DNA of 64,000 bases from Halobacteroidaceae bacterium (GTDB lineage Bacteria > Bacillota > Halanaerobiia > B1SED10-174). The stretch spans positions 1,043 to 65,042 of the forward strand of contig PWGV01000093.1 of assembly GCA_003554585.1 (NCBI GenBank). The letters run 5' to 3'. Below the pieces are notes generated by a model. It was not told the DNA's origin. It was given only the letters and a program-made list of their open reading frames with translations, and made no database searches. The position numbers and the translations under genes were made by a program. Position 1 is the first letter of the stretch. Each line of letters opens with the position of its first letter. Shown piece after piece: positions 1 through 64,000 of the stretch.

Positions 1-472
1 GCAATCTCTTCATATGCCGAATACCACCAAGAAAGCGGTTCAAACGTTCTTTTTCTTTTTGCAACTGGATTACTTCTTTTTTGGGAAGGACTTCGAACAA
101 CCCTTCTTCTTCCATCTTTTCCAATTCTTCAAGCCTTTTGACCCGACGGTTAATTGTCTGGAAATTGGTGAGCATACCTCCCAGCCAGCGCTGGTTAACA
201 TAGGGCATCCCACACCTTTCCGCTTCTTTTTTCACCGTTTCCTGGGCCTGTTTTTTGGTCCCTACAAAAAGAATTTCTTTGCCATCCATGGCCAGATCGC
301 GGACAAAATTGTAGGCGACCTCAACCATTTTTACAGTTTGCTGCAGGTCAACGATGTAAATCCCGTTACGTTCAGTAAAGATGTAAGGCTTCATTTTGGG
401 ATTCCACCGCCTGGTTTGATGTCCGAAGTGGACACCCGATTCCAGAAGTTGTTTCATTGTTACCACTGCCAT
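1..472 (-). CDS. rpsB: 30S ribosomal protein S2 (3' part runs off the window)
   Basis: Manual translation from ATG at 472: [43 protein letters not shown], the S2 signature; SD GAGGAGG upstream. Not in the ORF track because no stop lies in the window. Confidence 0.97.
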
Positions 473-480
473 TTTTCATT

Positions 481-575
481 TTCCTCCTCTCGGTTTTTCC
501 TCTGATCCGGTCATCCTCATCTTAGGGAACCCTCGCAGGCACCACCCTTGGAGTTGCGGATCATGTGTTATTAAC
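481..575 (-). promoter_or_regulatory. rpsB 5' leader, probable S2 autoregulatory structure
   Basis: Leader of ~100 nt with pairing ends (TGATCC...GGATCA) between the promoter and SD; structured rpsB leaders are common in bacteria. Confidence 0.5.
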
Positions 576-583
576 CATTAGGT

Positions 584-612
584 AGTATACCACAGCGCGG
601 CTGAATAATCAA
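584..612 (-). promoter_or_regulatory. sigmaA promoter for rpsB
   Basis: TTGATT-17bp-TATACT with extended -10 TG. Confidence 0.75.
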
Positions 613-627
613 TAGAATTAAAGGGGT

Positions 628-1117
628 TTAAATAATTTTCTCTCCCTCATGGAAGGTTTTAATAATCAATTCTCCGGATTCCGGGGAAAATTTAATTGTA
701 CGGCCGGATTTCCCCCCCGCAATCTATCCCCTTGAGGGAAATTTTCTTTTCCTTCAGGATTTCCCTGACTTTTTCTGTATTGCGTTCTCCAATACGCCCG
801 ATGTCGTTATCGGTATCAAAGGAGAACATGTGGGCTCCCCCTGTTATTTTAGCCCACAACCGATTGGGTTTTGCTCCCCCTTGGCATAAGTCCTCAATTA
901 GTTTGGGAATAGCAGTATCGGCAGATTTGCCGAGTTTATCAGGGGAATTACCATTCCTTCCTGCTTCGGGCAAAATAATATGGGCAAGTCCCCCCATTTT
1001 CTTTTTCGCATCATAAAGAATGAGCCCGAAACAGGACCCGAGGCCCGTGCAGCCCAGAAAATCAGGAGATCCGGAAATTTTTAATTCACCCATTCGGACC
1101 TGGATCAGCCTGCTCAT
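628..1117 (-). pseudogene. cheD: chemoreceptor glutamine deamidase CheD, +1 frameshift in G7 tract near the 3' end (real or sequencing error)
   Basis: MSRLIQVRMGELK..GLGSCFG..GGLAHIILP..AKITGGAHMF..IGERN. Removing one G at 712-718 restores the C-terminus DCGGKSGRTIKFSPESGELIIKTFHEGEKII* ending at 628. Confidence 0.85.
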
Positions 1118-1730
1118 CGCTTTCAGCTCCAATTGCCTCGAGAATCTTTTCCAGGCTTCCCGGCTCGGGAACCAGGAAAAATTTACTGAAAATTTTATTA
1201 TCGCCTTCATAAAAGGATGTTTCCAGGAACAAGGCCCTGTCGCCAAATTGTCCTTCATGAGCAGCAATAGAACCCAGAACTGCTCCCGCCACGTCCAGGA
1301 CAAAGCTCGGCAAAGACTGGACACAGTTAAAGCCGGTCATTTTATTAATAGAATTCAAAAAAGAACCCGACAGAATATTGGCTATTTCCTGGATTGCTGA
1401 TTGTTCCATTTCTCCGCTGATATCCTCAGGCTCATAACCCAAAGCTAAAGTCAATAGCCGGTACGTGCTTTGCTCATCCACCAGATAAACAATTTTTCCC
1501 GGAGCTTCGCCCACCATTCTAAGTAAAACGCAACCTACCAGGCGTTCTTCCCCTCCCATAATTTCAGGGATTTCCTCCAGGGAAAGAACCCTGGCGGCAG
1601 GAACTTCCATTTTAATCTCTCGTTTTAGAAACTGGGCAAGTGCCGTAGCGGAATTCCCCGCACCAATATTGCCCACTTCCCGCAAAGCATCAATTTGAAA
1701 TGGGGTAAGCCGGCTAATTAGATCTGACAT
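1086..1730 (-). CDS. cheC: CheY-P phosphatase CheC
   Basis: Two CheC motifs, DALREVGNIGAGNSA and SAIQEIANILSG; adjacent to cheD. Confidence 0.93.
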   Translation of the reverse strand: MSDLISRLTPFQIDALREVGNIGAGNSATALAQFLKREIKMEVPAARVLSLEEIPEIMGGEERLVGCVLLRMVGEAPGKIVYLVDEQSTYRLLTLALGYEPEDISGEMEQSAIQEIANILSGSFLNSINKMTGFNCVQSLPSFVLDVAGAVLGSIAAHEGQFGDRALFLETSFYEGDNKIFSKFFLVPEPGSLEKILEAIGAESDEQADPGPNG

Positions 1731-1752
1731 TAATAAAACCCTCTCGCTGCGG

Positions 1753-2535
1753 TTAAAGGTCTATTTTTCTAATTTCCTCCATGAGGAACTCATTGAGAAT
1801 CTTGATGTAAGTCCCTTTCATGCCCAGGGAGCGAGATTCAATTACTCCAGCACTTTCAAACTTCCGCAGGGCGTTAACAATAACTGAGCGGGTTATCCCG
1901 GCCCGGTCAGCAATTTTACTGGCCACAATCAACCCTTCTTCTTCATCCAATTCGGCAAAGATGTGTTCAACAGCTTCAATTTCCGAGAAAGAGAGGCTTT
2001 CCAGGGCCATGTGCACAGCAGCTTTTTTCCGGGCTTTTTCTTCCATTTTTTCACTTCGGGAACGCAATATTTCCATACCCACAACTGCAGCAGCGTATTC
2101 AGCTAAAATTAAATCTCCCGGGCCAAATTCATTTTTAAACCTGGCCATAATCAATGTTCCCAGGCGTACTCCGCCCCCTTTTACCGGGACGATAGTTGTC
2201 AGCTTTGTGGAAAAAAGGCAGTCGCCCTTGAACTCAAAAACACATTTTCCATTTTCCTGTTCAATGTTTGCCTTGGTTTCATTTATGGAAACCAACTTGT
2301 TATTAAAATCTTCCGGAAAGTGTTTCTTTTCCAGGACCTCTTCAACCATAATCTCACATTCAAACTGATCAAGGAGATTATAGCCAAGTAATTTCCCTTT
2401 CTTGCTGACTACATAAATATTTGCCTGCAGTGCTTCGCTCAGTACCTGGGCCATTTCTGAAAAGTTTACTGGTTTTCCGGCCCCACCCAGAATTAGGTTA
2501 TTTATTCGCCGGGTTTTTTGGAGTAGATCTTCCAA
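1753..2535 (-). CDS. codY: GTP/BCAA-sensing global regulator CodY
   Basis: [44 protein letters not shown]; follows hslU. Confidence 0.98.
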
Positions 2536-2555
2536 AATCCTCGACCTCCTTTTAT

Positions 2556-3947
2556 TTATAATATATATCGGCTTAAATCCTTGTCCTTTATAATACCTTC
2601 AAGCTGCTCCTTGACAAAAGTTTCATCAATTTCTATTTTTTCCCCTTTCAATTCCGGGGCCCGGAAAGAAATATCTTCAAGGAGTTTTTCCAAGACTGTG
2701 TGCAGCCGTCTGGCTCCAATATTTTCCATCTGTTCATTAGCCAGCCGGGCAATCCGGGCCAGTTCTGCTATTCCTGATTTGGCAAATTCAATTTCAACTT
2801 CCTCTGCATTCAAGAGAGCCACATACTGCTTGATCAGAGCATTCTGCGGTTCAGTCAGTATCTGGCGGAAATCTTCCTCGCTCAGGCTTTCCAGTTCCAC
2901 CCTGATAGGGAACCGCCCCTGCAGTTCAGGAATTAAATCGGCAGGTTTGGCCATGTGGAAAGCTCCCGCAGCGATAAAGAGGATGTGGTCTGTTTTAACC
3001 GGCCCGTGTTTTGTAATCACAGTGGAACCTTCAACAATCGGAAGAATATCCCTCTGCACACCCTCCCGGGAAACATCGGGTCCTTGGCTATTCTCTTTTC
3101 CCGCAATTTTGTCAATTTCATCAAGGAAAATTATCCCGCTCTGTTCCACTCTCTCCTTGGCTTCTTCGGTTACTTCGTCCATATCAATAAGCTTCTGTGC
3201 TTCCTGTTGTTTTAATATCTCCCGGGCCTGTTCAATACTAACTCTTCTTTTCTTCTTTTTTTTGGGAAACATGCCTCCGAAAAGATCCTGCATGTTGATC
3301 CCCATTTCTTCAACACCCTGGCCAGAAAAAATTTCCAGCATGGGAGAATGACTGGATTCAACCTCAATTTCAATCACGTGCTCTTCCAGTTCACCCGAGC
3401 GGAGTTTTTCTCTTAATCTTTCTCTCCGGGAACGAAGCCTTTCCTGGGCTTCGCTTTCTTCCTTGTCTTCATCCCCATTATCTTCCCCGGAAGAAGTTAG
3501 AAAAAGGTTAAAGGGATTGCTTGTTTTTTTCTTGGCAGGCATCAGGTAATCCATTAGCCTATCTTCGACCAGTTCTTCCGCCTTGTCTTCCACTTCTCTC
3601 ATCTTTTCCTGTTTTTCCATCTGGATTGCGTTTTCCACCAGGTCGCGAATCATGGATTCGACATCCCGGCCTACATAACCAACTTCAGTAAATTTGCTTA
3701 CCTCCACCTTGATAAATGGAGCACGAACCAGGCGGGCTAACCTGCGGGCGATTTCGGTTTTTCCCACACCGGTTGGGCCAATCATCAAAATATTCTTGGG
3801 CAAAATTTCTTCCCGCAGTTCATCTTCCAGTAATCGGCGGCGGTACCGGTTACGAAGAGCAATTGCAACGGCCTTTTTGGCCTGGTTCTGCCCAATAATA
3901 TATTTATCAAGTTCATTTACAGTTTGTCGAGGAGTTAAATCTTCCAA
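2556..3947 (-). CDS. hslU: ATP-dependent protease ATPase subunit HslU (ClpY)
   Basis: [42 protein letters not shown]. Confidence 0.98.
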
Positions 3948-3962
3948 CTTCAGGCCTCCTTT

Positions 3963-4505
3963 TTAATTCACAACTTCAACCCGGATCTGATCATTAGTAT
4001 AAATACAAATATCAGAAGCAATTTTCATTGCTTCCCGGGCAATTTCCTCTGCTTCTAAACCCGTATGGCCAATTAAGGCCCGGGCTGCAGCCAGGGCATA
4101 GGCTCCTCCCGAGCCAATTGCAGCGATGTCATCATCTGGTTCGATAACATCGCCGGTGCCCGAGATGACAAACATCTCCTCCCGGTCAGCAACAATTAAC
4201 AATGCTTCAAGCCGGCGAAGCATCCTGTCCGTTCTCCACTCCTTGGCCAGTTCTACAGCAGCCCGTTTTAGATTCCCCTGATAACTTTCGAGTTTCCCCT
4301 CAAACTTCTCAAAAAGGGTGAAAGCATCTGCCGATGCTCCTGCAAAACCCGCGACCACCTTCCCTTCATAGAACCGCCTGACTTTATTTGCTCCCTTTTT
4401 CATTATCGTGTTTCCCATCGAAACCTGCCCGTCACCAGCGATGGCCAGGCTTCCATTTTTTCTTACTGCCAGAATGGTTGTCGCTTTCATCGAAATGGCC
4501 TCCAT
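3963..4505 (-). CDS. hslV: ATP-dependent protease peptidase subunit HslV (ClpQ)
   Basis: [38 protein letters not shown]. Confidence 0.97.
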
Positions 4506-4508
4506 TAA

Positions 4509-5846
4509 TTATTTTCCCCCCGGATGCTCAGAAAAGGGTCCTAAAAGGTCAAATCTATCAATAAACCCCCCTAAAGCTTCCCGGGCAATAACCACCTGTT
4601 TTTCTCTTCGTTCTTCTTTCTTTTTAATCCTCTTTTCTGGTTGAGGCAAAAGCCCAAAATTCATATTTATAGGCTGAAAATTTTTATTTGGGGTCGTAAT
4701 ATAATCGATTAAACTCCCCAGAGCTGTTTCTCGCGGAGGGATAAGGGGTTCTTGCCCCCGGGCCAAAAGAAAAGCATTAATACCCGCCCACAGACCCGTT
4801 ATTGCCGATTCCAGGTAACCTTCAACACCGGTAAGCTGACCGGCACAAAAAACATTGGGCCGGGCCTTTAGCTGCAGTGTGGGTTGCATTGCCGAAGGGG
4901 AATCAATAAAAATATTGCGGTGCATTACCCCAAACCTGGCAAATTCGGCATTTCCAAGGCCAGGGATCATCCGAAAAACCCTTTTCTGTTCGGACCATTT
5001 GAGCCGGGTTTGAAAACCCACCAGATTAAAAAGTGTTCCTTCTTTATTATCACGCCGGAGTTGAACTACCGCAAAAGGCCTTTTTCCCTCCCGGTCCTTT
5101 AAACCAACCGGTTTTAATGGGCCAAAAGCAAGGGTTTTATACCCTTTTTTAGCCAGGTTTTCTAAGGGCATGCACCCGGAAAAAAGTTTTTTTTCTTCGA
5201 ATCCATGCAGGGGCACTACTTCTGCTTGGATCAGTTCATTGTAAAAATCTTGGTACTGTTCTTCGGTCAGGGGGCAGTTAATATAATCAATGCTCTGTTC
5301 TTCATAACGGGCCCCGTAAAAAGCAATATCCATATCTATGGTATCTGAATAAACTAAAGGGGCAGCGGCGTCAAAAAAATAAAGGCTTTGCTGCCCTGTT
5401 AATTCCTGCAGTTTTTGGGTTAATGGCTCTGACGTAAGAGGACCAGTAGCCACAATGGTTATATTATTTGAAGAAATTTCAGTAACTTCTTCCCGGCAAA
5501 TTTCCACCAGGGGGTGTTCTTCCAGGCGGCGGGTAATTTCCAGGGGGAATTTTTGCCGATCCACGGCAAGAGCATTACCTGCTGGAACCCGGGTTTTGCG
5601 GGCCACCTCTAACAGCAGGGAATTGAATTTTTCCAGTTCAAGTTTTAAAACCCCTCCGCCGGTGCTTGTTTTTTCTGAACCCAGGGAGTTGCTGCAAACA
5701 AGTTCTCCCAGATAAGAGGTGTGATGAGCAGGGGTGTTTTTTTGCGGGCGCATCTCGTAAAGTCTGACTGGTTCGCCCCGGCAGGCAAGCTGCCATGCAG
5801 CTTCCGCTCCAGCAAGCCCCCCTCCTATTATTTCAATCTTTGCCAC
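4509..5846 (-). CDS. trmFO: methylenetetrahydrofolate-tRNA-(uracil-5)-methyltransferase TrmFO
   Basis: IIGGGLAGAEAAWQ, ELVCSNSLGS, NLVGFQTRLKW, GQLTGVEGY. Start moved to GTG 5846 behind an SD. Confidence 0.95.
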   Translation of the reverse strand: MAKIEIIGGGLAGAEAAWQLACRGEPVRLYEMRPQKNTPAHHTSYLGELVCSNSLGSEKTSTGGGVLKLELEKFNSLLLEVARKTRVPAGNALAVDRQKFPLEITRRLEEHPLVEICREEVTEISSNNITIVATGPLTSEPLTQKLQELTGQQSLYFFDAAAPLVYSDTIDMDIAFYGARYEEQSIDYINCPLTEEQYQDFYNELIQAEVVPLHGFEEKKLFSGCMPLENLAKKGYKTLAFGPLKPVGLKDREGKRPFAVVQLRRDNKEGTLFNLVGFQTRLKWSEQKRVFRMIPGLGNAEFARFGVMHRNIFIDSPSAMQPTLQLKARPNVFCAGQLTGVEGYLESAITGLWAGINAFLLARGQEPLIPPRETALGSLIDYITTPNKNFQPINMNFGLLPQPEKRIKKKEERREKQVVIAREALGGFIDRFDLLGPFSEHPGGK

Positions 5847-7908
5847 CTTTATCCTCTCCCTGAACATAATCACATTCTTCCCGGGCACAAACTTTTTTTA
5901 CACCTTTTTTATTTCTTTTTTCCAGCAAAAAGGCTCCGCACCTGGGACAATTTTCCGCCAGGGGACGGGACCAGGTAACATAATCACAATCAGGAAACTG
6001 ATCGCAACCGTAAAAAGTTCTTCCCTTTTTACTACGTCGCTGGACAATTTTCCCTTCACCACATTTAAAACAATCAATGTCCTCCAGGATCATGTAGGGC
6101 TTGGTATTGCGACATTCGGGAAACCTGGGACAGGCCAGAAATTTTCCGAATCTTCCATGCTTGATAACCATTTTGGCTCCGCACTTTTCACATTCGATAT
6201 CGGTTTCTTCATCTTCAATATCAACTTCCTGCATTTGCTCCTGGGCTTTTTCCAGCTTAACTTTAAAGTCCTCATAAAAATCCTGCAAAATTTTAACCCA
6301 GTCTTCCTGGTTTTCTTCTACTTTATCCAGTTTTTCTTCCATCTGAGCGGTGAAATGGACTTCAGTTATTTCCGGGAAAAAGGAAACCAGGAGATCATTG
6401 ACTTTAAATCCCAGCTCCGTGGGCTTAAAACGGCGTTCTTCACTAACAATATAACCCCTTTGCTGGATTGTGCTAACAATTGGGGCATAAGTGGAGGGTC
6501 GCCCAATTCCCTTTGCTTCAAGCTCTTTGACCAGGGTTCCCTCTGTAAAGCGCGGGGGTGGCTGGGTAAAGTGCTGCTCTTCCCCCAGCTTATTTAATTT
6601 TGCTTCCTCCCCTTCTTTTAATTCCGGGAGAATATTCTCTTCAATATTTTCAGCACCGAGAACTTTTAAAAACCCGGGAAAGATAACCTGAGACCCGTTG
6701 GCCCTAAAAACAAATTTTCCTCCCTGGACATCAACGTTTAGACCAAAAAATACAGCGGGTTCCATCTGGCTAGCAATAAATCGGTTCCAGATTAACCGGT
6801 ACAGTTTAAACTGATCCTTATTCAAATAGGTTTTTGCATCTTCAGGGGTGAGGGTGGGGTCAGTAGGCCTGATTGCTTCATGAGCATCCTGGCTTCCCTT
6901 TTTTCCCCGGTACTGCTGGGCTTTAGCAGGAAGATACTTTTCCCCAAATTTTTCTTTAATTATCTTTCTGGCAGATTTTTGAGCAACAGGAGAAGTTCTG
7001 ACTGAATCCGTCCGCATATAGGTTATGAGTCCTGTTTGCCCCCTGCCACCAATCTGCAAACCTTCATAAAGCTGTTGGGCCACAGCCATGGTTTTGCGGG
7101 CAGTAAAATTGAGGCGCTTAATGGCCTCCTGCTGGAGAGTACTGGTAATAAAAGGAGGCAGCGGCCGCCTTTTTCGCTTGCGTTCCTTGATTTTGGCAAT
7201 TTTATATTCTTCTTTTTTAATTTCTCCAAGGAGTTTTTTGGCCTGTTCCTCGTTTTTTACCTTTACTCTCTTGCTATCAATGCGGAAAAGTCGGGCTTTA
7301 AAGTTCCCCTTGGGAGCCTTGAAATGCCCGGTTATGGTCCAGTACTCTTCTGGTTCAAATTTTTCTATTTCTCTTTCTCTCTCGCAGACCAATCGCACAG
7401 CCACAGTCTGGACCCTTCCTGCACTTAACCCTTTTTTTACCTTTTTCCAGAGGAGCGGGCTCAATTTATAACCTACAAGTCGGTCTAAAATGCGCCTGCC
7501 CTGCTGGGCATCAACCAGTTTCCCATCAATATCCCGGGGTTTTTCCATGGCTTTTTTCACTGCATCCTTGGTTATTTCATTAAAAACCACCCGGCATTTT
7601 TGATTGGGGATTGCAAGGGCACGTTTGAGGTGCCAGGAAATAGCCTCTCCCTCCCGGTCCGGGTCAGTTGCCAAAAAAACTTCATCAGCTTTTTGAGCCT
7701 CTTTTTTCAGGTGAGACAAAATTTTCCCTTTACCTCTGATTGTAATATAGTGGGGACGGAAATTGTTTCCGATATCCACTCCCAGCTTGCTTTTGGGAAG
7801 ATCAATCAAATGGCCCATGGAAGCTTCAATAGAGTATTTTTTTCCCAAAAACCTCTTGAGAGTCCGGGCTTTGGCTGGAGATTCGACTATAACAAGCTTA
7901 CTTGCCAT
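5833..7908 (-). CDS. topA: DNA topoisomerase I
   Basis: LVIVESPAKA, LATDPDREGEAISWH, ITYMRTDS, GIGRPSTY, C-terminal Zn ribbons. Confidence 0.98.
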   Translation of the reverse strand: MASKLVIVESPAKARTLKRFLGKKYSIEASMGHLIDLPKSKLGVDIGNNFRPHYITIRGKGKILSHLKKEAQKADEVFLATDPDREGEAISWHLKRALAIPNQKCRVVFNEITKDAVKKAMEKPRDIDGKLVDAQQGRRILDRLVGYKLSPLLWKKVKKGLSAGRVQTVAVRLVCEREREIEKFEPEEYWTITGHFKAPKGNFKARLFRIDSKRVKVKNEEQAKKLLGEIKKEEYKIAKIKERKRKRRPLPPFITSTLQQEAIKRLNFTARKTMAVAQQLYEGLQIGGRGQTGLITYMRTDSVRTSPVAQKSARKIIKEKFGEKYLPAKAQQYRGKKGSQDAHEAIRPTDPTLTPEDAKTYLNKDQFKLYRLIWNRFIASQMEPAVFFGLNVDVQGGKFVFRANGSQVIFPGFLKVLGAENIEENILPELKEGEEAKLNKLGEEQHFTQPPPRFTEGTLVKELEAKGIGRPSTYAPIVSTIQQRGYIVSEERRFKPTELGFKVNDLLVSFFPEITEVHFTAQMEEKLDKVEENQEDWVKILQDFYEDFKVKLEKAQEQMQEVDIEDEETDIECEKCGAKMVIKHGRFGKFLACPRFPECRNTKPYMILEDIDCFKCGEGKIVQRRSKKGRTFYGCDQFPDCDYVTWSRPLAENCPRCGAFLLEKRNKKGVKKVCAREECDYVQGEDKGGKD

Positions 7909-7922
7909 CCTATCTCGTCCCT

Positions 7923-8408
7923 TCAGTTGATATAGAATTTGGCTTCCCGCATAAAGGGTTTGAATTCAGGAATTAAACGGGCCAGCATTGCCAGATCTTC
8001 CTCGGGTAAAACCTTCTGTAACCCCTGCCAAAGGACCGAAGAATCTATGGGTGGTTCCTGGTCATTGAACAGGGTCAAAAGCAAATATTCCCATTTTTGC
8101 AGGTCCAGTAAACCCGAGGTCTGAACCTGCAGGAGGACCCCCACAGCTTCCCTGGTTAATTGCATTTTCTCATCGGCTGTTAAAAGGCGAAGCCGGGAAG
8201 TTGATAGTTCCACTCCTGCCAGGGGAGTAAGGTCAATTACATTCTGCTGTTGCTGAGCAAAAATCAACTGGAATGCTGTATCAATATCTTCAAGGGGGTA
8301 TCCTTCATCCAGAAGATATTGAATGAGTTCTTCTTTTTTGACGGAAATCTCTTCATCGGAAATTTTCTCCATCAAAATATTTAAAATTTGCGCCACATTA
8401 TTATTCAA
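7923..8408 (-). CDS. DUF494/Smg-like protein
   Basis: LIQYLLDEGYPLEDIDTAF and RLLTADEKMQLTREA resemble Smg; located upstream of topA. Start placed at TTG 8408 after SD GGAGG. Confidence 0.7.
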   Translation of the reverse strand: MNNNVAQILNILMEKISDEEISVKKEELIQYLLDEGYPLEDIDTAFQLIFAQQQQNVIDLTPLAGVELSTSRLRLLTADEKMQLTREAVGVLLQVQTSGLLDLQKWEYLLLTLFNDQEPPIDSSVLWQGLQKVLPEEDLAMLARLIPEFKPFMREAKFYIN

Positions 8409-8437
8409 GAATACCCCTCCTTCCATACTAATATTAT

Positions 8438-8466
8438 ATTATAGGGGTTCGCGGAAAGTTTGTAAA
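8438..8466 (-). promoter_or_regulatory. sigmaA promoter for the smg-topA operon
   Basis: TTTACA-17bp-TATAAT. Confidence 0.7.
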
Positions 8467-8476
8467 GATAAGTTAG

Positions 8477-8941
8477 CTATCGTAAAAAATCAATTTCTCC
8501 CTTTACCCTTTTTAAATACCTGATCAGGGGGTAACCAAGTCCCAGGATAACAATAGCCTGGCTTATGGTTATGCTTATTGCTACCTCCCAGTAGGGCAGG
8601 TCAAAAAGGAGATGTAAATAGGCACTGACCAAAAATCCATTGAGCACAATAGGGCTGAGATAAGCCAGGAAATTTCTCCGAAAAAGGTAGGTTAAAAAGG
8701 CTGCCAGTAAAGAAATCAAACTTCCCAGGCCAATATCCACCAGACCAAGCCCACCAAAAATGTTGGCAATTAAAACCCCGGCAAATATTCCGGGGACGGC
8801 TTCAAAATAAAGTATTGGCAGAACAGTCAAAGCTTCTGCAACCCTGAGCTGAATGGGGCCAAAACTGATTGCCTGCAAAAGAAAGGTTATAACAATATAA
8901 AGAGCTGCAATTATTCCCGCCCGGGCAATTTTTTTAGTCAA
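8477..8941 (-). CDS. QueT-family transporter (ECF S-component)
   Basis: IAALYIVIT..ISFGPIQLRVAEALTVLP..AVPGIFAGVLIANIFG; hydrophobic; start TTG overlaps the rnhB stop. Confidence 0.85.
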   Translation of the reverse strand: MTKKIARAGIIAALYIVITFLLQAISFGPIQLRVAEALTVLPILYFEAVPGIFAGVLIANIFGGLGLVDIGLGSLISLLAAFLTYLFRRNFLAYLSPIVLNGFLVSAYLHLLFDLPYWEVAISITISQAIVILGLGYPLIRYLKRVKGEIDFLR

Positions 8942-9737
8942 AAAGGGTCCCTCCTTTTTGCCTTTTTGCTTCTCGTACAGGAGCAAAAGACAACCGATGA
9001 ATAGGGGTCGGTCCCTTTAATTTTAAAGCTTCCAGGTGGTCCGGACTTCCATAGCCCTTGTTGTGGACCAACCCATAACCCGGGTAAACCGTATCCAGAT
9101 AATCCATTATCCAGTCTCGCAGCACCTTGGCTACGATTGAAGCAGCGGCAATAGATAAGGATTTATAATCTCCGCCAATTATTGTAGACTGGTTGATCTC
9201 TAAATTTTTTATCCTTTGATTGCCGTCAATTAAAACCCCGTCAATGTTTTTGTTAATCCCGCCAATGGCCATTTCCATGGCTTTTAAAGAAGCCTTGCCG
9301 ATATTCAAGCGGTCAATTTCCCCGGGCTCAACCAGCCCCAAACCTATGGAAATACTGAATTTATGAATCAGGCAAAACAATTCTTCTCTCTGGAACGAGG
9401 TCAATTCCTTGGAATCCTGTATACCATAAAGGGGGATTCGTTCAGGCAGGATAACTGCTGCCGCAACAACAGGTCCTGCGAGGGGTCCCCGGCCTACTTC
9501 ATCCACCCCCACCAGGTACTCCCCATTTTCATCGCGGAATTTGCGGTCAAAGGCTTCCATTTCCCGAAAATTCTTTATTCTTTCCTGACGCTGGTCCATT
9601 TCCTTTTGAAGTTTTCTTCCCAGTTTCTGCACTCCCGCCCTGTCATCATCTAAAAGAGCCTGCAAAAGGTCCCGGGAATATACATTCTTTTCCATTATCG
9701 CTTTTTTTATCTGGGAGATGGTAAGGTCTTTTAGCAA
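8934..9737 (-). CDS. rnhB: ribonuclease HII
   Basis: GVDEVGRGPLAGPVVAAAV, DSKEL, SIAAASIVAKV, NKGYG. Confidence 0.97.
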   Translation of the reverse strand: MLKDLTISQIKKAIMEKNVYSRDLLQALLDDDRAGVQKLGRKLQKEMDQRQERIKNFREMEAFDRKFRDENGEYLVGVDEVGRGPLAGPVVAAAVILPERIPLYGIQDSKELTSFQREELFCLIHKFSISIGLGLVEPGEIDRLNIGKASLKAMEMAIGGINKNIDGVLIDGNQRIKNLEINQSTIIGGDYKSLSIAAASIVAKVLRDWIMDYLDTVYPGYGLVHNKGYGSPDHLEALKLKGPTPIHRLSFAPVREAKRQKGGTLFD

Positions 9738-10591
9738 TTTTCTCCCTCCTCCCGGGGAGCATCTTCCAGGGTCACCCGGCCCAAAAACCCCTTCCTGAAA
9801 TCCTGCAAAAGAAGAGATGCCGCTTTTTCCAGATAAATTGTTCCCCCCGGTTTAAAACAACCTCTTGCCCTGCCAACACCTTCCAAAACTTCCCAGGGCA
9901 TTTGTCCCTCCAGAGAAAAACCATATCTTTCTTCAAAACCGGGAACAGGCATTTTAACGAGGAAACTTAAAAGTTCAGAAGCAACTTCCAGATTATCAAA
10001 AATTCCCTCGCGCAGTGCTCCAACCGAAGCAAGGATCAATCCGGTTTCCCGTCCCTGCTCTGGACCAGTAATTCCCGGGGTATCCAAAAGGGAAAGATCC
10101 TCACTCACCTTCAGCCACTGCTTGCCCCGGGTGGTTCCAGCCACATTCCCTGTTTTGGCCATTTTCCGGCCGGCCAGGGCGTTCAGGAGGGTCGATTTTC
10201 CCACATTGGGAATTCCTGCTACTATAATTCTCAGGGGCCTTCGACCCTTCTCCTTTTCTTCCCGGTCTTTTTTTATTTTTTTAGCCCTTTTCTCCATGAA
10301 ATTCTTAAGCTCAGCCAATCCTTTTTTATTCGGAATATCAAGGGCAAAAACGGGGGTTCCCTTTGCCTGGAAGTATTCACACCACTTTTGAGTTTTCTTT
10401 TCATCCGCAAGGTCCCGTTTGGATAAAATAATTACTTTTTCCTGGTCCGTCAAATAACGGTCCAAATCATAGGGTCGGCTGGTGTGGGGAACCCTTGCAT
10501 CTCTAACCTCCAGCAATAAGTCGATCAGGGCAATATTATTCCGTAGTTCTTTTTTGGTTTTTACCATAAGGCCTGGATACCAGTTGTTCAT
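9731..10591 (-). CDS. rbgA: ribosome biogenesis GTPase RbgA (YlqF)
   Basis: NWYPG, EVRDARVP, GIPNVGKSTL, LLDTPGI, FRKGFLGRVTLE. Confidence 0.93.
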   Translation of the reverse strand: MNNWYPGLMVKTKKELRNNIALIDLLLEVRDARVPHTSRPYDLDRYLTDQEKVIILSKRDLADEKKTQKWCEYFQAKGTPVFALDIPNKKGLAELKNFMEKRAKKIKKDREEKEKGRRPLRIIVAGIPNVGKSTLLNALAGRKMAKTGNVAGTTRGKQWLKVSEDLSLLDTPGITGPEQGRETGLILASVGALREGIFDNLEVASELLSFLVKMPVPGFEERYGFSLEGQMPWEVLEGVGRARGCFKPGGTIYLEKAASLLLQDFRKGFLGRVTLEDAPREEGENC

Positions 10592-10605
10592 TCATCTACC
10601 CCCAT

Positions 10606-10633
10606 AAACAAAGAGGGACAGAAGTCCCCCTTT
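10606..10633 (-). terminator. intrinsic terminator after rplS
   Basis: AAAGGGGGAC-TTCT-GTCCCTCTTT-GTTT hairpin. Confidence 0.6.
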
Positions 10634-10636
10634 GGA

Positions 10637-10981
10637 TTAAAACCTTTTCTCTTTAACCCGGGCAGCACGCCCGACTCTCTTCCGCAGGTAGTAAAGCTTG
10701 GCCCGGTTGACATCGCCCCGGCGCACAACTTCAATTTTAGCTATATTGGGCGAATGAAGGGGAAAAGACCTTTCAACTCCAATTCCGTGGGATATTTTCC
10801 GCACGGTAAAGGTTTCCCTCATTCCGCCGCCCTTGCGTCGGAGAACAATCCCCTGGAAAACCTGAACCCTCTCCTTACCACCTTCAACGACGCGGACATG
10901 AACTTTAACTGTATCCCCGGGATTGAACTGGGGAAGGTTTTCTTTCATTTGTTTTTTTTCTACACGATCAACACTTTTCAT
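10637..10981 (-). CDS. rplS: 50S ribosomal protein L19
   Basis: [41 protein letters not shown]. Confidence 0.98.
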
Positions 10982-11732
10982 TTCTGTCCTCCTTTCCGCC
11001 CAGACCTGGTTTTATTTCAGCCTCGATTTCAGCCATTAGTTCCCGGTCCTCGGGGGCCAGATTAACCCTTTTTAGTAGATCGGGACGTTTTAACATAGTC
11101 TGGCGCAGACTTTCCTTTTTTCTCCACCGAGCAATTTTTTTATGGTCCCCGCTCAAAAGGACTTTGGGGACACGATGTCCTTTGAATTCTTCCGGCCGCG
11201 TATAGTGGGGGTGGTCTAAAAGACCCTGGTAAAAAGAATCACCCACTACTGAATCTTCATCTCCCAAAACCTCGGGCAGCAGGCGAATAACGGCTTCCAT
11301 TATTACCATCGCCGGGACCTCGCCCCCGTTCAAAACATAGTCCCCAATAGAAATTTCTTCATCAACAAGTTTTTCGCGAACCCTCTCATCAACACCTTCA
11401 TAACGGCCACAGATCAGGACGAGATTTTTCAACTGGGCCAGTTCCCAGGCTTTTTCCTGATCAAAGGTACTTCCGTGAGGCGTAAGGAAAACTACCCGTT
11501 TGGGCTGGGGAAGTTCTTCAACTGCCCTCCAGATGGGTTCAGGTTTTAAAACCATTCCCGGGCCACCCCCGTAGGGGTAGTCATCAACCATCCGGTGCTT
11601 ATCCAGAGCAAAATTCCGCAGGTCATGGGCCCGGATGTCGACGGCCTTCTTCTCCAGGGCTTTTTTTATGATCCCCAGCCGGAGGAAAGGATTAAAAAGT
11701 TCAGGAAAAATTGTTATTATATCAATCCGCAT
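10968..11732 (-). CDS. trmD: tRNA (guanine37-N1)-methyltransferase
   Basis: [45 protein letters not shown]. Confidence 0.97.
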
Positions 11733-12240
11733 TTTTCCCCGCCTCCCGCAGACCGGGCAGAAGCTCAACCTCCATCCGCCGTCCGGAAATATCAACCTTT
11801 TTTACAACCTTTTTCAAGGCCGGAACAGGAATTTCCTGATCTTCTTTAACCACAAGGTAAACATCGTTTCCTGGCAGAGACAAGACCTCCGTTAATTCTC
11901 CGAGGTGTTCTCCTGTAACGGAAAAAACCTCGATTCCAATCAGGTCGAAGATGTAATACTCTCCCTGGGGCAGTTTTTTTCTCCAGGAAGCGGGGATTTT
12001 AAGGAGTTTGCCGCGCAGGGGCTCCGCTTCTTCAATAGAATCTATCCCCTTGATTTTCAAAAAAACAAAGTTTTGCTTCAAGCGGACCCCGCTAATTTCA
12101 AGTTCTTCCCAACCCGAAACCTCGGTAAAAACTCTTTCCAGCTCAAGAAACCTCTCTGGAAAACTGGTTAAAGCCTCAATTTTCAGCTCCCCTTTAATTC
12201 CCTGGGGTTTTAGAACTTTCCCCACAGCCAGGTAATCCAT
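11722..12240 (-). CDS. rimM: ribosome maturation factor RimM
   Basis: VGKVLKPQGIKGELK, EYYIFDLIG, GNDVY; position in operon. Confidence 0.95.
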   Translation of the reverse strand: MDYLAVGKVLKPQGIKGELKIEALTSFPERFLELERVFTEVSGWEELEISGVRLKQNFVFLKIKGIDSIEEAEPLRGKLLKIPASWRKKLPQGEYYIFDLIGIEVFSVTGEHLGELTEVLSLPGNDVYLVVKEDQEIPVPALKKVVKKVDISGRRMEVELLPGLREAGKNAD

Positions 12241-12267
12241 AACTACACCTCACTAAGGGAAAAAGAT

Positions 12268-12498
12268 TTATTCCAGGATATCCACCTGGCTCCTTTTTCC
12301 CTCCCGGGCAGCCGAGGCTTTGGCCAAAGTTCGGATTGCCTTGGCAATTCTACCCTGTTTACCAATAACCTTGCCCATATCTTCCTCGGCGACTTTGATG
12401 CCAACCCGGATCATTTTGTCTTCTTCCTCAACCAATACTTCTACCTGTTCGGGATTATCTACAAGCGCACAGGCTATAAACCTGATTAATTCTTGCAA
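12268..12498 (-). CDS. khpA: KH-domain RNA-binding protein KhpA (YlqC)
   Basis: DMGKVIGKQGRIAKAIRT; lies between rpsP and rimM. Confidence 0.93.
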   Translation of the reverse strand: MQELIRFIACALVDNPEQVEVLVEEEDKMIRVGIKVAEEDMGKVIGKQGRIAKAIRTLAKASAAREGKRSQVDILE

Positions 12499-12514
12499 AG
12501 GAAGCCCTCCTTAA

Positions 12515-12787
12515 CTATTTCTGCTGTTGAAATTTTTCCATTATACCGGCTTTGCGGAAAAGGGTCCGAACCGTGTCCGAAGGGCGGGCGCCTTTTGCCA
12601 GCCAGTCCAGGGCTTTTTCTTCTTCAATTTTTACTTCAGCGGGTTCCCGGGTAGGATTATAATAACCAAGTTCGTCGATAAAACGTCCATCCGGAGCCCT
12701 GCGAGAATCCGCTACCACCAACCGATAAAATGCATTCCTTTTTGCACCCATTCTTTTTAACCTGATTTTTACAGCCAAATCTTTCAC
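12515..12787 (-). CDS. rpsP: 30S ribosomal protein S16
   Basis: [36 protein letters not shown]. Confidence 0.98.
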
Positions 12788-12800
12788 CTCCGCTTGTTTT

Positions 12801-14141
12801 CTAAAAGGGGAAGGGGTTTTTCATCATGGAACTCTTCCCCGATTTTTGGAATCTCTTCATCATTTTTTTCATTTCCTTAAACTGCTTGAGCAGGCGGTTA
12901 ACCTCCTGGGTAGAGGTTCCACTTCCCTGAGCAATCCTGCGCCGGCGGCTGCCATCAATAATTTCCGGTTCCTGACGTTCTTTTTTGGTCATAGAATTGA
13001 TTATTGCCTCGGTGTAGACCAGCTGTTTTTCATCAACCTGGAGATTTTTTAGCATTTTCTTGTTGCCCATTCCGGGCAGCATGCCAATTATATCTTCCAG
13101 GGGACCCATTTCCCGAACCTGGTGGAGTTGTTCGAGGAAATCATCAAAGGTAAAGCTGGCTTCCCGGAGCTTTTGTTCCATTTTCTTGGCTTGTTCCCGG
13201 TCGTAGCTTGCTTCAGCCTTCTCAATTAACCCCAGGACATCGCCCATTCCCAGAATTCTGGAAGCAAGGCGGTCGGGGTGAAATGGTTCCAGGGCGTCAG
13301 CCTTTTCCCCAACCCCAACGAATTTAATTGGAGCATCGGTTACTGCCTTAATAGAAAGGGCCGCACCTCCCCGGGCATCACCATCCATTTTAGTCAGGAT
13401 CACACCGGTTAAGCCCAGATCCCGGTTAAAACTCTCAGCAAGATTTACCGCGTCCTGACCAGTCATGGAATCGGCCACCAGGAGAATTTCTCCGGGCTCA
13501 ATGTCTTTTTTCAGGCCTTTGAGCTCGGTCATCATTTCTTCATTAATATGCAGCCGACCTGCGGTATCAATAATGACCGGTTCAAAACCTTCGCGCCGGG
13601 CCTTGGAAAGAGCACCCCGGCAAATATCACGGGGGCTGGTTCCAGTTCCCAGCGAAAAAACTTCCAGGCCTGTCTGCTGGCCAAGAGTTTCCAGCTGGTC
13701 AATAGCAGCGGGACGATAAATATCAGCAGCAACCAGGAGCGGTTTTTTCCCATTTTTTCGCAGGTAATTGCCAAGTTTGGCTGTTGCTGTAGTTTTACCT
13801 GCGCCCTGCAAACCTACCAGCATGATCACGGGAATATCTCCAGTTAAATGGAGCTCTTCCCGTTCACTGCCCATTAGTTCGGTTAGCTCCTGCTGGACAA
13901 TCTTCACAACCTGTTGGCCGGGGGTCAGGCTGGAAAGAACCTCTTCTCCCACAGCTTTCTCTTCAACCCTGGCCACGAAGTTTTTAACTACTTTGAAATT
14001 CACATCAGCCTCCAGCAGGGCCATTTTTACCTCCCGCAGGACTTCTTTTACGTCCCGGGGGGAAATTTTACCCTTGCTGCGCAGCTTTTGCATTGCTCCC
14101 TGCAGTTTTTCGGAAAGGTTGGCAAAAACCAAAGGTACCAA
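12801..14141 (-). CDS. ffh: signal recognition particle protein Ffh
   Basis: [37 protein letters not shown]-domain. Confidence 0.98.
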
Positions 14142-14148
14142 TCCCCTC

Positions 14149-14481
14149 TCAAATTTTTTCCATCCGGTTTATCATTTCCAGCAATCCGTCACGTTCCTTG
14201 CACGAACAGTTTTCCAGGCCTTTTTTAATTTCTTCCAGGCCTTTTTTCAACTTGCGATCCCTTTTGACCAGGCCCATCCTTTCTTCATACTCCTGCAGGA
14301 TTTTTTCCGCCCGGTGCAGGTGATCATAAACCGCCTGCCGGCTTATGGTAAGAGTTTCCCCAATTTCGCCCAGGGAAAGGTTCTCGAAATAATAAAGGCG
14401 GATAATTTCCCTTTGTTTCGGAGTAAGAAGCAAACCATAAAAATCAAAGAGATGGCCAATAAGGACCGTTTTCTCCAACAT
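14149..14481 (-). CDS. ylxM: YlxM (UPF0122) SRP-associated protein
   Basis: LFDFYGLLLTPKQ..LSLGEI..ISRQAVYD; upstream of ffh. Confidence 0.93.
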   Translation of the reverse strand: MLEKTVLIGHLFDFYGLLLTPKQREIIRLYYFENLSLGEIGETLTISRQAVYDHLHRAEKILQEYEERMGLVKRDRKLKKGLEEIKKGLENCSCKERDGLLEMINRMEKI

Positions 14482-14525
14482 AAAACCACCTGCAGTCTGT
14501 TAAGGATAACAGCTTTACAGGTGAT

Positions 14526-14554
14526 AGTATATTAAACCAAACTCCTTTTGTCAA
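14526..14554 (-). promoter_or_regulatory. sigmaA promoter for ylxM-ffh
   Basis: TTGACA-17bp-TATACT. Confidence 0.85.
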
Positions 14555-14578
14555 GACCATTCTGGGGAAAAAAGCAAT

Positions 14579-15478
14579 TTATTCGCTACCCTCGAGCAGT
14601 TGTTCAACAAAAAGTTCCGGTTCAAAAGGTTTTAAATCTTCCATGCCCTCTCCCAGTCCAAGTTTAAAAACTGGTAATTTTAGTTCCCGGGCCAGGGGAA
14701 AAACAATTCCACCTTTTGCGGTTCCATCCAGCTTGGTCAGGATTACTCCGTCAATAGTCAAAGAATCGTTAAAAGTCCTTCCCTGCTCCAGTGCGTTCTG
14801 GCCGTTGGTAGCGTCCAGGACCAGCAGGGTTTTCAGGTTGCACTCTTCCTTACCCAGGACCCTTTTGATTTTCTTGAGTTCCTCCATCAGGTTTTTCTCT
14901 GTATGCAGCCTGCCTGCAGTGTCAATCAGCAGGAGATTCTTGCCGCGGGCCCGGGCCGCCTCGCGGGCGTCATAGCACACTGCAGCCGGATCAGAACCGG
15001 GGCTCTGGGCTATAATGGGGACGTTAAGCCGATTTCCCCAGACTTTTAACTGTTCTATTGCTGCAGCCCGAAAAGTATCTCCGGCCACGAGAAGAGGAGC
15101 AAAACCTTCGTCTTTATAATAATGGGCAAGTTTGGCCAGGGAAGTTGTTTTTCCCGAACCATTTACACCAACAATCAGCAGGATATTCAACTGGTCCTGG
15201 TTCAGTTCGAGCTTACTAACCTGGAGAAATCCCGAAAGGAGTCGTTTGAATTCAGCAAAAAGCTCTTCCCCCTCCAGATTTTTTTCTTTCTGCTGCTGGC
15301 GGAGTTCTTCGATTAATTCCATTGTAGTGTTAACTCCAACATCTCCCTGGATTAAAAGTTCCTCCAGTTGTTCGTAAAAATCCTCGTCCACCTTGCCCCG
15401 GAAGAGGCCAACAGTATTTTTCCAAATGCCCTGGCGTGTTTTGGCCAGCCCCGATTTTAATTTATCTATAAGGCTCAT
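14579..15478 (-). CDS. ftsY: SRP receptor FtsY
   Basis: GVNGSGKTT, DTFRAAAIEQL, DTAGRL, TKLDGTAKGG. Confidence 0.97.
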   Translation of the reverse strand: MSLIDKLKSGLAKTRQGIWKNTVGLFRGKVDEDFYEQLEELLIQGDVGVNTTMELIEELRQQQKEKNLEGEELFAEFKRLLSGFLQVSKLELNQDQLNILLIVGVNGSGKTTSLAKLAHYYKDEGFAPLLVAGDTFRAAAIEQLKVWGNRLNVPIIAQSPGSDPAAVCYDAREAARARGKNLLLIDTAGRLHTEKNLMEELKKIKRVLGKEECNLKTLLVLDATNGQNALEQGRTFNDSLTIDGVILTKLDGTAKGGIVFPLARELKLPVFKLGLGEGMEDLKPFEPELFVEQLLEGSE

Positions 15479-15721
15479 GGGAGTACCCTCCTTAACCTAT
15501 TATTTTTTTCCCTGGAAATCCCAACCTATTTTCAGTTGCAGGTAAATTTCTATCTTACCGCGGAAGCCTCCTTGCCTGAAAAAATGGTGTTTCCTGATCA
15601 CCTTTTCCAGGACCTCAAGAGCAGGAACTGCTCCTGGAAACCTTACTGGGGATAATATTTTCCACCAGAAAGCATTCCTCCTGCAGGCGACGTTTCCGCT
15701 GTTGAAAACCAAATATGGAAC

Positions 15722-15761
15722 CAAAAATTAACCAAAGACCGGGAGGGAAAACCGGTCTTGG
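15722..15761 (-). terminator. probable terminator after smc
   Basis: AAGACCGG/CCGGTCTT stem followed by a T-rich run. Confidence 0.55.
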
Positions 15762-15791
15762 GAATTTTCTCCTCTTTTTAGGTTAGGCTTT

Positions 15792-18700
15792 TCAACTGGC
15801 CTTTTCCTTCAACCGGTAGGATATTATTTTAGAAATTCCTTCCTCTTCCATGGTTATCCCATATATGGTATTGGCTTCCGCAATTGTTCTTTTGCGGTGG
15901 GTGATAATTATAAATTGAGATAGCTCATTGATGTCCGAGAGGAAGGAGATAAACCGATCCACATTGGCATCGTCCAGGGGGGCATCAATTTCGTCGAGGA
16001 CGTAAAATGGACAGGGTTTTACCTTCATCAGGGCAAAAAGAAGGGCAATAGCGGTCAGGGCTTTTTCTCCACCGGACATGAGAGATAATTTCTGCAATTT
16101 TTTCCCCGGGGGCTGAGCCACAACCTCAACACCAGTTTCCAGGAGTTCCTCCTCATTGGAAAGGTAGAGGTGAGCTTTGCCCCCCTGGAATAGTTTGCTG
16201 AAAACATCTTCAAATTCCCGACTGACCCTTTTAAAGGTTGCCAGGAATTTCTTTGCCATGGTCCGGTCAATGCCTTCTATAATCCGGTTCAAAGTATCCT
16301 GGGCTTCCCTTAAATCCCTGTGTTGTTCCCGCATGAAATTCAAGCGTTTCTCCAGGGCTTCGTATTCTTCTATTGCCCCCAGGTTTACAGGGCCCATTTT
16401 TTCCTTTTTATTTTTTAATTCTTTAATTTCACTATCCGCCCCGCGCAGATCCAGTTTTTCATCGGCATGTTTTTGCGCGTTTTCAATATTCAGGTTATAC
16501 TCCCGGTCAAGCCAGTCCACAATTTTCTCCCGTTCTCCTTCCAGCCTTGTTTCTTCGAGCTGAAGGCCGTGGAGTTTTTTATCTTCTTTTTCCAGAACTT
16601 CCCCCAGCGTTTCCAGTTCATTCTGCAACTGGCTTTCCTTCTCTTCAAGTTCTAATTTTTGGGTTTCTGATTCCTGCAGTTGAACCTCTTTTGCAATTTT
16701 TTCTTCGCGGAAGGAGGTTTTTTGTTCTTTCCAGTTTTCAATATTATCCTCCAGTTGAGAAATTGATTTTTCCAGGGCCTGTTTTTGTTCTTCCTTTTCC
16801 TGCTGCTCTGCGTTTATTTCTTCAACTTCTTCCCGGTTTTTTTCCAGTCTTTGCCGGAGGTGATTATAGTGCTGGCGGGTTTCCGCCATTTCCACCCTCA
16901 GGTCCATTACCGAATTCTGATGTTCGCCCCGTTTTAAATCCAGTTCCTCCAGTTCTCGTTCCAATTTATTCAGGCCACTTCTTTTCTCCTGGACCTCTTC
17001 CTGCCATGACTTTATGGTTTCCTGCTTATTCTCAACTGATTGTTTTACCTTTTTTAATTCTTTTGCCAGCTGGTTAAGGCGTTTTTCCTGCTCTTCCAGC
17101 CCGGAATTCATTTGAGCAAGGTTTTTTTCCTGCAGGTTAATATCTTTTTCCTGAGCTTTTTCTTCCAGCTGCAATTCATAAATTTTTCCCCGGTTATCTT
17201 CTTGTTTTTTCCGCAGGCTATTCTGTTCGGCTTCCTTTTCTTTTAACCTTGATTCCAAACTGTCCAGGTTTTTTTGTAGTTTTTTCAGCGTTTTATTTAA
17301 TTCTGCTTCCTGGCTGGAGCCACTGAAAAGAGTTCTCCTTCTTCGGCTGCCCCCGGTTATTGCACCCCCGGGCTGGATAATATCTCCATCCAGGGTCACA
17401 AACCGCAATCTATTCCCCGTTTCCCGGGAGGCCTTAACTGCTTGATCCATTTTTTCTGATACAATTACCCTGCCCAGGAGGTTGGAAAATACCGGCTTTA
17501 ACTCCGGGGAAAAGCGGATCAATTCTAATCCAGTTCCCAGTATTCCTGGCATTTTTATATTTTTTTCTTCGGAAGAATTCAAAGAACGTTCGTTGATCAA
17601 ATCCAGGGGCAAAAATGTCGCCCGTCCCGAGTTATTTTCTTTTAACATCTGGATGGCTTTCCTGGCGGCCTGGTCGGATTCCGTTATTATATTCTGTTCC
17701 CGACCTTCCAGGGCGGCAGCTATTGCATCCGAGTAACGGGCATCAACTTCAAACGATTCAGAAATAATCCCTAAAATACCGGTAAGTTTCTCGGCCTGGG
17801 CAGCTTCCAGGACAGCTCTAACTCCTCCATGGTAGCCCCGGCCCTTCTCTCGAAAATCACTGAGGACCACAAGCCTGTTCCGGACACTTTCCAGATCTTT
17901 TTGCAGTTCATCTTTTTCCTCGCACATTCTCTGAAGTTCTGTCTGGGTTTCTTTTAATTTTCCGTTAGTTTTTTTACTTGCCTCCCTGAAACCACCCAGT
18001 TCTTTCTTTTTCTTGTCCAAACTGGCCTTACTTTGGTCCAGGTTGTTTTTTAGTTCAACCACATTTTGCTCCAGTGTCTCCCGGGTTTTTTCCAGTTCCT
18101 GAATTCTGGTTTCTAAACGGGTTTGTTCGCCTTCTAATTCCTGGACCTTTTGCCTTTTCTGGTGAAGGTCATTTAATAAATCTTTAATTTCTCTTCTCAG
18201 AACCTCCCTTTTCTGGTGAAGGTCATCACCCCGGGTTATTTTTTTCTGTTCTTCCTGGGAAAAGGAATCCAGTTTTTCTTCTAAGGCTTTGACTTTTTTA
18301 TTTTTGGCTTCCAGTTCAGCCTCAATTTCCTGCCCTTCTTTTTTCTTCCTTGCATAACTCTGGGTCAGGGTTTCCAGGGTGTTTAACTTTTCCTTTTTGG
18401 AAGCCCGGTTAACCCGGATCTTTTCCTGGTTTATTTCGATCTTGTTGCTGAGAACATCGGCCTTGTTGCCCAGCTGGTATATTTCCTGCCTCGTTTTATC
18501 CAGTTCCTGGGTTACCTCTTTCCGCCGGGAAAGGGCAACTTTCAAATCTTTTTCGACTTTTTTGTGCTGATCTTTTTTTCCCTGAAATTGATTCTGGCAG
18601 ATTTCAACCTCGCCTTGCAGGGCATCCAATCTTTCCGAGTAGTTATTATATCGCTTGAGGAGTAGGTTTACCTCAAGCAAAAAAAGGCGGTCCTGGATAT

Positions 18701-19349
18701 CCATGTACTTCCGGGCTGCCCGGGCCTGTTTTTTCAAGGGCTGGGCCTGCCGGTTAAGTTCAAAGATAATATCCCTGATCCGCCGTTGTTGTTGTTGAGT
18801 ATGTTCGAGTTTGCCATAAGCTTCTTTCTTGCGATATTTGTACTTGATAATTCCAGCGGCCTCTTCAAAAAGTTCCCTGCGGTCTGAGGGTTTACTCATT
18901 AGAATTGTTTCAATTTTCCCCTGGCCCAGGATTGAAGAGGAATCTTTGCGAATCCCACCGTCAATAAGCAGGTTTTCTATATCTTTAAGCCGGCAAACTT
19001 CTCCATTCAAAAGGTAGTTGCTTCCATGAGTCTGGTTTACTCTCCTGGTTATCCGGACCTCGTCTTCCGCCAGAGGTAATTCGCCCATGGAATTATCTAA
19101 AATCAAGGTCACCTCAGCAGATTTTTTCGGACCTCTTTTTAATGTCCCCGAAAAAATCAAATCTTCCATTTTGCCACCGCGAAGGGTTTTAGCACTCTGC
19201 TCTCCTAAAACCCAGCGGATCGCATCAACTATATTGCTCTTACCACTACCATTCGGTCCAACAACCGCCGTTATTTCCTTGTCAAACCAGACTGTCACCT
19301 TATCCGGGAAAGATTTAAACCCGTTAAGCGTGATGCCCTTGATGTGCAT
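15792..19349 (-). CDS. smc: chromosome segregation protein SMC
   Basis: GPNGSGKSN, long coiled coils, hinge GRATFLPL..GGAITGG, LMSGGEK, LDEIDA. Confidence 0.98.
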   Translation of the reverse strand: MHIKGITLNGFKSFPDKVTVWFDKEITAVVGPNGSGKSNIVDAIRWVLGEQSAKTLRGGKMEDLIFSGTLKRGPKKSAEVTLILDNSMGELPLAEDEVRITRRVNQTHGSNYLLNGEVCRLKDIENLLIDGGIRKDSSSILGQGKIETILMSKPSDRRELFEEAAGIIKYKYRKKEAYGKLEHTQQQQRRIRDIIFELNRQAQPLKKQARAARKYMDIQDRLFLLEVNLLLKRYNNYSERLDALQGEVEICQNQFQGKKDQHKKVEKDLKVALSRRKEVTQELDKTRQEIYQLGNKADVLSNKIEINQEKIRVNRASKKEKLNTLETLTQSYARKKKEGQEIEAELEAKNKKVKALEEKLDSFSQEEQKKITRGDDLHQKREVLRREIKDLLNDLHQKRQKVQELEGEQTRLETRIQELEKTRETLEQNVVELKNNLDQSKASLDKKKKELGGFREASKKTNGKLKETQTELQRMCEEKDELQKDLESVRNRLVVLSDFREKGRGYHGGVRAVLEAAQAEKLTGILGIISESFEVDARYSDAIAAALEGREQNIITESDQAARKAIQMLKENNSGRATFLPLDLINERSLNSSEEKNIKMPGILGTGLELIRFSPELKPVFSNLLGRVIVSEKMDQAVKASRETGNRLRFVTLDGDIIQPGGAITGGSRRRRTLFSGSSQEAELNKTLKKLQKNLDSLESRLKEKEAEQNSLRKKQEDNRGKIYELQLEEKAQEKDINLQEKNLAQMNSGLEEQEKRLNQLAKELKKVKQSVENKQETIKSWQEEVQEKRSGLNKLERELEELDLKRGEHQNSVMDLRVEMAETRQHYNHLRQRLEKNREEVEEINAEQQEKEEQKQALEKSISQLEDNIENWKEQKTSFREEKIAKEVQLQESETQKLELEEKESQLQNELETLGEVLEKEDKKLHGLQLEETRLEGEREKIVDWLDREYNLNIENAQKHADEKLDLRGADSEIKELKNKKEKMGPVNLGAIEEYEALEKRLNFMREQHRDLREAQDTLNRIIEGIDRTMAKKFLATFKRVSREFEDVFSKLFQGGKAHLYLSNEEELLETGVEVVAQPPGKKLQKLSLMSGGEKALTAIALLFALMKVKPCPFYVLDEIDAPLDDANVDRFISFLSDINELSQFIIITHRKRTIAEANTIYGITMEEEGISKIISYRLKEKAS

Positions 19350-19385
19350 TGTCTTCCCCCATTTCTCCAGATCATCAACAAAAAA

Positions 19386-19646
19386 TTAGCGCGGCTCAAC
19401 AACAAATTTGATTGCAGTCCGCTCCTCCCCATCTATCTCGATTTCAGCAAAGGAAGGATACATCACCAGATTCATCCCGTTTGGGGCCACATAACCTCGA
19501 CAAATAGCTATTGCTTTCACCGCCTGGTTAATGGCTCCTGCTCCAATAGCCTGCATTTCCACCCGCTTTTCATTTCTCAACACTGCCGCAAGGGCTCCTG
19601 CTACTGCTTTGGGTTTTGATTTTGCTGATACCTTTAAAAGTTCCAT
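19386..19646 (-). CDS. spoVS: SpoVS family protein
   Basis: MELLKVSAKSKPKAVAGALA..QAIGAGAINQAVKAIAI..IDGEERTAIKFVVEPR. Confidence 0.95.
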   Translation of the reverse strand: MELLKVSAKSKPKAVAGALAAVLRNEKRVEMQAIGAGAINQAVKAIAICRGYVAPNGMNLVMYPSFAEIEIDGEERTAIKFVVEPR

Positions 19647-19721
19647 CTTTTTTCCCCCTTTTTTTGTATTCAACTGCAAATTTGACAACAACCGGAAGTA
19701 ATCTATTGCTTTATTATAATA

Positions 19722-19748
19722 ATTCTACATCAATCACGATAAACCTTT
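19722..19748 (-). promoter_or_regulatory. sigmaH-like promoter for spoVS
   Basis: AAAGGTTTA-11bp-GTAGAAT; spoVS is sigmaH-dependent in B. subtilis. Confidence 0.6.
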
Positions 19749-19753
19749 CTAAA

Positions 19754-20464
19754 TCAACTGCTGGAACCTTTCTTTAAATTATTAATTTCTTTTTGGGTTA
19801 ATTTGCGAAATTTCCCCGGAGAAAGGTCTTTGAGCTCAATGGGCCCCAGAGAAATCCGCTGAAGTCTTTTAACCGGAAGGTTGAGACTCCCCATCATTCG
19901 CCTTACCTGGCGGTTTCTTCCTTCATGAATGGTCAGTTCAATCAGGCCGGGTTCAATTAACCTGGCTCGACCGGGAGAAGTGGGCCCATCTTCCAGATTA
20001 ATACCCCCTGCCAGTTTTTCCAGTTCCTTCTTTCCCACCCCGGTTTCGGTCCAGACCAGGTAGGTTTTTTCTATTTCGTAACTGGGGTGAGTAATTTTAA
20101 AGGTTAATTCCCCATCGTTGGTAAGGAGTAAAAGACCCTCGGTATTCCAATCCAGCCTCCCCACCGGGTGCAGCTCTTGATATGCGGGGGGCAAAAAGTC
20201 CATTATTGTCGGCCTGCCCTGGGGATCGGATTTACTTGTAATACAATAGAGTGGTTTATGAAAAGCAAGATAAACCAACTGGGCTTTAGCAGTAGCTTGC
20301 CCATCCACGGTTATAAGATCTTTATCGGGATCAACTTTGGTACCGAGTTCGCGCACAATCTCGCCATTAACCGCAACCCGGCCTGCGGCGATATATTCTT
20401 CGGATTTTCTCCGGGAGGCTACACCCCGCCGGGCCAGAACTTTTTGTAATCTTTCCACACCCAA
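19754..20464 (-). CDS. rluB: 23S rRNA pseudouridine synthase (RluB-like)
   Basis: ERLQKVLA..SRRKSE S4 domain, PVGRLDWNTEGLLLLTNDG, EGRNRQVRRM. Confidence 0.9.
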   Translation of the reverse strand: MGVERLQKVLARRGVASRRKSEEYIAAGRVAVNGEIVRELGTKVDPDKDLITVDGQATAKAQLVYLAFHKPLYCITSKSDPQGRPTIMDFLPPAYQELHPVGRLDWNTEGLLLLTNDGELTFKITHPSYEIEKTYLVWTETGVGKKELEKLAGGINLEDGPTSPGRARLIEPGLIELTIHEGRNRQVRRMMGSLNLPVKRLQRISLGPIELKDLSPGKFRKLTQKEINNLKKGSSS

Positions 20465-20628
20465 TACCCCCTTCAGCCCTCCTGCTTTCCAGCAGTAGGC
20501 GATGAATTTCTTCTAACTATGTAGGGAGCGGCTTTTTGGTTATTACTCTATCCAGCTTAAAATCTGGTTTGGTTTATGGCAAACCCTTTTAAGCTCTTCC
20601 CAGACCTAAAACGAAAAAAAGGGGTTGA

Positions 20629-21216
20629 CTAGCTACCCCCTTCTCTCATTTCTTCCTCACCAGGGCTTTCTTTATGCAGGTCAGGCCCTCCTTCCCCTCG
20701 CAAACCATCGGGGTCGGGCAGGTGCTCAATATCCGAAAGTCCGAAGTGCTTCAGGAAAGCATCAGTAGTTCCGTAGAGAATGGGGGTTCCTGTTTTTTCC
20801 AGGCGGCCTACTTCTTTAATCAGGTCTTTTTTTACCAGGGTGAATAATGCTTTTTCGGCTTTAACCCCCCTGATATCCTCAATTTCTGCCCTGGTAATGG
20901 GCTGTCGATAGGCGATAATGGCCAGGGTTTCTAAAGAAGCCTGAGTAATTCTCTGTTTCAATTTTGGTTTGTGCAGGCGGCGGATATATTCTCCAAATTC
21001 AAGCCGTGTGGAAAAGAGATATCCCCCGGCAAGTTCATCAAGCTGAATTCCCCGCCTGTTGTCTTCATTATATTCCTGTTTTAATTCTTCGATAGCCTGG
21101 CTTATTTCTCTCTGATCAGCCTCCAGGACCTGGGCTATTTCCTCAATATTAACTGGTTCGGAAGCCAGGAAAACCAGGGCTTCCACAGCACCTTTTAAGT
21201 TTGCCGGAGAGGACAC
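20629..21216 (-). CDS. scpB: segregation and condensation protein B
   Basis: LETLAIIAYRQPITRAEIEDIRGV, GTPILYGTT..FL.HFGL. Confidence 0.96.
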   Translation of the reverse strand: MSSPANLKGAVEALVFLASEPVNIEEIAQVLEADQREISQAIEELKQEYNEDNRRGIQLDELAGGYLFSTRLEFGEYIRRLHKPKLKQRITQASLETLAIIAYRQPITRAEIEDIRGVKAEKALFTLVKKDLIKEVGRLEKTGTPILYGTTDAFLKHFGLSDIEHLPDPDGLRGEGGPDLHKESPGEEEMREGGS

Positions 21217-21978
21217 TCAAACCTTACCTCCCTTGATAATCAGTTTATTGACGCTTGTCCCTTTATCAATTTTTATCCGCTTGCTCTTAATCAGTTCCAG
21301 AAGAGCCAGAAAGGAAACCACTTTTTCCTGGGGGTTTTCCAGGTTATTTATCACCTTCCCGAAAGGAAAACCCCGGGGACATCTCTGGCAAAAGTCAAGA
21401 ATTTCTTCCATCTTTTCCGCAATAGTATAGCTTTCTCCCTCGAGTTCCTGCCACTTTTTTTCGCGTGATTTATCTCTTTTCTTTCGGGCCTTGGCATCAA
21501 TCTGGGCCCGGTTGAAAGCAGCAACAACCTGTTTTAATTGGATGCCTTCCAGGGGGTTTTCCCTCTGTTTTTCCTGGTCCTCGTATCGGCTCAGGAAATA
21601 AATTAAATGATCGGAATTGCGCTCGTAAACTCCCATCCTTTTTTCTTCGAGGTCTTTGAGGAGTTCAGTTACTCGCTTAACCCGGCGGTAGAAAAAAAGC
21701 CTTTTAACCAGGTCCGGTTCAGGAAGAGGGCCTCCCCTTTTCTTTTTAGCGCCGGGAAGCAGGGTTTTGGTTTTTAACTGGACCAGTTCAGCCGCAAGCA
21801 TTAAAAACTCGCTGGCTATTTCCAGGTCCATTTCCTCCATCCGGTTAAGATAATCCAGGTATTGCTGGGTAACCTTTCTCAGGGAAATTTCACTTATATC
21901 CAGCTGGTTTTTTTCTATCAGGTGAACCAGTAAATCCAGCGGTCCTTCGAAGGAATCCAGCCTGAGATTATACTCCAC
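21217..21978 (-). CDS. scpA: segregation and condensation protein A
   Basis: FEGPLDLLVHLI, ASEFLMLAAEL, SFLALLELIK. Start GTG 21978. Confidence 0.95.
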   Translation of the reverse strand: MEYNLRLDSFEGPLDLLVHLIEKNQLDISEISLRKVTQQYLDYLNRMEEMDLEIASEFLMLAAELVQLKTKTLLPGAKKKRGGPLPEPDLVKRLFFYRRVKRVTELLKDLEEKRMGVYERNSDHLIYFLSRYEDQEKQRENPLEGIQLKQVVAAFNRAQIDAKARKKRDKSREKKWQELEGESYTIAEKMEEILDFCQRCPRGFPFGKVINNLENPQEKVVSFLALLELIKSKRIKIDKGTSVNKLIIKGGKV

Positions 21979-21979
21979 T

Positions 21980-22969
21980 TTAAATCCTCCCGACACCCAT
22001 CTTTTGCCTTACGATTTTCATAGTTGCTGCAGCTTCTTCCCGGGCCTTTTCTGAGCCCCGGGCCAGGTAATCTTCAACAAGGCCTGGATCCTGCTCAAAT
22101 TTCTTTCTTTCCTTCTGGATTGGCGCCAGCAGATCTATTAGTATCTCAACCAGTTCTTTTTTGCAGGCTGTGCAGCCTCTTTCAGCGTTCCTGCATTCCC
22201 GCCCAACCCTTTCGACCCGGTCGTCAGCAAAGACTTTGTAAAAGGAATATACATTGCAAACCTCGGGGTTCCCGGGATCTTTTAGGCGGATCCTCTGGGG
22301 ATCAGTTATTACATTCCAGACTTTTTTGTGGACTGTATCCGGGTCATCGGTTAGGAAAATAGCATTACCATAGCTTTTGCTCATTTTGCGCCCGTCAATT
22401 CCAGGCAACCTGGCTGTTTTGGTTAGTTTGGGCTCCGGGACTGGAAAAACTTCCCCGAACAGGTAATTAAAACGTCGAGCCATTTCCCGGGTAAATTCCA
22501 GGTGAGGTAATTGATCATCCCCCACAGGAACAGCATGAGCTCGATAAATTAAAACATCCGCTGCCTGTAAAACAGGGTAACCCAGCAGACCATAACTTAC
22601 CTGATCGCCAAGGTTAAGTTCATTAATCTGTTCTTTATAGGTGGGGTTTCGCTCCAGGCGAGAAACCGTTGCCAGCATAGAGAAAAGCAGGTGCAATTCG
22701 GCATGTTCGGGGACCCGGGATTGAACAAACACAGTGCTTTTTTCCGGGTCAATCCCGACGGCGAACCAGTCCATAGCCATTTCCCTGGTATTTTCAGATA
22801 TCGTCCCACTATTTTCAATTGAGGTAGTTAACACGTGCCAGTCAGCAACCTCATAAAAACATTCATATTGGTCCTGCATATCCACCCAGTTACCAAGAAT
22901 TCCCACCAGGTGGCCCAGGTGGAGTCGTCCGGTTGGACGGTTTCCGCTTAGAACTCTCTTTTTTTCCAT
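21980..22969 (-). CDS. trpS: tryptophan--tRNA ligase
   Basis: SGNRPTGRLHLGH, YPVLQAAD, KMSKS. Confidence 0.97.
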   Translation of the reverse strand: MEKKRVLSGNRPTGRLHLGHLVGILGNWVDMQDQYECFYEVADWHVLTTSIENSGTISENTREMAMDWFAVGIDPEKSTVFVQSRVPEHAELHLLFSMLATVSRLERNPTYKEQINELNLGDQVSYGLLGYPVLQAADVLIYRAHAVPVGDDQLPHLEFTREMARRFNYLFGEVFPVPEPKLTKTARLPGIDGRKMSKSYGNAIFLTDDPDTVHKKVWNVITDPQRIRLKDPGNPEVCNVYSFYKVFADDRVERVGRECRNAERGCTACKKELVEILIDLLAPIQKERKKFEQDPGLVEDYLARGSEKAREEAAATMKIVRQKMGVGRI

Positions 22970-22987
22970 TTTCCCGCTCCTTTCTGT

Positions 22988-23620
22988 TTATGCTCCGAAC
23001 ATGAGAACATTATAAAAGAAGAAAATTACTGGAGATATTACTCTCCCGATTACTCCGGTGAACAGGAGCAAAATAATAATCATAAAACCATAGGGTCCTT
23101 CCAGGAAATTAAGGTACTGATGATAACGATAGGGCAAAACTCCCCGCAGAATTTTAGAGCCGTCCAGGGGAGGAACTGGAAGCAGGTTAAAAATTGCCAG
23201 AGCCAGGTTGATAATTATACCAATCTGGATCATCTCAACCAGGAAAAAAGCAAAATTACCGACAGCATAGTTGATAGCACCCCTTTCCAGGAGAAACAGG
23301 ACAAATCGGAAAATAAAAGAAATTAAAATGGCCAGGCCTATATTGGAAAGAGGGCCTGCAAGACTAACAAGCAGGATATCTCGCTGGGGATTTCTGAAGT
23401 TTCGCGGGTTTATAGGGACCGGTTTGGCCCAGCCAAAGCGGCGGGTCAATAACAAAACCAGAGCCCCAATGGGATCCAGATGAGCAATTGGATTCAGGGT
23501 CAACCTTCCCATGGACCTGGGGGTAGGATCTCCAAGCATATCGGCAGCCTTCCCGTGGGAAAACTCGTGAATGGAGAGGGAGAGCAAAATTACGGGTATT
23601 ATTAATAGTATTTCAGTCAT
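22988..23620 (-). CDS. site-2 protease (M50) family protein
   Basis: HEFSH, GRLTLNP, AGPLSN, FNLLPVPPLDG. Confidence 0.93.
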   Translation of the reverse strand: MTEILLIIPVILLSLSIHEFSHGKAADMLGDPTPRSMGRLTLNPIAHLDPIGALVLLLTRRFGWAKPVPINPRNFRNPQRDILLVSLAGPLSNIGLAILISFIFRFVLFLLERGAINYAVGNFAFFLVEMIQIGIIINLALAIFNLLPVPPLDGSKILRGVLPYRYHQYLNFLEGPYGFMIIILLLFTGVIGRVISPVIFFFYNVLMFGA

Positions 23621-26220
23621 TTCTGTTTTTTACCTCCTTGAGCAGAGAGAATTTGCCGAGCTAGTTCTTTTTCCTGGTCCACTGTAGAAACTTCCCCATT
23701 AATTCGGGCAGCCCGGATTTGTTGCAAAACTTTTCCCAGCTCCGGTCCCCTGGGAAAGCCAATTTTTAAAAGTTCCTGCCCTGAAAGTTTTACTTCCTCA
23801 AAACTGCTGCGGAAAAGAAAATCCGTAATTTTCCCCCGCAAATTTTCCTCTCCCGCCAGAGCTCCCAGAATTGCAGAGAAATCACGGGTATATTTACTTA
23901 AAAGCCAGAATACATCGGCCGGTTTCTCCATATTTCTGATTTTTTCCAGTGTAGTTTCAAGCAAGTCAATTTCAACTGTAAAAAGCCTTTTGGCTTTTTT
24001 ATCCAGCTGCCACCTTTCAACAAGCTCATCCCGGTCAGGAATAGGTTCATTGCGGCAGATATACCCCGTGAATAATAAAAGGGAATCAAATCTCTTTCTC
24101 TCATCTTTTCTAAAGATATTTTCCAGGAAAGCAAAAGCCTCTTTTTCTGTTTCTATTCCCCGGGGAAAAAACGGTAGCAGGGCTGGCCAGATCTTAAATT
24201 CCTCAAAAAGCTCACCGAGCCTTCCCCATTCCCCGAGTTCTAGTAATCTCCTGATATTATCCTTTATTACCAGCGGGGGAAGGTTTTGAAGAATATCCGC
24301 CTGAATTGCCTCTTCAATGAGAGAGCGGGTTTCCGGGCTAAAAGAAAAGTTATAGCGCATAATCAAACTTATACCCCGGAAAATTCGCTGGGGATCATCT
24401 ACAAAACTCATGGTATGCAGAACCTGCAGCCTTTTCTTTTCCAAATCCTGATATCCCCCGAAAAGATCAAGAAGCTGTCCCCATTCATCTCCTGACAGGG
24501 AAATCACCATGGAATTCACGGTATAATCCCGGCGGTAAAGATCCTGTTTCAGGGATGCTGGTTCAACCTGGGGCAAAGCAGCAGGGTACTCGTAATATTC
24601 ACGCCGGGTTTGCGCAATATCCATGGCAAGACCGTCCTCCAGCTCGAGAGTTGCAGTATTAAAATCTTCAAACTGGGTAAGCTTCCCTCCCAAACGGCGA
24701 GCAAGTTGCCTGGCCAGGAGGAAACCTTCCTCTTCCACGATAAAATCGAGGTTGAAATTAATCCTGCCCAAGAGGAGATCCCTGACAAATCCTCCCCCCA
24801 CATAAACCTTGACTCCGATTTGGGAACTGCATTCACTGATCTCTCGAAAAATTTCCTCCAGCCGCGGAGGTAAATTGGTCAACCGTTCCCTGACATTGTA
24901 GGTTTTTAATTGAGGTAAAACGAGCTGCCCTCCATAGCGGTTAACTTCGAGTTGTTCTTTATGGTGAACTTTTAATAAATCACTCCGGGTTACAATACCC
25001 AACAGGTTGTTTGCTTCATCGAGAACCGGCAGTCGGCCCACATTGTTTTTTATCATAATTTCCTGGATCTCCGGAATTGTTGAATCAGGTCCAATGGTAA
25101 GCACCCGCCTGCTCATATATCCCTTCACGGGAGCATGACTTAATCCGTGTTTTTTTACCTTGATTAAATCTCTACGGGAAAAGATGCCCTCAATCGCCTT
25201 TTCACCCACTATTACCAGGCCATTATGCCCGTAAAATTCCATTAACTCCTCTGCTTTTTCTACTGGAGTATCCGGAGTCACAGTTTTTACCGGACTGGAC
25301 ATTATATCTCGTGCAGTTTGTTCAGTAACAATACTCTCCTCCAGGTAATCCCGCAGCATTTTGACCAGAGTATCACCATCCATATCCTTTGCCTGAGCAG
25401 ATCCAGCCCCTCGATGTCCACCACCGCCAAGCTTTTCCATGATCGGTCCCAGATTTATTTCTGGAACTATAGCCCTGCCCACAACGAACTGGCGATTTTT
25501 ATTTTCCAGGATTAAAAAAACCGCGTCCGCATCCCGGATATCCATCAGAGTCTGAGCAATTTGATTCAATCCGGTCATGTAATCCTTTTGTTTGTGGCGG
25601 AAAATATGAATACTTAAACCCTTTATTTTCCAGGTTTCTCCCTCATCCAGCAGTTCGTTTAATAGATCCTGCTGTTTTTCATTGAGGGGGAAATGCAAAA
25701 ATTCTCTTAAAATAGAAATATTAAAACCCTTTTCCCAGATGTATAAAGCGGCCCGAAAATCCTCCAGGGAAGTATATTCGGCGGTAAAGGACAGGGTATC
25801 ACTATAAATGGCTATTGCAGCTAAAACCTTTTCCGGTTCGGTAAGTTCCATTCTTTTATCAATTATTTTGCGGAGAAGAACGGCAGTCGTTGATCCTACC
25901 TTTTTAACCTCCCCTTCTGCCCCTTCGGGCAATTCAAAAGGAGGATGATGATCATAAATTGTGAGCCGCAAATCTGAATCCTGGGGAAAAGGATTTTTTT
26001 GGGTGTCGACTAAAATCAGCTCGGTTAACTTTTCATCTTCTTCTTCTGGAAATTCTTCCAAAAAATCAAACTCATCCCTGTAGAGAGCCATAAAATCCTG
26101 GACTGCTTTACTCTGCCTTCGGGGGAGAAAAACGCGAAAATCGGGATTAAGCTTTTTGGCCAGGACCATGGCGGCCAGGCCATCAAAATCGGTCAAAGCA
26201 TGAGTTGTTATCGCTTTCAT
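23617..26220 (-). CDS. DHH-CBS-tRNA nucleotidyltransferase (A-adding-type architecture)
   Basis: N-terminal DHH (DFDG, YDHH, GGGH), tandem CBS, then GGFVRDLLL, RRDYTVN, SFVDDPQR. Confidence 0.88.
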   Translation of the reverse strand: MKAITTHALTDFDGLAAMVLAKKLNPDFRVFLPRRQSKAVQDFMALYRDEFDFLEEFPEEEDEKLTELILVDTQKNPFPQDSDLRLTIYDHHPPFELPEGAEGEVKKVGSTTAVLLRKIIDKRMELTEPEKVLAAIAIYSDTLSFTAEYTSLEDFRAALYIWEKGFNISILREFLHFPLNEKQQDLLNELLDEGETWKIKGLSIHIFRHKQKDYMTGLNQIAQTLMDIRDADAVFLILENKNRQFVVGRAIVPEINLGPIMEKLGGGGHRGAGSAQAKDMDGDTLVKMLRDYLEESIVTEQTARDIMSSPVKTVTPDTPVEKAEELMEFYGHNGLVIVGEKAIEGIFSRRDLIKVKKHGLSHAPVKGYMSRRVLTIGPDSTIPEIQEIMIKNNVGRLPVLDEANNLLGIVTRSDLLKVHHKEQLEVNRYGGQLVLPQLKTYNVRERLTNLPPRLEEIFREISECSSQIGVKVYVGGGFVRDLLLGRINFNLDFIVEEEGFLLARQLARRLGGKLTQFEDFNTATLELEDGLAMDIAQTRREYYEYPAALPQVEPASLKQDLYRRDYTVNSMVISLSGDEWGQLLDLFGGYQDLEKKRLQVLHTMSFVDDPQRIFRGISLIMRYNFSFSPETRSLIEEAIQADILQNLPPLVIKDNIRRLLELGEWGRLGELFEEFKIWPALLPFFPRGIETEKEAFAFLENIFRKDERKRFDSLLLFTGYICRNEPIPDRDELVERWQLDKKAKRLFTVEIDLLETTLEKIRNMEKPADVFWLLSKYTRDFSAILGALAGEENLRGKITDFLFRSSFEEVKLSGQELLKIGFPRGPELGKVLQQIRAARINGEVSTVDQEKELARQILSAQGGKKQK

Positions 26221-26259
26221 GGATCTCCCCCCAGTTCAAACTAATTATAACATAAAGCA

Positions 26260-28146
26260 TCAATTAAAGTTAATCCCATGCCGCTGCATCTTGTTGTAAA
26301 GGGTGGTCCGGGCAACCTTTAATTGCCGGGCAGCCTCGGTTCGATTCCCCCCCGTTTTATGCAGGGCCTGGATAATTGCCCTTTTTTCAGCCTCTTCTAC
26401 GGATTGATCAAGTGATAATCCAAACTCTTCTCCTCTTTCTGCCCCACCTTCATCTTTTTCTTCCTGTAGCGTATGGGGCATGTAAGGAGAAAGAATAATA
26501 TTCCCTTCAGCCAGGTTAATACCCCGTTCCAAAACATTTTCCAGTTCTCGAATATTACCTGGCCAGTTGTAATTTAGCATTAAACGCAGGGCTTCATCGG
26601 AAACACCCGTTACTTCTTTTCCAACCTTGGCAACCAGTTTGGGTAGCAGGAAGCGAATTAAATCCAGAATATCGTCTTTTCTCCGCCTCAGGGGAGGAAT
26701 TATCAGGGAAATAATGTTCAAGCGGTAATAAAGGTCTTCCCGGAATTCCTTTTTCATCATTGCTTCTTCCAGGTTTTGATTAGTTGCTGCAATTATGCGG
26801 ATATCCAGTTCAATGGGCTCGACCCCACCCAGTCTTTGAATGGTCTGATCCTGCAAAACGTGTAATAGTTTTGCCTGCAGGGATAGGCTCAGGTCCCCTA
26901 TTTCATCCAGGAAAAGTGTTCCTCGGTTGGCCATTTCAAACTTACCCAGTTTTCCGCTTTTCTTGGCTCCTGTAAAAGCCCCATCCTGATAACCGAATAA
27001 TTCGCTTTCCAGAAGGGATTCAGGAATTGCAGCACAGTTTACCTGGACAAAAGGTCCATCTTTCCTGCTGCTCGCCTCGTGAATCCCCCGGGCAAAAAGC
27101 CCCTTCCCGGTTCCACTCTCTCCAAGGAGAAGAATTGTTGAATTGGAACGAGCCGCCCGGTCGGCCATGCGAACCACATTAAGAAATTCCGGGTTATGAC
27201 CAATTATTCTTGAGAATTCCGGGGGTTTTTGATAATCCCCAGTCAACCGATCTTCAAGACTGCGCACCGTGGCTAAAGCCCGGTCCCGCTCTGAAGACAG
27301 GTTTTTCAGCTCCGAAATATCCTCAATTAAAAGGAGTCCCCCCACTATGTCGTCACCACTGGCCAGAGTCCGGGTTCGGCAACGGACCGGGACGCCATTG
27401 AGTTCATACTCAACGTGGGAGTTGATTTCTTTTTTCTCTTGGAGGTACTGGATTAACTGGACGATTTCCTCGTTTTGGGGATGGATTTCCCTTAAACTTC
27501 TGCCTCGCAAGTGGGGAACCGGAGCAGTTGGCCCTTTTGCCCCAAAGCGCTTTCCTTTTAAAATATCTCCCACATCTTCTCCTCTTGCGGTGTAACCTCT
27601 GGCCTGGTAGAATTTCACTTCTCTTGTTTCACCATCCAGGATAACCATGTGCCCAGCAGCAACCTTGTATTCATAAGTGAATTGTTTGCGGTCAATTTTG
27701 ATGTCCATTACTTTCCGGGCTCGATCCAGCATCAGTTCAACTGAACGGCCCTTCCATTCCGATTGAAAATGCGTTTGCATTTGTTCCCGGGGAGCCAGTT
27801 CCAGATTACCTTCGCCTGTCCTGGCACCAAATTCGCCCATGGCAAGGAAACCATGGCCTTTTTTAACATCCCCAGGAGAAATTCCAAGCACATTCAGGCT
27901 GTTGGGTTCTAACCTCCCATCATCTTCACCCAGGGCATTATCAATAATCAGGACCAAATCCCCTGGCATAAGCTGCCCTGGGGAATGGCCGGGACCAACC
28001 CGGGGATCAATTCCGAATATTGAACGGCCAACGTCATTATAAACAATAATTTGCCCTTCCCGGTCAACAACAATTACCCCTTCCTCCAGGTGGTTGGCAA
28101 CCAGGGCCAGAAGATCTTTGTTGGCACCATTCCAGGCTTCCTCCAT
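26260..28146 (-). CDS. sigma54-dependent enhancer-binding activator (PAS-AAA+-Fis HTH)
   Basis: GESGTGK, ESELFGYQDGAFTGA, FLDEIGD, REDLYYRL, WPGNIREL, C-terminal HTH. Confidence 0.95.
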   Translation of the reverse strand: MEEAWNGANKDLLALVANHLEEGVIVVDREGQIIVYNDVGRSIFGIDPRVGPGHSPGQLMPGDLVLIIDNALGEDDGRLEPNSLNVLGISPGDVKKGHGFLAMGEFGARTGEGNLELAPREQMQTHFQSEWKGRSVELMLDRARKVMDIKIDRKQFTYEYKVAAGHMVILDGETREVKFYQARGYTARGEDVGDILKGKRFGAKGPTAPVPHLRGRSLREIHPQNEEIVQLIQYLQEKKEINSHVEYELNGVPVRCRTRTLASGDDIVGGLLLIEDISELKNLSSERDRALATVRSLEDRLTGDYQKPPEFSRIIGHNPEFLNVVRMADRAARSNSTILLLGESGTGKGLFARGIHEASSRKDGPFVQVNCAAIPESLLESELFGYQDGAFTGAKKSGKLGKFEMANRGTLFLDEIGDLSLSLQAKLLHVLQDQTIQRLGGVEPIELDIRIIAATNQNLEEAMMKKEFREDLYYRLNIISLIIPPLRRRKDDILDLIRFLLPKLVAKVGKEVTGVSDEALRLMLNYNWPGNIRELENVLERGINLAEGNIILSPYMPHTLQEEKDEGGAERGEEFGLSLDQSVEEAEKRAIIQALHKTGGNRTEAARQLKVARTTLYNKMQRHGINFN

Positions 28147-28151
28147 TTTGC

Positions 28152-28871
28152 TTACCTCCTTGCGTGGTCAATAAACATCCGGAAAAGAGCGAGGGTTTTC
28201 TCTTCCCTTTCCCAGAGGTGCTCAGGATGCCACTGCACCCCTACCAGAAACTGGCCATTTTTGGACTCAATAGCCTCAACTACTCCATCTCCAGCCCTGG
28301 CGCTCACAAAAAAACCAGGAGCAGGCTCTTTTACCGCTTGATGGTGGAAAGAATTAACTTTGTTTTTACCCTTTCCAAATACTTCACTCAATTTGGACCC
28401 TTTTTCAACTTTAATTGAATGGGTCGGGTACCAGCGGGGAGCATTTTGGGAGGGTTTGATTAATTCATTGTCGATTTGCGAAGTTATATCCTGGTAAATG
28501 GTCCCACCTGAAACCAGGTTAATAATCTGGCACCCGCGGCAGATCCCGAAAACCGCTTTCTCTTCTTCCACGAAATTTTCCAGTATGGTTTTTTCAAAAA
28601 AATCTCGCTCGGGGTCAATCCCGCCCATCTTGGGATGGGGTTCTTCCCCGAAAATTAAGGGGTCCATATCGACACCGCCGGAAATCAGGAGACCATCGAG
28701 TCTTTTTGCCATCTCTCTGATCTGTTCTTTATCCTGCAAAAGAGGCAGGATAACCGGGGTCCCCCCAGCGGCGGCGACCCCTTTTACATAGTGGCGACCG
28801 ATCTGATAGTTTGGAGGTGCGTCACCTTTTTCCTGAGTTGCTGTAATCCCAATTAATGGTTTTTTGTTCAT
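28152..28871 (-). CDS. gamma-glutamyl-gamma-aminobutyrate hydrolase family (peptidase C26)
   Basis: GLLISGGVDMDP, GICRGCQ, VNSFHHQAV, GVQWHPE. Confidence 0.92.
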   Translation of the reverse strand: MNKKPLIGITATQEKGDAPPNYQIGRHYVKGVAAAGGTPVILPLLQDKEQIREMAKRLDGLLISGGVDMDPLIFGEEPHPKMGGIDPERDFFEKTILENFVEEEKAVFGICRGCQIINLVSGGTIYQDITSQIDNELIKPSQNAPRWYPTHSIKVEKGSKLSEVFGKGKNKVNSFHHQAVKEPAPGFFVSARAGDGVVEAIESKNGQFLVGVQWHPEHLWEREEKTLALFRMFIDHARR

Positions 28872-29187
28872 CGTTTAGTCAGCTCCTTTTTGCCCATAAT
28901 TTTGGACACAATTCTATTATTATTTCTCTAAATCAGGTGGTTTACCTGCCTGCTCTGTTTAAATTTTTAAACAAAAATTTATTGTTTTTTTCAAATTAAA
29001 AAACTCTCCTCGCGGAGAATCTTTTTTATTTCAATTTAGTGCTCTTTACCTTTTTTTGTTTTGATAATTCAAATAAGCGGCCAGGAAATCGTCAAAATTA
29101 TCCCGGTTTAACCTGACCTATTCTTTCCCAGGAACCTGAATACCCCCTTTGTATTCAGGTCTCCCGCTTGATAACTATTTTTTTCTC

Positions 29188-29216
29188 AAAAAAAACCGCC
29201 GGAAATAACCGGCGGC
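29188..29216 (-). terminator. intrinsic terminator after lysA
   Basis: CCGCCGG-TTATTT-CCGGCGG followed by T8. Confidence 0.85.
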
Positions 29217-29225
29217 ATTTTCTCT

Positions 29226-30560
29226 TTAAAGGGCCAGATACTGATCTTCATCCTTCTGAAGATGAGCGGGTATCTCATTTCTCTGCAAGATGTCTTCATA
29301 AGATTCGCCCTTAATTAACGTGCTGGCCTGTCCATTACCTACCAGGACAACTGCTGGACGGGGTAACCCGTTATAGTTAGAAGCCATGGGATAGGTGTAG
29401 GCACCCGTGCAGGTCACAGCTAATAAATCACCTGCTTTAATTCGAGGTAATTCAATTTCATTGATCAGGTTATCTCCTGATTCGCAGAGGCGCCCGGCGA
29501 TAGTTACCGTTTCCAGGGCCCTTTTTTCTGCTTCTTTGTTCACCACAAAAGCATTATATTTTGCTTCGTAAAGAGCCGGTCTTATATTATCCGACATACC
29601 TCCGTCAACCGGAACAAAAGTCCCCAAGCCATCCACTTCTTTCCGGGCTCCAAGAGTATACAGCGTTACCCCCGCAGTAGCCATTATACTGCGCCCCGGT
29701 TCAAATTCAAGGGTAGGAAGGGGAAGATTTAATTCCCGGCTAAGTGAAATTACTTTTTGAGAAATCTCGGGGAGAAAACTGTCAAAACCAAAGCTTTCTT
29801 CTTCCTCATTGTGGGCTACAGCAAAACCGCCACCAAGGTTTAGGGCAAAACCTTCATCCCATAATTGCTTGAATTCGGCTGCGAGTAGTAAAACTTCCTC
29901 CGCTGCTTCCAGGTAAATATCAGCATCAGTGATCTGGGAACCAAGGTGACAGTGCAGACCGACGGGTTTCATAACTTCAGAACGGGACAATTTCCGCATG
30001 GCTTTCCTGGCCTGCCCCTGATGCATTTTAAAACCAAACTTTGAACCCATTCCGGTTTGCAGGTGGGGGTGAGTAACTGCTTCCAGGGCAGGAACAACTC
30101 TAAGCATAACGGGAATAATACTTCCCATTGCCTTACCAATCTTTTCAATCCTATCAAGTTCATCATCGTTATCCACGACAATAGCCCTGATCCCGGACCT
30201 GATAGCCTGAATTATATCTCTCCTGCTTTTATTATTACCGTGCATTATAATTCTATCCGCGGGAAACCCGGCGCTCAGAGCGGTATACAATTCTCCACCT
30301 GAAACTACATCCAGGCCCATGCCCTCTTCTTCCATTATTCGACAAATTCCCATATTTAAGAAAGCCTTAGAGGCATAATAGACATTGCTTTGAGGATAAT
30401 ACTGTTTGAGATTATCCAGATAATAACGGGCGTTCCTCCGAATTGTTTCTTCATCCATAACCAGAAGCGGAGTCCCGTATTCCCTGGTCAATTCTTCGAG
30501 TTTACAGCCTCCTAAATAGTACTCTCCATCACGCTTTTCCAAAGTTCCTGGCAAATCCAT
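29226..30560 (-). CDS. lysA: diaminopimelate decarboxylase
   Basis: YYASKAF (PLP Lys), DVVSGGEL, HCHLGSQI, EPGRSI, CESGD, GAYTYPMASNYN. Start ATG 30560 with SD GGGAGG. Confidence 0.95.
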   Translation of the reverse strand: MDLPGTLEKRDGEYYLGGCKLEELTREYGTPLLVMDEETIRRNARYYLDNLKQYYPQSNVYYASKAFLNMGICRIMEEEGMGLDVVSGGELYTALSAGFPADRIIMHGNNKSRRDIIQAIRSGIRAIVVDNDDELDRIEKIGKAMGSIIPVMLRVVPALEAVTHPHLQTGMGSKFGFKMHQGQARKAMRKLSRSEVMKPVGLHCHLGSQITDADIYLEAAEEVLLLAAEFKQLWDEGFALNLGGGFAVAHNEEEESFGFDSFLPEISQKVISLSRELNLPLPTLEFEPGRSIMATAGVTLYTLGARKEVDGLGTFVPVDGGMSDNIRPALYEAKYNAFVVNKEAEKRALETVTIAGRLCESGDNLINEIELPRIKAGDLLAVTCTGAYTYPMASNYNGLPRPAVVLVGNGQASTLIKGESYEDILQRNEIPAHLQKDEDQYLAL

Positions 30561-30641
30561 CTTTAATTCCTCCCAATCTTTCGGTAAAAGCAAAGCGGTT
30601 GCTTGGACAACCGCTTTGCAAGCCATTTTCCTTTATAAGTA

Positions 30642-30670
30642 AGTTTACCACATTTTTTCCTTCTGGTCAA
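30642..30670 (-). promoter_or_regulatory. sigmaA promoter for lysA
   Basis: TTGACC-17bp-TAAACT with extended -10 TG. Confidence 0.65.
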
Positions 30671-30829
30671 ATTGCCTTTGGCCCCTATTACGAGGATAAT
30701 GGCGATTATCGAGGAGAATCAAACCCCTTAACCACAGATGAGATTAAGTGAGGCTCCTGAAAAACCTTTTATCGGGACAAATCCCGGATTTTCCTTCAAA
30801 CCTCGTTGGCAGGGAATTTTTTTCTTAAA

Positions 30830-32116
30830 TCAATCAATTGTGTCTCCAATCAAAGGACCAATTTCTGTTTTGTTTTCCTGAATCAACCAGGCCTTCTGCA
30901 GGAGAGGTTCTGCTTGATTGAAAACCCTTTCGTCCCGGGCATAAACTGAAGCCAATACCTCTCCCTTTTCTACCCTGTCCCCTCTCTTTTTCTGGAGATA
31001 AATGCCTACCTGGTGGTCAACTTCTTCCTCCTTGGTTTTGCGGCCTGCACCAAGAACAACGCTGCAGCGGCCGATTAAGCGGGCATCAAGCTCATTTACA
31101 AAACCGGAGCTATCCGCCTTAAATTTGAATTCGGTAGCAAGGGGCAGCTCAGTGGGAAGGTCTCCCCCCTGGGCCTGGACAATTTCCTGGAATTTATCCC
31201 ATGGTTTCCCTTCTTTCCAGGTGGTCTCAATTTTTTCGCGGGCATGTTCCCTGCTTGCATCGTGGTTTTCAAGTTGAAATGCAGCCTGAGCCAGGGAAAT
31301 AACAACCTCTCTCAAATCTTCTGGCCCTTCCCTCTTAAGACAATTTATTGCTTCCATAACCTCTATATTATTGCCTACTGCTCGTCCCAGGGGTTGATCC
31401 ATACTGGAGAGAATTGCCCTGATTTTTCTGTTCATTCCCTTCCCTATTTCCACCATAGTTTCCGCCAGCAAACGAGCCTTATCCATCTCCTGCATGAAAG
31501 CACCTTTACCAAACTTAACATCCAGGATTATGTTTTCAGCGCCTCCCGCGATTTTTTTACTCATAATGCTGCTGGCAATAAGGGGAATGGAATCGACGGT
31601 CCCGGTCACATCTCGCAACCCGTAAAGTTTTTTATCACCCGGAGCAAGATTTCCAGTTTGACCAATCATCGCAGCTCCAACCCTGTTTACCTGGTCGACA
31701 AATTCTTTTCTGCCCAAATCAGTTCGAAAGCCCGGAATGCCCTCCAGCTTATCAACAGTACCGCCTGTATGTCCAAGCCCCCTGCCCGACATTTTCGGGG
31801 CTTTAAAACCAAGGGAAGCAAGAAGGGGAATCAGGACCAGGCTTACCTTATCCCCCACCCCTCCCGTCGAATGTTTATCAACCTTAATTCCTTCTATTCC
31901 GGACAGGTCAATTGTTTCCCCTGAATTAACAAGAGCACGTGTAAGAGTAACGGTTTCCTCTTTTCCCATCCCCTGGAAATATATTGCCATAGCCATTGCA
32001 GCCATTTGATATTCCGGAATTTTTCCCTGGACATAACCCTCGATCAAAAATTCGATCTCTTCGGGTTCTAACTCCTGGCCATCCCTCTTTTTAATAATTA
32101 AATCATAGGTTTGCAT
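30830..32116 (-). CDS. pdp: pyrimidine-nucleoside phosphorylase
   Basis: DKHSTGGVGDK, MSGRGLGHTGGTVDKLE, SIMSKKIA. Confidence 0.96.
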   Translation of the reverse strand: MQTYDLIIKKRDGQELEPEEIEFLIEGYVQGKIPEYQMAAMAMAIYFQGMGKEETVTLTRALVNSGETIDLSGIEGIKVDKHSTGGVGDKVSLVLIPLLASLGFKAPKMSGRGLGHTGGTVDKLEGIPGFRTDLGRKEFVDQVNRVGAAMIGQTGNLAPGDKKLYGLRDVTGTVDSIPLIASSIMSKKIAGGAENIILDVKFGKGAFMQEMDKARLLAETMVEIGKGMNRKIRAILSSMDQPLGRAVGNNIEVMEAINCLKREGPEDLREVVISLAQAAFQLENHDASREHAREKIETTWKEGKPWDKFQEIVQAQGGDLPTELPLATEFKFKADSSGFVNELDARLIGRCSVVLGAGRKTKEEEVDHQVGIYLQKKRGDRVEKGEVLASVYARDERVFNQAEPLLQKAWLIQENKTEIGPLIGDTID

Positions 32117-32941
32117 TTACAAAACTCCTTCAGCTAAAATCCCCTTGACCAGTTTTTTAAATTCTGGTTTAACCTTTTCTCCCACTTCCATGACCTCTTC
32201 ATGGCTTAATGGTTCAGGGAGAGTTCCCGAAGCCATGTTCGTAATACAGGATATTCCCAGGACCCTGAGGCCCATGTGGCTGGCTGCAATAACCTCGGGG
32301 ACAGTGGACATTCCTACAGCATCTGCGCCCCAGCGCCCCACCATTTTTATCTCGGCAGGTGTTTCAAAACAGGGCCCCCCAAAAGCTGCGTAAACCCCTT
32401 TGCGGGTCATTTTCCCAATACTTTTGGCGACTGTTTCCCCAACCTCAATTAACTCGGGATCATAAGCTTGACTCATATCGGGAAAACGGGGCCCGAGGTC
32501 ATCTGGATTAGCCCCGCGCAGGGGATTTATTCCCATAAAATTAATGTGATCGGCAATAAACATGAAATCTCCCACGTTAAAATTGGTATTAACTGCACCA
32601 GCAGCATTGGTTACAATTAAAACTTCAATACCCATCTGGGTCATTATCCGCAGGGGCCGAACTAACTCCTGGGGAGAATAACCTTCGTAATAATGGTACC
32701 GCCCCTGCATCATCGCTACAGGAATATTATTCAAAAACCCAAATACAAACCGCCCACTATGGCCGGGAACAGTAGAAGGGGGTAAGTGCGGAACTTCCTC
32801 ATAGGGTACACTTGTTTTTCTTTCAACTTCATTGGCCAGCTCCCCCAGTCCAGACCCCAGGATCAGTCCAACCTTGGGCTTGGTTACCTTTTTTTTCTTA
32901 AGAAACTGGACGCCCTCTTTAATCTTTTTCATCTCTTCCAC
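32117..32941 (-). CDS. punA: purine-nucleoside phosphorylase (trimeric type)
   Basis: ILGSGLG, GRYHYYEG, TNAAG, GPCFETPAE, VGMSTVPE. Confidence 0.95.
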   Translation of the reverse strand: MEEMKKIKEGVQFLKKKKVTKPKVGLILGSGLGELANEVERKTSVPYEEVPHLPPSTVPGHSGRFVFGFLNNIPVAMMQGRYHYYEGYSPQELVRPLRIMTQMGIEVLIVTNAAGAVNTNFNVGDFMFIADHINFMGINPLRGANPDDLGPRFPDMSQAYDPELIEVGETVAKSIGKMTRKGVYAAFGGPCFETPAEIKMVGRWGADAVGMSTVPEVIAASHMGLRVLGISCITNMASGTLPEPLSHEEVMEVGEKVKPEFKKLVKGILAEGVL

Positions 32942-32946
32942 TATCT

Positions 32947-34119
32947 TTATTCCTCCTTGCCTTTAATTTGGTCCCAGAAACTTTTGCCATCAATCTGGCA
33001 ATCCAGGGCGAAATAACTCGCAATCGTAGCTCCCACATCTGCCAGTGTTGACCGGGTTCCCAGGTTTACATTTTCCTTTAGGCCAGGCCCCCAGACAAGC
33101 AATGGAACATATTCCCGGGTATGGTCAGTTGTATCAAAGCCGGGATCTGTTCCATGGTCTGCTGTTATAAAAAGAATATCCTCTTTTCCCATTTCTCCTA
33201 GAAAAGAAGGCAAGAATTCATCAAATTCCAGGAGAGCCTGGGCGAATCCATCAATATTATTCCTGTGCCCATAAAGCATATCAAAATCAACCAGGTTGGT
33301 AAAAATCAAATCATCCCTGGAATTTTTTGCTTCCTCCAGCAATTTTTCCATACCATCCGCGTTGTTTTGAGTGGGAACAGAACGGGAAATCCCTCTTCCC
33401 TCAAAAATATTTTCCAGTTTCCCTACAACTACTACTTCCCGGCCTGCTTCTTCTAAATAATCAAGAAGTAATTTCCGCGGTGGTTCCAGGGAAAAATCTT
33501 TTCTCCGGTGGGTTCGTGTATAATCCCCTTCTTTTCCAATAAAAGGTCTTGCAATAACCCGACCTACTGCCCATTCATCCTTTAAAAGTCCCCGGGCGAT
33601 TTTACAGATCCGGTAAAGTTCATCCACTGGAATAACCTCTTCGTGGGCAGCTATTTGAAAAACGCTGTCTGCTGATGTATATACAATGGGTTTGCCTGTT
33701 TTTTGGTGTTCTGGACCCAGCTCTTTGATTATTTCCGTCCCCGAAGCAACTTTGTTACCCAGGTACCCGTATCCAGTCTCCCGGGAAAAGGCTTCCATCA
33801 ATGCATCAGGAAACCCTTCTCCAAAAGTGGGGAAAGCTTTATCTAAAATTAATCCGCTCAGTTCCCAGTGGCCCGAAGTAGTGTCCTTATTTGGCGAAGC
33901 AAGGGCCATCCGGCCAAATCCACCCCTGGGGGATTTAACTGCCCGGGGAGAATCAATTATATTGAAAAGACCCATTTTCTGCATATTATAAAGGGGTAAA
34001 TCGGGGTGCTTCTCCAGAATATGCCCGAAGGTATTACTACCCGCGTCGCCAAATTTTTCCGCATCAGGCATTGCCCCTACACCAAAACCATCAAGCACTA
34101 GTAAAAATACCCTTCCCAC
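32947..34119 (-). CDS. deoB: phosphopentomutase
   Basis: LVLDGFGVG, KDTTSGHWE, YTSADSVFQIAAHE, DFDMLYGHR, ADHG. Start GTG 34119. Confidence 0.96.
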   Translation of the reverse strand: MGRVFLLVLDGFGVGAMPDAEKFGDAGSNTFGHILEKHPDLPLYNMQKMGLFNIIDSPRAVKSPRGGFGRMALASPNKDTTSGHWELSGLILDKAFPTFGEGFPDALMEAFSRETGYGYLGNKVASGTEIIKELGPEHQKTGKPIVYTSADSVFQIAAHEEVIPVDELYRICKIARGLLKDEWAVGRVIARPFIGKEGDYTRTHRRKDFSLEPPRKLLLDYLEEAGREVVVVGKLENIFEGRGISRSVPTQNNADGMEKLLEEAKNSRDDLIFTNLVDFDMLYGHRNNIDGFAQALLEFDEFLPSFLGEMGKEDILFITADHGTDPGFDTTDHTREYVPLLVWGPGLKENVNLGTRSTLADVGATIASYFALDCQIDGKSFWDQIKGKEE

Positions 34120-34188
34120 TAACCCACCTCCTTTTGTTTTCTCTATCTCCTTTTTATATTCCTTATAAGAACCCCTTTTTCCTCCCAC

Positions 34189-34221
34189 AAAAAAAGCCCC
34201 CTGCAGAAAGAGGGGGCTTTT
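34189..34221 (-). terminator. intrinsic terminator after ald
   Basis: AAAAGCCCCCT..AGGGGGCTTTTTTT hairpin. Confidence 0.85.
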
Positions 34222-34225
34222 CAGC

Positions 34226-35326
34226 CTAGCTTAAAGGATAGTATTCCAAATCCAGGGCGTCGGCAACGGCCTTGTAGGTTACCTTGCCGTTAAGAACGTT
34301 GACTCCTTTGGCCAGTCCGGGATCCTGATGGATTGCTTTTTTGTAACCGTTATTGGCTAGGCGAAGAGCATAAGGTAGAGTTTGGTTGGTCAGAGCATAG
34401 GTTGAAGTGCGGGGTACTGCTCCAGGCATATTTACTACGCAGTAATGGATTACATCGTGCACGGTGTAAACGGGGTCACTGTGGGAGGTGGGTTTAGCAG
34501 TTTCAACACAACCGCCCTGGTCAATAGCCACGTCGACTATTACCGAACCGGGTTCCATTGTTTTGACCATTTCTTCTGTAACCAGGCTGGGAGCCTTGGC
34601 GCCAGGCAGAAGCACTCCACCGATTACCAGGTCCGAATCTTTTACTGCCTCGGCAATATTGAGGCTGTTGGACATTATGGTCTTGACCTGGCCGCGGAAA
34701 ATATCGTCCAGGTACTGCATCTGCTTGTGACTTATGTCCATCATGGTAACTTCTCCACCCAGGCCCAGGGCCATCTTGGCAGAGTTTATTCCAACGGTGC
34801 CTCCCCCGATAATGGTAACTTTGGCCGGGCCAACACCGGGAACACCACCGAGAAGAACTCCTTTTCCACCATGGTGCTTTTCCAGGTAACGAATACCCAT
34901 CTGGGGAGCCAGACGACCGGCAACTTCACTCATTGGGTTTAAGAGAGGTAGGCCACCTTGCTTGTCTTCAACAGTTTCGTAGGCAATGGCGACAACTTTC
35001 TTTTCCATCAGGGACAGGGTCAATTCCTTGGGAACACCTGCAAGATGAAGGAAGGTAAACAAAATCTGCCCTTCTTTGAAGAATTTGTATTCTTCAGCTT
35101 CAGGTTCTTTTACCTTGATAACCATTTCGGTATCCCAGGCTTCTTCCCGGGAAACCATTTTTGCTCCTGCTTGCTCAAAATCCTCATTACTGATGCCACT
35201 GCCCAGGCCCCCATTTTTTTGAACGAGGACCTCGTGGCCACTGGAGGTCATTGCTTTTACTCCAGCGGGGGTAATCGCTATGCGATTTTCTTTGTCCTTA
35301 ATTTCCTTAGGTACACCGATTAGCAT
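34226..35326 (-). CDS. ald: alanine dehydrogenase
   Basis: IGVPKEIK..ENR, KVKEP, PMSEVAGR, GGGTVG, DVAIDQGGC, NMPGAVPRTST. Confidence 0.97.
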   Translation of the reverse strand: MLIGVPKEIKDKENRIAITPAGVKAMTSSGHEVLVQKNGGLGSGISNEDFEQAGAKMVSREEAWDTEMVIKVKEPEAEEYKFFKEGQILFTFLHLAGVPKELTLSLMEKKVVAIAYETVEDKQGGLPLLNPMSEVAGRLAPQMGIRYLEKHHGGKGVLLGGVPGVGPAKVTIIGGGTVGINSAKMALGLGGEVTMMDISHKQMQYLDDIFRGQVKTIMSNSLNIAEAVKDSDLVIGGVLLPGAKAPSLVTEEMVKTMEPGSVIVDVAIDQGGCVETAKPTSHSDPVYTVHDVIHYCVVNMPGAVPRTSTYALTNQTLPYALRLANNGYKKAIHQDPGLAKGVNVLNGKVTYKAVADALDLEYYPLS

Positions 35327-35366
35327 GCTATTATACCTCCTTTTCTTCCTTGCTTGTTAATTATAT

Positions 35367-35382
35367 TGCAAACTTTATGCCA
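35367..35382 (-). promoter_or_regulatory. sigma54 (-24/-12) promoter for ald
   Basis: TGGCAT-AAAGT-TTGCA matches TGGCAC-N5-TTGCW. Confidence 0.85.
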
Positions 35383-35393
35383 AGACACCTTAC

Positions 35394-36552
35394 TCAGGCG
35401 TCAAGTCTTTTTATCTTTCCATAGCGGCCTGCCCCGCCGCATTCAATTTCCAGTTCTCCTGTTCGCAATCTTAAAATCATTTCTACCCTTTTTTTATCTA
35501 AAAACCTTTCCAGTTGCTCCGGGGAAATATTATGGATTATCTCCATTTCTGAACCCAGGTTTTCGTAAAGAACCTCTAGGATCCTTGGTCCAAACCCGGG
35601 TAAAAGATGCAGGGGAATATGGAAAAAGTATGGAGCCCTGCCTGTTGGCAGTTTTGCAGTGTCGGATAATTTTTCAATCCGGTTGGAAACACCCTGGACC
35701 AGCGCAGGCTCCAAACATCGGGGACAGGTTTTGCCTTCATTTTTTCCAGGAGTAAAACCACATTTGCGACACCTGGTTTGAAAATATTTACCCAGGGCAG
35801 GTGGAAAACCCCTGAAAGATTTAATCTCCTGGCCGGACAGTATAATCTGAAAAAGTTGTCCAAAATCCCTTACAGTAGTGTCAATTTCCAGGTACTCCCG
35901 GGCAATATTGGGGGAGGAATGAGCGTCAGATCCGACCAGGAAAGGAACTTCATGCAAATCCTTTATCCTGTCCGCCAGAGTGCTGTCTGCACTCAGGCCC
36001 AGTTCAACAAAATCCACCTCATCAGAAAATTCCCCCAGGGATTGAAAGCTATCCAGCTGGCCAAAATAACCCTTGAAGGGAGTAAAGGCATGGGCCAGCC
36101 CAAGGTAACCTCCCAATTGACGGACCATGGAAAAAGCTTTGTGAAATCCGTCACGTAAAAACTGAGTACTAAGACCCGGATTCGTAATTTTTTTCCCTAA
36201 ATAGGAGTTAAAGGCTTCTAACTCTTCCATCCCCGGGAAAAATGCCAAACAATGAACCCGAGTGCCTTCTATGTCCATTTCCCATTCTGAACCGGGGATA
36301 AGCAAAAAAACCGCTGGAGGTTTTTAGCCCTCCCCCCGGACATTCACCGAGGTATCCTTTCGCGACCAAACCTTGAAATTCCTTTAAAACTCCATTGCAG
36401 GCTGCATCTATAATGCCCAGAACATTTAGCCCTCTAATTTTCTCTGCGTGTTCAATGGCCCGGTCCAGGGTTAACTCGGGAGAAGCAGTAATTTTAACTG
36501 GTTGGTCCGAAGCTCTTCCCAGGTGTACATGCAGGTCACAAAAGCTCAGCAC
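35394..36552 (-). pseudogene. endonuclease Q / YqxK PHP-family protein, split by a +1 frameshift at T7 (36304-36310)
   Basis: N-part DLHVHLG..ITAS..GIIDA; C-part AHAFTPFKG, ELGLSAD, SDAHS, GKY..RC..C..CP.C..GV. Deleting one T joins the two ORFs (SSGFLLIPGSEWE). Confidence 0.82.
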
Positions 36553-37040
36553 CGTTCAAACTCCTGCAAATAAAATTGTAGCCCGATGATCGTCTTGGCA
36601 TCGTTGAAAAAACCTTTTTGTAATCCTTCTTTTATTCCCTGTTTATCCATTATAACCTTTTCCAGCCCCTCTTCCTGGGCGGGTCGTGCAAACTCCAGGT
36701 CAGAAGCAAGACACAAAAACAGTTTTTCATTGCTGTACCCCGGAGATGTGAAAAACTGCTGGCGGATCTCAATTTGTTTACATTTATACCCCGTTTCTTC
36801 CAGCAGTTCCCTTTTCCCCGTTTCTATTGGTTCTTCCCCTGGTTCCAATAATCCTGCCGGTAATTCTAAAATATAATCATTTACCGCTGGTCGAAATTGC
36901 CTGACTAAAACCACGCGTCCGTCTTTTAAAACGGGAAGAAGCACCACAGCTCCCGGGTGAACAACACATTCATATTTTCCTTCAAGCTTAAGCAGACGAA
37001 GCAACTTCCCAGAGAATATTTCTTCCGGGTCTGAATTCAC
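36546..37040 (-). CDS. nudF: NUDIX hydrolase (ADP-ribose pyrophosphatase NudF-like)
   Basis: HPGAV, ELPAGLLEPGE..GKRELLEETG Nudix box, SPGYSNE, DAKTII. Confidence 0.88.
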   Translation of the reverse strand: MNSDPEEIFSGKLLRLLKLEGKYECVVHPGAVVLLPVLKDGRVVLVRQFRPAVNDYILELPAGLLEPGEEPIETGKRELLEETGYKCKQIEIRQQFFTSPGYSNEKLFLCLASDLEFARPAQEEGLEKVIMDKQGIKEGLQKGFFNDAKTIIGLQFYLQEFERC

Positions 37041-37073
37041 TTAGACCACCCTTTTCTTTTTTCTTAAACCACT

Positions 37074-38183
37074 TCAGTCTCCGAGAATATTTACTATCAA
37101 TTGGGAGAGATCAACCAGGTCGGAAAAAGGAATATATTCATCAGTTGAATGGGCTTTCTCCATCCCTGTAGCCAGGTTAAGTGTGGGGACACCTTTGCCA
37201 TTAAATATATTGGCGTCGCTTCCTCCCCCGCTGGCCAAAAGGTTTGCTTCCTTCCCCAGTTTTTCCAAGGCTTTTTTGCACCTTTTCACAACCTCTTCTT
37301 CGGGAGAAAACTCAAAAGAAGGATAAAGGTTTTCAGCTTCGAACTCCAGCTTCGCTCCATATTTTTCCGCTGCTTTCAGGAAAATGTTTTCCATTTTTTC
37401 GGTTTCGCGTCTTAGTTTTTCTGGATCATGACTGCGGGCCTCACCGGCCATTTCTACTAGATCTGGAACCACGTTACGGGCTTTACCACCCTTTATGGTT
37501 CCAATATTGGAAGTAGTTTCGGCATCTATTCTTCCCTGCTCAATTTTTGCCAGGGCTACGCTCGCAACCTTGATGGCATTGATCCCTTCTTCTGGACTTA
37601 CTCCAGCGTGGCTTGCTTTCCCTTTAATTTTAACCTTAATACTGTTGTGTGTCGGGCCCTTAATTATAATGTTGCCGACCGGCCCATTGGAATCAAAAGC
37701 AAAACCAAAATCGGCTTTCAGGGCTCCCTCTTCAAGGTTTTTTGCTCCTAAAAGACCAACCTCTTCTGATACCGTAAAAACCAGTTGCACCGGATAGTGG
37801 TCCAGTCCTTGCTCTTTAATAGTATAAAGAGCTGCAAAGATTGGGGCAATTCCGGAAATATCATCTGCAGCCAGTATGGTCTCACCCTTAGAGCGGAAAA
37901 TTCCATCTTCCTTAACAGGTTCAATGTTTTCCCCGGGTTCTACCCGATCCAGATGGGCCGTAAACATAATTGTAGGACCATCCTTGTTCTTCCCGGGAAA
38001 GTAGGCAATAATATTTCCCGCGTTTCCTCCGGTTTTTTCTCCTGCCTTATCCTCTTTAACTTCAAGGCCCAGTTTTTCCAGGTGATTTTTCACATAATCG
38101 GCTAGTTTTCTTTCTCCGCCTGATGGACTGTATATTTTGACCATCTCGACGAAAAACTGCTCCAATCTTTTTTCGTTAATCAT
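37074..38183 (-). CDS. M20 peptidase (peptidase T-like, YqjE)
   Basis: AHLDRV, ADD, SEEVGLLGA, HAGVSPEEG, GGGSDAN, AHSTDE. Confidence 0.9.
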   Translation of the reverse strand: MINEKRLEQFFVEMVKIYSPSGGERKLADYVKNHLEKLGLEVKEDKAGEKTGGNAGNIIAYFPGKNKDGPTIMFTAHLDRVEPGENIEPVKEDGIFRSKGETILAADDISGIAPIFAALYTIKEQGLDHYPVQLVFTVSEEVGLLGAKNLEEGALKADFGFAFDSNGPVGNIIIKGPTHNSIKVKIKGKASHAGVSPEEGINAIKVASVALAKIEQGRIDAETTSNIGTIKGGKARNVVPDLVEMAGEARSHDPEKLRRETEKMENIFLKAAEKYGAKLEFEAENLYPSFEFSPEEEVVKRCKKALEKLGKEANLLASGGGSDANIFNGKGVPTLNLATGMEKAHSTDEYIPFSDLVDLSQLIVNILGD

Positions 38184-38197
38184 TGGCTCACCTCTAC

Positions 38198-38737
38198 TTA
38201 TTCCCGGGCCGCCTCCATGCCTCTCTTAAGGGCTTCTTCGTTCAGGGGGATCAATTTATGGTGGCGTTCGGGTAGATTTTTTTTCAGGGAGGCTATAATT
38301 GAATCCATATCTACAATTTTTACTTTTTCAATTACTGCTCCCAGGGCAACCATGTTTGCAGCCCTATCACTACCAACTTCTGCTGCCAGCTCGTTAGCCG
38401 GGATTTTTATTACCCGGATATCTTTCCGTTCGGGCTCGTCGTCAATAAGCGAGCTGTTGATGATGAGGAGCCCTCCCTCTTTTAACTGGGGAGCAAATTT
38501 ATCCATGGAGGGCAGGTTCATTGCTACGACAACATCCGGCGTAGCAACAAAAGGAGAGCCAATGCGTTCATCGGAGACGATAACGTGGCAGTTAGCAGTT
38601 CCTCCCCGCATTTCCGGTCCATAGGAGGGAAGCCAGGAAACTTCTTTCCCTTCAATCATTCCTGCTCCAGCCAGGACCTGCCCCATCAGCATTACTCCCT
38701 GGCCACCAAATCCTGCAATGATAATTTCCTGCATCAC
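38198..38737 (-). CDS. 2-oxoacid:ferredoxin oxidoreductase gamma subunit (Vor-type)
   Basis: [29 protein letters not shown]. Confidence 0.93.
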
Positions 38738-39486
38738 TTGCTATCCCCTCCTTTTGGTGTTTTAAATTCGCCGAGGGGATAATAAGGAACCATATTGCTT
38801 TCAACCCAATCCAGGGCTTCCGCGGGATTCATGCCCCAGTTGGTAGGACAGGTTGAAAGAAGTTCTACCAGTGAGAATCCCTGGCCGGCTTTTTGAGTTT
38901 CAAAGGCTTTTCTAATTGCCTTTTTCGCTTTTTTAATTTCCTTATTATTAAACATTCCAACCCGGGAAAGATAGGCAGAACCATTGAGGGTAGAGAGCAT
39001 TTCCACAACCCTGATCGGGTCTCCTGCAGATTTTGCATCCCTTCCATATGGGGAGGTAGTTGTCTTTTGGCCAATCATTGTGGTCGGTGCCATCTGTCCC
39101 CCGGTCATACCATAAATTGCATTGTTAATAAAAATAGTTGTTATATTTTCTCCCCGCATTGCTGCGTGGACTATTTCCGCGGTTCCAATAGAAGCCAGAT
39201 CTCCGTCACCCTGGTAGGTAAAAACGAAGTTTTCGGGGTTTACCCGCTTTATTCCTGTAGCAACAGCAGGGGCGCGACCATGGGCTGCCTGCTGGAAATC
39301 ACAATTAAAGTACTCGTAGGCTAATACTGCACAGCCAACAGGGGCAACTCCCACTGTTTTTTCCCGGATATTCATCTCATCCATTACCTCTGCCACCAGG
39401 CGGTGAGTTATTCCATGGGTACACCCGGGACAGTAGTGACTGGGTTTATCTGCCAAAGATTCGGGTCTTTTAGCTACAACTTTCAT
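38734..39486 (-). CDS. 2-oxoacid:ferredoxin oxidoreductase beta (TPP-binding) subunit
   Basis: [44 protein letters not shown]. Confidence 0.94.
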
Positions 39487-40553
39487 TCCTTTTCACCCCT
39501 TACTAGCTCCATTAGTTGTTCATAAATCTCCTGGGAGGTCGGAACTACCCCTCCGCTTCTTCCGTAGAAATAAACAGGGCAACGACCGTTTGCAGAGAGA
39601 CGAACATCTTCCACCATCTGGCCACAGCTCATCTCTACGGTGAGTAAGAACTTGACCTGCTCGGCTATTTTTCCAACAACCTGTTCGGGGTAGGGGAATA
39701 GAGAAATGGGCCTGATTAATCCCACTTTAATTCCTTCTTCTCTTGCCCTTTCTACGGCACTCAAGACAATCCTGGCCATTGATCCAAAGGCGACGATTGC
39801 ATAATCAGCGTCCTCGGTTTGGATTGTTTCAACCCGGACTTCCTCTTCCCGCATTTGCTCATATTTCTTTTGCAACCGGAGGTTCAGTTCTTCCAGCTTT
39901 TCCGCCTGGAGACTTAGAGAGTTAATAACGTTGGGCTTGCGGTCTTTGTTTCCCACAGTTGCCCATTCTTTTTCCGGCAGATCTTCTGGAGAAATTTCTT
40001 TCTTGAATTCGACAGGTTCCATCATTTGCCCGATCATGCCATCCCCCAAAATCATTACGGGATTACGGTATTTATCCGCAAGGTCGAAAGCTTCCAATGT
40101 TAAATCAACTGCTTCCTGGACGGATTGGGGGGCCAAAACAAGCATTTTATAATCTCCGTGCCCTCCCCCCTTAGTAGCCTGCAGATAATCAGACTGGGCC
40201 GGCTGAATTCCCCCAAGACCGGGTCCTCCCCGGATTATATTGACAATGACTCCGGGAAGCTCAGAACCAGCCATGTAGGAGATTCCCTCCTGTTTAAGGC
40301 TTATTCCCGGACTTGATGAAGAAGTCATTACCCTCGCTCCAGCCCCTGCAGCTCCGTAAACCATGTTAATTGCAGCAACTTCACTTTCAGCCTGCAGGAA
40401 AACTCCATCTTCCATGGGCAAACGTCTTGCCATGTAAGCCGGGAGTTCATTCTGAGGGGTTATAGGGTAACCAAAAAAGTAACGGCAACCTGCCTTTATT
40501 CCTGCTTCGGCGATCGCCTCGTTTCCCTTCATTAAAATCTTCTCGGCCATCAT
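39483..40553 (-). CDS. 2-oxoisovalerate:ferredoxin oxidoreductase alpha subunit (VorB-type)
   Basis: [38 protein letters not shown]. Confidence 0.93.
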
Positions 40554-40771
40554 TTACCTCCTTCCTCTTTATATACTTCAATTACAGTGTCTGGACAGAT
40601 TTCATAACAGAACCCACATCCAATGCATTTATCCATCTCTTCAACATAAGCGGGATGATAACCCTTCTTATTTATTCCATCGCTCATCTTGATTATTTTT
40701 ACCGGGCAAACCCTTGGACACAGGTTACAACCCTTACACCTTTCGGAATCAAATACAACTTTAGGCACCAC
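40550..40771 (-). CDS. 2[4Fe-4S] ferredoxin-like delta subunit
   Basis: CKGCNLCPRVCP and CIGCGFCYEICP. Confidence 0.93.
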   Translation of the reverse strand: MVPKVVFDSERCKGCNLCPRVCPVKIIKMSDGINKKGYHPAYVEEMDKCIGCGFCYEICPDTVIEVYKEEGGK

Positions 40772-40795
40772 TTATCCTCCTTCCCTATCCACTTA

Positions 40796-41875
40796 TTAGC
40801 TGTAAATCTGGGGTTCTTCACACCCCTGCAATACCCGGAGCGCGCCCTTCCAGAGCGCTTCCATTTCCTTCTCCCCGGGTTTAATTACCACAGGAGCAAT
40901 ATACTTAATCCTTTCCTCAATCAATTTAACCAGTGGAGGTGATTTGGCCATTCCTCCGGTCAGGATTACAGCGTCAACTTCACCCCAGTTTGCCGGAGCA
41001 AGACTTCCAATCTCTTTTGCTATCTGGTAGGCCATGGCTTCAAATACTTCCTCTGCTTTTTTATCCCCGTTTTCAATGTCCTTTTCAATCTGGACCAGGT
41101 CATTTTTTCCAAGGTAGGCAACCAGGCCACCCTGTCCTTTGATTCTTTTCTTAATAAAATCCTGGGAATATTTTTCCGAGAAACAGAGTTTGACCAGATC
41201 ACCGACAGGCAAACCTCCGGACCGTTCGGGAGAAAATGGTCCTTCTCCATCCAGGGCGTTATTTACATCCACAACTTTTCCCTTCCGGTGGAGACCAACA
41301 GAAACGCCTCCACCCATATGGGTTATGATAAAGTTGGCTTTTTCATATTCAGTACCCATTTCTTCGGCAACATCCCGGGCTACAGCTTTCTGGTTTAAAG
41401 CATGGAAAATGCTGCGCCTTTCTATTTCCGGCATCCCCGAAAATTTGGCGATTTCATCCATTTCGTCAACGATAACCGGGTCAACTATAAAAGCGGGGCA
41501 TCCTAACTGCTGTCCCATCTGGTAGGCCAGAATTCCCGCCAGATTGCTGGCATGTTCGCCCTGAACGCCAGCTTTTAAGTCTTCAACTATTTTCTCGTTA
41601 ACTTCCCAGGTTCCGCCGGGAATGGGCTTTAAAAGCCCACCCCGGGCAGATATAGCATCAATATCCTCTACTGCAAAGCCCCTTTTCTCCAGGGTTTCCA
41701 GGATAACCTTCCTCCGGAAGTTTTCCTGGTCAGCTATTCTCTTGTAATCTTTCAGTTCATCACTGGAGTGCCGAACAGTTTCGTCCAGGACACACTCCTG
41801 TCCCTGGTAAAAAGCAAGCTTGGTTGAGGTTGATCCAGGATTGAGAACCAGGATCTTATAATCCATATTTCCCAC
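40796..41875 (-). CDS. buk: butyrate / branched-chain carboxylate kinase
   Basis: NPGSTSTK, RGGLLKP, HASNL, HALNQKA, HMGGG, PFSPER, LTGG. Confidence 0.95.
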   Translation of the reverse strand: MGNMDYKILVLNPGSTSTKLAFYQGQECVLDETVRHSSDELKDYKRIADQENFRRKVILETLEKRGFAVEDIDAISARGGLLKPIPGGTWEVNEKIVEDLKAGVQGEHASNLAGILAYQMGQQLGCPAFIVDPVIVDEMDEIAKFSGMPEIERRSIFHALNQKAVARDVAEEMGTEYEKANFIITHMGGGVSVGLHRKGKVVDVNNALDGEGPFSPERSGGLPVGDLVKLCFSEKYSQDFIKKRIKGQGGLVAYLGKNDLVQIEKDIENGDKKAEEVFEAMAYQIAKEIGSLAPANWGEVDAVILTGGMAKSPPLVKLIEERIKYIAPVVIKPGEKEMEALWKGALRVLQGCEEPQIYS

Positions 41876-41877
41876 TC

Positions 41878-42942
41878 CTAGCGCTTAATATAGTTACTGC
41901 GGACTTTGCCCATTTTTTCAATCCGCTCTTCAGCCAGCCGGTCAGCAGCTTTATAGGTCGGAATATTGTCTCTCTCCGCAATTTCAAGAACCATCTTTAC
42001 GCTATCGTAAATTCCTGCTACAGACTGCAGGGCTCTTTCTTTGTTGTATCCTTTAAGTTCATCAGCAACGTTAATCAATCCACCCGCATTGATTACATAG
42101 TCCGGAGCATAGAGAATTCCTTTTTTCTCAAGCTCATCCCCGTGGCGTTCTTCAGCGAGGACGTTGTTGGCACCTCCAGCAATAATCTTACACTTGAGCT
42201 GAGGCAGAGTTTCATCATTTAATACCGCTCCCAGAGCACAGGGGGCAAAGATATCTACATCTACACCGTAAATTTCGTCAGGACCAACGGCTTTTACTCC
42301 AAATTCATCAACAACCTTCTTAACACGGTCTTCGTCAATATCGGTAATAAAAACTTCAGCACCTTCATCTTCGACCAGGTGTTTAACGAGGTAATAACCC
42401 ACGCTCCCTACGCCCTGAACTGCAACTTTTTTGCCCTTCAGGCTGCGGCTGCCATAGACTTTCTCTGCACAGGCCTGCATTCCGTGCCATACTCCGTTGG
42501 CGGTAAAGGGAGAGGGATCTCCACTTGTTCCCATGAGTCCAACAACGTAGTCAGTTTCCATGGAAACAAAATTCATATCCTGAGGAGAAGTACCCACGTC
42601 TTCAGCGGTAATATAGCGGCCGTTTAAGCTTTGAACTGCCCGGCCAAAAGCACGCCACAATTCTTCACTTTTTTCTTTTTTGGGATCTCCAATAACTACC
42701 CCTTTGCCTCCCCCGAGGTTTAACCCTGCAACAGCAGCCTTATAGGTCATGCCTCTTGCCAGACGAAGAACATCTTCGATGGCTTCTTCTTCCTTTTCAT
42801 AAACCCACATCCGGGTTCCGCCAAGGGCAGGGCCCAGGGTTGTATCATGGATACAAATCAGGGCTTTTAAACCAGATGTTTCATCATAATTAAAAACCAG
42901 CTGTTCATAATCATATTTCGCCATGTAATCAAATTTTTTCAT
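41878..42942 (-). CDS. leucine dehydrogenase
   Basis: [51 protein letters not shown]. Confidence 0.93.
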
Positions 42943-42971
42943 TTCAAGATTCCCTCCTTAAAAATTTTTAA

Positions 42972-43865
42972 CTATATGGCCAGTTTACCCAGGCCGATTG
43001 ATAGGAGTTTGGTCCGGGCGTCATCTGCACGGGAGGTAAGCACTACCGGTACCTTTGCTCCCACCACAATACTTGCCCCCCGGAAACCGCCGAGATAAAG
43101 CATAGCTTTATAAAAAACATTCCCCGCTTCAATATCTGGCATTAGCAAAATATCAGCTTTCCCTGCTACCTGGCTGGTTATGCCTTTGTGTTTTGCGGCT
43201 TCTTCATTAACTGCATTATCCAGAGCTAAAGGACCATCAACAACAACACCTTTTATCTGTCCCCGCTCCGCCATCTTGGATAAAGCCGCGGCGTCTAAAG
43301 TTGCAGGCATATCAGGGTTGACCACTTCAACCGCGGCAAGAGGAGCAACCTTTGGTTTTTCAATTCCCAGCTTATGCGCTACTTCTGCCGCATTGGAAAT
43401 GATCTGAGCTTTCTTTTCCAGGTCAGGAGCAATATTCATGGCCCCATCAGTCATAATTATCAGTCTACTCAAACCAAAGTCCATTACTGAAAGATGGCTT
43501 AAAAGCCTATCCCGACGAAGACCATATTCCTTAGTTAAAAGAGCCCGGAGAAGGGTTGAAGTCCCAATTAAACCTTTCATCAGGAATTCGGCTTCCCCCC
43601 CGGCCACGAGTTCCATGGTTTTTTGGGCAATTTCATCCGGGTCGGAGCAATCAACAATCCAGCCGGGATCAACCTGGAAGTCCGCCTTTTTTCCTGCTTC
43701 AATAATAGCCTCCCTTTCTCCAACAAGGACTGGTTCGATCATTCCACTTTCCTGGGCCTGTTTTACAGCTTCTAAAACCTCGCTATCGGCTGCTGCGGCA
43801 ACTGCCATTTTTGCTTTTGGGCTTGATTGGGCTGCTTGTAAAAGCTCTTCCAAGTTTTTAAACAT
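42972..43865 (-). CDS. ptb: phosphate butyryltransferase / branched-chain acyltransferase
   Basis: LMKGLIGT, LLSH, TDGAMNIAP, DGPLALDNA, PDIEAGN, LTSRAD. Confidence 0.94.
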   Translation of the reverse strand: MFKNLEELLQAAQSSPKAKMAVAAAADSEVLEAVKQAQESGMIEPVLVGEREAIIEAGKKADFQVDPGWIVDCSDPDEIAQKTMELVAGGEAEFLMKGLIGTSTLLRALLTKEYGLRRDRLLSHLSVMDFGLSRLIIMTDGAMNIAPDLEKKAQIISNAAEVAHKLGIEKPKVAPLAAVEVVNPDMPATLDAAALSKMAERGQIKGVVVDGPLALDNAVNEEAAKHKGITSQVAGKADILLMPDIEAGNVFYKAMLYLGGFRGASIVVGAKVPVVLTSRADDARTKLLSIGLGKLAI

Positions 43866-44953
43866 TACTCCACCTCTTCGCCATAATCTTTCGCCTCCTC
43901 TTCTCCTGTAGAGACCCGGTAAGCACCAAGCGCCAGAGCCTCCATCTCCATTGACCCCCGGATCACCCTTACTGGAGCAATGAACTCAACCCTTTTGGAA
44001 ATTCCTTCTGTAAGATAATCCGATTTGGCGATGCCTCCTGTAAGGATTACCTGATCCACTTCTCCTCGGAGAACAGTTGCGGCCATTCCAATTTCCTTGC
44101 TAATCTGGTAAATCATGCCTTCATAGACCTTTTTTGCTTCTTCGTCTCCCTGGGAAATCCGTTTTTCGATTTCCCTGCAATCATTCGTTTCCAGGTAGGC
44201 CAGAAGTCCCCCGCGGCGGGTAATCTTGTTCCGCAATTCCCGGGGAGAATACTTGCCACTGAAGGCCATCTTAACCAGGTCACCAACAGGAAGTCCCCCG
44301 GTTCTTTCCGGAGAATAGGGACCCATTTCGTTGGCATTGTTAACATCCATAATTCGACCTTTTTCCAGGGCCGCTATGGATATACCCCCACCCAGATGGG
44401 CTACCACAGCGTTAAACTCATCCAGTTTTTTCCCCTTTTCCCCGGCAACAATTCGGGCTACCGCCTTGATATTAAGCGCATGTCCCAGGGAACGTCGCTG
44501 GATTTCCGGGATTCCAGAGTAGCGCGCCAGGGGTGTAAATTCATCAACGGAAACCGGATCCGTAATGTAGACCGGGATATTTTCATCTCGACCCAGTTCA
44601 TACCCTATCAAACCTGCCAGATTAGACGGGTGCTGACCCTGCACTCCTACCCGTAAATCTTTGCACATTGCTTCATTTACTACGTAAGTACCGCCGGCGA
44701 GGGGTTTTAATAGGCCACCCCGGGCAGCAACTGCCATAAAATCAGCAGGTTTCCAGCCCTTTTGCTGTAAAAAATCTCGAACTACCTGCACCCGATAATC
44801 CAGCTGATCTGGAATATCGGGAAATTTCTCCATTTCCCCGACAGGATGCTGGATATTCTCATCAAGAATCAGCCCCTGAGCAGCATCCCACACTGCAAGT
44901 TTAGTCGAAGTTGAGCCGGGATTGATTACCAGAATTTTTTCACTCATAACCAA
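43865..44953 (-). CDS. buk: second butyrate / carboxylate kinase paralog
   Basis: NPGSTSTK, RGGLLKP, HPSNL, HALNIKA, HLGGG, PYSPER. Confidence 0.93.
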   Translation of the reverse strand: MVMSEKILVINPGSTSTKLAVWDAAQGLILDENIQHPVGEMEKFPDIPDQLDYRVQVVRDFLQQKGWKPADFMAVAARGGLLKPLAGGTYVVNEAMCKDLRVGVQGQHPSNLAGLIGYELGRDENIPVYITDPVSVDEFTPLARYSGIPEIQRRSLGHALNIKAVARIVAGEKGKKLDEFNAVVAHLGGGISIAALEKGRIMDVNNANEMGPYSPERTGGLPVGDLVKMAFSGKYSPRELRNKITRRGGLLAYLETNDCREIEKRISQGDEEAKKVYEGMIYQISKEIGMAATVLRGEVDQVILTGGIAKSDYLTEGISKRVEFIAPVRVIRGSMEMEALALGAYRVSTGEEEAKDYGEEVE

Positions 44954-44962
44954 AGCCTCCTG

Positions 44963-46045
44963 TTATTTTCCCGAAAAAATCCTTCTAATCTGGTAAACTC
45001 CTTCGATTCGGTTCTCGGCCATCATGTCAGCCGCTTCAAGAGTCGGAATCTTGTTTTCCCGGGCCAGCCGGAATACCTCGAGGAGCATATCGTAGATTCC
45101 ATCGGCTTTCTTAAAAGCTCTTTCCTTGCTGTATTCCTGCTCAGCAGTTTCGTCTGCTACCTGGATCAGGCCACCGGAATTAATTACATAATCCGGAGCA
45201 TAAAGAATCCCTTTCTCTTCAAGAGCTTTTCCGTGTTTTTCTTCATCGGCGAGTACATTATTGGCTGCTCCACCGATAATTTCACAGTTAAAGCGGCCAA
45301 TGGTTTCATCATTTACAACACTACCCAGAGCATTGGGAGAAAAGATATGGCATTCAACATCATATGCCTTTTCCGGATCTACAACTTCAACATCGGAATA
45401 ATCCCTTTTTACTCGCTCCAGATGTTCTTCATTAACGTCACAAACAACAATTTCTGCTCCTTCTTCAGTCAGGTGACCAACAAGTTTGTGACCAACCTTT
45501 CCAACACCCTGCACTACAATTTTTAACCCTTCAAGGCTGTCAGTGCCATACTTTTCTTTGGCGCAGGCTTTAAGGCCCTTCCAGGTTCCGTAAGCTGTAA
45601 TTACTGAGGTGTCTCCGCTTCCACCATATTCTTCGGGCAGAGCACCAACATATTCAGTTTCCCTTCCCATGACAACGAAATCTTCAAAAACAGTCCCAAC
45701 GTCAGTCCCCGTGGAAAAACGACCTTTGAGCCCTTCGATGAAACGGCCCATGGCCCGGAACAGTCTCTCAGATTTATCCTTCTTGGGATCAGCATAAATT
45801 ACAGCTTTGGCTCCTCCAAAATCAACTCCTGCAGCAGCAGATTTGTAAGTCATTCCCTTAGCCAGGCGCAGAGCATCGTAAATTGCCTCATCCTCGTTTT
45901 CGTAATCCCACATCCGGCAGCCCCCCAGCCCCGGACCTAAAACAGTATTGTGGATGGCAATAATTCCCTTCAGTCCTGATTTTTTGTGCTGGCAAAGAAA
46001 CAACTGCTCGTGCCCTTCCTTGGCCATTTCCTTGAATATTTCCAT
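44963..46045 (-). CDS. Glu/Leu/Phe/Val dehydrogenase, phenylalanine-dehydrogenase-like
   Basis: GPGLGGCRM, GMTYKSAAAGVDFGGAK, GRFSTGTDVG, NSGGLIQVADE; these match PheDH rather than LeuDH. Confidence 0.85.
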   Translation of the reverse strand: MEIFKEMAKEGHEQLFLCQHKKSGLKGIIAIHNTVLGPGLGGCRMWDYENEDEAIYDALRLAKGMTYKSAAAGVDFGGAKAVIYADPKKDKSERLFRAMGRFIEGLKGRFSTGTDVGTVFEDFVVMGRETEYVGALPEEYGGSGDTSVITAYGTWKGLKACAKEKYGTDSLEGLKIVVQGVGKVGHKLVGHLTEEGAEIVVCDVNEEHLERVKRDYSDVEVVDPEKAYDVECHIFSPNALGSVVNDETIGRFNCEIIGGAANNVLADEEKHGKALEEKGILYAPDYVINSGGLIQVADETAEQEYSKERAFKKADGIYDMLLEVFRLARENKIPTLEAADMMAENRIEGVYQIRRIFSGK

Positions 46046-46085
46046 TAAATACCCTCCCTCCTGTTTTTCTCATAATTATAATAAA

Positions 46086-46101
46086 AGCAAAACTTGTACC
46101 A
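46086..46101 (-). promoter_or_regulatory. sigma54 promoter for the amino-acid oxidation operon
   Basis: TGGTAC-AAGTT-TTGCT, directly downstream of a BkdR-like activator gene. Confidence 0.8.
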
Positions 46102-46131
46102 AAAAAAGAACCCCGTTCAGGACTGGGGTTC
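46101..46131 (-). terminator. terminator after the bkdR-like gene
   Basis: AGAACCCC..GGGGTTCT followed by a T run. Confidence 0.75.
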
Positions 46132-46145
46132 TCACCAACCCATCC

Positions 46146-46178
46146 TGCAGGCCCCTGCAGTTTTTGCAACTTTTTGCA
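46146..46178. promoter_or_regulatory. putative upstream activator sequences (four TGCA units)
   Basis: TGCA at 46146, 46156, 46165, 46175, spaced 9-10 bp, upstream of the -24 box. Confidence 0.5.
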
Positions 46179-46189
46179 GGAAGTTTTTT

Positions 46190-47764
46190 TCAGTCAAGGT
46201 TGTGTTTTTTCATTTTGTAGTAAAGATTGCGTTCAGAAATCCCCATTTTTTCTGCGGCTTTTTTCCGGTTACCCTCGCTGGTGGAGAGGGCCCTGCGCAA
46301 AACCTCTCTTTCTTTTTTCTGCAGGGCTCCTTTCAGATCCAGTATTCCATCCGCAGAAATCTCTTCCTCTCCGACCTGAATATCAGCAAGTTTGTAAGCC
46401 AGTCCCAAAGCCGGAAAGTGTTGAGCTTCGAGAACTTCGGAATTATAATTAACTTCTATCATTGCTCGCCCAACCACATTCTCCAGCTCGCGAACATTTC
46501 CCGGCCAGTCATATTCCTGCAGGAGTTCCAGCGCTTCCGGAGCACATTTTTTTACCATTCGCCCATATTCCTGGTTAAAGCGCCTGATTAAGTGATTTAC
46601 CAGTTTAGGGATATCAGTTTTCCTTTCCCGTAGAGGGGGAAGATAAATCGGAAAAACATTAAGACGATAATATAAGTCCTCGCGGAAATTCCCTTTTCGA
46701 ACTTCTTCTTCGAGGTTGGCGTTCGTTGCCACAATGACCCTTACGTTAACATTGACGGGGTCAGTACCTCCTACTGGAGTAAATTCTTTCTCCTGGAGCA
46801 CACGCAGGAGTTTAGCCTGCATCTGAAAATCCATCTTGGCGACCTCGTCCAGGAAAATCGACCCATTATTTGCTTCAGCAAATAATCCCTTTTTGCCCCC
46901 AGGGCGGGCTCCGGTGAAAGCCCCTTCCTCGTAACCGAATAATTCGCTTTCAATCAAAGTATCGGGAATAGCTGGGCAGTTAACCCGGATAAACTGGGCC
47001 TTACTCCGGGCGCTTTCATTATGAATCGCGTGCGCAAAAAACTCTTTTCCTGTTCCACTCTCTCCCCTGAGCAAAACTGTAACCGGGGTCTGGGAAGCTT
47101 TTTTAGCCTGTACTATTACTCTTTTTATCCCCGGGCTTGATCCAATAATATCTTCAAAAGCATACTTGGCCCGGAGCCGTCGGAGCATCCAGTTGGCCCG
47201 ATCCAGTTCATCGGATAATTTCTTCAGCTCCGAAATATCATGGATTACTCCCACACTTCCCCGCAACTTTCCGTTTATTATAATCGGGGCAACATTAACA
47301 ATTACATCCCTTTTCTGGGGGCCAACTTTAAGCGGAACTCCGGTTACAGGTTTACCGGTTTGTAAAACCTTGTAGTGCATGCTCTCCCCTTCAGCTATAT
47401 CAACTGTCGCCGGACGACCAATAACGTCTTTCTCGGTAAGTCCAGTAATTCTGGTATAAGCAGGGTTTATTAAAAGTCCCCGTCCGTTTTCATCAACCAC
47501 GGAAATGGCATCCTGGGCGGAATCAATAATTGCCTGGAGCATCTGTAAACTCTCCCCCTGCAGGGGGTCTGAGTTAAGGATGGCAAGAAATTTCTGGAAA
47601 GGGGGCGGCAATTCTGCTTCATTACCTCCCGTTTGGAGTTTAATTACCAGATCATAATTTTTATTTTTTACTTCTTCCCGGTAAACCTCAATACCCCTCA
47701 AAAGCTCAAGTTGCTGGATAAAGCTCTGCCAACCCTGAAGGGATTGGGGTATCAAAACTCTCAT
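46190..47764 (-). CDS. bkdR: sigma54-dependent activator, BkdR-like (PAS-AAA+-HTH)
   Basis: PAS DAISVVDENG..ATVDIAEGESMH, GESGTGKE, GAFTGA, HTH; upstream of the ptb/ldh/buk genes as in the B. subtilis bkd locus. Confidence 0.85.
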   Translation of the reverse strand: MRVLIPQSLQGWQSFIQQLELLRGIEVYREEVKNKNYDLVIKLQTGGNEAELPPPFQKFLAILNSDPLQGESLQMLQAIIDSAQDAISVVDENGRGLLINPAYTRITGLTEKDVIGRPATVDIAEGESMHYKVLQTGKPVTGVPLKVGPQKRDVIVNVAPIIINGKLRGSVGVIHDISELKKLSDELDRANWMLRRLRAKYAFEDIIGSSPGIKRVIVQAKKASQTPVTVLLRGESGTGKEFFAHAIHNESARSKAQFIRVNCPAIPDTLIESELFGYEEGAFTGARPGGKKGLFAEANNGSIFLDEVAKMDFQMQAKLLRVLQEKEFTPVGGTDPVNVNVRVIVATNANLEEEVRKGNFREDLYYRLNVFPIYLPPLRERKTDIPKLVNHLIRRFNQEYGRMVKKCAPEALELLQEYDWPGNVRELENVVGRAMIEVNYNSEVLEAQHFPALGLAYKLADIQVGEEEISADGILDLKGALQKKEREVLRRALSTSEGNRKKAAEKMGISERNLYYKMKKHNLD

Positions 47765-48423
47765 TATTCTTTTCCTCCTACCGCCCAGGGAGGTTGCAGG
47801 TGAATCTCCACAGGTAATATATCCCCGGGAAGGTCAACCTCGGGAATTAAATCAGCCAAAACAGCCGTAAACTTAATTGGTATGCCCTGCTCCCGGGCCA
47901 GGGTTTCAACTCGATTGTAGCCCTCTTCTACTTCCCCCCGAGATGTTTCCGCTCCAAGATTCCCGTTAGCAACAAAATGCGTAACCTCAAGGCGAGAAGC
48001 ATTTTCAATGGCTTCTTTCAATTCGAGCAGGTTCTTTTTATTTGAAGAAAAAGGCCTATAGGGATTAATGACCATAATCAATTCGTAATTTCCCGGGGTG
48101 AGGTATTGGCCCAGGCTACCCAGGACCCTGGCTCCATCATCATCACCCCCTACATCTAAAACCGCTTCCCGTTCCGGGGCCTGAAGAGCTCTGTAGATTT
48201 CGGAGGTAATAATCGGTAGATCGGCCTGAGCCATATCCCTGGGATAAATTAAATCAATTCCCGCCTTTTCTAAGGTTTTTTCTGCTTCTCTAAGCCGAAA
48301 ATACGGTTTTACAATATCAAGATCCACAAGAAAAGGCGGTTTTTCCCTGGAAAGAGCATAGTTAATACTGATTTCGGTTTTTCCACTGCCAAAATTACCC
48401 GCAAAAATTTTAATCCGAGCCAT
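47764..48423 (-). CDS. uncharacterised P-loop ATP-binding protein (MinD/CobQ-like fold)
   Basis: FAGNFGSGKTE Walker A, VDLDIVKPYFRLRE, LDVGGDDDGA; stop overlaps the bkdR start (TAATG). Confidence 0.85.
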   Translation of the reverse strand: MARIKIFAGNFGSGKTEISINYALSREKPPFLVDLDIVKPYFRLREAEKTLEKAGIDLIYPRDMAQADLPIITSEIYRALQAPEREAVLDVGGDDDGARVLGSLGQYLTPGNYELIMVINPYRPFSSNKKNLLELKEAIENASRLEVTHFVANGNLGAETSRGEVEEGYNRVETLAREQGIPIKFTAVLADLIPEVDLPGDILPVEIHLQPPWAVGGKE

Positions 48424-48785
48424 AATTTCTCTCCTTCCCCTTATTAATTTCTATTTCCAGACTGATTTCCCTCTTTAGCAAAACAGCCTTTCCTGTGGGA
48501 AAAACTATTATGGGAAGATTGGGAATTTAAATAAAAAGCGATCCATTTCCTCTAAATTTCCCCTTATTTTAATTAACCCTCTCAAGGTAAAAAACCAGTC
48601 CCCTACTTCTTATTCCCCGATTGCTCAAAAACACAGGTCTTGCAATTTTGCTTAACAATTGCACAGTGTTTTTTTTAATTAATGTCTATATTTATCCTTT
48701 TTTTGCTAAATCAATATAAAAAGAGGATTTCTTTAAGATTTTAGCGAAACGTTTAAAGAACAGTAAAATAAAAAGGAGGATCTTT

Positions 48786-50390
48786 ATGGTGAAAAGAAAA
48801 TCTGTAATAATGTTGTGTCTCGTCTTCCTGCTGGCCCTGGGTTTATCCCTAAACGCCTCGGCCACACGGGTTCCTGAATTTACCATACTCACAACAACTG
48901 AAGGCTATGATCCGATCCGTTTCGAAGCAGCCTTTTTAATTCAGGATGCCTGGGCAGCTCTTGGTATCCAGGTCGATGTTCAGCCCCTGGAATTCAGCAC
49001 CCTGATTGACAGGTTCTACAACGAACAGGACTTTGATATTGCTATTGTCGGTTGGTCGGGCCGGGTTGACCGCCTCGATCCCCAGCATTTCCTGGGAACA
49101 CTCCATTCCGGTCAGACTGATGTCGGTGGGAACAACCCTGGAGGCTATGAAAACGAACGCTACGATGAACTTTTCGAAATGCAGGCCCGGGAATTTGATC
49201 CTGATCAGCGGCGGGAATATGTCCTGGAAATGCAAAAGGTTGCCATGGAAGAACAACCCCTGAGTATTCTTTTCTACAGGGATGAAGTCCTTGCGTACAA
49301 TGTAAATACCTTCGCGGGTTATGTTCCCATGGCCGGAGAGGGCCTCTACACCGAGTGGCTTCCATTTGATGTTTATCCCGTTGGGGACTCCAACACCCTG
49401 ACCATCGGAACCAGCCAGGAACCGGACAATATTAACCCCCTCGATTCAACCACTGTCTGGGGCTGGAAATTCATGCGCCTCTACTACGACAAACTGGTTC
49501 GCTTATCCCCGGATATTGAACCACTTCCCTGGGCAGCAGAATCAGTAGAAGCCTATGACGAACAGACTATCGAAGTTGTTATTCGGGACGACATGCTTTT
49601 CCACGACGGGGAGCCTGTAACTGTAGAAGACGTTAAATTCTCCTACGATTACATGGTGGAACAGGACTTTGCTTACTTCCGTCCCTTCTACGATCCCCTG
49701 GAAGAGGTTATTATTATCGATGACCAGACCCTGCACTTTGTCCTCAAAGAACCTACCTCTTTCTTCATTACAGTAACCCTGAGCCAGATCCCCATCCTTC
49801 CCAAGCACCTCTGGGAAGACATCGAGGAGGCCAATCAGCTCGCCCCTGAAGATGTTCCCACAATTGGTAGCGGCCCCATGAAGTTTGACCGCTACGACCG
49901 CGGGGAATACAAGCGGCTGGTCAAGTTCGAAGATTACTTCTTGGCTGATGAAATTAATATTGAAGCAATTGACTATATCATATACGCTGACGCCGAAGGA
50001 ACCTATACCGGTATGGTCACTGGTGAAGCTGACATGACTGCCTGGAGATTGGAACCCGCTCAAATTAATCTCGCCGAGCAGGAAGATCACCTGGAAGTTG
50101 TCAGTGTTCCCGACTTTGGTTACTACCACATGACCTACAATACCCGCCTGCCCGCACTGGATGATCCTGATTTCCGCCGGGCAATTGCCCACTCCATCCC
50201 CCACGAGACCTTGGTCAATGTTCTCCTGGATGGCCGTGGCGAGCGGGGAACTTCAATAATTGCGCCTGTAAACACCTTCTGGCATAATCCTGACGTTCCC
50301 ATCTTTGAATACAGCCTTGAAACCGCACGGATCCTGCTGGAGCAGGCCGGTTACTGGATAGACGATGACGGCCGGCTTAATCTGCCGTAA
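48786..50390 (+). CDS. family 5 (DppA/OppA-type) extracellular solute-binding protein, circularly permuted
   Basis: Signal peptide ending ASA. The usual C-terminal block (IQDAWAALGIQVDV..NPGGYENERYD..PDQRRE) comes before the usual N-terminal block (TLTIGTSQEPDNINP..FHDGEPVTVEDVKFS..GSGPMK..RRAIAH..ARILLEQAGY). Confidence 0.92.
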   Translation: MVKRKSVIMLCLVFLLALGLSLNASATRVPEFTILTTTEGYDPIRFEAAFLIQDAWAALGIQVDVQPLEFSTLIDRFYNEQDFDIAIVGWSGRVDRLDPQHFLGTLHSGQTDVGGNNPGGYENERYDELFEMQAREFDPDQRREYVLEMQKVAMEEQPLSILFYRDEVLAYNVNTFAGYVPMAGEGLYTEWLPFDVYPVGDSNTLTIGTSQEPDNINPLDSTTVWGWKFMRLYYDKLVRLSPDIEPLPWAAESVEAYDEQTIEVVIRDDMLFHDGEPVTVEDVKFSYDYMVEQDFAYFRPFYDPLEEVIIIDDQTLHFVLKEPTSFFITVTLSQIPILPKHLWEDIEEANQLAPEDVPTIGSGPMKFDRYDRGEYKRLVKFEDYFLADEINIEAIDYIIYADAEGTYTGMVTGEADMTAWRLEPAQINLAEQEDHLEVVSVPDFGYYHMTYNTRLPALDDPDFRRAIAHSIPHETLVNVLLDGRGERGTSIIAPVNTFWHNPDVPIFEYSLETARILLEQAGYWIDDDGRLNLP

Positions 50391-50404
50391 GATTAAAAAC
50401 AAGC

Positions 50405-50428
50405 GGGGAGGGAGGGGACTCCCTCCCC
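50405..50428 (+). terminator. intercistronic stem-loop after the SBP gene
   Basis: GGGGAGGGAG-GGGA-CTCCCTCCCC perfect 10-bp stem with a weak pyrimidine tail. Confidence 0.65.
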
Positions 50429-50472
50429 TCTCTCTTCTATTCCAAATTTAAAATTAGAACCGGAGGGAGCTT

Positions 50473-51462
50473 ATGGGTAAAAGAAAATTTATTTTTCGGC
50501 GCCTTCTGCAAATGGTAGTAACTTTTTTGATAATCCTGACCGGGCTCTTTTTCGTTTTTCGCCTGACCCTACCTGACCCAACTGCTGCCCTGGTTATGGA
50601 AGGATTATCTGCAGAAGCCCAGGCCATGGTTCGAGCCCGTTTTGGCCTTGACCGGCCCCTGTGGCAACAGTATTTTATCTACCTGGGTAACTTTTTCCAG
50701 GGTGAATTCGGCATGTCCTTTCATTACCGATCGGCGATCGCCCCAATTGTCTGGGAAAAGCTTTTAAACACCCTGGTATTGATGTTCCCGGCAATAATTG
50801 TTTCCTACTCTATTGGTCCCCTGCTCGGGGTAATATTATCCTGGCGGAGAGGGACAAGAGTCGAATTCAGTGGTATTGTGGGGGGACTTTTTCTTCGTTC
50901 AGCTCCAGTTTTCTGGACGGGGATGATTTTCATTATGGTTTTTGGTATCTGGCTGGGAATTCTTCCAACCAGCGGAATGAGAACACTACCTTATGAAGCC
51001 GCTCATTTCTGGGATAAAATTTTCACTTTTGATTTCCTCTGGCATTTAATGCTGCCCGCTTTTACTATTGCCATCTACTACGTGGCATTACCAATGCTAA
51101 TCATGCGCAATACCATGCTGGAGGTAATGGGTGAGGATTTTATTGAATTATGCCAGGCCAAAGGTTTAAATGAACGAACAATAATGTATAAACACGCTGC
51201 CCGCAACGCCCTGCTGCCTGTTGTAACCCAGGCGGCTATCACCGTCGGCCTGGCTGTTGGAGGGCAGGTTGTGGTTGAAGTTGTCTTCTCCTGGCCCGGC
51301 CTGGGGCGGGAAATAATTCAGTCTGTAAGAACCAGTGACTTCCCTATGGCCCAGGCTTGCTTTATGTTAATGGCCGGAATGGTTATGGGAATGAATTTCC
51401 TGGCTGACCTGGTTTACGGCTACCTTGATCCCCGGGTTGTTTACCAGAAAGGGGGCAAATAA
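50473..51462 (+). CDS. ABC peptide transporter permease (DppB/OppB)
   Basis: FGLDRPLWQQY..GEFGMS, EDFIELCQAKGL EAA loop, HAARNALLP, EVVFSWPGLG, LDPRV. Confidence 0.95.
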   Translation: MGKRKFIFRRLLQMVVTFLIILTGLFFVFRLTLPDPTAALVMEGLSAEAQAMVRARFGLDRPLWQQYFIYLGNFFQGEFGMSFHYRSAIAPIVWEKLLNTLVLMFPAIIVSYSIGPLLGVILSWRRGTRVEFSGIVGGLFLRSAPVFWTGMIFIMVFGIWLGILPTSGMRTLPYEAAHFWDKIFTFDFLWHLMLPAFTIAIYYVALPMLIMRNTMLEVMGEDFIELCQAKGLNERTIMYKHAARNALLPVVTQAAITVGLAVGGQVVVEVVFSWPGLGREIIQSVRTSDFPMAQACFMLMAGMVMGMNFLADLVYGYLDPRVVYQKGGK

Positions 51463-51463
51463 T

Positions 51464-53227
51464 ATGAGCAAACAAAGCAGCCGCTGGAAACAATACCAGC
51501 CTTATTTTCAATCAATGAAGGCACCTTTTAAAGCAATCTGGGCCGATCCCCTGGGGCGACCGGGATCAATTTTATTTCTCCTGGTTCTCTTTGTGGCAAT
51601 TTTTGCTCCCCTCCTCGCAACCCACGACCCCCATGAAATGAACCAGCGTGTGGAAGGAACAGCTGCAACTTTTATTGAGGGGCAATGGGAAAGAATGCGG
51701 GTAATTGGTTACAAACCATTAACCGCAACTGCGGTCATCTCCCCGGGTGAAAGTTTTGCTGTCGGTAGGGAAGGAACCATTCTTCACTTCGATGGTAACC
51801 GGTGGAATGAAGAAGAATCGCCTGTAAATACCTCCCTGCTCTCAGTTGACTTCTTTTCTTCTGAGTTCGGTTTTGTTGTAGGAGAAAATGGGGTAATTAT
51901 CAAGTATGATGGCCTTTCCTGGGAACAGTTGGAGAGTCCCGTAGAGATAGCACTTAATGGGGTTGCAGTCCCAGCCCCTGACAAAGCGATCGCCGTTGGC
52001 GAAGACGGAACAATTCTCAGCTGGGACGGAAACTCCTGGAGCATTCTTGATAACCCTGCCACCCGAGATTTAATGGCCATTAATATGGTCAACCCCAATT
52101 CGGGAGTAATCGTGGGAGACAGGGGAACCATCCTTCATTACCAGGATGGAGAATTTGTTAATCCCTCTTACCGGACTTTTATGGATGGGACCTTCCGCAG
52201 GTTAAATGCCGTTGCCCTTTCCGAGGAGGGCTTTGGTTTTGCCACCGGAGAAAGGGGTGAAATCCTCGGATTTGATGGGGAAGACTGGTATAACATGACC
52301 AGTCCTGAAAGTCGGGAGCTAACAGCAGTAGGAATTGTTGGTCCCGAAGAAGCTTATATCCTTGGGATTCGCGGAATCATTCTTAAATTTGACGGTGAAA
52401 ACTGGACAAGGCTCGGTCTGGGTTACCACCGCAGTTTTCGCGGGCTGGATATTGAGGACGGTTACGGTTTTGGAGTTGGGACTGATCCCTATATCAACGA
52501 ATTATCCCCTCCCACCTGGGAGCACCTTTTTGGAACCACCCACCTGGGAAGGGATATCTGGAGCCAGGTAATGTACGGTTCGCGGACTGCGCTAATTGTG
52601 GGAATCGTCACCGCCCTTATTGTTAATATTATCGGGGTGGTTATTGGCTTAACCTCGGGTTATTTCCGGGGGCGGGTTGATAATATCCTGATGCGCATAG
52701 TTGACATTATGTACGGTCTTCCGCTGGAACCCTTTGCCATTATCCTGGTTTTAATTTTCCGGCCCAGCCTTTGGATTATTATCCTGGCAATTGGGCTTTT
52801 AACCTGGAGAACAAATGCCCGGATTATTCGCTCCCAGGTCCTTTCCCTGGTTGAGCGCCCCTTTATTAAAGCTGCCCGGGTAGCCGGAGCAAGTAATTTA
52901 CGAATAATTCTGGTTCACATCGCCCCCAATGTCCTTCCCCTTGCCTTTTTGCAGCTCGCCGTAGCAATTGGCTATGCAATAACAGCAGAAGCGACCCTTA
53001 GTTTCCTGGGCCTTGGCCCACCAAGGTTATACAGCTGGGGCACAATACTGCACGCTGCCCGTCTGTCGGGGGCCTGGCGAACCGCCTGGTGGTGGGTAAT
53101 CCCCCCCGGTATATTCATAAGTTTGACAGTGGTATCAGTATTCCTGATTTCCAGATCACTTGAAGTTCTTACTAATCCACGCCTGAGAGGAGGTAGTACC
53201 CGTGCTCCTAGAAGTAAAAAATCTTAA
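51464..53227 (+). CDS. ABC peptide transporter permease (DppC/OppC) with inserted beta-propeller
   Basis: TM1-HDP, then ~39-aa repeats (AVG..G.IL.FDG..W), then PPTWEHLFGTTHLGRDI..RPFIKAARVAGAS..HIAPN..LSFLGLG. Confidence 0.93.
   Translation: MSKQSSRWKQYQPYFQSMKAPFKAIWADPLGRPGSILFLLVLFVAIFAPLLATHDPHEMNQRVEGTAATFIEGQWERMRVIGYKPLTATAVISPGESFAVGREGTILHFDGNRWNEEESPVNTSLLSVDFFSSEFGFVVGENGVIIKYDGLSWEQLESPVEIALNGVAVPAPDKAIAVGEDGTILSWDGNSWSILDNPATRDLMAINMVNPNSGVIVGDRGTILHYQDGEFVNPSYRTFMDGTFRRLNAVALSEEGFGFATGERGEILGFDGEDWYNMTSPESRELTAVGIVGPEEAYILGIRGIILKFDGENWTRLGLGYHRSFRGLDIEDGYGFGVGTDPYINELSPPTWEHLFGTTHLGRDIWSQVMYGSRTALIVGIVTALIVNIIGVVIGLTSGYFRGRVDNILMRIVDIMYGLPLEPFAIILVLIFRPSLWIIILAIGLLTWRTNARIIRSQVLSLVERPFIKAARVAGASNLRIILVHIAPNVLPLAFLQLAVAIGYAITAEATLSFLGLGPPRLYSWGTILHAARLSGAWRTAWWWVIPPGIFISLTVVSVFLISRSLEVLTNPRLRGGSTRAPRSKKS
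51653..52486 (+). repeat. protein-level repeat array: six full and one split ~39-aa beta-propeller blades
   Basis: AVGREGTILHFDGNRW, VVGENGVIIKYDGLSW, AVGEDGTILSWDGNSW, IVGDRGTILHYQDGEF, ATGERGEILGFDGEDW, ILGIRGIILKFDGENW. Confidence 0.9.
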
Positions 53228-55463
53228 AACCTACTACCAAGTGGATGATATTGTAGTCAAGGCACTGGATGGAGTTTCTTTTAAACTGAAAAAAGGAGAT
53301 AACCTGGGGCTTGTTGGGGAAAGTGGCTGTGGAAAAACAACTGCCGCCAAATCAATCAACAGGATCCTACCTCCCAACGGGGGAATTGTTGACGGCCAGG
53401 TTATTTTCAAAGGCAAGGACCTGGTCCCCCTCAATAATAATCAGATGAACAAGGTTCGCTGGAAAGAAATTTCCATGGTTACCCAGAGTGCCATGAACGC
53501 CCTGGACCCGGTTTATAAGATCGGGGACCAGATTACTGAAGCTATCCATACGCACGAAAATATGAGTAATAAAGAAGCTTTAAAGCGGGCCAAAGAGTTA
53601 TTTGGGATGGTTGGACTGGAGAAAAAGCGTCTCAGGGATTTCCCCCATCAGCTATCGGGGGGAATGAAACAGCGGGTTGTAATCGCAATGGCTCTTGCTC
53701 TTAGCCCGGACCTGGTAATCGCCGATGAGCCAACAACCGCCCTGGATGTGGTTGTCCAGGATGGGATTTTAAAACAATTTATTGATCTGCAGAGCCAGAT
53801 CCAGTCTTCAATAATCCTCGTTACCCACGATATCTCGGTTGTGGCTGAAATCTGTCAGCGGGTTGCAGTTATGTACGCGGGAAAAATAATGGAACAGGGC
53901 ACAACCAGGGAAATTTTCAAAGATTCCTTCCACCCATATACCCTGGGCTTACTGAACGCCTACCCCACCCTCGAAGCTGCCAAAGGCGATATTATCTCCA
54001 TTCCCGGATCTCCCCCGGACCTGGCAACAGATATTACCGGCTGTCGGTTCCGGGAACGCTGTCCCTTCAGTACAGAAAAATGCAGGGAAGAACCTGATCC
54101 TGTTGAAGTTGCTCCAGGTCACGAAGTTCTCTGCCACTACCCGGAAAAAGTCGAAACCTTCCGGAAAGAGTCTACCAAGACTTCAACCTGGCAGGGAGAA
54201 ACACCTCCACCGAGCAAAAAAGGAACTGTTGGAGAAAAAAATGCGCTCGAAATTCAGGGTTTGAAAAAATATTTCCCCATCAAACAAAGTTTCTTCGGAG
54301 GCAAAAAAACAATTCTGAGGGCTGTTGACGGTGTAGACTTTACTGTAAAAGAAAGAGAAATCGTAGGCCTGGCTGGAGAAAGCGGCTCAGGAAAGAGTAC
54401 TATCGGTGAACTCCTTGCCAACCTGCAAAACACCACGGACGGGAAAATTCTCTACCTGGGCAAGGAAACTGAATTGCAAAAGAAAAAACACGATAAGGCT
54501 TTTCGGCGCAATTTCCAGGTTGTTTTCCAGGATCCTTATGAAACTCTTAATCCTCGTTTTACTGTATTAAATACAATCATGGAACCTCTTGTGATTCATA
54601 AAATCGGCAAGGATTATGAAGACCGGCTGGAAAGGGTTAAGAAAGCCCTACAATTAGCCGAGCTTTCCCCTCCTGAAAACTTCCTTTCCCGTTTCCCCCA
54701 TCAGCTCTCTGGAGGGCAAAGGCAAAGAGTGGCATTAGCCCGAGCTATTGTCCTTGAACCCAAATTCATAATAGCTGACGAACCAGTTTCCATGCTTGAC
54801 GTTTCCATTCGGGCCGGAATTTTAAACCTGCTAAAACGCATGCGAGATGAACTCGGAGCTTCCCTTATTTACATTTCACACGACCTGGCCACAATCCGTT
54901 ATATCTGCAATAGAACTGCTATTCTTTACCTCGGCCGGATTATGGAAATTGGTGAAACGGAAAAAGTAATCGCCCAGGCTGCACACCCTTATACCCAGAT
55001 GCTTTTAGCCGCTGTTCCCATACCTGACCCGGATACAAACCGGGAACGGGTTGATCCCCGGGGAGAAATCCCCGATCCCATTGACATGCCCAATGGTTGC
55101 CGTTTTCACCCCCGCTGCCCCAAAGCTTTTGCCCGCTGTGGCTGGGAAGGTAAAGACGTCCGTAATCTCCTGGAAAATCCTGAGTTTGAAGATCTGGCAA
55201 AACCTTTTGCCGATGAAATCTCGGGTTACGAAATTGAAGGGCTGGACCTCATTGTCAAAATGCAGTGGAAAGGGGAAACTCGCTGGGAAGAATTGAAAAA
55301 AACCCTGGAAAAAATCATGAATAATAATAATTCAACTATGCTGGAAACTATGACAGAAATGAAGGTTGAAGATACTGGGTTGCGTATTTCTTTCCCTCCC
55401 AAAGAAGACCCCCAGATTAAAAACATCGATTCTGATCATGATGTTGCCTGTTATCTTTTCTAA
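53202..55463 (+). CDS. fused DppD-DppF ABC ATPase with two Cys-rich C-terminal domains
   Basis: GESGCGKT/LSGGMKQR/DEPT and GESGSGKST/LSGGQRQR/DEPV; CRF..RCP..C..C motif after each NBD. Confidence 0.95.
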   Translation: MLLEVKNLKTYYQVDDIVVKALDGVSFKLKKGDNLGLVGESGCGKTTAAKSINRILPPNGGIVDGQVIFKGKDLVPLNNNQMNKVRWKEISMVTQSAMNALDPVYKIGDQITEAIHTHENMSNKEALKRAKELFGMVGLEKKRLRDFPHQLSGGMKQRVVIAMALALSPDLVIADEPTTALDVVVQDGILKQFIDLQSQIQSSIILVTHDISVVAEICQRVAVMYAGKIMEQGTTREIFKDSFHPYTLGLLNAYPTLEAAKGDIISIPGSPPDLATDITGCRFRERCPFSTEKCREEPDPVEVAPGHEVLCHYPEKVETFRKESTKTSTWQGETPPPSKKGTVGEKNALEIQGLKKYFPIKQSFFGGKKTILRAVDGVDFTVKEREIVGLAGESGSGKSTIGELLANLQNTTDGKILYLGKETELQKKKHDKAFRRNFQVVFQDPYETLNPRFTVLNTIMEPLVIHKIGKDYEDRLERVKKALQLAELSPPENFLSRFPHQLSGGQRQRVALARAIVLEPKFIIADEPVSMLDVSIRAGILNLLKRMRDELGASLIYISHDLATIRYICNRTAILYLGRIMEIGETEKVIAQAAHPYTQMLLAAVPIPDPDTNRERVDPRGEIPDPIDMPNGCRFHPRCPKAFARCGWEGKDVRNLLENPEFEDLAKPFADEISGYEIEGLDLIVKMQWKGETRWEELKKTLEKIMNNNNSTMLETMTEMKVEDTGLRISFPPKEDPQIKNIDSDHDVACYLF

Positions 55464-55471
55464 TAATCAAT

Positions 55472-55500
55472 AAAGGCGGCCTTTCGGCCGCCTTTTTCTT
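55472..55500. terminator. bidirectional terminator between the ABC operon and spo0A
   Basis: AAAGGCGGCC-TTTC-GGCCGCCTTTTT between convergent genes. Confidence 0.88.
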
Positions 55501-55501
55501 T

Positions 55502-56284
55502 TTAACCGGCTTGGGTTTCTAGCCGCAGTTTGTCTGCTATTTTGGCAATAAATTGAGAATTTGTTGGTTTCCCTGATTTTTCCTCAACGGAATTCCCAAA
55601 GATGCTTTTCATTTCTGCAAAATTCCCCCGCTCCCAGGAAACCTCAATTGCGTGCCTGATAGCCCTCTCTACCCGGGAAGGGGTAGTATTATATTTTTTG
55701 GCTACGGTGGGGTATAATTCTTTTGTTACAGCACCAATTAATGCAATTTCTTCAATTACCATTGTAATGGCATCCCGTAGGTACAGGTATCCCTTTATAT
55801 GAGCAGGAACACCAAGTTGATGCATAATATTGGTTACCCTTACTTCAAGATTATTACTGCTTTTTTTAAATCCGGTTTTTTTGAAATTTGTTTTTTGGGG
55901 GCTGGAATCCTTTAACTGCCTGATCCTTTTGCCCACTATCTCCAGGTCAAAAGGCTTTAAAATATAGTAATCAGCACCCAATTCCACAAACCGCTGGATA
56001 ACGTCCTGGTGTCCAAATGAAGTAAGCATAATTACCTTTAAGTCAGGGTCTCGGCCTTTTTCATTCAATTCTTCCAGGACTCCAATGCCATCGAGATAAG
56101 GCATAATAATGTCAAGGAGTAAAACATCAGGAGGATTCCTTTCCATTAATTCCAAGCATTTAGCACCATCATAAGCAACACCTATCAGTTCTAAATCGTC
56201 CTGTTGGGAAAAAAATTCCTCGACCATTTCGCAAAAATCCAGGTTGTCATCGGCAAGTAAAACCTTAATTTTTTCTTGAATCAT
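55502..56284 (-). CDS. spo0A: response regulator Spo0A
   Basis: Receiver [11 protein letters not shown] plus output [42 protein letters not shown]. Confidence 0.98.
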
Positions 56285-56321
56285 CTATGATAACCACCTC
56301 CATTTTTTGATCAATTAGGAT

Positions 56322-56348
56322 TTTCTATATTTTATAACAATTTCCTTT
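56322..56348 (-). promoter_or_regulatory. sigmaH-like promoter for spo0A
   Basis: AAAGGAAAT-11bp-ATAGAAA. Confidence 0.55.
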
Positions 56349-56377
56349 TTTCTGGAAAAATTTTTTTAATTTTTCTA

Positions 56378-56408
56378 AAAAACAAAGGGCACCCGCCAGG
56401 ATGCCCTT
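56378..56408 (-). terminator. terminator after recN
   Basis: AAGGGCATCC..GGGTGCCCTTTGTTTTT. Confidence 0.75.
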
Positions 56409-56427
56409 AAATTTAACAAATTTTATT

Positions 56428-58155
56428 TCATTGGCTCCCCTTCTTCGCCTGAGCCTTTTCCAGCATTTCCCGGGCATGGGATATTGCTGTTTCGGATTGC
56501 TCCCCCTCCAGCATCCTGGCAAGTTCCTGGGTTCGATCTTTTGATTGCAGTTCAAGAACCCTGGTTCTAGTCACTCCATCTTTAATTTCCTTGTCAATGA
56601 AAAGATGTTTATCGGCCATACTTGCAATGTGGGGCAGATGAGTTATTGTTATCACCTGGCGCCTGGCACTTATCTGGTCCAATTTTTCGGCAACTTTTTG
56701 CGCGGTTTTTCCCCCGATACCGCTATCAATCTCATCAAAAATCATCGTGGGAACCTGTTCCTGGTCGGCAGTTAAGGCTTTCAAAGCAAGCATCAGGCGG
56801 GATATTTCTCCCCCTGAAGCAATCTTTGTCAGGGGCTTTAAATCTTCTCCCGGGTTCGGAGAAAGCATAAAATCTATTTGATCAATTCCATGCTCGGAAA
56901 AAGCAATTTTTCCACCTTCTGGCCCAATACCATTATTATCCGGGATCCTTTTGAAATTTACTCGGAAGCGGGTTTGAGGCATTGCAAGGCCCTTCAGTTC
57001 ATTGACCAGAAGTTCAGCCATTTTTTTTGCAGCCTCTTTTCTTTTTTGGGAGAGCTGCTGGGCAAGCTCCAGGTACTCAGTTTCCCCCGATTCAATCTTT
57101 TTTTCCAGTTCTTCGGTTTTTTCCTGACTTCCCTTGAGGGTTTTATATTCTTCTTTCGCTTTTTCCAAAAATTCAATAACCTCCGCAAAGGAAGGTCCGT
57201 ATTTTCTTTTCAAATCATTTATTCCGCCAATTCTATTTTCAACTTCCCGCAAACGGGCCTCATCAAAGACGATACCATCAGCATAGCTCCTGATTTCCCG
57301 GGCAAGTTCCTGCAACTGATAATAGGAGCTGCTCAGGAGTTCTTTCGCATTTTCCAGTTGGGCATCAATTTCCTTTAATTCTTTCAGTTCTCTATGGAGA
57401 TAACCCAGCTGATCATTTATTCCCGTTTCCACCTCTTCCCCACTTAAACTCGAAAAAATTTCCTGGCATTTGGTATATAATAATTCCACATTGGTCAAAA
57501 TTCTGTGTTCCTGGTTTAGCTGTTCTTCTTCTCCGGGTTCGAGGTTTGCGTCTTCCAGTTCTTTGATTTGGAATTCCAGCAATTCCAGGCGCTGTTGTCT
57601 TTCTCTTTCCGAACGCCGTAACCTTTTTAATTCTTCCCTTGCCTTTTGCAGTTTTTTGTAGCCCTCTTCAACCTCGATTTTTACAGCTTTAAATTCTCTT
57701 CCCCCAAAGTGATCCAGAAATTCCCGTTGACTATCTTCGGAAAACAGGGATTGATGCTCGTGCTGACCGTGAATATCAATTAGAAAGGGGGAAATTTGCT
57801 TTATCAGTCCCAGGGTTGCAATTTGGCCATTGATCCTAACCCGGTTATTGCCCGAACGAGAAATCTCCCGGCTTAAAAGCAGGTTGTCTTCTTCATCTTC
57901 AATACCCAGCTCCCTGAGCTTTTCTTTTAAATTCGGAAGATCTTTAACTTCGAAAAGGGCCCGGATTTCTGCTTTTTCCGCGCCCGTTCGTATGAAATCC
58001 AGGGAAGCCCTTGCTCCCAGTAAAAGTTCCAAAGCACCGATTAAAATCGATTTTCCTGCGCCGGTCTCACCTGTCAAAATATTGAGACCGGGGGAAAATG
58101 CAATATCCTGCCTTTCAATCAGGACAAAATTATTTATCCCCAGTTCAACCAGCAC
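56428..58155 (-). CDS. recN: DNA repair protein RecN
   Basis: TGETGAGKS, DIHGQHEHQ, ASGGEISR, FDEIDSGIGG, ITHLP. Confidence 0.97.
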   Translation of the reverse strand: MLVELGINNFVLIERQDIAFSPGLNILTGETGAGKSILIGALELLLGARASLDFIRTGAEKAEIRALFEVKDLPNLKEKLRELGIEDEEDNLLLSREISRSGNNRVRINGQIATLGLIKQISPFLIDIHGQHEHQSLFSEDSQREFLDHFGGREFKAVKIEVEEGYKKLQKAREELKRLRRSERERQQRLELLEFQIKELEDANLEPGEEEQLNQEHRILTNVELLYTKCQEIFSSLSGEEVETGINDQLGYLHRELKELKEIDAQLENAKELLSSSYYQLQELAREIRSYADGIVFDEARLREVENRIGGINDLKRKYGPSFAEVIEFLEKAKEEYKTLKGSQEKTEELEKKIESGETEYLELAQQLSQKRKEAAKKMAELLVNELKGLAMPQTRFRVNFKRIPDNNGIGPEGGKIAFSEHGIDQIDFMLSPNPGEDLKPLTKIASGGEISRLMLALKALTADQEQVPTMIFDEIDSGIGGKTAQKVAEKLDQISARRQVITITHLPHIASMADKHLFIDKEIKDGVTRTRVLELQSKDRTQELARMLEGEQSETAISHAREMLEKAQAKKGSQ

Positions 58156-58169
58156 TTTAAATAAACCCC

Positions 58170-58628
58170 CTATTCAATTCCCACCAGTTCTCGCAGACGA
58201 TGTAAAACTTCCTCTTTATTACATTTCTCCTCCAGGGCAACAAAAATACAGTCATCTCCAGCCACACAACCCATTACTTCTTTCCACTCCAGGTTATCAA
58301 TTGCAGAAGCAAGTCCTCCGGCAGTCCCGGAAAGGGTTTTTACCACAATCATGTTCCCGGTTAACTCTACACTCAAGACAAAATTTTTGAACATTTTTTC
58401 TATCCAGCGGGCCATTTTGTATTTGTCTGCCTCGGGTGGCATGGCATATTTATAGCTTCCATCTTCAACTGGAACCTTGATCAAACCCAGATCTTTTATG
58501 TCCCTGGAAACAGTTGCCTGAGTAACCTCAATCCCTTCCTCCTGCAGAACTTTGGCCAGTTCTTCCTGGGTTTTAATCCGCTCATTTTTTATAATGTTAA
58601 TTATCTTAAGATGCCTTTTCCCTTTCAT
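58170..58628 (-). CDS. argR: arginine repressor
   Basis: TQEEL..VTQATVSRDIK, KTLSG.A, GCVAGDD. Confidence 0.95.
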   Translation of the reverse strand: MKGKRHLKIINIIKNERIKTQEELAKVLQEEGIEVTQATVSRDIKDLGLIKVPVEDGSYKYAMPPEADKYKMARWIEKMFKNFVLSVELTGNMIVVKTLSGTAGGLASAIDNLEWKEVMGCVAGDDCIFVALEEKCNKEEVLHRLRELVGIE

Positions 58629-59491
58629 GCTTTACCCCCTATCCCTTTGTAGTTTAAGCGTTTTTGTAAAATCTGATAAAAATCTTTCTCCGAAAAACGA
58701 ACCAGGAGAGTTTTCTCTTCCGCTGCGGCTATTTTGACAACATCATCTTTTACCAAACGAAGCCCCTCCTGGCCGTCGACTGTTAACATAACCCGTCTAT
58801 CTGCTCTCCTCACCTTGATTTCAATTTGCTCTTCCTTCCGGACCACCAGTGGTCGAGCATGTAATGAATGGGGGCAAATCGGAGTAACAATGAAAGCTTC
58901 AACCATGGGATGGATAATAGGTCCTCCTGCACTCAGGGAATAAGCAGTTGAGCCAGTTGGAGTTGAAACAATTAATCCGTCTCCAGGAAAGGTACTGATG
59001 TAAATCTGTTGCAGATAAAGATCAAGTTCAATTATCCGGGCGAAGGCCCCCTTGCTAATAACAATATCATTTAAACCCAAAACACGAGCAATTTCAAGGC
59101 CCCTGCGGCAAACCCAGCCTTCAACCATCGCTCTTTCCTCAACCCGGTATTTTTTTTCCAGAATATTATCCAGGACTAAATCCAAATCCTCAGCTTCCAT
59201 TTCTGTTAAAAAACCCAAACGCCCCAGGTTAAAACCCAAAATGGGAATATTGGATCCGGCGAAAAACCTGGCCGTATGCAGAAATGTCCCATCTCCTCCC
59301 AGAATGAGCAGGAGTTCTGCCTCTTTGCGAAGCTGTCTTCGGGACATTGCTGTCCCCTTTCCCTGCAGGCCAGGGGCATCCTCCTGGGAAATATAAACCG
59401 GCAAATCCCGGCCCTTCATTTTTTCGATTAGAGCTTCGGCAACCTGCGCGGCCTTTTTTTTCTCTTCATTTACAATCAATCCAATTTTCAA
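58625..59491 (-). CDS. nadK: NAD kinase
   Basis: LGGDGTFL, NLGRLGFL, LNDIV, DGLIVSTPTGSTAYSLSAGGP. Confidence 0.96.
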   Translation of the reverse strand: MKIGLIVNEEKKKAAQVAEALIEKMKGRDLPVYISQEDAPGLQGKGTAMSRRQLRKEAELLLILGGDGTFLHTARFFAGSNIPILGFNLGRLGFLTEMEAEDLDLVLDNILEKKYRVEERAMVEGWVCRRGLEIARVLGLNDIVISKGAFARIIELDLYLQQIYISTFPGDGLIVSTPTGSTAYSLSAGGPIIHPMVEAFIVTPICPHSLHARPLVVRKEEQIEIKVRRADRRVMLTVDGQEGLRLVKDDVVKIAAAEEKTLLVRFSEKDFYQILQKRLNYKGIGGKA

Positions 59492-59502
59492 GACCAACAC
59501 CT

Positions 59503-60285
59503 CTATTTGAGTCTTGCCATGCAATCCAGCCAGTCCTGGGGGGAAAAATTCCCTTCTCCCCCTTTTTGGGCCAGGAGAAAAAATTCCTGGTTCCCGCTAA
59601 CTCCCCTTGGAGAAGCTGGAGCAAGTCCAACAAATCCCAGCCCATTTTCCTTTTTAGAATCCGCAACTTTTTTTACTGCAAAAAGCTGGTCGGTTTCTTT
59701 GCGAACCAGCCCTTTTTTGCCAATTTTTTCCGGACCTACTTCAAACTGCGGTTTGGCCAGCGTTAGAAAAAAACCTCCATCTTTCAGAGCAGTTACAAGG
59801 GCCGGAATAACTTTGGTCGCAGAAATAAAAGAAAGGTCCAGGACTATGAAGTCCAATTTTTCTTTAATAAAATCCGGAGAAAAATAACGGAGATTATAGT
59901 TTTCGATAACAATAACCCTGGGATCAATTCGAAGCTGGGAGTCCAGCTGGTTTTTTCCAACATCCACTGCATATACCTTGCGGGCCCCGCGCTGTAAAAG
60001 ACAAGAAGTAAAGCCTCCGGTAGAAGCTCCCCCATCAAGAACAACCATGTCTCTGGGAGCAAAATTTAACTGGTCAAGGGCATGGGCAAGCTTAATTCCT
60101 CCCCGCCCGGGGTAAGGAACCTGCGGGGCCACATCTATTTGGGCGCCGGCTTTTATTTTTGCCGCAGGCGTTTTAATTATTTCGCCTTCTACCGTTACTT
60201 CTCCTTTACGTATTGCTGTTTGCGCCTTATTTCTTGAAGAAAAAAGCCCTAGTTCTACGAGCAAAAGGTCCAATCTTTTCTCCAT
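59503..60285 (-). CDS. tlyA: TlyA-family rRNA 2'-O-methyltransferase
   Basis: MEKRLDLLL S4 domain, GRGGIKL, DGGASTGGFT, DLSFIS, KPQFE, GNQEF. Confidence 0.94.
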   Translation of the reverse strand: MEKRLDLLLVELGLFSSRNKAQTAIRKGEVTVEGEIIKTPAAKIKAGAQIDVAPQVPYPGRGGIKLAHALDQLNFAPRDMVVLDGGASTGGFTSCLLQRGARKVYAVDVGKNQLDSQLRIDPRVIVIENYNLRYFSPDFIKEKLDFIVLDLSFISATKVIPALVTALKDGGFFLTLAKPQFEVGPEKIGKKGLVRKETDQLFAVKKVADSKKENGLGFVGLAPASPRGVSGNQEFFLLAQKGGEGNFSPQDWLDCMARLK

Positions 60286-62179
60286 AATCTGAATCCCTTT
60301 TTGGTTTTTTTGAACGGGAAATCCAAAAATCCTCAATCCTATCCACCATATTATCAATATCAAGCCCGTTTTCCCGCAACAATTCACCAATATTTCCATG
60401 GGTAATAAACCGATCGGGAAGACCAAGATTTAAAACAGGTTTTTCAATCTTTCCCCGGGCCATAAACTCAAGAATAGCGGAGCCCATTCCCCCCGCTACA
60501 TAATTTTCTTCCAGTGTAACAACCATTGAAACATTTTTAATCCAGCTGGAAAGATTTTTTTCATCGAGGGGTTTAATAAACCTCAAGTCAGCAACACCTA
60601 CTGAATAACCTTTGGCCTCCAATATTTCTGCAACCTGATATCCATCCCAGACCATGCTCCCGCTGCCCAGGAGCAGGATATCCTTGCCCCTGCGGAGCAT
60701 TTCCCCTTCTCCCCGGTTGATGGGTTGATCACTCTGGAATGGCGGTTGGGGAACGCTTCCCCTGGGATAGCGGATTGCCACCGGCCCCTCACAACTCTGG
60801 GCCCAGGCAAACATCTTTTCCATTTCCACCCGATCCCGGGGAGCAAGAACCGTCATATTGGGTATATGGCGGAGGAAAGAAAGGTCAAAAACCCCGTGGT
60901 GGGTTTCTCCATCCGCCCCGACCAATCCGGCCCGGTCGATGGCAAAAATTACCGGGAGTTTGGGCAGGCAAACATCGTGGATAATTTGATCATAGGCTCG
61001 CTGTAAAAAAGTAGAATATATGGCAACCACGGGTTTTAAGCCTCCCCGGGCCATTCCAGCGGCAAGGGTAACCCCGTGTTGTTCCGCAATTCCAACATCA
61101 AAAAAACGGTCAGGGAATTTTTGGGAAAATTTATCAAGTCCCGTCCCATCGGGCATCGCAGCAGTAATAGCAACAATATTTTCATCCTTCTCCGCCATTT
61201 TACAAATTATGTCGCTGAAACAGCTCGTAAAGCTTTTTCCCTTGGAGCGGACTTTTCCCTCTCCATTTTCCAGGATAAAAGGTCCCGTCCCGTGAAAACG
61301 GGAAGGACTCTTTTCTGCCGGGTGATAACCCTTTCCTTTTTCCGTAATAGCGTGGATCAAAAGGGGGCCATCCAGTCTCTTACAGCGCTGAAAATACTGG
61401 CGAAGGGCGGAAATATCATGCCCGGAAACAGGGCCCAGGTAGGTAAAACCGAGCTCTTCAAAAAACACACCGGGAAGAACAAGGTACTTTAAGCTATCTT
61501 TAATCCGATCGGCGGCAAATGCCATCCGCCCGCCAATAGCCGGAATCCTCTTCATCAAAAACTCCGCGTCACTTCTCAGTTTTTGATAAACCGGTTCAGT
61601 GCGAATTCTTGCCAGGTAATTGGCCAGGGCCCCCACGTTTTTGGATATTGACATTTCATTATCGTTTAAAACCACTATTATTTTTTTGTTCAGGTGACCA
61701 ATATGATTCAGTGCTTCCAGGGCCATTCCTCCGGACAGGGCCCCGTCTCCAATAACTGCAATTATTTCGTGAGCCTCACCTTTTTGTTCCCGGGCCATTG
61801 CCAATCCCATTGCTGCGGAAAGGGAGGTACTGCTATGACCGGTTTCAACAATATCGTGTTCGCTTTCACTTCTTTTGGGAAAGCCACTAATTCCCTTGTA
61901 TTTGCGGAGAGTTTCAAATTCTTTTTGTCTGCCTGTCAGCAATTTATGGGCATAACTCTGATGTCCCACATCCCAGACAAGTTTATCCAGAGGGCTAGAG
62001 AAAACCGAGTGAAGGGCCACAGTCAATTCAACAACCCCTAAATTGGAAGCGAGATGTCCTCCATTTTTAGAAACAACATCAATTATTCTTTCCCTGATTT
62101 GATCAGAAATATTTTTAAGATCATTTGGATCACATTCCCGCAATATTTCAGGCCCTTTTATATCATCCAGCTTGATCAT
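60227..62179 (-). CDS. dxs: 1-deoxy-D-xylulose-5-phosphate synthase
   Basis: GGHLASNLG, WDVGHQSY, GDGALSGG, NDNEMSI, GIAEQH, YSTFLQR, DGETHHG. Confidence 0.98.
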   Translation of the reverse strand: MIKLDDIKGPEILRECDPNDLKNISDQIRERIIDVVSKNGGHLASNLGVVELTVALHSVFSSPLDKLVWDVGHQSYAHKLLTGRQKEFETLRKYKGISGFPKRSESEHDIVETGHSSTSLSAAMGLAMAREQKGEAHEIIAVIGDGALSGGMALEALNHIGHLNKKIIVVLNDNEMSISKNVGALANYLARIRTEPVYQKLRSDAEFLMKRIPAIGGRMAFAADRIKDSLKYLVLPGVFFEELGFTYLGPVSGHDISALRQYFQRCKRLDGPLLIHAITEKGKGYHPAEKSPSRFHGTGPFILENGEGKVRSKGKSFTSCFSDIICKMAEKDENIVAITAAMPDGTGLDKFSQKFPDRFFDVGIAEQHGVTLAAGMARGGLKPVVAIYSTFLQRAYDQIIHDVCLPKLPVIFAIDRAGLVGADGETHHGVFDLSFLRHIPNMTVLAPRDRVEMEKMFAWAQSCEGPVAIRYPRGSVPQPPFQSDQPINRGEGEMLRRGKDILLLGSGSMVWDGYQVAEILEAKGYSVGVADLRFIKPLDEKNLSSWIKNVSMVVTLEENYVAGGMGSAILEFMARGKIEKPVLNLGLPDRFITHGNIGELLRENGLDIDNMVDRIEDFWISRSKKPKRDSDYGEKIGPFARRTRAFFFKK

Positions 62180-62730
62180 TTGCTGCGCCCTCCTTTTCTT
62201 TTGCTCGGGTTAAAGCCCTGGACAATAGCTATGAAATTCCCCACAAAACCAATAATTTCATTAGCCCTGTTTATCCCAATTCCCTTGCAAAACCCTTTTC
62301 CGCCCACCGTTAAAGCGGCCGCAAGGGCTACAATTGTTATATTTAAAACTGCTTCACTTAAATCAACCGCGAAGGCCAGGCGAACTACAATCATTGCACC
62401 CAGTGCCCCACTAACAGTTCCGCAAATATCCCCAACAATATCGCTGCAAAAGGTTGCTACTCTATCTGCATTCTGGACAAGTTGCAGACCTGTTCTGGCT
62501 CCAAAATCTTTCCGGGCCGCCCGGGCGTTAAACGGGGCAACATCAGCCGCTGCTGCAGCAACCCCAATCATATCAAAAACAACACCAGTAGCTATAATAA
62601 GGAGAAAAACAATTGTCGCCAGGAAGGAGGTCAGGTTAGCAACCGCCAAACGGGAAAAAGCCACCACCAGGATGGCAATAAAAAAAGTGGAGATGCCCAT
62701 TGTTATTCCCGTCTGGAGGTTCTTGTTCAA
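62176..62730 (-). CDS. oapA: OLE-associated protein A (membrane protein)
   Basis: Directly 3' of OLE RNA and 5' of dxs; hydrophobic; FDMIGVAA..PFNARAA..GA..NADRVATFCSDIVGDICG (DxxxD)..TVGGKG. Start TTG 62730. Confidence 0.9.
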   Translation of the reverse strand: MNKNLQTGITMGISTFFIAILVVAFSRLAVANLTSFLATIVFLLIIATGVVFDMIGVAAAAADVAPFNARAARKDFGARTGLQLVQNADRVATFCSDIVGDICGTVSGALGAMIVVRLAFAVDLSEAVLNITIVALAAALTVGGKGFCKGIGINRANEIIGFVGNFIAIVQGFNPSKRKGGRSK

Positions 62731-62758
62731 TACTTTTCCCCCCAAAAAATAATTCCAG

Positions 62759-63338
62759 GTGCATCGGCGGTAATAGACCGGATAAATGCTGCGGCTTAGG
62801 TCCAGCAGGCTTTCCCAGTGATCTCCAAAAGGTTGCCCTTTTTGGCGGTTTCCCTTTAAATCACTCTGCAATGTTGCCATAAGCAGGGCTGGATTACCAC
62901 TCAGACCACACTTCAATCCCCGGTCTATCCCCACAGCGGGACAGCCTAGAAGTTTTCCTTGACAGCCTTAGTTACTCCCTAGCTTCTTTTGCAGTAAGGG
63001 TTTCAGAGGTAAAGGAACTACTTCCTAGGGCCCCTGGGAAGTTGAACTTAATACCCTCCTCTCCCCTTACCACTCAAAGCAGGCTACACTGCAGCTACCT
63101 TGCGGTTTCTGCAGGTTCCCCAGATACCAGCTCCCGACTTGTATCCGGGCCTCCGCGGAATCAGGGTCTACGCCCACATGCCATTGTGGATCGCCCCGAA
63201 TTCCTTAACTCCCAGCTATGACCCCCGACTGGGCGTCAGTAGCCATAACCAGGAACTTCATCGATGTGCCCTTTGACGGATTTTTAGGCCCGCCTTCAAA
63301 AGTACAAAGCTGACTAGAATACTGCACCGCCGATGCGC
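62759..63338 (-). ncRNA. ole: OLE (ornate, large, extremophilic) RNA
   Basis: Minus strand reads GGTGCAGTATTCTAGTCAG..TTTTGAAGGCGGGCCTAAAAATCCGTCAAAGGGCACATCGATGAAGTTCCTGG, matching OLE as I recall it. The 5' GCATCGGCGGT pairs with the 3' ACCGCCGATGC; length ~580 nt; canonical ispA-ole-oapA-dxs context. Confidence 0.93.
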
Positions 63339-63343
63339 AATTA

Positions 63344-63372
63344 ATTATAACATAACCGCTTATTACAAGCAA
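63344..63372 (-). promoter_or_regulatory. sigmaA promoter for ole-oapA
   Basis: TTGCTT-17bp-TATAAT with extended -10 TG, ~6 nt upstream of the OLE 5' stem. Confidence 0.75.
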
Positions 63373-63375
63373 TTA

Positions 63376-64000
63376 TCACCTGTCCCGGGAAAAAACAAAA
63401 TCAGCCAGTTCAATAAAAATCTTCCCTTTATTTCCCAGTTTAGCAGCAGCTTTTTGGGCTTCCAGGCGCTTTTCCTCTGCTTTTTTCTTTGCTCCGTCAA
63501 TGCCAAGAAGAGAAGGGTAGGTGGATTTCCGGAGAGCAGCATCCTTTTGCCCGGCTTTTCCAGTTTTTTCAGGGTCTCCAACTACATCCAGTAAATCGTC
63601 AGTAATCTGGAATAATAGACCCAGTTCCTGCCCATAATCCTCCAAGGCTTTTAATTCCTCTTCGGGAGCACCGCCTAAAATTCCTCCGCTAACAACCGAG
63701 GCCGTGATTAAAGCACCTGTCTTTTTACGGTGGATCTCTTCCAATTGTTTGAGGTTAAGTTTCCGCCCTTCCCCCTTTAAATCCAGATACTGGCCCCCCA
63801 CCATTCCTTCTGGCCCTGAAGCTTTCAAAACTTTGTCCATGGCCCTTTGGACGGTTTCCGAGGGGAAATCCCTGCCTGTAGAAACCATCAGTTCAAAAGC
63901 CAGGGAAAGCAAAGCATCTCCAACCAGTAGGGCATTGGCCTCTCCATAAACCCGGTGAGTAGTGAGCCTGCCCCTGCGGAAATCATCATCATCCATAACC
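63376..64000 (-). CDS. ispA: farnesyl diphosphate synthase (5' part outside the window)
   Basis: MDDDDFRRG, LVGDAL, GMVGGQYLD, KTGALI, FQITDDLLD, KSTY. Confidence 0.95.
   Translation of the reverse strand, partial: VMDDDDFRRGRLTTHRVYGEANALLVGDALLSLAFELMVSTGRDFPSETVQRAMDKVLKASGPEGMVGGQYLDLKGEGRKLNLKQLEEIHRKKTGALITASVVSGGILGGAPEEELKALEDYGQELGLLFQITDDLLDVVGDPEKTGKAGQKDAALRKSTYPSLLGIDGAKKKAEEKRLEAQKAAAKLGNKGKIFIELADFVFSRDR

Follow-up and report, generated by a model that had tools for sequence, protein, structure and literature searches.

A peptide-type ABC importer subfamily with a circularly permuted binding protein, a propeller-bearing DppC-like permease and fused ATPases

The plus-strand operon described here lies in a window of 64,000 nucleotides (the whole stretch of DNA that was analysed) from a Halobacteroidaceae bacterium and encodes an intact ABC importer of the peptide/nickel (Opp/Dpp/Nik, PepT) type. 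Its four genes specify, in this order, a binding protein, a DppB-like permease, a DppC-like permease and a fused DppD-DppF ATPase (Table 1). It belongs to one distinct subfamily of single origin, a self-contained cassette found in at least ten phyla, which evolved from within a far bigger clade of permuted family-5 binding proteins that otherwise work with ordinary translocators. The propeller in DppC, the DppD-DppF fusion and the domain in the second 4-Cys motif were added on the branch of the subfamily. We hold this account of the identity and evolutionary history of the importer with high confidence. The combination of a propeller permease, a permuted binding protein and fused ATPases is undescribed: our literature search found no description of the architecture, and neither a solved structure nor a paper on its features. 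The distinct architecture proposed in a first-pass annotation of this DNA is real and conserved.

Table 1. Features of the importer locus, with positions in the window.
Feature	Position	Strand	Details and basis
Upstream intergenic region, divergent from minus-strand cluster	48424..48785	+	Contains RBS AAAGGAGG; read from sequence
Circularly permuted family-5 substrate-binding protein, 534 aa	48786..50390	+	ORF, Pfam, PDB alignment
Signal peptide, residues 1-26 (...NASA/TR)	48786..48863	+	Signal-peptidase-I type, without lipobox; read from translation
Equivalent of canonical C-terminal third (AppA 362-502)	48879..49322	+	E39, motif W90-S-G-R93-V-D95-R96-L-D-P; alignment, conservation
Linker from old C-terminus to old N-terminus, residues 180-203	49323..49394	+	Alignment, conservation
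Equivalent of canonical N-terminal two-thirds (AppA 23-349)	49395..50372	+	Pfam, PDB alignment
G+C-rich stem-loop, 10 pairs, 3' of binding-protein gene	50405..50428	+	Consensus scan only
DppB-like permease, 329 aa, scoop-motif region kept	50473..51462	+	Pfam BPD_transp_1_N and BPD_transp_1
DppC-like permease with inserted propeller, 587 aa from ATG 51464	51464..53227	+	Pfam, AlphaFold2, Foldseek
Seven-bladed Ycf48/BNR-like beta-propeller, residues ~57-343 of 587 aa, periplasmic TM1-TM2 loop	51632..52492	+	AlphaFold2, Foldseek, Pfam
Fused DppD-DppF ATPase, 753 aa; 26-nt overlap with permease gene	53202..55463	+	ORF, Pfam, NCBIfam, alignment
DppD-like half	53202..54146	+	Walker A GESGCGKT, signature LSGGMKQR, Walker B ADEPTTALD, C281/C287/C294/C311
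Inter-half linker, derived from DppD C-terminal tail	54147..54242	+	W330 invariant; alignment
DppF-like half up to Cys3	54243..55142	+	GESGSGKS, LSGGQRQR, ADEPVSMLD; C633, C639, C646
Domain of ~87-100 aa between Cys3 and Cys4 (C750) of second 4-Cys motif	55143..55436	+	Alignment, model
Bidirectional terminator-like hairpin between ATPase gene and convergent spo0A	55472..55495	.	Scan

The binding protein is a member of family 5 (cluster C) by its match to PF00496 (SBP_bac_5, E 6.1e-67), which falls into two stretches in swapped order, the best aligning residues 246-529 with profile positions 2-284 of 368. Against Bacillus subtilis AppA (PDB 1xoc), residues 204-529 correspond to positions 23-349 (i-E 3.8e-28) and residues 32-179 to positions 362-502 (i-E 5.5e-08), an exchange of segments that confirms the circular permutation recognized earlier from the sequence. 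Collinearity with the protein is seen in none of the 60 listed PDB sequences and in 120 of the 120 listed homologues. Within the linker that joins the old termini, G184, E185, Y188, W191 and P193 are invariant in the family.

The N-termini (signal peptide, lipobox, linker) of 47 family members were compared. Two of the four actinobacterial or Chloroflexota sequences carry a lipobox and the other two a long acidic N-terminal linker (in one of these an LTAC motif is visible by eye, outside the window of the regular expression), and one spirochaete sequence likewise has a lipobox. The host genome itself encodes Omp85/BamA and the host therefore has a periplasm. Anchoring of the binding protein thus appears, judging from these N-termini, to track the envelope type of each lineage, and the earlier idea that the propeller tethers a non-lipidated binding protein is not supported, given Omp85/BamA in the host and the lipobox and linker forms of monoderm lineages.

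Both permeases have the make-up of peptide/nickel importers, i.e., a DppB N-terminal scoop region in one and an OppC_N transmembrane helix in the other, each together with BPD_transp_1. The closest PDB match of the DppB-like permease is Escherichia coli DppB (8z1v_A, E 5.2e-52), and the scoop region LPDPTxALVxEGLS is conserved, but R42 of the E. coli protein has no counterpart. In DppA, R383 and D436 bind the ligand at the peptide termini, R383 contacting the carboxylate. Aligned via Yersinia pestis DppA (5f1q, positions counted by hand), R383 falls on the invariant E39 of our protein and D436 on D/E95, between the invariant R93 and R96; since R383 is matched by an invariant Glu, recognition should differ from that of DppA. 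The same two residues (precursor numbering) are described as contacting the DppB scoop loop (PMC12136057). No NCBIfam equivalog cut-off was reached by the binding protein or the permeases: all 11 binding-protein matches (groups DppA, OppA, NikA, GsiB, SapA, CntA and Opp1-5) remained far under theirs, the best being Opp4A with 119.5 bits vs. a cut-off of 650.

For the DppC-like permease the ORF listing starts at TTG 51425 (51425-53227, 600 aa), but ATG 51464 is the more likely start because a 91%-identical homologue (P0001) begins there. Pfam places OppC_N at 47-74, a PSII_BNR/Ycf48 match (44-49 bits for the whole permease or the insert alone, cut-off 27, with partial coverage of the profile) and BPD_transp_1 at 404-588. 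The AlphaFold2 model (mean pLDDT 89.9) shows seven blades in the ~285 residues between TM1 and TM2, in agreement with the ~280-aa propeller that the first-pass annotation had placed in the first extracytoplasmic loop. By Foldseek, the membrane part resembles E. coli DppC (8z1y_B, 40% identity) and the insert Ycf48 (2xbg/5ojr, probability 1.00, target TM-score 0.66, 18-20% identity). R220, R245, R264, R284 and R323, located in blades 4-7, are at least 90% conserved in the alignment. With a mean top-residue frequency of 0.41-0.55 the propeller is far less conserved than the membrane domain (0.82) and hence under weaker constraint.

Ycf48/HCF136, a photosystem II assembly factor, is likewise seven-bladed, with the same repeat type and conserved arginines. 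However, members of that family work on D1 as free proteins of the lumen or periplasm in oxygenic phototrophs, whereas here the propeller forms part of a loop of an ABC permease and its carriers are non-phototrophs, the present host having spo0A and a fermentative cluster. In Ycf48, acidic residues of D1 are bound by a patch rich in arginine, and a groove accommodates the C-terminal tail of D1 (PMC11449106).

The ATPase consists of two ABC_tran and two oligo_HPY domains (Pfam), its model being confident (pLDDT 87.4, pTM 0.86). As read from the translation, neither half lacks any part of its Walker A, signature or Walker B motif, and each ABC domain is followed by oligo_HPY with a 4-Cys motif, as in peptide-importer ATPases. 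The linker between the halves has a parallel in sister DppD proteins, which end with the same ...ETW... tail. The cysteines of the first half are spaced 5/6/16 and those of the second 5/6/103; E. coli DppD has 5/6/17 and DppF 5/6/16 (PMC12136057). The first half has the spacing of the 4-Cys [4Fe-4S] motif of solved Dpp/Opp systems; its cysteines are invariant among 32 sequences, and C633, C639, C646 and C750 are also conserved. The second half has gained about 87 aa between Cys3 and Cys4, close to the ~85 aa noted before. This tail insert, which matched no Pfam family, is predicted to fold as helix-helix-strand-strand-helix-helix-strand-strand and is weakly conserved (mean top-residue frequency 0.37). 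GsiA and YejF of the same family also have two ABC domains in one chain (NCBIfam E 2.1e-145 and 3e-126), but our ATPase stays far below their equivalog level (485.6 vs. 1077 bits and 422.1 vs. 834 bits).

Importers of the Opp/Dpp type are textbook systems for which cryo-EM structures appeared in 2024-2025, none of them with a folded DppC domain, a permuted binding protein or an Fe-S tail insert. E. coli DppABCDF (8z1v-8z1z) and Mycobacterium tuberculosis OppABCD/DppABCD (8j5q-t, 8wd9-b) share transporter family and fold with the importer described here. Yet the solved DppC/OppC chains measure 273-289 aa and lack a propeller, their binding proteins are in canonical order, as the first-pass annotation had stated for both features, and their ATPases are separate chains with a Cys3-Cys4 gap of 16-17 instead of 103.

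Related loci, 80 in number and drawn from at least ten phyla, were compared, counting only complete genes for each feature. The binding protein is complete and permuted in 76 loci (the remainder being cut by contig ends), the propeller is present in 65/65 complete permeases (558-632 aa, with an unbroken alignment across the propeller), and all 55 complete ATPases are fused and carry the tail insert, aligning to residue 750 or beyond. The propeller was never lost in these permeases, though they are only 43-87% identical. All features thus occur together in every complete gene, as the first-pass annotation had anticipated for homologous operons. Such co-occurrence within a clade partly reflects shared ancestry and alone is no sign of functional coupling. 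In a DppB tree (FastTree only, with a canonical outgroup that is not monophyletic) the 76 propeller-linked DppB sequences form one clade (SH-like 98), with four operons that lack the propeller as its sister group. When 301 genomes were sampled from the phylum of the host, a full permease match was obtained in the host genome only; seven others matched over the membrane part alone (from residue 341-348 to residue 575-579), the open frames measuring 296-356 aa.

The permutation reaches far beyond this subfamily: ~138 of the best 150 cluster representatives are permuted, and the sister and outer clades (e.g., L137-L141 and L122-L136) show the same arrangement, with the best Pfam stretch at ~231-568 vs. 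profile 1-285. Sister-clade binding proteins are 41-43% identical to ours, but their operons have neither a propeller, the corresponding stretch having no counterpart in their permeases, nor a fused ATPase. All 20 more distant permuted loci that were fetched encode plain permeases and no fused ATPase. Across sister and more distant clades DppC is canonical (~290-340 aa, leaving aside over-called starts), and D and F, where both were seen, are separate proteins of ~320-350 aa each; the Cys spacing of F is 5/6/17 in the sister clade and L141, and 5/6/22 in L140. Tree and sister operons together indicate that the fusion arose independently in the subfamily. The permutation is thus older and far more widespread than the other changes, which speaks against the earlier proposal that all of them co-evolved.

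This large clade of naturally permuted cluster-C binding proteins has apparently gone unrecognised. It matters for annotation and domain models, as PF00496 breaks up such proteins into two matches, and for biosensor engineering, in which permuted versions of binding proteins are constructed artificially. Because sister operons lack the propeller, the subfamily also offers a clean natural experiment on how an accessory domain outside the cytoplasm contributes to a type-I importer. Experiments are feasible since cultured carriers exist (Halomonas, Billgrantia, Vreelandella, Franzmannia, Natronospirillum, Aliihoeflea, Pararhodobacter, Halanaerobium and a Nitratireductor plasmid). The 80 loci, from MAGs or cultured genomes, have record titles that mostly point to soda-lake or saline sources; a whole transporter cassette is common to at least ten phyla, the carrier genomes being mostly of saline or alkaline origin.

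Transport would follow the usual type-I cycle: a small peptide-like or amino-acid-derived ligand would be captured in the periplasm by the binding protein, which would dock on the two permeases B and C, and the pathway would open when ATP binds at the two complete sites. In E. coli MalFGK2-MalE, the P2 loop of MalF, a large periplasmic domain of a membrane subunit, touches the binding protein. By analogy, the propeller beside the docking site might provide an added docking or retention surface, contacting the binding protein through the conserved arginine cluster as the Ycf48 patch does with an acidic protein surface; arginine-based contacts would withstand high pH and high salt. The likeness to MalF P2 is one of analogy only, as that loop lies between TM3 and TM4, has a non-propeller fold and belongs to another transporter family. 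Docking as such does not need a propeller, because permuted binding proteins of the sister clade work with plain DppC. We regard the role as docking surface as tentative, and modestly favour the explanation as a whole, i.e., a single-origin importer subfamily with a normal type-I cycle and a propeller that serves docking. A bolder and rather unlikely version would make the propeller an obligatory second receptor, its arginine patch clamping the acidic permuted binding protein or capturing peptide C-termini while the tail-insert domain links transport to a redox or ligand signal from the cytoplasm, in a habitat-specific cassette traded horizontally among soda-lake organisms. If true, the importer would represent a mechanistic class not seen before among type-I ABC importers, with an arginine patch still charged at pH 10 and molar salt.

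Alternatively, the propeller might itself capture ligands, binding peptides (e.g., free C-termini or acidic peptides) or a polymer at the membrane surface and passing them to the binding protein or directly to the pathway. The groove of Ycf48, its closest solved fold, which holds the D1 tail, would fit this, as would the five arginines, which could bind carboxylates, and the nearest non-permease relatives of the insert, multidomain proteins that are secreted and bear Big_2 or type-IX-secretion sorting domains. We consider it unlikely, however, as a dedicated and highly conserved binding protein is always there, the blades are variable with lineage-specific insertions, and Pfam searches of the permease and of the insert alone detected no catalytic motif or hydrolase family. 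A role in the envelope, as anchor or spacer to peptidoglycan or outer membrane, in assembly or stability at high salt and pH, or as a sensing surface, would agree with the mostly saline sources of the loci, with the low constraint on the blades and with the very different envelopes that the family spans; the sequencing runs that contain this stretch, too, are soda-lake, salt-lake or sediment metagenomes. But retention of the propeller in diderm and monoderm lineages speaks against a partner tied to a single kind of envelope, and the arginine cluster suggests one specific partner, so that we judge this role distinctly unlikely. Descent of all carriers from one ancestor and the poor conservation of tail insert and blades could also be explained if the extra features were neutral baggage of one successful mobile cassette, which is highly improbable given zero losses in 65 and 55 complete genes, intact frames, confident models and conservation of specific arginines and Cys750.

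The reading of the first-pass annotation, joint co-evolution with a propeller that tethers the binding protein and a system that feeds the adjoining bkd-like fermentation cluster, accords with the perfect co-occurrence of features within the subfamily but is hardly credible in view of the older permutation, the periplasm of the host, the anchored monoderm forms and a neighbourhood shared only with its three closest relatives (L011-L013). In the window, the operon does lie between spo0A (55502-56284, minus strand) and the amino-acid oxidation cluster, divergent from the latter, with a sigma-54 activator, a Leu/Phe/Val dehydrogenase and butyrate-kinase-like and phosphotransbutyrylase-like genes upstream on the minus strand. 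Yet no Pfam family recurs in more than five of 119 ORFs flanking 37 loci, and with no neighbouring gene conserved the cassette appears autonomous.

The four open reading frames were found in the ORF listing where they had first been placed, and their description as the only plus-strand block holds for the operon but overlooks an unassigned 163-aa ORF at 14-505 without a Pfam match. GC skew is positive at 50-54 kb only. The region upstream of the operon contains no Rfam family, and a consensus scan of its plus strand gave no convincing sigma-70-type site; the stem-loop behind the binding-protein gene is a possible intra-operon attenuator or mRNA stabiliser. RefSeq names for these genes are generic only. 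The same genome encodes a paralogous operon of the same architecture (contig C150) and a third binding-protein gene that is cut by the end of contig C115.

The cassette, as we call the four consecutive plus-strand open reading frames (ORFs) at 48786-55463 of the window, belongs to a known transporter family and departs from it structurally in three respects. Pfam and NCBIfam assign its products to the components of a peptide/nickel-type ABC importer. As the first-pass annotation had stated, spo0A lies convergent downstream and the amino-acid oxidation cluster divergent upstream. Its description of the cassette as the only plus-strand block holds for the four ORFs, but the other coding in the ORF map of the window is almost, not entirely, on the minus strand; within the window, GC skew is positive only at 50-54 kb. 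The DppC-like gene more likely starts at the ATG at 51464, one base past the DppB stop, because a 91%-identical homologue (P0001) starts there, and the propeller permease is therefore numbered 1-587. An Rfam scan of the whole window gave neither a riboswitch nor a leader ahead of the operon; the sole family detected was a full-length OLE (ornate large extremophilic) RNA. The sigma-54 activator gene ends where a 219-aa ORF starts, stop and start overlapping, and one homologous locus (L012) has this gene pair upstream of its cassette too.

Positions of the cassette genes, of further copies in the host genome and of other features of the window
Feature	Position	Strand	Basis or remark
Sigma-54 activator, Leu/Phe/Val dehydrogenase, butyrate-kinase-like and phosphotransbutyrylase-like genes			divergent upstream of cassette
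219-aa ORF	47764-48423	-	P-loop-like N-terminus GNFGSGKT; no Pfam match
Binding-protein ORF	48786-50390	+	ORF calling; family-5 substrate-binding protein (Pfam, NCBIfam)
DppB-like permease ORF	50473-51462	+	ORF calling; Pfam, NCBIfam
DppC-like permease ORF	51425-53227 as listed	+	ORF calling; Pfam, NCBIfam
Fused ATPase ORF	53202-55463	+	two ABC domains, each followed by an oligo_HPY region (Pfam, NCBIfam)
OLE RNA	62751-63346	-	Rfam RF01071, 488 bits, E 3.5e-140
Second host cassette (L009)	contig C150, 2662-9442	-	
Third host copy (L010)	contig C115, 2850-3431	+	binding-protein gene

The circular permutation proposed for the binding protein is borne out by alignment to B. subtilis AppA (1xoc), in which residues 204-529 correspond to chain residues 23-349 and residues 32-179 to chain residues 362-502, the canonical last third standing first. 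A linker of 24 residues connects the former C-terminus to the former N-terminus and carries residues that are invariant in the family alignment (G184, E185, Y188, W191 and P193). Of the PDB sequences listed, 60 for this protein and 60 for a distantly related permuted one, not one is collinear with its query; therefore no solved structure of the permuted topology was found among them.

An AlphaFold2 model of the DppC-like permease (57-sequence alignment, pLDDT 89.9, pTM 0.74) and Foldseek agree with the earlier proposal that a propeller is inserted between TM1 and TM2. In the model, a cytoplasmic N-tail and TM1 (~31-51) are followed by 28 strands predicted to form seven four-stranded blades (~57-343), the last blade combining the first two strands with the last two, and then by a conserved ...GTDPY...HLFGTTHLGRD... 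segment and the DppC membrane domain. For the membrane part, Foldseek gave a match to DppC of E. coli (8z1y_B, 40% identity; solved chains of 273-289 aa), and for the insert one to the fold of Ycf48 (2xbg, 5ojr; 18-20% identity, target TM-score 0.66). Since the TM1-TM2 region of E. coli DppC is periplasmic (excerpt of PMC12136057), the propeller lies outside the cytoplasmic membrane.

The fusion of DppD and DppF is likewise confirmed, two ABC domains and two oligo_HPY regions being found by Pfam in a single ORF, and the translation contains complete Walker A, signature and Walker B motifs in both halves. In the first half Cys281/287/294/311 are spaced 5/6/16, by sequence a spacing of the same kind as in E. 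coli, where DppD Cys284/290/297/315 and DppF Cys293/299/306/323 coordinate [4Fe-4S] clusters (excerpt of PMC12136057). In the second half Cys633/639/646 are followed by Cys750 (spacing 5/6/103), so that ~87 residues are inserted between the third and fourth cysteine, in agreement with the extra domain claimed for this tail. Across 32 sequences C633, C639 and C750 never vary, and conservation of C646 is at least 90%. The insert is predicted as helix-helix-strand-strand-helix-helix-strand-strand in a model of the ATPase (pLDDT 87.4, pTM 0.86); it matched no Pfam family other than at chance level (E up to 5) and no useful ESM Atlas neighbour, the best score of 0.88 being under the useful range.

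On the novelty that the first-pass annotation could not confirm, no prior characterisation was found. In the full-text literature, as distinct from supplements and most subscription journals, neither a naturally permuted family-5 binding protein nor an OppC/DppC with a propeller turned up, none of the PDB matches listed contained either, and RefSeq gene names for the cassette are generic only.

How widespread the full architecture is was assessed in a scan of one genome per species (185,579 species), which gave 143 confirmed binding-protein relatives, of which the best 80 loci were kept; ORFs were called in these and compared with the four window proteins. Complete permuted binding proteins were found in 76 and DppB in 75 of the 80. 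All 65 complete DppC-like ORFs measure 558-632 aa and align in a single piece from residue 45 or earlier to at least residue 585, and all 55 complete ATPase ORFs are fused and align to at least residue 750. The other loci are truncated by the end of a contig (permeases: 8 cut, 7 absent; ATPases: 6 cut, 19 absent), and among the 80 best loci no exception to the full architecture was seen: permuted protein, propeller and fused ABC occur together wherever the genes are complete. The method picks up ordinary systems, since canonical opp operons were detected beside the cassette in L030-L032 (ORFs of about 511, 313, 317, 332 and 335 aa). On these spirochaete and Atribacteria contigs the canonical five-gene opp/dpp operon lies directly upstream of the cassette and forms with it a small peptide-uptake island.

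The 80 loci include Bacillota (Halanaerobiales and others), Synergistota, Atribacterota, Thermotogota, Spirochaetota, Chloroflexota, Deinococcota, Actinomycetota (Nitriliruptoria, Micromonosporaceae) and Gammaproteobacteria/Alphaproteobacteria (Halomonas, Billgrantia, Vreelandella, Franzmannia, Natronospirillum, Saccharospirillum, Paracoccus, Pararhodobacter, Roseinatronobacter, Aliihoeflea and Pelagibacterium). A Nitratireductor megaplasmid bears the same cassette under generic names (ABC transporter substrate-binding protein, permease, permease subunit, ATP-binding protein). By record titles the carriers are mostly of saline or alkaline source, a bias that may come in part from keeping only the 80 loci closest to a query of such source. 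Among the sequencing runs listed as containing this stretch there was no RNA run. The host itself has a second complete operon of the same architecture on contig C150 (539, 328, 592 and 757 aa) and, on contig C115, a third permuted binding-protein gene cut by the contig end; these multiple cassettes suggest several specificities inside one genome. The second cassette is flanked by genes for a GntR/FCD regulator and an amidohydrolase on one side and by ATC-hydrolase-like and nitroreductase genes on the other, and the third copy is preceded by an aldehyde:ferredoxin oxidoreductase.

Permutation is found well beyond the propeller-bearing loci. Among 1.84 billion cluster representatives, HMMER found 37,828 matches at E up to 0.001; of the best 150, read by eye, ~138 are collinear across the junction (29-64% identity), 8 show the canonical order by matching in two stretches, of which the best begins near query residue 200, and 4 are fragments whose order could not be judged. 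A profile built from 31 permuted proteins and searched against 301 genomes of the host's phylum found full-length collinear matches in at least 21 of them. Twenty places were fetched, and all 20 operons contain a permuted binding protein, 18 with a single collinear stretch across the junction (L126 and L130 begin at query residue 114-121); Pfam upholds the permutation in four of four loci tested. The DppC-like ORFs of these 20 operons, ~290-340 aa long where the start is not over-called, match the query in the membrane part only, and none of the operons has a fused ATPase. L136-L141, in which both ATPase genes were seen, encode D and F as separate proteins (322-351 aa), and the F protein of the sister clade (L137-L140) and of L141 has the cysteine spacing 5/6/17, except 5/6/22 in L140. 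Most second-tier loci have a single ATPase ORF after the permease, with a second on the opposite strand in some, and no ATPase ORF was detected in L126, L127, L130 and L134. A search with the whole permease confined the propeller form to the host among the 301 genomes, seven others matching in the membrane part only (open frames of 296-356 aa).

In a DppB tree of 100 proteins, made with FastTree only, with an outgroup that is not monophyletic and with the host's own paralogue left out, the 76 propeller-linked rows form one clade (SH-like 98) with short internal branches. Its sister is a group of four propeller-less operons (SH-like 96), with a loop of 5 residues in place of the propeller, and other permuted and canonical systems fall outside. 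Binding proteins of Bacillota and of other phyla are 55-66% identical. The reading that fits these relationships is that permutation arose first, in a large clade, that the translocator then gained propeller, fusion and tail insert on one branch, and that the cassette last spread across phyla. Of the changes proposed earlier to have co-evolved, the three of the translocator do occur together (65 of 65 permeases, 55 of 55 ATPases), but the permuted binding protein works with ordinary translocators elsewhere. The DppB of a MAG titled Halorhodospira sp. (L041) is nearly identical to those of Spirochaetaceae/Spirochaetales MAGs (L036, L044; end branches 0.003-0.011), reflecting either a very recent transfer or a mis-binned contig.

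What the propeller does can be approached from its conservation and from Ycf48. Mean conservation is 0.41-0.55 in the propeller versus 0.82 in the membrane domain, and five arginines in blades 4-7 (R220, R245, R264, R284 and R323) are at least 90% conserved. In Ycf48 an arginine-rich patch binds an acidic protein surface (excerpt of PMC11449106) and a groove accommodates a C-terminal peptide (excerpts of PMC8909930 and PMC11449106). A complex prediction of the mature binding protein (28-534) with the propeller (52-352), with alignments as input, gave a score of 0.02 (mark 0.32) and was counted neither way. Our best guess, tentatively held and by analogy, is that the propeller may be an extra docking or retention surface for the binding protein. 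In this proposed role it would be comparable to the P2 loop of MalF. Direct capture of ligand by the propeller appears unlikely, and a service to the envelope or to stability rather improbable. That the propeller and the rest are neutral baggage is very doubtful, with no propeller loss in 65 complete permease genes. At pH 10 arginines keep their charge while lysines and peptide amino groups lose it, which we infer might be linked to the saline or alkaline sources of most carriers.

The earlier rationale for a tether, a non-lipidated binding protein, is weak. An Omp85/BamA gene is present in the host (E 6.6e-41, exceeding the cut-off, with a control that was positive only in diderm genomes), and a soluble periplasmic binding protein is therefore expected. 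Among 47 family members examined, rows of diderm lineages have ordinary signal peptides, a lipobox is present in a Micromonosporaceae row and in one from a spirochaete, a Nitriliruptorales row has a long acidic linker and, by eye, an LTAC motif, and an Anaerolineales row has a long acidic linker.

Ligand-site positions were mapped by alignment via Y. pestis DppA and then hand counting. E. coli DppA R383 falls on an invariant E39, and D436, which contacts DppB R42 (excerpt of PMC12136057), on D/E95 between the invariant R93 and R96. Because D436 is kept as D/E95 but R383 is replaced by E39, we read the ligand as probably peptide-like or amino-acid-derived, with altered recognition, and nothing more specific. 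R355 and D408 of DppA have ligand-binding roles. The scoop region of DppB is strongly conserved (LPDPTxALVxEGLS), with E. coli E41 retained as E43 and R42 without a counterpart; a charge swap in the scoop loop was considered, and E39, the missing R42 and E43 make no simple compensating pair. Neither the binding protein nor either permease comes near the equivalog cut-off of any NCBIfam model that it matches. The ATPase exceeds several ATPase-model cut-offs (dipeptide ATP-binding subfamily, CntD/CntF and NikD/NikE, among others), matches that are uninformative on substrate. The parts for an ordinary type-I import cycle are all intact.

The idea that the importer feeds amino-acid fermentation rested on adjacency, which is common only to loci L011-L013, and it was not upheld. 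No conserved neighbour gene was found, no Pfam family occurring more than five times in 119 neighbouring ORFs of 37 loci. Neighbourhood was also rejected as a general substrate clue, neighbours being clade-specific and without a common theme: aroE, hemF and dprA in Halomonadaceae, a glutaredoxin-fused disulphide reductase at three Halanaerobiaceae loci. A gamma-glutamyltranspeptidase gene adjoins the cassette in L053, L069, L070, L073, L082 and L086 (five alphaproteobacterial by record title, one unclassified), mostly convergent and at a median distance of about 30 bp. It is the sole neighbour pointing to a substrate class, and hints at gamma-glutamyl peptides or glutathione.

Two further observations concern distant permuted proteins. 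In four genomes of one genus (g16: G239, G100, G007 and G058; loci L126, L127 and L130) each distant permuted match contains one in-frame TGA, and alignment of the downstream ORFs begins only at query residue ~114-121. The codon could be recoded, the gene broken, or the match extended by read-through upstream. A protein of 3441 aa from a Thermoplasmata archaeon MAG (P0378), named ABC transporter substrate-binding protein, has three matched stretches altogether and contains a permuted module, query residues 32-534 matching its residues 420-917.
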